From positions 1 through 20,016 of the forward strand of contig NW_021824026.1 in assembly GCF_006345805.1 (NCBI RefSeq): 20,016 nt of DNA, given 5' to 3'. Each line of letters opens with the position of its first letter. Positions within the stretch are counted from its first letter, which is position 1. Origin of the DNA: Octopus sinensis (taxonomy: Eukaryota). Of the stretch, positions 1 to 20,016 are shown in pieces. The position numbers and the translations under genes were made by a program. The notes beneath the pieces are model-generated. The model worked only from the letters and a program-made list of their open reading frames with translations, did no database searches and was not told the DNA's origin.

Positions 1-128
1 GAGTCTCTTAGCGCGCCGGAACCAAGACATTTGAAATTTTATTCCAGATGTAATCAGTAAGACTAAGCACGTGTCTGTCTTGACACAGAGAGTTGGGGTT
101 AGTCTTGCAGTTTGCATCTCGAGGACCG

Positions 129-203
129 AATGTACTGAAGAAGTCACGGACACTTGAATTATGCAAGTAATTCTTTTGTTAACCCGAAACCGAGGTATGC
201 ATT
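129..203 (+). ncRNA. Type I hammerhead ribozyme motif, intact core (Penelope-like/retrozyme type)
   Basis: Helix I AATGTA(129-134)/TGCATT(198-203), 6 bp with one G-U. Core CTGAAGA(135-141) and GAAA(186-189). Minimal helix III A-CC[GA]GG-T. GUA triplet with predicted cleavage after 197. Base of helix II is poorly paired; there is an inner GAATTA/TAATTC hairpin. Confidence 0.7.
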
Positions 204-340
204 TAAGTCTGTTTTTTATTTAATTTTTCATATGTCCTGCCCGCCAAATTTGGTTCTGGTGTTCGCTGAATTCTTCCTCTAGAGAATTTCCCTTCTAGCA
301 TTCTGGCCGGCTACTTAGCAGGCCAGCCCTGCCAATATAC

Positions 341-360
341 CACACACACACACATATACA

Positions 361-399
<39 letters not shown>

Positions 400-421
400 A
401 TATATATTATATATATATATA
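341..421. repeat. (CA)n/(TA)n microsatellite
   Basis: Direct reading. Confidence 0.95.
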
Positions 422-462
422 TTGAAGTTAATAAGGGTTTTATATCAGCAACAAATCGATCA

Positions 463-548
463 TTATCCCTTACAGCTGTTTCAGTTATACACACATAAAT
501 GAATTAAAAATGAAAATTACGTTTCTTAGCATCTCTTCAGAGGGAAAA
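463..548 (-). ncRNA. Type I hammerhead ribozyme motif (left arm)
   Basis: Minus strand reads TTTTCCCT-CTGAAGA-GATGC...ATAACT-GAAA-CAGCTG-TA-AGGGATAA. Helix I has 7/8 pairs, helix III is the palindrome ACAGCTGT, and the cleavage triplet is GUA. Confidence 0.7.
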
Positions 549-631
549 AATTATTCCCTTACATATTTTGTGTATTTATTTGTCTCATGTGATGTCTCCA
601 CAAGCACAGAAAATATCTAAGGTTATATTTT

Positions 632-714
632 TTCCCCTCTGAAGAGATTATGCTCAGAAATATGATTTCAATAGTTAATTTCTTTTTGTATATCTGAAAC
701 AGCTGTAAGGTAGA
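632..714 (+). ncRNA. Type I hammerhead ribozyme motif (right arm)
   Basis: CCT-CTGAAGA(639-645)-GATTATGC...GTATATC-T-GAAA(696-699)-CAGCTG-TA(706-707)-AGG. Palindromic helix III. Confidence 0.65.
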
Positions 715-1273
715 GTGATCAATTTGTTGCCCTTGTACATAAATATATGTATGTGATGATTGCTTCATCTTGACAGAGGATAGCCGTATCGATTTGTTTA
801 TCTAAATCCATTCACTGCGATACCTCATCTTGGATGCACTCCAGCAATTTTAAGATTTGGAATTTGAAAGATAAAAGACGTGATGCAGCAGTCGTCATAA
901 CGCCAGGTAGACAATGATAAGTTGTGTACCAAAAAAATTAGACAGAAAGCATAATCCTCATTGATATTTTTGTAGCGGTAATTCGAAACCAAACCGCTAG
1001 GTAACCGCTTATGCATCACGACCGAGCTGCAATAGTTTCCCGTGATCGGTCTATTAAGTAAGCAATCAGCGTCAAGCCACCGCATGATTCAAACTTGTAG
1101 AATATTTTTTGTGTCTTTAACGGGGCTTTTCGTGTCTAAACTCTATGCAAAGTGTTAAGGCTGGCTGACTCATTCACACGTCTCATCTATCATGCAGAAG
1201 TTTGAAGTAGTTACGCGTTGTATCTCTGTTATTACCTGAGAGCAGCCAACGAAATACAATCGCGACACTTTCC

Positions 1274-1374
1274 ATAATGTACACGTGTTTTGTGAGACTA
1301 GTTGACATTAGTTATGTAACCATAAATATCCAATCATGTAAGCAAATACCGCCGGTAACATTCATCACCATTAT
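1274..1374 (-). ncRNA. Degenerate hammerhead relic
   Basis: Minus strand reads ATAATG-GTGATGA...CAC-AAAA-CACGTG-TA-CATTAT. Perfect 6-bp helix I in exact register and palindrome ACACGTGT, but two core substitutions (C3>G, G12>A). Confidence 0.45.
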
Positions 1375-1649
1375 CGGCAAATATACAACAGGAATAAAAA
1401 CGACGGCTTTTATATACGCAAGTTTGCAAATAACAACTTTGGGATTCATGAAGAAGAGAAAAGAAGGAAATGAGAAGATAAAAGAAAAGAGTCATGTAGG
1501 TGGTAAAAAAAAAGGGAAAGTAGAGAAGACCCGCCGGGCAGCGACACACAGAAAGCGTGTAGTATCAGTAATGAGAATAAACAACTAGTTATAAATATTG
1601 AGCAAAACTTGAGTGTGTTTTATAACTTGATACAAAAATAAACATTAAT

Positions 1650-1807
<158 letters not shown>

Positions 1808-1809
<2 letters not shown>

Positions 1810-3144
1810 GCCCATCACTCTGCTCAATGCAGACTTGAAAATTTTGGCCAAGGTGCTAGCCAAGAGGTTGGCGCTTGTCATCGAGAAACTGGTCGACAAG
1901 GCGCAAACATGCGCCGTGCCAGGCCGGACCATCCATGACAACCTCCACCTGATGCGCTACATCATAGACAGGGTAGTTAACGAACCTGGCATGGGTGGGG
2001 CGCTGATCAATTTGGATCAATCGAAAGCTTTCTATAGGGTAGACCATCGATACTTGGAGGCGGTCCTCAGAGCGGCAGGCTTCGGTCCCGTCTTCCGCGG
2101 CTGGATAGCCGCTTTGTACAGAGGCATCCGTTCGGTAATTCGCGTGAATGGACATCTATCGAGACCCTTCGACATCGCACGTTCGGTCCGTCAGGGATGC
2201 CCCCTCTCGTCGCTTCTATACGTATTGACTCTCGAGCCATTATTGCGGAAGCTGGCAACTTTGAGGGGCATCCCGCGACAACTGGGATGCGGACGAGCGT
2301 GTCTGCATACGCGGACGACGTCACCGTCATAGTGTCTAGCCACGAGCACATCGAGCAGGTCGGCGAGACACTGAAAAACTACGAAGCGGTGACAGGAGCG
2401 AAAATCACCGGGAAAAAGTCAGTGGGCTTGCGACTAGGCACCTGGAGAAGCAAGCCCATGCCGTCCACCAGCGCGCTCCGTCGTGGGACGCTGGACCGAC
2501 GGCCCGGTTGAGTTGCTCGGGGTCTGGTTTGGTCCGGACCTCCAAGTGGAGAAGACTGGAACGAGATAACGAGTAGGGTGGTCACTCTCGCCCGGCAATG
2601 GGCCGAGAGGAAACTGTCCCTAAAAGGTCGGGCGGAGGTGGCGAACACGTACATCGCGTCCGTCATCTACTACCGCCTGACCGTCGTACCTTGTCCCGAC
2701 CCTACCATCACCAAACTACAACGCATTCTCTTTCGCTTCTTGTGGAAAGGATGCGTCCCGATGTTCAGGCGATCCATTTGCTTCAACACCCGTTAAAAGG
2801 AGGGCTGGGCATGCCGTGGTTGATGATGCGCAGACACGCGCTGAGACTGCGACATCTCTGGCTCTATGTAGACGACGGTGAACAGGTTTGGTCACCGTTT
2901 GTGAGGCACGCGTTCCCGCAGCTCGTCTCCATGACCGAACTGCAGTCGGGATCAAAAAGAGGCCGAGGAAGGGCGAATGGCACCGCGAGTGTCGCGTTGC
3001 TCTCAAGCAACTCTGCCGCCCCGGTGACCTTGAGTGACTTCAACACAACCAAGCATTCTATAGGGGATTAGTGGAGGGGAGGTACGACGACGAGCTCGGG
3101 CGAACCTGGACGTCGACGAGGAGTACCTGACCCGCCTGTTCAGG
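1808..3144 (+). mobile_element. Tx1/L1-clade non-LTR retrotransposon ORF2 fragment (RT domain), frameshifted and truncated at both ends
   Basis: RT motifs PITLLNADLKILAKVLAKRL, LDQSKAFYRVDH, VRQGCPLS (QGCPLS at 2192-2209) and YADD (2308-2319). Downstream Tx1-like motifs W..RKLSLKGRA, LFRFLWKG and P.KGGLGMP. These lie in several frames (shifts near 2290, 2480-2510 and 2790). No endonuclease, ORF1 or 3' tail. Confidence 0.93.
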
Positions 3145-3420
3145 ATTATCTCCCTTACACCGGAAGAAATCACTCATTACCTCCCCTTATTTAGAACTCT
3201 TTTCAACATAAACATAACGACGTAAGAAATTTGAAAAGCTAAACGCGAAACCGGTCTTTCTTCTAAATTATGTCATTGTAAGAAAAAAATTTATAATATT
3301 CTTCAGACATATTGACTCAAATACATATTTTTTAACCTTTTAAAACAAGCCTTCTGTAGTTTTTTCACTTTTTACTAATTTCTATATATTCAACCCGTGC
3401 TTTCACAAACCAACTTTCTT
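3145..3420 (+). mobile_element. Probable Penelope-like element 3' end relic with degenerate hammerhead
   Basis: Short frame ISLTPEEITHYLPLFRTLFNINITT* loosely resembles PLE GIY-YIG C-termini (E..YI..F.P.LN). It is followed immediately by an HHR-like motif, an AT-rich tail and (TA)n. Confidence 0.4.
3224..3262 (+). ncRNA. Degenerate minimal hammerhead relic
   Basis: AAGAAA-T-TTGAAAA-GC-TAAAC-GC-GAAA-CCGG-TC-TTTCTT. Helix I AAGAAA/TTTCTT, palindrome ACCGGT, GUC triplet; core CTGANGA has decayed to TTGAAAA. Confidence 0.45.
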
Positions 3421-3434
3421 ATCTATATCTATAT

Positions 3435-3482
<48 letters not shown>

Positions 3483-3491
3483 CACACACAC

Positions 3492-3522
<31 letters not shown>
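3421..3522. repeat. (TA)n microsatellite with CA interruption
   Basis: Direct reading. Confidence 0.95.
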
Positions 3523-3527
<5 letters not shown>

Positions 3528-3663
3528 GACTATGAGACTTGGAGGAAGCAATACCTGGTAATACATAAAACCATTTCATTGAAATATGCGCCTGATATAG
3601 CGTAGAAATATAAAGCAGAACAACAATGAAAGCAGTGTACACGCGCAAACTCACACTCGCACA

Positions 3664-3664
<1 letters not shown>

Positions 3665-3721
<57 letters not shown>

Positions 3722-3726
3722 ACACA
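3665..3726. repeat. (CA)n microsatellite
   Basis: Direct reading. Confidence 0.95.
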
Positions 3727-3963
3727 AATACGCTTACATGTATGCACGCATGCACTGAAACACAAAACTGCTGTAAGATGTTTTAGTTACTCTGAAACCA
3801 ATTTAAGGCCAAGGCAAGAATTTTGATTTTATATATTTTATATATTTATATATTTTTTGTACTGATTCCTTATTTTTATCATTTGATGATTTATACATTC
3901 TTGCACTATTAGAATCCGTTAGTTTAGGCCTAGTTTTTAATCAAAGCCTTCTGTTTGGATCTC

Positions 3964-4146
3964 ATATGTATATGTACATACGTAAGTATGTATATATGTA
4001 TGCATATATGTTATATAACGTATATAAATATATGTTATATAACATATGTGTATATATACATGTATACATATATACATATATTCTTATATATTTATGTATA
4101 TACTGAATACATAAATATATATGTATATATATTATTATATATATAT

Positions 4147-4186
<40 letters not shown>

Positions 4187-4357
4187 GTATGCGTATATAT
4201 ATATGTATATACATACATATATATATGCAGATATATATGTATACACACACACACACATATATATACATATATTACATATATATACATATATATATATGCA
4301 TATATACATACACACATATATATAAATATATATACATATATATGCATATATATATAT

Positions 4358-4388
<31 letters not shown>

Positions 4389-4390
4389 TA
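3964..4390. repeat. Compound degenerate (TA)/(CA) low-complexity tract
   Basis: Direct reading. Confidence 0.9.
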
Positions 4391-4485
4391 TTAGTCTTTT
4401 CTTCGTTTTAGTGTGAAGGTTTTCTGTGTATTATTTGATATGAGATTTCCTCCTTGTGAAGGAAAAAGAGGCAGAAAGACAGGAA

Positions 4486-4650
4486 GAGAGAGAGGGAGAG
4501 AGAGACACACACACACATACACACACACACACACGTACACAGATGGACAGAAAGTGAAAGTGAAAGAGCGAGAAAGCGAGGGAGAAAACGAATGACAGAA
4601 GAAAGCGTGTGCGAGTTAGAGAGAGAGTGAGAGATAGAAAGACAGAGAAA
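4486..4650. repeat. GA-rich/(CA)n low-complexity tract
   Basis: Direct reading. Confidence 0.8.
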
Positions 4651-4854
4651 GAAAAATGGCTAATTTCCTTCCTTGCTCTTTTTTTTCCTTCTTTCTTTTG
4701 AAACCTCGCAAATGATGAGATTAAAAGCTGTTGAAATCACTTTGATCAAAAACAATCCACGAAATGCATTGAGAATGTGAATTCTTGCAGGTGTATAATG
4801 CATATTCACTTAATGAGCAGAACAGGCCAGCTTAAGATGGACAACTCTGCGCAC

Positions 4855-4880
4855 TATTATTATTATTATTATTATTATTA

Positions 4881-4911
<31 letters not shown>

Positions 4912-4950
4912 ATCATTATTATTATTATTATCATTATTATTATTATCATT

Positions 4951-5003
<53 letters not shown>

Positions 5004-5011
5004 CATTATTA

Positions 5012-5054
<43 letters not shown>

Positions 5055-5097
5055 CATTATTATTATATTATTATTATTATCATCATTATCATTATTA

Positions 5098-5141
<44 letters not shown>

Positions 5142-5464
5142 CATTATATTTTATTATTATTATTATTATTTTAAAATTATTATTATTATATCATTATTAT
5201 TGTTGTTATTATCATTATTATTATTTATTATCATTATTATTGTTATTATCATCGTTATCATTATTATTATTATTATTATTATTATTAATTTTTATTATTA
5301 TCATTATTATTATTATTATTATCATTATTATTATTATCATTATTATCATTATCATTATTATTATTATCATCATTATTATTATTATTATTATTATCATCAT
5401 TATCATTATTATTGTTATTATTATTATTATCATCATCATCATCATTATCATTATTATTATATTA

Positions 5465-5499
<35 letters not shown>

Positions 5500-5640
5500 T
5501 ATTATTATTATCATTTTATTGTTATTATTATATTTCATTATATTATTATCATTATTATTATTGATATTATTATTAATTATTATTATTAATTATTATTATT
5601 ATTATTATTATTTATTATTATTATATTATTATATTATTAT
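4855..5640. repeat. Long (ATT)n/(ATC)n trinucleotide array, ~790 bp
   Basis: Direct reading; source of the poly-Ile/Tyr ORFs. Confidence 0.97.
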
Positions 5641-6149
5641 TTTGCTGTAGTTTATTGCTGGCACACGGGTTTGCAGTGAGTGCACGTTCTGCTCGGTATT
5701 TTCTTCCGGGAAAATATAATATAAAAAAAGAGGAAAAAAAAACTCTCTCTGTTTCATTTGGTTTGATTTGCTTAACAAAAGATGTCGGGATAGTAGAATT
5801 TTCACCCCATTAACCTGAAGTGGCAAAATAATAATAATAAAAAAATTATCGGAAAGATGGTGTTTTTAGCCTCATATATATTTATCTTTAGCAACCATGT
5901 GTATTGAATTACGTGCAGATTAAAATGGGCGTACACTGGCGGGAACGGGAGCTCGGGAAAGTACACAATAACGTACACAATAAAAACGTTCTCTTCATCT
6001 CTTCAATTATTCCCAAACATCATTTGAAACATAAAAATAAGTAGAAGTAGTTTTATGCGTAAAAACTATCTGTTGCACAATGGAAAAGACTTGTTGAGCC
6101 TGGGGAAAAGAGACAGAGTGTTTGATAGTAGCTGATCTTCTGAATCCGG

Positions 6150-6430
6150 TCACCTTGAAGTCATTAGCGTTCCAGATAAATTTTTTCTACATAGATCAAC
6201 ATTTTCAAGTAAGATATGAGCGGTAAAATAAGTTAGCAATATTGTGGTCAGAATATGCCTAAGATCCGAAGTTCTAGGGATAAGATATGAGGAAGAAAAT
6301 GTTCTAGACGAGAAATATGGAGCATACTGTTTAGTGTAGAACAGAGAGAGTCGGACGCATTAGAGTGCTGGAGGTACGAGACCACATAGCAGCGATGGAA
6401 AAGACAGCTGAGGGTGGGCCAGTTGATTAA
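6150..6430 (-). mobile_element. Possible very old LINE (CR1/Jockey-like) APE endonuclease relic
   Basis: Minus-strand peptide ...LQHSNASDS...HISRLEHFLPHILSL...ILG, then SDHNI after a frameshift, resembles the APE C-terminal LG.SDH motif. By-eye similarity only. Confidence 0.25.
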
Positions 6431-7016
6431 ATGAAAAAAACAAAACATATAATAGATTGTACTGAACAACACAACATCATTAACAAGAACATCTTTTTAT
6501 CGTTCGTAAATGTTTTGAATCTTAATATATTATCTTTTTTAGGAACCAGAGTTATTTACACGAATGTTGATCCTTATTTTGTCGCGATATCTGTGCAAAA
6601 ATGGGACTTGTGTTGAGCGCGGCGGTAAGGTGCAACATGTAGCAGAATGGGGTTCCCGTGATTATATCGTGATGTCTCCATCAGTACATGGCAACAATAT
6701 ATTTTCTATAGAAGATGCCAGCAGACTAACGATGCAACAGGAACGGTCCTTTGTTACACCTGTAGCAGAATCCCACGAAGAATCAACTGAAGGCTTTCTG
6801 CCCAGAAGAAGAAATATGAAAGAAAAAAACAGAGGAGAGTAGCAAGGGCAGCAATAACAGAAGGTTTCTTAAATGAAAACTATCACTGCTACTGCGGCTT
6901 TTGCTGCTGTCTCCATAACACTATAATTTGTAGCTACGAAAATAGTCCGAGTGAAAGCAAACGGAATTGCTTAATTTTCTACAAAATTGGTACCAGAGTC
7001 TGAGAATGCAGAGAAC

Positions 7017-7095
7017 AAAAATTCTGTGAGAGGAGTGGAAAGCAAGTTATCTGAATTTTCTCACAAAACGTTCAGCCGAAACGTTCAGAATTTTT
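7017..7095 (+). ncRNA. Degenerate hammerhead relic
   Basis: AAAAATTCTG-TGAGA-GG...CC-GAAA-CG-TT-CAGAATTTTT. Perfect 10-bp helix I, GG/CC base of helix II, ACGT palindrome, GUU triplet. The core reads TGAGA, two nt short of CTGANGA. Confidence 0.45.
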
Positions 7096-7329
7096 ATAGG
7101 TTGTTATAAAAGCTGTTAATATCCAACTCTGAATTAGGACAACCTCAGATGCTGCACGAAACTACACGACCCAACACAAGCCTGACCAGTGATTCTAAGC
7201 ATTATTTTAATTCTGATGTCTTCTGAGAGGTATTTTAGTGGTGTCAACTTTCAAGTGGATCTTTGTCATTAATTCGTTGTTGGTAGTACACAATATTATG
7301 TAGTCTGAGTGTAAATCGCAAGAATGACT

Positions 7330-7870
7330 CAATATTTGTATTATCTGATATTTTGTTAGCTGAAAACAGTTGCATTGACGATAAGTATTTCAATAAAACA
7401 GCATATAAGAAATAATGAATGCGAGAATTAAAAGTCTGCATTACATAAAGCAATTTTTGCATATAAAAATAAATTTATGGACAAAATAAGAAAATTGTGA
7501 ACACTTTATCGCTAAAATAACTGACAAAATATTGTGCTGCATCTGATCTGGTTGGAGAAATCAGTGTCCTAGCTGTTATAACAGTTACTGAAAATGTCCC
7601 AGCTTTTTATAACAGCTAATCAAAATGTCAGTATAAATAGGTATAAATTTCTAGTAATGATATTGGTGGAGCATGAGAGCCTTTCGATTTCAGGTTCAAC
7701 TTCCAGCAGATCCCGATGGACGTGCAAATAGAGATGCATATATTATTCGCTCCTATTAACCTTACAAAGATCATTGATACATTGCACTTGAAAAATAGCG
7801 ATGTAAATGGGGACTTTGTGAAGGATAGAAAGACCAAGTGTAGCTTATCCCGCTCAAAAAAAAATCTCTG
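7330..7870 (+). mobile_element. Possible decayed hAT (GTF2IRD2/Charlie-like) transposase remnant
   Basis: Stop-ridden peptides FVLSDIL..., EPFDF...QIPMDVQIEM and AYPA.KK occur in the order expected for hAT C-terminal motifs (FLxDI, PF, PxxxQMEL, YPxL). Weak. Confidence 0.25.
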
Positions 7871-7933
7871 AATAAGAGTTGTTCAAGGATGATGTAAATG
7901 GATTTGGCAAACAGAAACAGAAAGCAGCCTGTA

Positions 7934-7934
<1 letters not shown>

Positions 7935-8010
<76 letters not shown>
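7935..8010. repeat. (TA)n microsatellite
   Basis: Direct reading. Confidence 0.97.
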
Positions 8011-8170
8011 GTGAGAATTTACAAAAAAGAAAGACGAAGGCGGGTGTGTAAACAACAAATAGTGTATTAGTTTAACGCTCGGGAAGTGAGAAGATCTTTT
8101 ACGTTTCGAGCCTACGCTCTTCGCCAGAAAGGAACACAAAAATAAACAGGGAGAGAAAATAGAAAAAGAC
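8011..8170 (-). mobile_element. Short hammerhead-bearing repeat, copy 1 (Penelope pLTR-like/non-autonomous)
   Basis: Homologous to ~17635-17790, sharing AATTTACA, ACGAAG.C.GGTGT, TATTAGTTT, ACGCTC.GG and a near-identical core. Its 3' end abuts (TA)n. Confidence 0.7.
8096..8131 (-). ncRNA. Minimal hammerhead-like motif with variant core
   Basis: Minus strand reads CTTT-CTGGCGA-A-GAGC-GTAG-GCTC-GAAA-CG-TA-AAAG. Confidence 0.6.
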
Positions 8171-8202
8171 ATACACACTCTTATATATATGTGTATGTCT
8201 TT

Positions 8203-8405
8203 GTGTCTGTTTGTCCCCGTCACAATCAGCTTGACAATCGGTGTTGTTATGTTAACTTCACCGTAGCTTAACGGTTCGGCAATAGAGAGGAATAGAATAA
8301 GAACCAAGCTTTAAAAGAGTTGATTCGTTCGGCTTAAATTCCTCAAGGCGGTGCTCCAGCATGGCTGCAGTCTGATGACTAAAACAAATAAAAGAAAAAA
8401 AAAGA
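8203..8405 (+). mobile_element. Octopus SINE family A, 3' half (diverged)
   Basis: Matches the 3' half of 14299-14707 (GCTTGACAA, CGGTTCGGCAA, GGCGGTGCTCCAGCATGG...ATGACT.AAACAA.TAAAAG). Confidence 0.85.
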
Positions 8406-8937
8406 TAAATATTAATACTATTTATATTTTGCCTAAGTGGAAACGGAGTTAGTCTTTTTGCGTAGAATTTTATTTTTAAAAATGCATGCTGGCTGTAAGA
8501 ATACAGCAGAACAAACTCCGATACTTGAATAATATTTCGTATCCTGCTGAGCGGTTTCAAGAAGTGGCAGCATAGATATATATATAAGAACTCAGGTAGC
8601 GATAAATGTTTAGTAGTCAGATGCATTCTCCATTCAGACGTTCCGTATCGTCACTTCCCCAGCGACTAAATAGACGGAAACAAAAGAAAAAATATTAAAA
8701 AAAAAAAGGAAAGAGGACATGGAAAAATATACAAAGAAAACTAGTAACAAAACAGCATCTTCGATCAAATATTTATTGTCCAAACACTGTTCTGACGAGT
8801 TGAAAAAAAAAAGACTATAAAGCAACAGGAAAAACCTGGAAAAGAGAAAGAACCAACCTATATTGGCAACAGTGTGACAAACTTGAAGATGGAAACTTAT
8901 GCGGAGTTTCCCACGCTTATGAAGAGGAATAGCACTC

Positions 8938-9030
8938 TGTGTGTGTAAATGTATGTGCATGTATTAGGGATGTGTATGTGAGTATGTATCTATATGTGTA
9001 GTGAATGTGTGCGTGCGCGTATGTGTGTGA

Positions 9031-9062
<32 letters not shown>

Positions 9063-9106
9063 AACACCATAAAATAAGTCCATTTACTCATATATCATTA
9101 TATGAA

Positions 9107-9149
<43 letters not shown>

Positions 9150-9186
9150 CATGCATATATTATAGACAAATACATAAATGCATACG

Positions 9187-9221
<35 letters not shown>

Positions 9222-9590
9222 ATATATATCTATATATATATATTCATGCATATACATTAATGCGTATATATATCTATATATATATATATCTCTCTCTATA
9301 TATATATATTTATACATAATATATATCTATATCTATCTATCTCTCTATGTCTATACACACACATATATATACAATGCTTATGCGTATGTATACGCATATA
9401 TATATATGTTTTTGTACATAGTATCATATATATACATATATATATATACAAGGAAACGTATATATAGACATATAATGATATATATATATATATATATATA
9501 TAGAATGATATATATATGTATGTATGTATACACACGTGTGTCCATACAAAGATTTATATAAAATCGCATACACACACGCACACACACAAG
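8938..9590. repeat. Compound (GT)n and (TA)/(CA) tracts
   Basis: Direct reading. Confidence 0.9.
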
Positions 9591-9845
9591 TACACACTTT
9601 GCGTACTCATTATTAGGATTCGTGAAATAATCAAATCTCTCTTTTACTACGTCCCGAGTTCGAACACCACCTGCACCTAAGTATCCCCTATCATCATATT
9701 CAGGTCGATATAATTATTATATTAACCTGTTGTGTTCCGTTGGCCGTTCCAATACATTATATAAATAGCTAATTGTCACTACAGCATGTAATGTATGAAA
9801 AATAAAAATCCTACGTTTAATATAATTAGACAGAGAAAAAAATTA

Positions 9846-10110
9846 TTTGATTACTAAGCGGGTCTCGTTGCACTGTTTAGGCGAAAGCACATATCTGATT
9901 AGCATAATTGGGCATCCAACTCTTAGCCTAAGAATGTGAGGTGGAAGCCCGGTTGGCTCCAATGAGTTGAGAAACTCGATAGCGTAATTGACAATGTGTT
10001 GGAGGTCAGATGTCCGGTCAATCGATTTGTAGATGTGCTCCTCATCCGGAATTCGGTTTATGAGCTGGTCGTTGATAGCACTAACATCTACGTTTTTGGG
10101 GGCTAGGATG
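9846..10110 (-). mobile_element. Helitron RepHel PIF1-like helicase fragment
   Basis: ILAPKNVDVSAINDQLINRIP...YKSID...NYAIEFLNSLEPTGLPPHILRLRVGCPIMLIR...CNETRLVIK matches the conserved Helitron/PIF1 2B region (ILxPxN, EFLN..GLPPH.L.LKxG.P.ML.RN...CNGTRL). Isolated fragment with no termini seen. Confidence 0.9.
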
Positions 10111-10157
10111 TCTACATAACGTCGATAAAATTGATGTCTACATAACGTCGATAAAAT
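10107..10157. repeat. Tandem 25-bp direct duplication
   Basis: GATGTCTACATAACGTCGATAAAAT at 10107-10131 and 10133-10157. Confidence 0.95.
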
Positions 10158-10463
10158 AATTACCAATCAACCATTCTGAAATTATGAATTGTTGCGCTCG
10201 CGCCAAAAATTTACATCATTCTTTAATGAGTCTTTCTGTTGTCACCATTGTTAAAATTGGTAATATTTTGACCTTATATTAATCCATTCCGTGACCATTT
10301 CATATTTTTACAATGCTTTTTTCTAGACATAATAAATCAATAACGAAACCAGTGTTACCGTATTCATTGTGTTTCCATCCTATGTAAGACAGTTGAGTAC
10401 AAAATAAAGAAGACTAGAGGCCACTCATGGACTCTAACGGATGGCTATGAGACGTTTCAGCAT

Positions 10464-10927
10464 AGCACATTTGGCGCCGTGTATTTGACGCGGCTTAATT
10501 AGCGTCACTGATTCAAGGCTGACTTATTTGGCAGCATACGTTTTAATGATTGTATCATTCTCTTCCACTCTCTTTTTCTTTTCTCCCCTCTCTCTTTATG
10601 ACAGCGAGAATATTTCTCTCAGGGAGGGGAGGGAAAGTGCATATGCTCATCGTATTACAAGTATAAATTGCAGATGGCGCAGGCGTGGTGCTGTGGGAAG
10701 AAGCTTGCGATTAAACCAGATGGTTCCGAGTTCAGTCCCACTATGTGACACCTTGGGCAACTGTCTCCAACTAAAGTCTTGTGCTCACATTTTGCGCATG
10801 GTTTTGTATATGTGTGCATGTGTGTGCGTGTATGGATGTGAGTGTTTGCCTCCAGTGCCAAAATATACCGTCACCAGTCAGCCGCGGCATATCTTCAACG
10901 CCCAAACGGCTGCACCAAATTGTCCCA
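10464..10927. mobile_element. Possible decayed non-autonomous DNA transposon with subterminal inverted motifs
   Basis: Left TTTGGCGCC/TTGACGCGG/TTTGGCAGC motifs versus right GTGCCAAA/GCCCAAA/GCACCAAAT motifs in inverted orientation. Confidence 0.3.
10676..10773 (+). mobile_element. Octopus SINE family A, 5' tRNA-like head
   Basis: GGCGCAGGCGTGG...GGTTCCGAGTTCAGTCCCACT...CCTTGGGCAA matches the head at 14299. Confidence 0.8.
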
Positions 10928-11298
10928 TGCAACTCAATTTAAGAGATATTTAACTATTATTTCTTGTAAAATCTTGAGACCAAGTATGAAGACTCATTCG
11001 TTGGTTTCATTTCAAATCCAGGTTGTGGAAGATTCACTTTGTTTGAAGTGCAGACACACAGTCATAATACTCTAAACAGCTTGCATTATTGTCACGTGTC
11101 TCTGGTATTAGAAGAAATTGTAGAATCTGAAGATTGTGGATATTTTCAAGAGTTTACAAAGGAATTGTAATATATTGGAATTAATAGAATAGACATACTG
11201 GCATCAACTCTGCTCGAAGCTTAACAAGAATAAAGTCTGAGTCTATTTAAGCTTTATGGAGAATTGTTTGCATATGGACGTATGTATACATATATGTA

Positions 11299-11362
<64 letters not shown>

Positions 11363-11363
11363 C

Positions 11364-11438
<75 letters not shown>

Positions 11439-11439
11439 C

Positions 11440-11486
<47 letters not shown>

Positions 11487-11487
11487 C

Positions 11488-11521
<34 letters not shown>

Positions 11522-11525
11522 TTAT

Positions 11526-11565
<40 letters not shown>

Positions 11566-11688
11566 ATGTATGTATATGTATCTTTACATGTATATATGTA
11601 TGTGTATATACACTCTTCTACCTACCTTCCTATTTATCTATCTATCTATCAGTTTGTCTATCTGTCTTTCTATCTATTTAGCAAGCTA

Positions 11689-11735
<47 letters not shown>

Positions 11736-11835
11736 GTCTGTCTGTCTGTCTGTCTGTCTGTCCTCCCTGTCTCTCTGTTTGTCTATCTATCTATCCATCC
11801 ACCCATCCATTAATCTATCTATCTGTCCATCTATC
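11299..11835. repeat. (TCTA)n/(TCTG)n/(TCCA)n microsatellite
   Basis: Direct reading. Confidence 0.95.
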
Positions 11836-12039
11836 TATGCAATATATTTATCTATCCGTGAGTGTATGCCTGTGTGTCGGTGTACACACGTGCCCACACG
11901 CATAGATGCACTCATCGACACACCCACACACCCACATACCCACATGCCCACTCTGTAAAAACTTATATTATAAGGAATTATCAGAACATTTAAAAAGTCG
12001 CACACAGTACGTTATTGATTCTTTTGGATTTTCGGGTCA

Positions 12040-12120
12040 CTGAGTTCAAATCCTGCGAAGGTCAACTTACTTTCTCATCGTTCGAGGGTCAATAAATAAA
12101 GTACTAGTAGAATCTCGGGT
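12040..12120 (+). mobile_element. SINE family B core fragment (diverged)
   Basis: GAGTTCAAATCC...AGGTCAACTT.CTTTC.CATC.TTCG.GGGTC.ATAAATAAAGTAC aligns to 13598-13660. Confidence 0.7.
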
Positions 12121-12415
12121 GAAATTTTTTTCTTTTCTTTCTCTTTTTCTCTCTGGATTGTATCTGTATACGAAGAATCCATACTTGTTAAACTGTTCCA
12201 CACTGGTTCCGACCCAGGCTTGTATGAGCTAAATGGTTGAATATTCGATGGCTACCATGGAATATTCAACCGCTTATCCATTAATTTTAGGTGCAGGAAT
12301 TCAAATAATCGGACCAAAGAATGTTAATCGCATCGTTGAAATCGATGGAGAATTTAAAATCTATATCCAATATATTTTATAACAAGTTACGAGGCTCCCG
12401 AGTCAGATTTGGGTA

Positions 12416-12808
12416 TACTCTTTTACTTGTTTCAACCATTTGACTGTGGCCATGCTGGAGTACCGCCTCTAATCGAGCAAATCGACCTCAGGACTTATTC
12501 TTTGTAAACCTGGTACTTATTCTATCGGTCTTTTTTTGTCGAATCGCTAAGTTACTGGGACGTAAACAAACCAGCATCGGTTGTGAAGCGATGTTGAGGG
12601 GACAAACGCAGACACACAAACGTATACACACACATACATATAAACATATACACAACGGGCTTCTTTCAGTTTCCGTCTACCAAATCCACTCACAAGGTTT
12701 TGGTCGACTCGAGACTATAGTAGAAGACACTTGCCCAAGATACCGCGCGGTAGGACTGAACCCGGAACCATGTGGTTGGTAAGCAAGTTTCTTACCACAC
12801 AGCCACTC
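12416..12808 (-). mobile_element. Octopus SINE family A, near full length
   Basis: Reverse complement aligns along 14299-14707, including the B-box-like GGTTCAGTCC and the TAAAAGAG tail. Confidence 0.92.
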
Positions 12809-12844
12809 GACAGCAAATATTACCACGGAATATTTCTATTGGAT

Positions 12845-13193
12845 AAAGGGTAAAGACCCACGTCACTCATGAATGACCATTGTATTGCACTTAGAAAGTC
12901 CCCCACCACCACCACCGAAACACAAGTCCGGGCAACGTCGTTTATGGAAGACCAGGAGTCACCCATGCATACTTGCTTCCCTTCTCCACACCGCTGATGT
13001 TATCCAAGGGAAAAGCAAAGGGGCCGGTACAGCTTGGCACCAGTGACGGCTCAACTCGTTTCTATAGCTGAGTGAACTGGTGCAATGTGAAATAAAGTGT
13101 CTTGCTCAAGAACACAATACAGAGCCCGGTCTGGGAAACGAGCTCACTACCTCATGACTGTGAACCTGACGCTCTAACCACTGAGCCATTACC
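12845..13193 (-). mobile_element. tRNA-derived SINE family D with MetaSINE-like core
   Basis: Minus head TGGCTCAGTGGTTAGAGCG (A box). Core TGTGTTCTTGAGCAAGACACTTTATTTCAC.TTGC.CCAGT.CACTCAGCT is shared with 17262-17520 but has a different 3' tail ending in CTTTACCCTTTA. Confidence 0.8.
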
Positions 13194-13343
13194 TTCCGTT
13201 TGATGCCTTTTTGTTGTCTCTCTTTTTATTAGCCACACTTTGTTTTAGACGGAGAACGGGACGGAGAAATGTGTGAGACTGGGTTGAGATGTATGTACGT
13301 AGTAATGAAAAAAAAATGGAACACTGGTCCTTCAAAAGCTATA

Positions 13344-13757
13344 AGCGGCGAGCTGGCAGAATCGTTAGCACGCCGGGCGAAATGCTTAGCGGTATTTCGT
13401 CTGCCGTTACGTTCTGATTTCAAATTCCGCCGAGGTCGACTTTGCCTTTCATCTTTCGGTCGATTAAAATAAGTACCAGTTACGCACTGGGATCGATATG
13501 ATCGACTTAATCCGTTTGTCTGTCCTTGTTTGTCCTCTCTGTGTTTATCCCCTTGTGGGTAGTAAAGAAATAGGTATTTCGTCTGCCGCTACGTTCTGAG
13601 TTTAAATTCCGCCGAGGTCGACTTTGCCTTTCATACTTTCGGGGTCGATAAATAAAGTACCAGTTACGCACTGGGGTCGATGTAATCGACTTAATCCGTT
13701 TGTCTGTCCTTGTTTGTCCCCTTTATGCTAAGCCCCTTGTGGGTAGTAAAGAAAATA
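13344..13757 (+). mobile_element. SINE family B (Nin/Deu-like core): full unit plus tandem 5'-truncated second unit
   Basis: GCGGCGAGCTGGCAGAATCGTTAGC head and core GACTTTGCCTTTCATC.TTTCGGGGTCGATAAATAAAGTACCAG. Unit 2 restarts at GTATTTCGTCTGCC (13574). Confidence 0.92.
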
Positions 13758-13844
13758 TAAACTCATATAAGGCGGGTCTCTCGGATTTTGTGGCGTATAA
13801 ATACACTTACCTGTCTTGACAGGACACCTGTCCGTCGCAAGGTT

Positions 13845-13945
13845 ATTCATTCCTGCTGCGTGGGGCGAGGCAACGTGACACAACATACAGCCCGGTCCAG
13901 GAATCGAAGCCACTACCTTACGATACTAAGTCTAACATTCTAACC
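13845..13945 (-). mobile_element. Diverged SINE family D head
   Basis: CAACATACAGCCCGGTCCAGGAATCGAA.CCACTACCTTACGA...TCTAACCA aligns with 13115-13180. Confidence 0.65.
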
Positions 13946-13947
13946 AT

Positions 13948-14090
13948 ATGTGTGTGCTTGTGGATGCGTGCGTGTACATCTGTGTGTGTGTGTGAGTGCC
14001 TCTGTGTGTGTGAGAGTGCGTGTGAGTGTGTGAGTCCGTGTGTATGTGAGTGCGCATGTATATATATATGTGTTTGTGTGCGTGTGTGTA
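13948..14090. repeat. Degenerate (GT)n tract
   Basis: Direct reading. Confidence 0.9.
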
Positions 14091-14280
14091 TTTCGCTTGA
14101 TAACCGATATTGGTGTGTTGATGTCCCCGAAGCTTAACGGTTCGGCAAAATACAGCTATAGAATAGTATTAGGCTTACAAATAATAAGTACTGGGGTTGA
14201 ACTGTTCGACTAGAGGCGGTGCACCAGCATGGCCGCAGTCAAATGACGGAAACAAGTAAAAGAATAATAGAATAAAAGAA
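14091..14280 (+). mobile_element. SINE family A, 3' half
   Basis: Aligns with 14528-14700. Confidence 0.88.
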
Positions 14281-14298
14281 TATATATACATATATATA

Positions 14299-14707
14299 GG
14301 CGCAGGAGTGGTTGTGTGGTAAGTAGCTTGCTAACCAACCCCATGGTTCCGGGTTCAGTCCCACTGCGTGGCATCTTGGGCAAGTGTCTTCTGCTATAGC
14401 CCCGGGCCGATCAATGCCTTGTGAGTGGATTTGGTAGACGGAAACTGAAAGAAGCCTGTCGTATATATGTATATATATCTGTGGGTGTATGTTGTGGTTG
14501 TGTGGTGCTGTTTGTCCCCCCTAGCATTGCTTGACAACCGATGCTGGTGTGTTTACGTCCCCGTCACTTAGCGGTTTGGCAAAAGTGACAGATAGAATAA
14601 GTACTGGGCTTACAAAGAATAAGTCCCGGGGTCGATTTGCTCGACTAAAGGCGGCGCTCCAGCATAGACGCAGTCAAATGACTGAAACAAGTAAAAGAGA
14701 AAAGCGA
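14299..14707 (+). mobile_element. Octopus SINE family A, full length
   Basis: tRNA-like head with A/B-box-like motifs (TGTGTGGTAAG, GGTTCAGTCC), CTTGGGCAAG core, internal TA/GT linker, conserved 3' half and AAAAGAG tail. Flanked by TA tracts. Confidence 0.95.
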
Positions 14708-14710
14708 AAA

Positions 14711-14839
14711 AATATATATACATACACATACATATATATTCACATATATACATGCATACATATATAGACATATACACATGCATACGTACACACACAGATA
14801 TATATACAGACACACATATATATGTATATATACGTATAC

Positions 14840-14870
<31 letters not shown>

Positions 14871-15505
14871 ATACACACACACAACCACACACACACACAC
14901 ACATACACACACACACATATATATATCTATATATATATATATATATACATACATATAGAATATATTATATATATATATATGCATTGTGTGTATATATACA
15001 TATAACAGATGTAATGCATTTAATATATACATATCACATAATTTCTTCTTGTCTCTGCCAGGCAATCTGATTGTGTACCTCTCCACACACACACATACAC
15101 ACACACACAGTCACTCACACACACATACACACACTTACTCATATACACACACAAAATATACGAGCCCAGACATATCTCCACATGTATTTACATACGTACA
15201 GAACACATAAATACGCAACCCACACGCACACATACACACATATGCATATATATATATATCTATTATATTTAATATATATTACATTATATTTAATGTATAC
15301 ACACACACACACATGATTGGTGATGTCACCGTGGATTTTCTACTTAGGTTTACACACATACATTTATACATACGTGCGTTGATGCACATACACATAATTA
15401 AATATATACATTCATATGTGCCTAAATGCAACCGTACATATATATTAAATATAGATCCATCCATACACACACATAAACACACACACATATAAACACAAAC
15501 ACACA
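14711..15505. repeat. Compound (TA)/(CA) low-complexity tract
   Basis: Direct reading. Confidence 0.88.
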
Positions 15506-15728
15506 CAGGCCCGCAGACACACTTGCACGTACGTTCGCATAAACAATGCGCAGCTTTGATCGGCTGCTCAGAACTACAGTGTGAAAAGCTTCGCTGGAAT
15601 TAATGGACCGCTCTTGGCCAAGCTGACAACAAGTGTCACACTTTCCCACGCTTAACAAAAGCTCACCATTTTCTAGCATCATCGATGCCATTTCTTCATC
15701 CAGGAAGCTAGCCAGGCAGTCCCCCAGT

Positions 15729-15910
15729 CAACCAACAGCCAAACCCGGCAACCAGTCATTCAAACCAGCCAGCCAGCCAGCCAGTCGGCTGGATAAAGAT
15801 TTACATCAGGCAGGTTACCAGATCGACTTACCAGCCGCCTGACCAGCCTACAAGGCATGCTTGTGCTGAGTCGGCGGGCTGGTTGGCTGGGTGGTTGGTT
15901 GGTTGGTGGT
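15729..15910. repeat. (CCAG/CCAA)n motifs followed by complementary (CTGG/TTGG)n motifs
   Basis: CCAGCCAGCCAGCCAG near 15765-15784; GGCTGGTTGGCTGGGTGGTTGGTTGGTTGG near 15877-15906. Confidence 0.7.
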
Positions 15911-15944
15911 TTGTGGATCCTATAAGCAACGGACATGTCTTATA

Positions 15945-16209
15945 TACTCTTTTGCTCTTTTACTCTTTTACTTGTTTCAGTCATTTGACTGCGGCCATGC
16001 TGGAGCACCGCTTTTATTCGAGCAAATAGACCCCAGGACTTATTCTTTGTAGCCTAGTACTTATTCTATCGGTCTCTTTTTGCCGAACCGCTAAGTTACG
16101 GGGACGTAAACCACACCAGCATCGGTTGACAACGGTTGGGGGGACAAAACAGACACACCCACACCACATACACACATACATACACACCACACACACCCAC
16201 ACACACACA

Positions 16210-16251
<42 letters not shown>

Positions 16252-16428
16252 CTATCACATACATATATACGACGGGATTCTTTCAGTTTTCCGTCTACCA
16301 AATCTACTCACAAGGTTTTGGTCGGCCCGAGGCTATAGTAGAAGACACTGGCCCAAGGTGTCACGCAATGAGACTGAACCCAGAACCATGTGGTTGCAAG
16401 TTACTTACGACACAGCCACTCCTGCGCC
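15945..16428 (-). mobile_element. Octopus SINE family A, full length with expanded internal microsatellite
   Basis: Reverse complement of the 14299 element; the plus strand ends in CACAGCCACTCCTGCGCC. Confidence 0.95.
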
Positions 16429-16435
16429 TATTTGC

Positions 16436-16600
16436 ACATGCTTTCAGTTTTTGGACTTCGGTCATGCTGGAACACCACTTTGAAAGGCTTAGTGGAACAA
16501 ATCGGCCTCATGACACTATTTTGTTAAGTCTGGTATATATTCTATCGTCATGTCTTTGACGAACCGCTGGATTAGTGGGATGTAAACAAACCAACGGTTC
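16436..16600 (-). mobile_element. SINE family A, old 3' half
   Basis: GGTCATGCTGGAACACC...GAACCGCT...GGGATGTAAACAAACCAAC. Confidence 0.7.
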
Positions 16601-16779
16601 TCGGTACTCCTCTCACTGTAGTGAAGGTTAAAACCCATACACAAAGACAATCATATAGATATACACATACATACATACGTACATACATACATATATATGC
16701 GTGTGCGTGTGTGTATAGATATGCATATATATATCTATATATACTACATACATGCAACATACATACATACATACATACA

Positions 16780-16833
<54 letters not shown>

Positions 16834-16834
16834 A

Positions 16835-17060
16835 TCTTTTATTCTTATACTTGTTTCAGTCCTTTGACTGCGGCCATGCTGGAGCACCGCCTTTAATCGA
16901 AGAAATCAACCCCAGTCTTATTCTTTGTAAGCCAAGCACTTATTCTATCGATAACATTTGCCGAACCGCTAAGTTACGGGGACGTGAACACACCAACATC
17001 GGTTGTCAAGCGATGGTGTGTGTGTGTGTGTGTGGGGGGACAAACGCAGACACAAACACA
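16835..17060 (-). mobile_element. SINE family A, 3' half
   Basis: Closely matches 15960-16150. Confidence 0.9.
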
Positions 17061-17261
17061 CACACACATACACACTTATATACATACACACACACACACA
17101 CGCATATAATATCAGCCGATACTACGATGATGGTCTTATGAAAGACTGAGGGTTCAAATGTCCGTCCATGTGTTATTGTATCGTCTTCTAAGTTATACGT
17201 ACTTGTCCATGTGTAATTCTACATACCTTATATATATATATATACACATATATATATGTAC

Positions 17262-17520
17262 TTGGCTCACGATCGTAAGGTCGTGAGTTCATTTCCAAGT
17301 GACGCGTTGTATCCTTGAGCAAGGTACTTTACTTCACGTTACTCCTCTCCATTCAACTGGCATAGGTGAGTACTACCTCTGTTTCAAATGGCCAGCCTTA
17401 TCACATTCTGTGAATCTCCCTGAGAACTATGTGAAATGGTACGCCTCTCTGTAGAGTGCTCAGCCACTGCACGTTAATTTTACGAGCAAGGTGTTCCGCT
17501 GATCGTAACCGACGGAGGCT
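17262..17520 (+). mobile_element. tRNA-derived SINE family C with MetaSINE-like core
   Basis: CTCACGATCGTAAGGTCGTGAGTTCA head remnant, TCCTTGAGCAAG..ACTTTACTTCACGTT core and a distinct tail ending GTAACCGACGGAG. Confidence 0.75.
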
Positions 17521-17529
17521 CATGTTACA

Positions 17530-17531
17530 TA

Positions 17532-17565
<34 letters not shown>

Positions 17566-17590
17566 CTATATATCTATATATATAATATAA

Positions 17591-17621
<31 letters not shown>

Positions 17622-17632
17622 ATACCTATATA
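17530..17632. repeat. (TA)n microsatellite
   Basis: Direct reading. Confidence 0.93.
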
Positions 17633-17634
17633 TC

Positions 17635-17790
17635 GTTCAAATTTACAGAAAATTTATAAATTTACGAAGACAGGTGTTATTAGTTTTTTACGCTCAGGGA
17701 GAATGGAAATGTCTCGTACGTTTCGAGCCTACGCTCTTCGACAGAAAGATTGAAAAGGAGTGAGAATGAAAAAAAATAATAAAAAGAAAA
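17635..17790 (-). mobile_element. Short hammerhead-bearing repeat, copy 2
   Basis: Homologous to 8011-8170; its 3' end abuts (TA)n. The 5' limit is uncertain. Confidence 0.7.
17712..17749 (-). ncRNA. Minimal hammerhead-like motif with variant core
   Basis: Minus strand reads TCTTT-CTGTCGA-A-GAGC-GTAG-GCTC-GAAA-CG-TA-CGAGA. Confidence 0.6.
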
Positions 17791-17919
17791 CGTAGTGAGA
17801 AAAAATATGTGTCGGGATTAATAGTTCAACATGATGAAATAGCCAGAAGAGGCTGAATCAAAGGGTGATAATAACGGCGACCCAGATGAACACACACACA
17901 CACACACACACATATATAA

Positions 17920-18556
17920 GGCGCAGGCGTGGCTGTGTGGTAAGTAGCTTGCTTACCAACCACATGTTTCCGGGTTCAGTCCTACTGCGTGGAACCTTGG
18001 GAAAGCGTCTACTAATATATATTTCTTTACTACCCACAAGGGGCTAAACACAGAGGAGACAAACAAGGACAGACAAAGGGATTAAGTCGATTACATCGAC
18101 CCCAGTGTGTAACTGGTACTTAATTTATCGACCCCGGAAGGATGAAAGGCAAAGTCGACCTTGGCGGAATTTGAACTCGGAACGTAACGGCAGACGAAAT
18201 ACGGCAACGCATTTCGCCCGGCGTGCTAACGTTTCTGCCAGCTCGCCGCCTTCTACTAATATAACCACCGGACGACCAAAGCCTTATGAGTGGATCTGGT
18301 AGATGGAAGCTGAAAGAAGCCCGTCGTATATATATGTGTGTGTGTGTGTGTTTGTGTGTCTGTGTTTGTCCCCTCACCATAGCTTGACAACTGATGCTGG
18401 TGTGTTTACATCTCCGTAACGTAACGGTGTGGTAAAATAGACTGATAGAATAAGTACTAGGCTTACAAAGAATAAGTTCTGGGGTTGATTTGGTCGCCCA
18501 AAGGCGGTGCTTCAGCATGGCCGCAGTCAAATGACTGAAACAAAAGAATAAAAGAA
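17920..18556 (+). mobile_element. SINE family A interrupted by a family B insertion
   Basis: Head at 17920-18019; the element resumes at 18252 and runs to the tail at ~18556. Confidence 0.93.
18020..18251 (-). mobile_element. SINE family B, full length, with 12-bp TSD
   Basis: Reverse complement of 13344-13573. TSD TCTACTAATATA at 18008-18019 and 18252-18263. Confidence 0.95.
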
Positions 18557-18574
18557 AAAATATATATATATATT

Positions 18575-19170
18575 ATATTAGGGAATATTATTCCAAACTT
18601 ACTGGGAAAATTCAATTTAGTAGTACTAAATCAAATTTCACAATAATACATGTATATAAATTAGAGAAGAATGACCATGTAGCAATTCAACAATGATATA
18701 CTTAAATTATTCCTTATAGAAAAAAATTAAAGATACGATAAAATATTTACTTAGAACTAAATAAAGTACGAAATAATAAATAAACAGTATATAATTAGTA
18801 AATAGAATACACGTGTTTCGTGGCTATATTAACAAACTGATAAAAATATAATAAATTCAATTTAAATATAGTCACTTATCAGGTCGAAGATAAAAACAAT
18901 AAAATAAGTAAATAAATGTACGTATATTATCTTATAAGAAAATATAAATATATATAAAATATGTAATTTTACAATAAAAACCGAACAAATTTCAACAATA
19001 TATCTTTGTTTTTGCTTTGGGTTCACCCTATCTTCGTTAATTCTGTAAATTCGGGTTATGGCCACCATTGGATTTCCACATGAACATTGGCTGTCCATAC
19101 ACGATTTTGTTGTTAATACTTACGTGCAACAGACTGCTTATACTCCACAAAATATTTAAACAATTTTTAA
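18575..19170 (-). mobile_element. Penelope-like element 3' end relic (GIY-YIG C-terminus, hammerhead, AT-rich tail)
   Basis: Minus-strand peptides NILWSI, VARKY*QQNRV and KNKDILLKFVRFLL* resemble the PLE endonuclease tail (I.WSI...A..Y.....C...LNKRSEI..KC). An HHR motif follows, and the element ends at a short TA run. Confidence 0.55.
18802..18888 (-). ncRNA. Hammerhead relic
   Basis: Minus strand reads TTCGAC-CTGATAA-GTGACTATATT...AATATAGCCAC-GAAA-CACGTG-TA. Helix II has 10/11 pairs and helix III is the palindrome ACACGTGT. G8>A in the core; helix I is decayed. Confidence 0.6.
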
Positions 19171-19174
19171 AATA

Positions 19175-19295
19175 TAGTTCTTAATAATATTTAGTTATAA
19201 AAATATAGTGGTATATGTTAAACTTTCAAATAGGTCCAGTAGAGTAAAACAATAATTAGAAGGTCCCACAGGCAAAAATGGTTGAGAAGTAACTG
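19175..19295 (+). mobile_element. Possible hAT-type MITE right end
   Basis: GGTCC...AAAAATGGTTGAGAAGTAACTG resembles the reverse complement of the Charlie-type TIR CAGTGGTTCTCAACC. No left TIR found. Confidence 0.35.
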
Positions 19296-19529
19296 CTCTA
19301 AATGGTATTAAAACAATATTTTATTCTATATTATTCCATTTTTTTTTTTTACTAAACCACTGAATTTACATTTGAATACGTATGATTTTTGAAAATATAT
19401 TTTTTCTGGCCTTTTCTGCACTTTAGTAAAAGGTTATGGCTTAAAAAGAAAAATCAATATGCATTTTGAAAAATCAAGCAATTAATTTGTACGTTTCCGC
19501 TTACGTGTATATTGCAAACCCCAGTTTAT

Positions 19530-19680
19530 AACATCTACCGAACATCTGTTTATTTAATTTCACCAGTGACAAGTAACTACTTTTAAAAACCCCGTTTCGT
19601 TTGTGGAAGCACTAAGAATGAAAACTATTTTGGAAAATTCTCATTCAATATCCCTAAATTTAGCAAATCCACGGTATTTG
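19530..19680 (-). mobile_element. Possible hAT transposase dimerisation-domain relic
   Basis: Minus frame ENFPK*FSFLVLPQTKRGF*...IK*TDVR resembles FPxL...LxLP....ERGFS....K...R. Confidence 0.3.
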
Positions 19681-20016
19681 TTGCTTGTTGCACATCTGAC
19701 AAAAAAAAAAAAAAAGCAGAAAATGGATTATTTTCATCATTCTTCTCTAATTAATGAGATATCATCAAGACTTCATCTATATTTAAATTTTCTCAGTTTT
19801 AAAACGTCAACGATTCCAACACGCTGTTGTTATTTTGGAAATGCTTTGTCTAAAAAATGTGAAATTTTAAATTTTTCAAATGTTGAATAATCTGAAAATA
19901 GTTAAATCTCTTTTCGCTGATATCCAATCGCAGAATTGTAAAACAATTTGAAGTCTTTAATCATCTACTTAGTCTATGTTGTACTAACATTTTGAGAATG
20001 TTGCCAAACTTGATAG

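What the first reader, a model, noticed from the sequence alone, without database searches (positions are those of the whole stretch)
8011..17790. Two-copy family with a highly conserved, non-canonical minimal hammerhead core
Seen: the copies at 8011-8170 and 17635-17790 have clearly diverged flanks, yet the block 8100-8131 versus 17717-17748 matches at 31 of 32 nt. On the minus strand it reads CUG(G/U)CGA-A-[GAGC-GUAG-GCUC]-GAAA-CG-UA. Neither copy has the normally invariant A6, both have an extra A before helix II, and helix III is reduced to ACGU. Inference: selection has acted on an atypical hammerhead core, or on a derived RNA structure recognised by a PLE reverse transcriptase. This is the most plausible previously undescribed element in the window.
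Basis: partly seen in the sequence, partly recalled or inferred. Interest (0 to 1): 0.75.

Follow-up and report, generated by a model that had tools for sequence, protein, structure and literature searches.

The report
Penelope retroelement hammerhead with U6 core
The two look-alike stretches are broken-off tail ends of a Penelope-like jumping gene present in many thousands of copies, and their conserved block is that element's known minimal hammerhead-ribozyme motif with one normally essential base changed (A6 to U), a change that likely weakens self-cutting although the motif appears to be kept by selection.

Summary
In detail: window 8100-8131 and 17717-17748 match at 31 of 32 bases, with diverged flanks. 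It is not a two-copy family. The core 22-mer occurs 15,175 times in the 2.72 Gb genome. The copies are 5'-truncated 3' ends (pseudo-LTR) of a Penelope-like element (PLE) that has RT plus a C-terminal GIY-YIG ORF, open frames up to 1009 aa, and insertion next to (TA)n.

Only position 6 is unusual, and it is family-wide. It is U in 13,318 of the 15,175 copies and A in 140. The G in window copy 1 is a deviation from that family-wide U.

A sister family in the same genome (3,219 hits) keeps canonical CUGACGA, has a different loop II, and has a swapped helix I pair. Among subfamilies of the U6 family, the 38-nt block varies only at N7 and H17, the two positions the hammerhead consensus leaves free, while the flanks vary widely.

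Verdict: a new variant (A6U) of a known kind. Self-cleavage is untested. I found no genomic sign of cleavage-defined 5' ends.

The parts
8018..8162 (-). Copy 1: a 5'-truncated 3'-end (pseudo-LTR) fragment of the PLE family, matching model positions 44-194 of 201.
   Evidence: nhmmer with the family profile, E 2.7e-33. No PLE ORF anywhere in the window.
8096..8131 (-). Minimal hammerhead-type block of copy 1. Helix I strands lie at 8128-8131 and 8096-8099. The CUG-G-C-GA box lies at 8121-8127, with position 6 at 8124 (G, deviating from the family's U). Helix II is GAGC/GCUC around a GUAG loop, followed by GAAACGUA. The predicted scissile bond lies between 8100 and 8099.
   Evidence: Read from the sequence. 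Aligned with 68 other copies.
7936..8010 (.). (TA)n microsatellite abutting the 3' end of copy 1. This is the family's usual insertion context.
   Evidence: The same context is seen in most of the 32 aligned copies.
17664..17833 (-). Copy 2: an older, more diverged 5'-truncated 3'-end fragment, matching model positions 4-174, with an internal deletion of about 18 nt.
   Evidence: nhmmer E 2.3e-21. A profile of the 3' part alone missed it at E 1e-3.
17713..17748 (-). Minimal hammerhead-type block of copy 2. The CUGUCGA box lies at 17738-17744, with position 6 at 17741 (U, the family state). GUA lies at 17717-17719. The helix I 3' strand has decayed (CGAG instead of AAAG).
   Evidence: Read from the sequence. 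Alignment.
17536..17630 (.). TA-rich microsatellite abutting the 3' end of copy 2.

Best explanation
Both window copies are 5'-truncated 3'-end (pseudo-LTR) fragments of a very abundant Penelope-like retrotransposon, and the conserved block is that element's minimal hammerhead motif carrying U in place of the invariant A6, a change predicted to cripple fast self-cleavage, while the fold is likely kept because the element's RNA or its RT-endonuclease protein still uses it.

Shown:
- The element unit is about 4.5 kb. It has one ORF (RT, then a C-terminal GIY-YIG endonuclease) and ends next to (TA)n.
- A truncated upstream copy supplies a pseudo-LTR, so the motif sits both before and after the ORF.
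- Most genomic copies are short 5'-truncated tails like the two in the window.
- The motif has every published feature of metazoan PLE minimal hammerheads except A6.
- A sister family in the same genome has the canonical A6 core.

Inferred:
- The U6 state arose once from a canonical ancestor, before the subfamilies of this family split.
- Source elements stayed under constraint afterwards, because the block varies only at N7 and H17.
- The retained role is structural or protein-assisted rather than fast autonomous cleavage. I put about 55% on this, against about 25% for useful residual self-cleavage.

The confidence given (0.8) is for the identity (a PLE pseudo-LTR minimal hammerhead with a family-wide U6). 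The functional part is less certain, as stated.
For: Identity as a PLE:
- A degenerate copy upstream of one motif gives Pfam RVT_1 at E 6.7e-8 (above cut-off) and GIY-YIG at E 1.3e-3.
- An intact 1009-aa frame gives RVT_1 at E 1.3e-7 and GIY-YIG at 16.9 bits.
- Its nearest Atlas clusters carry RVT_1, GIY-YIG and HTH_animal.
- Searching the genome with the endonuclease part gave 16,563 first-look candidates. All 150 that were scored are 94-100% identical, with open frames up to 1009 aa.
- In 30 of 30 fetched loci the element lies on the same strand about 0.6-0.9 kb downstream.
- Two full-length copies show pseudo-LTR, ORF, pseudo-LTR, with the motif in both repeats.

Motif:
- U6 in 13,318 copies, A6 in 140, out of 15,175.
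- Among 46 of 60 copies picked by a 3' anchor, 58 of 199 columns differ between subfamily majorities. Only N7 and H17 differ inside the 38-nt block (hypergeometric P 1.7e-5).
- Within groups the mismatch rate is 41/1420 in the block against 213/3377 in the flanks (P 4e-7).
- The sister family has 3,219 hits with A6 in 98 of the 100 listed. It has the same helix II stem, a different loop II, and its fourth helix I pair changed on both sides (CG 41, GU 10, GC 6).

Literature:
- The base between positions 9 and 10.1, the G10.1-C11.1 pair, the palindromic 15.2-16.2 pair and the location in pseudo-LTRs are the described min-HHR traits (PMC4209133, parts 1-2).
- Mutations in the CUGA turn give low activity (PMC9901934, passages).
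- A natural A6C variant cleaves slowly (PMC3088659, passages).
- In one tested PLE, hammerhead cleavage is protein-assisted and not needed for insertion in vitro (PMC11167929, passages).
Against: - No Rfam hammerhead model matches the window copies or a full-length unit, even at E up to 5-10. Minimal motifs lack helix III, so this is expected.
- Helix II never shows a two-sided change. Structural support therefore rests on essentially one lineage-level compensatory pair in helix I.
- Thermodynamic folding is not better than shuffles (z -0.03 to -1.4). The hammerhead-competent pairing (-8.4 kcal/mol) is less stable than a rod-like alternative (-10.8).
- GIY-YIG stays below Pfam's cut-off.
- The N7 groups are defined by N7 itself, so only H17 is an independent variable site in the block.
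- Unresolved sub-subfamilies or alignment error in the flanks could inflate the contrast.
- No RNA data were seen, so neither cleavage nor protein binding is shown.
Confidence: 0.8

Rival explanations
1. The U6 motif is still a working ribozyme. As a dimer across tandem pseudo-LTRs, or with the element's protein, it cuts after GUH often enough to process the element's transcripts, and U6 is a tolerated or even preferred core variant.
For: - The block is conserved in exactly the hammerhead pattern: only N7 and H17 vary.
- H17 is A or U and never the forbidden G in the subfamily majorities.
- The family is the most abundant hammerhead-type family in the 620 kb sample (9 of 17 descriptor hits).
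- Rare natural core variants, including A6C, retain some activity (PMC3088659, passages).
- A PLE hammerhead cleaved only with protein present (PMC11167929, passages).
Against: - All single and double mutants of the CUGA turn other than the C-G swap had low activity in a comprehensive screen (PMC9901934, passages). That screen used a type III ribozyme, not a PLE motif.
- Junctions of (AT)4 with the first base after the predicted cut number 54 (control 5). A microhomology-matched site elsewhere in the element gives 79 (control 36). There is therefore no specific excess of cleavage-defined 5' ends.
- Both full-length copies carry upstream pseudo-LTRs that run well past the motif.
Confidence: 0.25
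2. The block is conserved for a DNA-level reason, such as a promoter or protein-binding site in the pseudo-LTR, and its hammerhead shape is only an ancestral leftover.
For: - PLE pseudo-LTRs are reported to hold the promoter for the downstream copy (PMC6765202, passages).
- A second conserved stretch without an obvious fold, shared with the sister family, lies 12-20 nt downstream.
Against: The differences between the two families fall where an RNA hammerhead allows them: loop II, a two-sided change in helix I, N7 and H17. A DNA site gives no reason for that pattern.
Confidence: 0.1
3. There is no constraint at all. The block looks conserved because the subfamilies are young, or because of sampling and alignment effects, and U6 marks a dead ribozyme that hitch-hikes.
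For: - PLE clades without canonical hammerheads proliferate well (PMC8557442, passages), so the motif may be dispensable.
- The copies were picked with CpG-containing anchors, which favours young copies.
Against: - The flanks of the same copies differ at 56 of 161 columns between subfamily majorities, against 2 of 38 in the block.
- The within-group mismatch rate is halved in the block.
- The 22-mer of the block has more exact hits (15,175) than either of the two 20-mer variants of a well-conserved flank site (9,069 and 6,556).
Confidence: 0.1
4. The similarity to a hammerhead is chance. The element is an ordinary SINE, and the block is, for example, a Pol III B-box-like promoter.
For: - The stretch GGCTCGAAAC loosely resembles a B box (my recollection of the consensus, from no call).
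- No Rfam hammerhead hit.
Against: - ARAGORN finds no tRNA-like gene in the window.
- The sense strand is full of T runs.
- 30 of 30 PLE ORF loci carry the element at a fixed place downstream.
- The sister family has a perfect canonical core.
Confidence: 0.03

Closest known systems
Minimal hammerhead motifs (min-HHR) in the pseudo-LTRs of metazoan Penelope-like elements (Cervera and de la Pena 2014, PMC4209133)
   Same: - Type I layout with a short helix I (4 bp here).
- One unpaired base between A9 and G10.1.
- G10.1-C11.1 closing helix II.
- GAAA followed directly by a palindromic C-G and U-H with no loop III.
- Location in both flanking repeats of an RT plus GIY-YIG element.
- Thousands of dispersed truncated copies.
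   Different: - Position 6 is U instead of the invariant A across the whole family.
- Helix II is only 4 bp, whereas the Schistosoma families described there have 7-8 bp.
- The motif is nearly invariant within this family, whereas that paper stresses high variability.
Sister family in the same genome (short ~230-nt element, loci L204-L223, L049, L062)
   Same: - Homologous tail with the same helix II stem.
- The same bulged A and the same GAAACGU.
- The same downstream conserved stretch.
- (TA)n on both sides.
   Different: - Canonical CUGACGA core (A6 in 98 of 100 listed hits).
- Loop II of 3 nt.
- Helix I fourth pair G-C or G-U instead of C-G.
- A discrete 5' end, and no ORF found within the 3-kb loci (1 of 20 loci had any tblastn hit, and that hit was misplaced).
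- About five times fewer exact hits (3,219 against 15,175).
Natural hammerheads with core deviations, e.g. the A6C variant of phage Bcep176 (Perreault et al. 2011, PMC3088659)
   Same: A natural sequence with a non-A base at position 6 in an otherwise consensus core.
   Different: That case is a single bacterial-phage locus with measured slow cleavage. Here the change is A6U, fixed in a eukaryotic retroelement family of many thousands of copies, and its activity is untested.
PLE clades that lack canonical hammerheads (Naiad, most Chlamys; Craig et al. 2021, PMC8557442)
   Same: - Very high copy number without a canonical hammerhead.
- (TA)n insertion bias.
- Pseudo-LTRs from partial tandems.
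   Different: - Those clades have an N-terminal endonuclease and no recognisable hammerhead fold.
- This element has the C-terminal endonuclease order, for which that paper states canonical hammerheads are universal, and it keeps the whole fold with one core substitution.
Metazoan non-LTR retrozymes (PMC7229834 listing; 2026 preprint 10.64898/2026.07.22.740005, abstract only)
   Same: Short non-coding hammerhead-bearing sequences related to PLE pseudo-LTRs.
   Different: - Retrozymes are tandem arrays that give circular RNAs.
- Here copies are dispersed singletons.
- The few arrays inspected include unrelated DNA and look like local duplications.

Membership tests
Hammerhead ribozyme, PLE minimal type I | Core box C3 U4 G5 A6 N7 G8 A9 | tested here: not met
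   Six of seven positions fit. Position 6 is U in 13,318 and A in 140 of 15,175 copies. It is G in window copy 1 and U in copy 2.
Hammerhead ribozyme, PLE minimal type I | G12 A13 A14, the A15.1-U16.1 pair, and H (not G) at position 17 | tested here: met
   GAAACGU followed by A or U in all four subfamily majorities. The A15.1-U16.1 pair is present in 64 of 64 distinct rows.
Hammerhead ribozyme, PLE minimal type I | Helix I flanking the core, supported by covariation | tested here: met
   Four pairs. Three of them are paired in 56-59 of 64 distinct rows. The fourth shows CG 41, GU 10, GC 6. This amounts to essentially one lineage-level compensatory event between two families. A fifth possible pair is unpaired in 42 of 64 rows.
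Hammerhead ribozyme, PLE minimal type I | Helix II closed by G10.1-C11.1, supported by covariation | tested here: inconclusive
   The stem GAGC/GCUC is 98% paired, but no pair changes on both sides. An invariant stem neither supports nor contradicts the fold.
Hammerhead ribozyme, PLE minimal type I | One unpaired base between 9 and 10.1, and a palindromic 15.2-16.2 pair without loop III (min-HHR hallmarks) | tested here: met
   The bulged A and the C-G step are present in both families. The features are as listed in PMC4209133 (part 2).
Hammerhead ribozyme, PLE minimal type I | Match to a curated hammerhead covariance model | tested here: not met
   No Rfam hammerhead family at gathering score or at E up to 5-10. 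Those models expect a helix III.
Hammerhead ribozyme, PLE minimal type I | Site-specific self-cleavage after H17 | not testable with these tools
An indirect genomic test of 5' ends showed no specific excess.
Penelope-like element, C-terminal endonuclease type | Single ORF with a reverse transcriptase followed by a GIY-YIG endonuclease | tested here: met
   RVT_1 at residues 392-581, above cut-off (E 1.3e-7). GIY-YIG at residues 812-845, at 16.9 bits, below the 22.6 cut-off. The YIGQTGR motif is visible in the translation. Atlas neighbours carry both domains.
Penelope-like element, C-terminal endonuclease type | Pseudo-LTRs from partial tandem copies, 5' truncation, hammerhead motif in the repeat | tested here: met
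   L199 repeats 2088-2871 and 6591-7381 are 95.8% identical and flank the ORF at 3667-6693. L203 is arranged likewise. 5' ends vary among 39 copies.
Metazoan non-LTR retrozyme | Head-to-tail arrays of 170-400-nt hammerhead units, and circular RNA | tested here: not met
   Four close pairs or arrays were inspected. The arrays of 619 nt x2 and 312 nt x4 contain unrelated DNA, in one case another repeat plus (TA)n. Circular RNA could not be examined.
tRNA-derived SINE | tRNA-like head with A and B boxes at the 5' end | tested here: not met
   ARAGORN finds nothing in the window. 5' ends are variable. The copies continue upstream into a PLE ORF.

The most novel reading that the evidence does not exclude
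U6 is a selected, functional state: the first hammerhead with A6U fixed in nature. It works as a protein-assisted or dimer-only ribozyme, or as the RNA handle of the RT-endonuclease, in the most successful Penelope-like family of this genome. A canonical A6 sister family alongside it provides a built-in natural control.
Probability: 0.3. Interest if true: 0.7.

Novelty: new variant of a known kind. Interest (0 to 1): 0.45.

Why it matters
What the hammerheads of Penelope-like elements are for is an open question. They cleave poorly in vitro. One tested element inserts without cleavage. Whole clades do without them.

This genome holds a matched pair. One family has the canonical core. Its relative has the 'essential' A6 replaced by U, is about five times more abundant by exact motif count, has intact ORFs, and still holds the rest of the motif fixed. 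That makes the question directly testable by swapping A6 and U6 in both backgrounds and measuring cleavage, protein binding and retrotransposition.

There is also a practical point. Descriptor searches that require CUGANGA will miss this family and under-report hammerhead-bearing PLEs.

Tried and rejected
- **Rfam.** Scans of the window, of both copies at E up to 10, and of a full-length unit at E up to 5 gave no hammerhead, only microsatellite-driven miRNA-like noise.
- **SINE reading.** I first considered a tRNA-type SINE with a B-box-like core. I dropped it after finding the upstream ORF and no tRNA.
- **Retrozyme reading.** The close pairs and arrays turned out to be local duplications that carry unrelated DNA.
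- **A6 'restored' copies.** The 140 copies are scattered, occur with all four N7 letters, and make up about 0.9% of the 15,175 copies (140 of them). That is about what the 2.9% block mismatch rate predicts for one particular base. They are not an ancestral subfamily.
- **Cleavage-defined 5' ends.** The junction at the predicted cut looked enriched against two neighbouring positions: 54 against 6 and 0. A control site with the same T-A-A microhomology gave 79 (backwards control 36), so the excess is explained by microhomology with (TA)n.
- **Folding.** z-scores are not significant, and the dimer prediction is just a strand-swapped hairpin.
- **Second hammerhead.** A search for a second, canonical hammerhead inside five full-length or long copies found none.
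- **Sister-family partner.** tblastn gave 1 of 20 loci with a hit, and it was misplaced. The partner remains unidentified.
- **Earlier notes of this scan.** None for this genome.
- **Literature.**
  - A search for 'A6U' with 'hammerhead ribozyme' gave 3 papers, none on a natural variant.
  - A search with a host guessed from memory (unverified) plus Penelope and hammerhead gave nothing relevant.
  - Lunse et al. (PMC5785218) is not held.
  - The supplements of PMC4209133 and PMC8557442, which list hammerhead variants, were not read. A U6 variant could be recorded there.

Full report
**1. The observation**

Window 8011-8170 and 17635-17790 do hold two related stretches. Plus-strand 8100-8131 and 17717-17748 differ only at 8124 (c) versus 17741 (a), which is 31 of 32. 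Across a 254-column alignment of the two regions only 136 columns are identical.

Rfam finds no hammerhead. There were no matches at gathering score over the whole window. At E up to 10 around either copy the only hits are microsatellite-driven miRNA-like noise.

**2. Size of the family**

The window itself is a whole 20,016-base contig.

A profile of the 3' part of the element found 14 copies in 600 kb taken arbitrarily from three large contigs, plus copy 1 of the window. That extrapolates to roughly 6 x 10^4 copies. 'Two-copy family' is therefore wrong.

**3. What the copies are**

Aligning 30 fetched copies with the two window copies showed three things:
- a common 3' end that abuts (TA)n;
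- often (TA)n on the 5' side too;
- 5' ends at many different positions (also, 39 copies).

One copy, L002, continued about 1.3 kb upstream. Its upstream DNA translates to an endonuclease-like stretch with a YIGQTGR motif.

Pfam evidence:
- On that degenerate copy: RVT_1 (E 6.7e-8, above cut-off) and GIY-YIG (E 1.3e-3, 19.4 bits, below the 22.6 cut-off).
- On an intact 1009-residue frame: RVT_1 at residues 392-581 (E 1.3e-7) and GIY-YIG at 812-845 (16.9 bits).
- The nearest Atlas clusters carry RVT_1, GIY-YIG and HTH_animal.

Searching the genome with the 141-residue endonuclease part gave 16,563 first-look candidates. All 150 scored matches were 94-100% identical, with open frames up to 1009 residues. 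In 30 of 30 fetched loci the family profile hits the same strand about 0.6-0.9 kb downstream of the endonuclease match.

Of five long copies fetched, two show the classical arrangement:
- L199 has repeats at 2088-2871 and 6591-7381 (95.8% identical) around an ORF at 3667-6693, with the motif at 2731 and 7239.
- L203 is arranged likewise.

The upstream repeat ends at the same tail. The unit of about 4.5 kb begins directly after it.

This is the pseudo-LTR architecture of Penelope-like elements (PLEs). The sense strand of the element is the window's minus strand. The window holds no PLE ORF. Its two copies are short tails: 8018-8162 and 17664-17833.

**4. How the motif compares with known PLE hammerheads**

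Cervera and de la Pena 2014 (PMC4209133, parts 1-2 read) describe minimal hammerheads in PLE pseudo-LTRs with these features:
- a short helix I;
- an unpaired base between positions 9 and 10.1;
- a conserved G10.1-C11.1 pair;
- no helix III beyond a palindromic 15.2-16.2 step, so that two motifs must dimerise.

The location in the pseudo-LTR fits too.

**5. Position 6**

Among copies that keep the downstream 22-mer, the form with U6 counts 13,318 and the form with A6 counts 140. The remaining 1,717 have another base at position 6 or a change in C3-G5.

The A6 copies are scattered and occur with all four N7 letters. They make up about 0.9%, which is what random change to one particular base predicts from the 2.9% block mismatch rate. 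So U6 is the family state. The G in window copy 1 is a deviation from it.

My descriptor found no second, canonical hammerhead in five long copies. Rfam found none in a full unit.

**6. A canonical sister family**

I ran a simple descriptor over the 620 kb (600 kb sample plus window). It required CUG-N-N-GA, an optional bulge, a stem of at least 4 pairs closed by G-C, then GAAA. It gave 17 hits and none in reversed or complemented controls. Nine hits were this family (eight U6, one G6). Eight had A6.

Two of the A6 hits belong to a clearly homologous element. That element has the same bulged A, the same GAGC/GCUC stem, the same GAAACGU and the same conserved stretch 12-20 nt downstream. It differs in having a CUGACGA core, a 3-nt loop II, and GUUU/AAAC instead of CUUU/AAAG in helix I.

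Its core pattern has 3,219 exact hits, with A6 in 98 of the 100 listed (83 CUGAC, 14 CUGAU, 1 CUGAG, 2 CUGGU). It is a short element of about 230 nt with a discrete 5' end and (TA)n on both sides. I did not find its coding partner.

**7. Is the block under constraint?**

To avoid picking copies by the block itself, I took 60 copies by two variants of a 20-mer about 60-65 nt downstream and aligned them to the profile.

Forty-six copies had the block. The other 14 were truncated or gapped and were dropped. I grouped the 46 by N7 (T 17, A 13, G 11, C 5).

Results:
- The group majorities differ at 58 of 199 columns.
- Inside the 38-nt block they differ only at N7, which is the grouping variable, and at H17, which is A or U (hypergeometric P 1.7e-5 outside the anchor).
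- Within groups, non-CpG mismatches to the group majority are 41 of 1420 in the block against 213 of 3377 in the flanks (Fisher P 4e-7).

The only two positions that vary among subfamilies are the two that the hammerhead consensus leaves free.

On 70 motif rows (48 anchor-picked, 20 sister-family, 2 window) the named structure is paired in 89.3% of cells, against 17.6-47.8% when partners are slid:
- The fourth helix I pair shows CG 41, GU 10, GC 6, which is essentially one compensatory event between the families.
- One sister-family copy has a further U-A to C-G change.
- Helix II never changes on both sides, so it is uninformative.

**8. What does not support activity**

- Folding energies are no better than shuffles (z -0.03 to -1.4).
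- The hammerhead-competent pairing (-8.4 kcal/mol) loses to a rod-like alternative (-10.8) in which U6 pairs with A15.1.
- Published screens report low activity for all CUGA-turn mutants except the C3-G8 swap (PMC9901934, passages).
- A natural A6C variant cleaves slowly (PMC3088659, passages).

I also asked whether genomic copies begin at the predicted cut, as they would if cleaved RNA were copied:

| Junction of (AT)4 with | Matches | Backwards control |
|---|---|---|
| first base after GUH | 54 | 5 |
| three bases further on | 6 | 7 |
| five bases before | 0 | 1 |
| another site with the same T-A-A microhomology | 79 | 36 |
| a third such site near the 3' end | 11 | 0 |

There is no excess specific to the cleavage site. 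Both full-length copies have upstream repeats that extend far past the motif.

**9. Retrozyme behaviour**

Four close pairs or arrays were inspected:
- The 619-nt pair (L045) contains another repeat and (TA)n.
- The 312-nt x 4 array (L046, 93% matches) contains about 175 nt of unrelated DNA per unit.
- The other two pairs (L043, L044) share only the last 110-170 nt with the unit.

The two arrays (L045, L046) look like local duplications, not rolling-circle products.

**10. Reading**

The window copies are dead tail fragments of a very successful PLE that has intact ORFs in the genome. Their conserved block is the element's minimal hammerhead with A6 replaced by U. The canonical sister family and the universality of A6 make a single A-to-U change in the ancestor of this family the simplest history (inferred).

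All subfamilies share U6 yet keep the rest of the block fixed while their flanks diverged. This suggests the source elements stayed under constraint after the change (inferred).

Which function is constrained is open. In one tested PLE, hammerhead cleavage needed the protein and was dispensable for insertion in vitro (PMC11167929, passages). N-terminal-endonuclease PLEs thrive without canonical hammerheads (PMC8557442, passages). On that basis I favour a structural or protein-assisted role with weak catalysis (about 55%) over useful self-cleavage (about 25%), a DNA-level role (about 10%) or no constraint (about 10%).

**11. Novelty**

The kind is known. The variant appears not to be.
- PMC8557442 states that canonical hammerheads are universal in C-terminal-endonuclease PLEs.
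- My searches found no natural A6U hammerhead.
- I did not read the supplements of PMC4209133 and PMC8557442, and Lunse et al. is not held. A prior record cannot be excluded.

Noticed in passing
window 8229-8299, 14095-14165, 14529-14599, 18382-18452 (and related pieces 12411-12808, 13345-13754, 14165-14720, 15941-16396, 16808-17018, 17919-18573): A second, unrelated short interspersed repeat family occurs at least four times in the window in both orientations (families D13-D20 and inverted pairs I1-I3). One copy lies only about 70 nt from hammerhead copy 1. The same repeat sits inside the 619-nt duplication in L045.
   Followed up: no
L204-L223; L049:5960-6340 (-); L062:2610-3000 (+): A sister element of about 230 nt has a canonical minimal hammerhead (CUGACGA), a discrete 5' end and (TA)n on both sides. 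It has 3,219 exact core hits. It looks like a non-autonomous relative of the PLE, and its coding partner was not found.
   Followed up: partly
L056 (-) around descriptor hit 8482; L062 (-) around 2363: Further canonical A6 minimal-hammerhead-like motifs with different helices, one with a 5-bp helix II and a CAC/GUG helix I. These probably belong to other PLE families of the same genome.
   Followed up: no
L046:1671-2923: A tandem array of 4.0 units of 312 nt (93% matches). Three units carry the core with A at position 6 and the edge unit carries the family's U. Each unit also holds about 175 nt of unrelated DNA.
   Followed up: partly
L199:7277-7310 and the aligned part of L062 (alignment A2 columns 207-230): A second stretch (TTCCTGAGCG, then TAATAC a few bases on) lies 12-20 nt downstream of the hammerhead block. 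It is conserved between the two families and among subfamilies, and has no obvious fold or known role.
   Followed up: no
own genome, junction counts: 5' junctions of truncated copies with (TA)n are much commoner at element positions that offer T-A-A microhomology (54, 79, 11) than at neighbouring positions without it (6, 0). This suggests microhomology-guided joining of the cDNA end to the microsatellite target.
   Followed up: partly
L199:2200-2560 and 6700-7060: The pseudo-LTR upstream of the motif holds internal tandem repeats rich in CA and TA (units such as ..ATACATACTAATAC..) and a CT-rich tract that overlaps the ORF's C-terminal end.
   Followed up: no
about 65-80 nt upstream of the CUG box (offsets 64-81); model position 1-4 of the family profile: About 9 of 39 copies inspected begin at or within a few bases of the same point (CGCCATG). 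This may be a preferred 5' end or a short non-autonomous subfamily. The rest are truncated at scattered points.
   Followed up: partly
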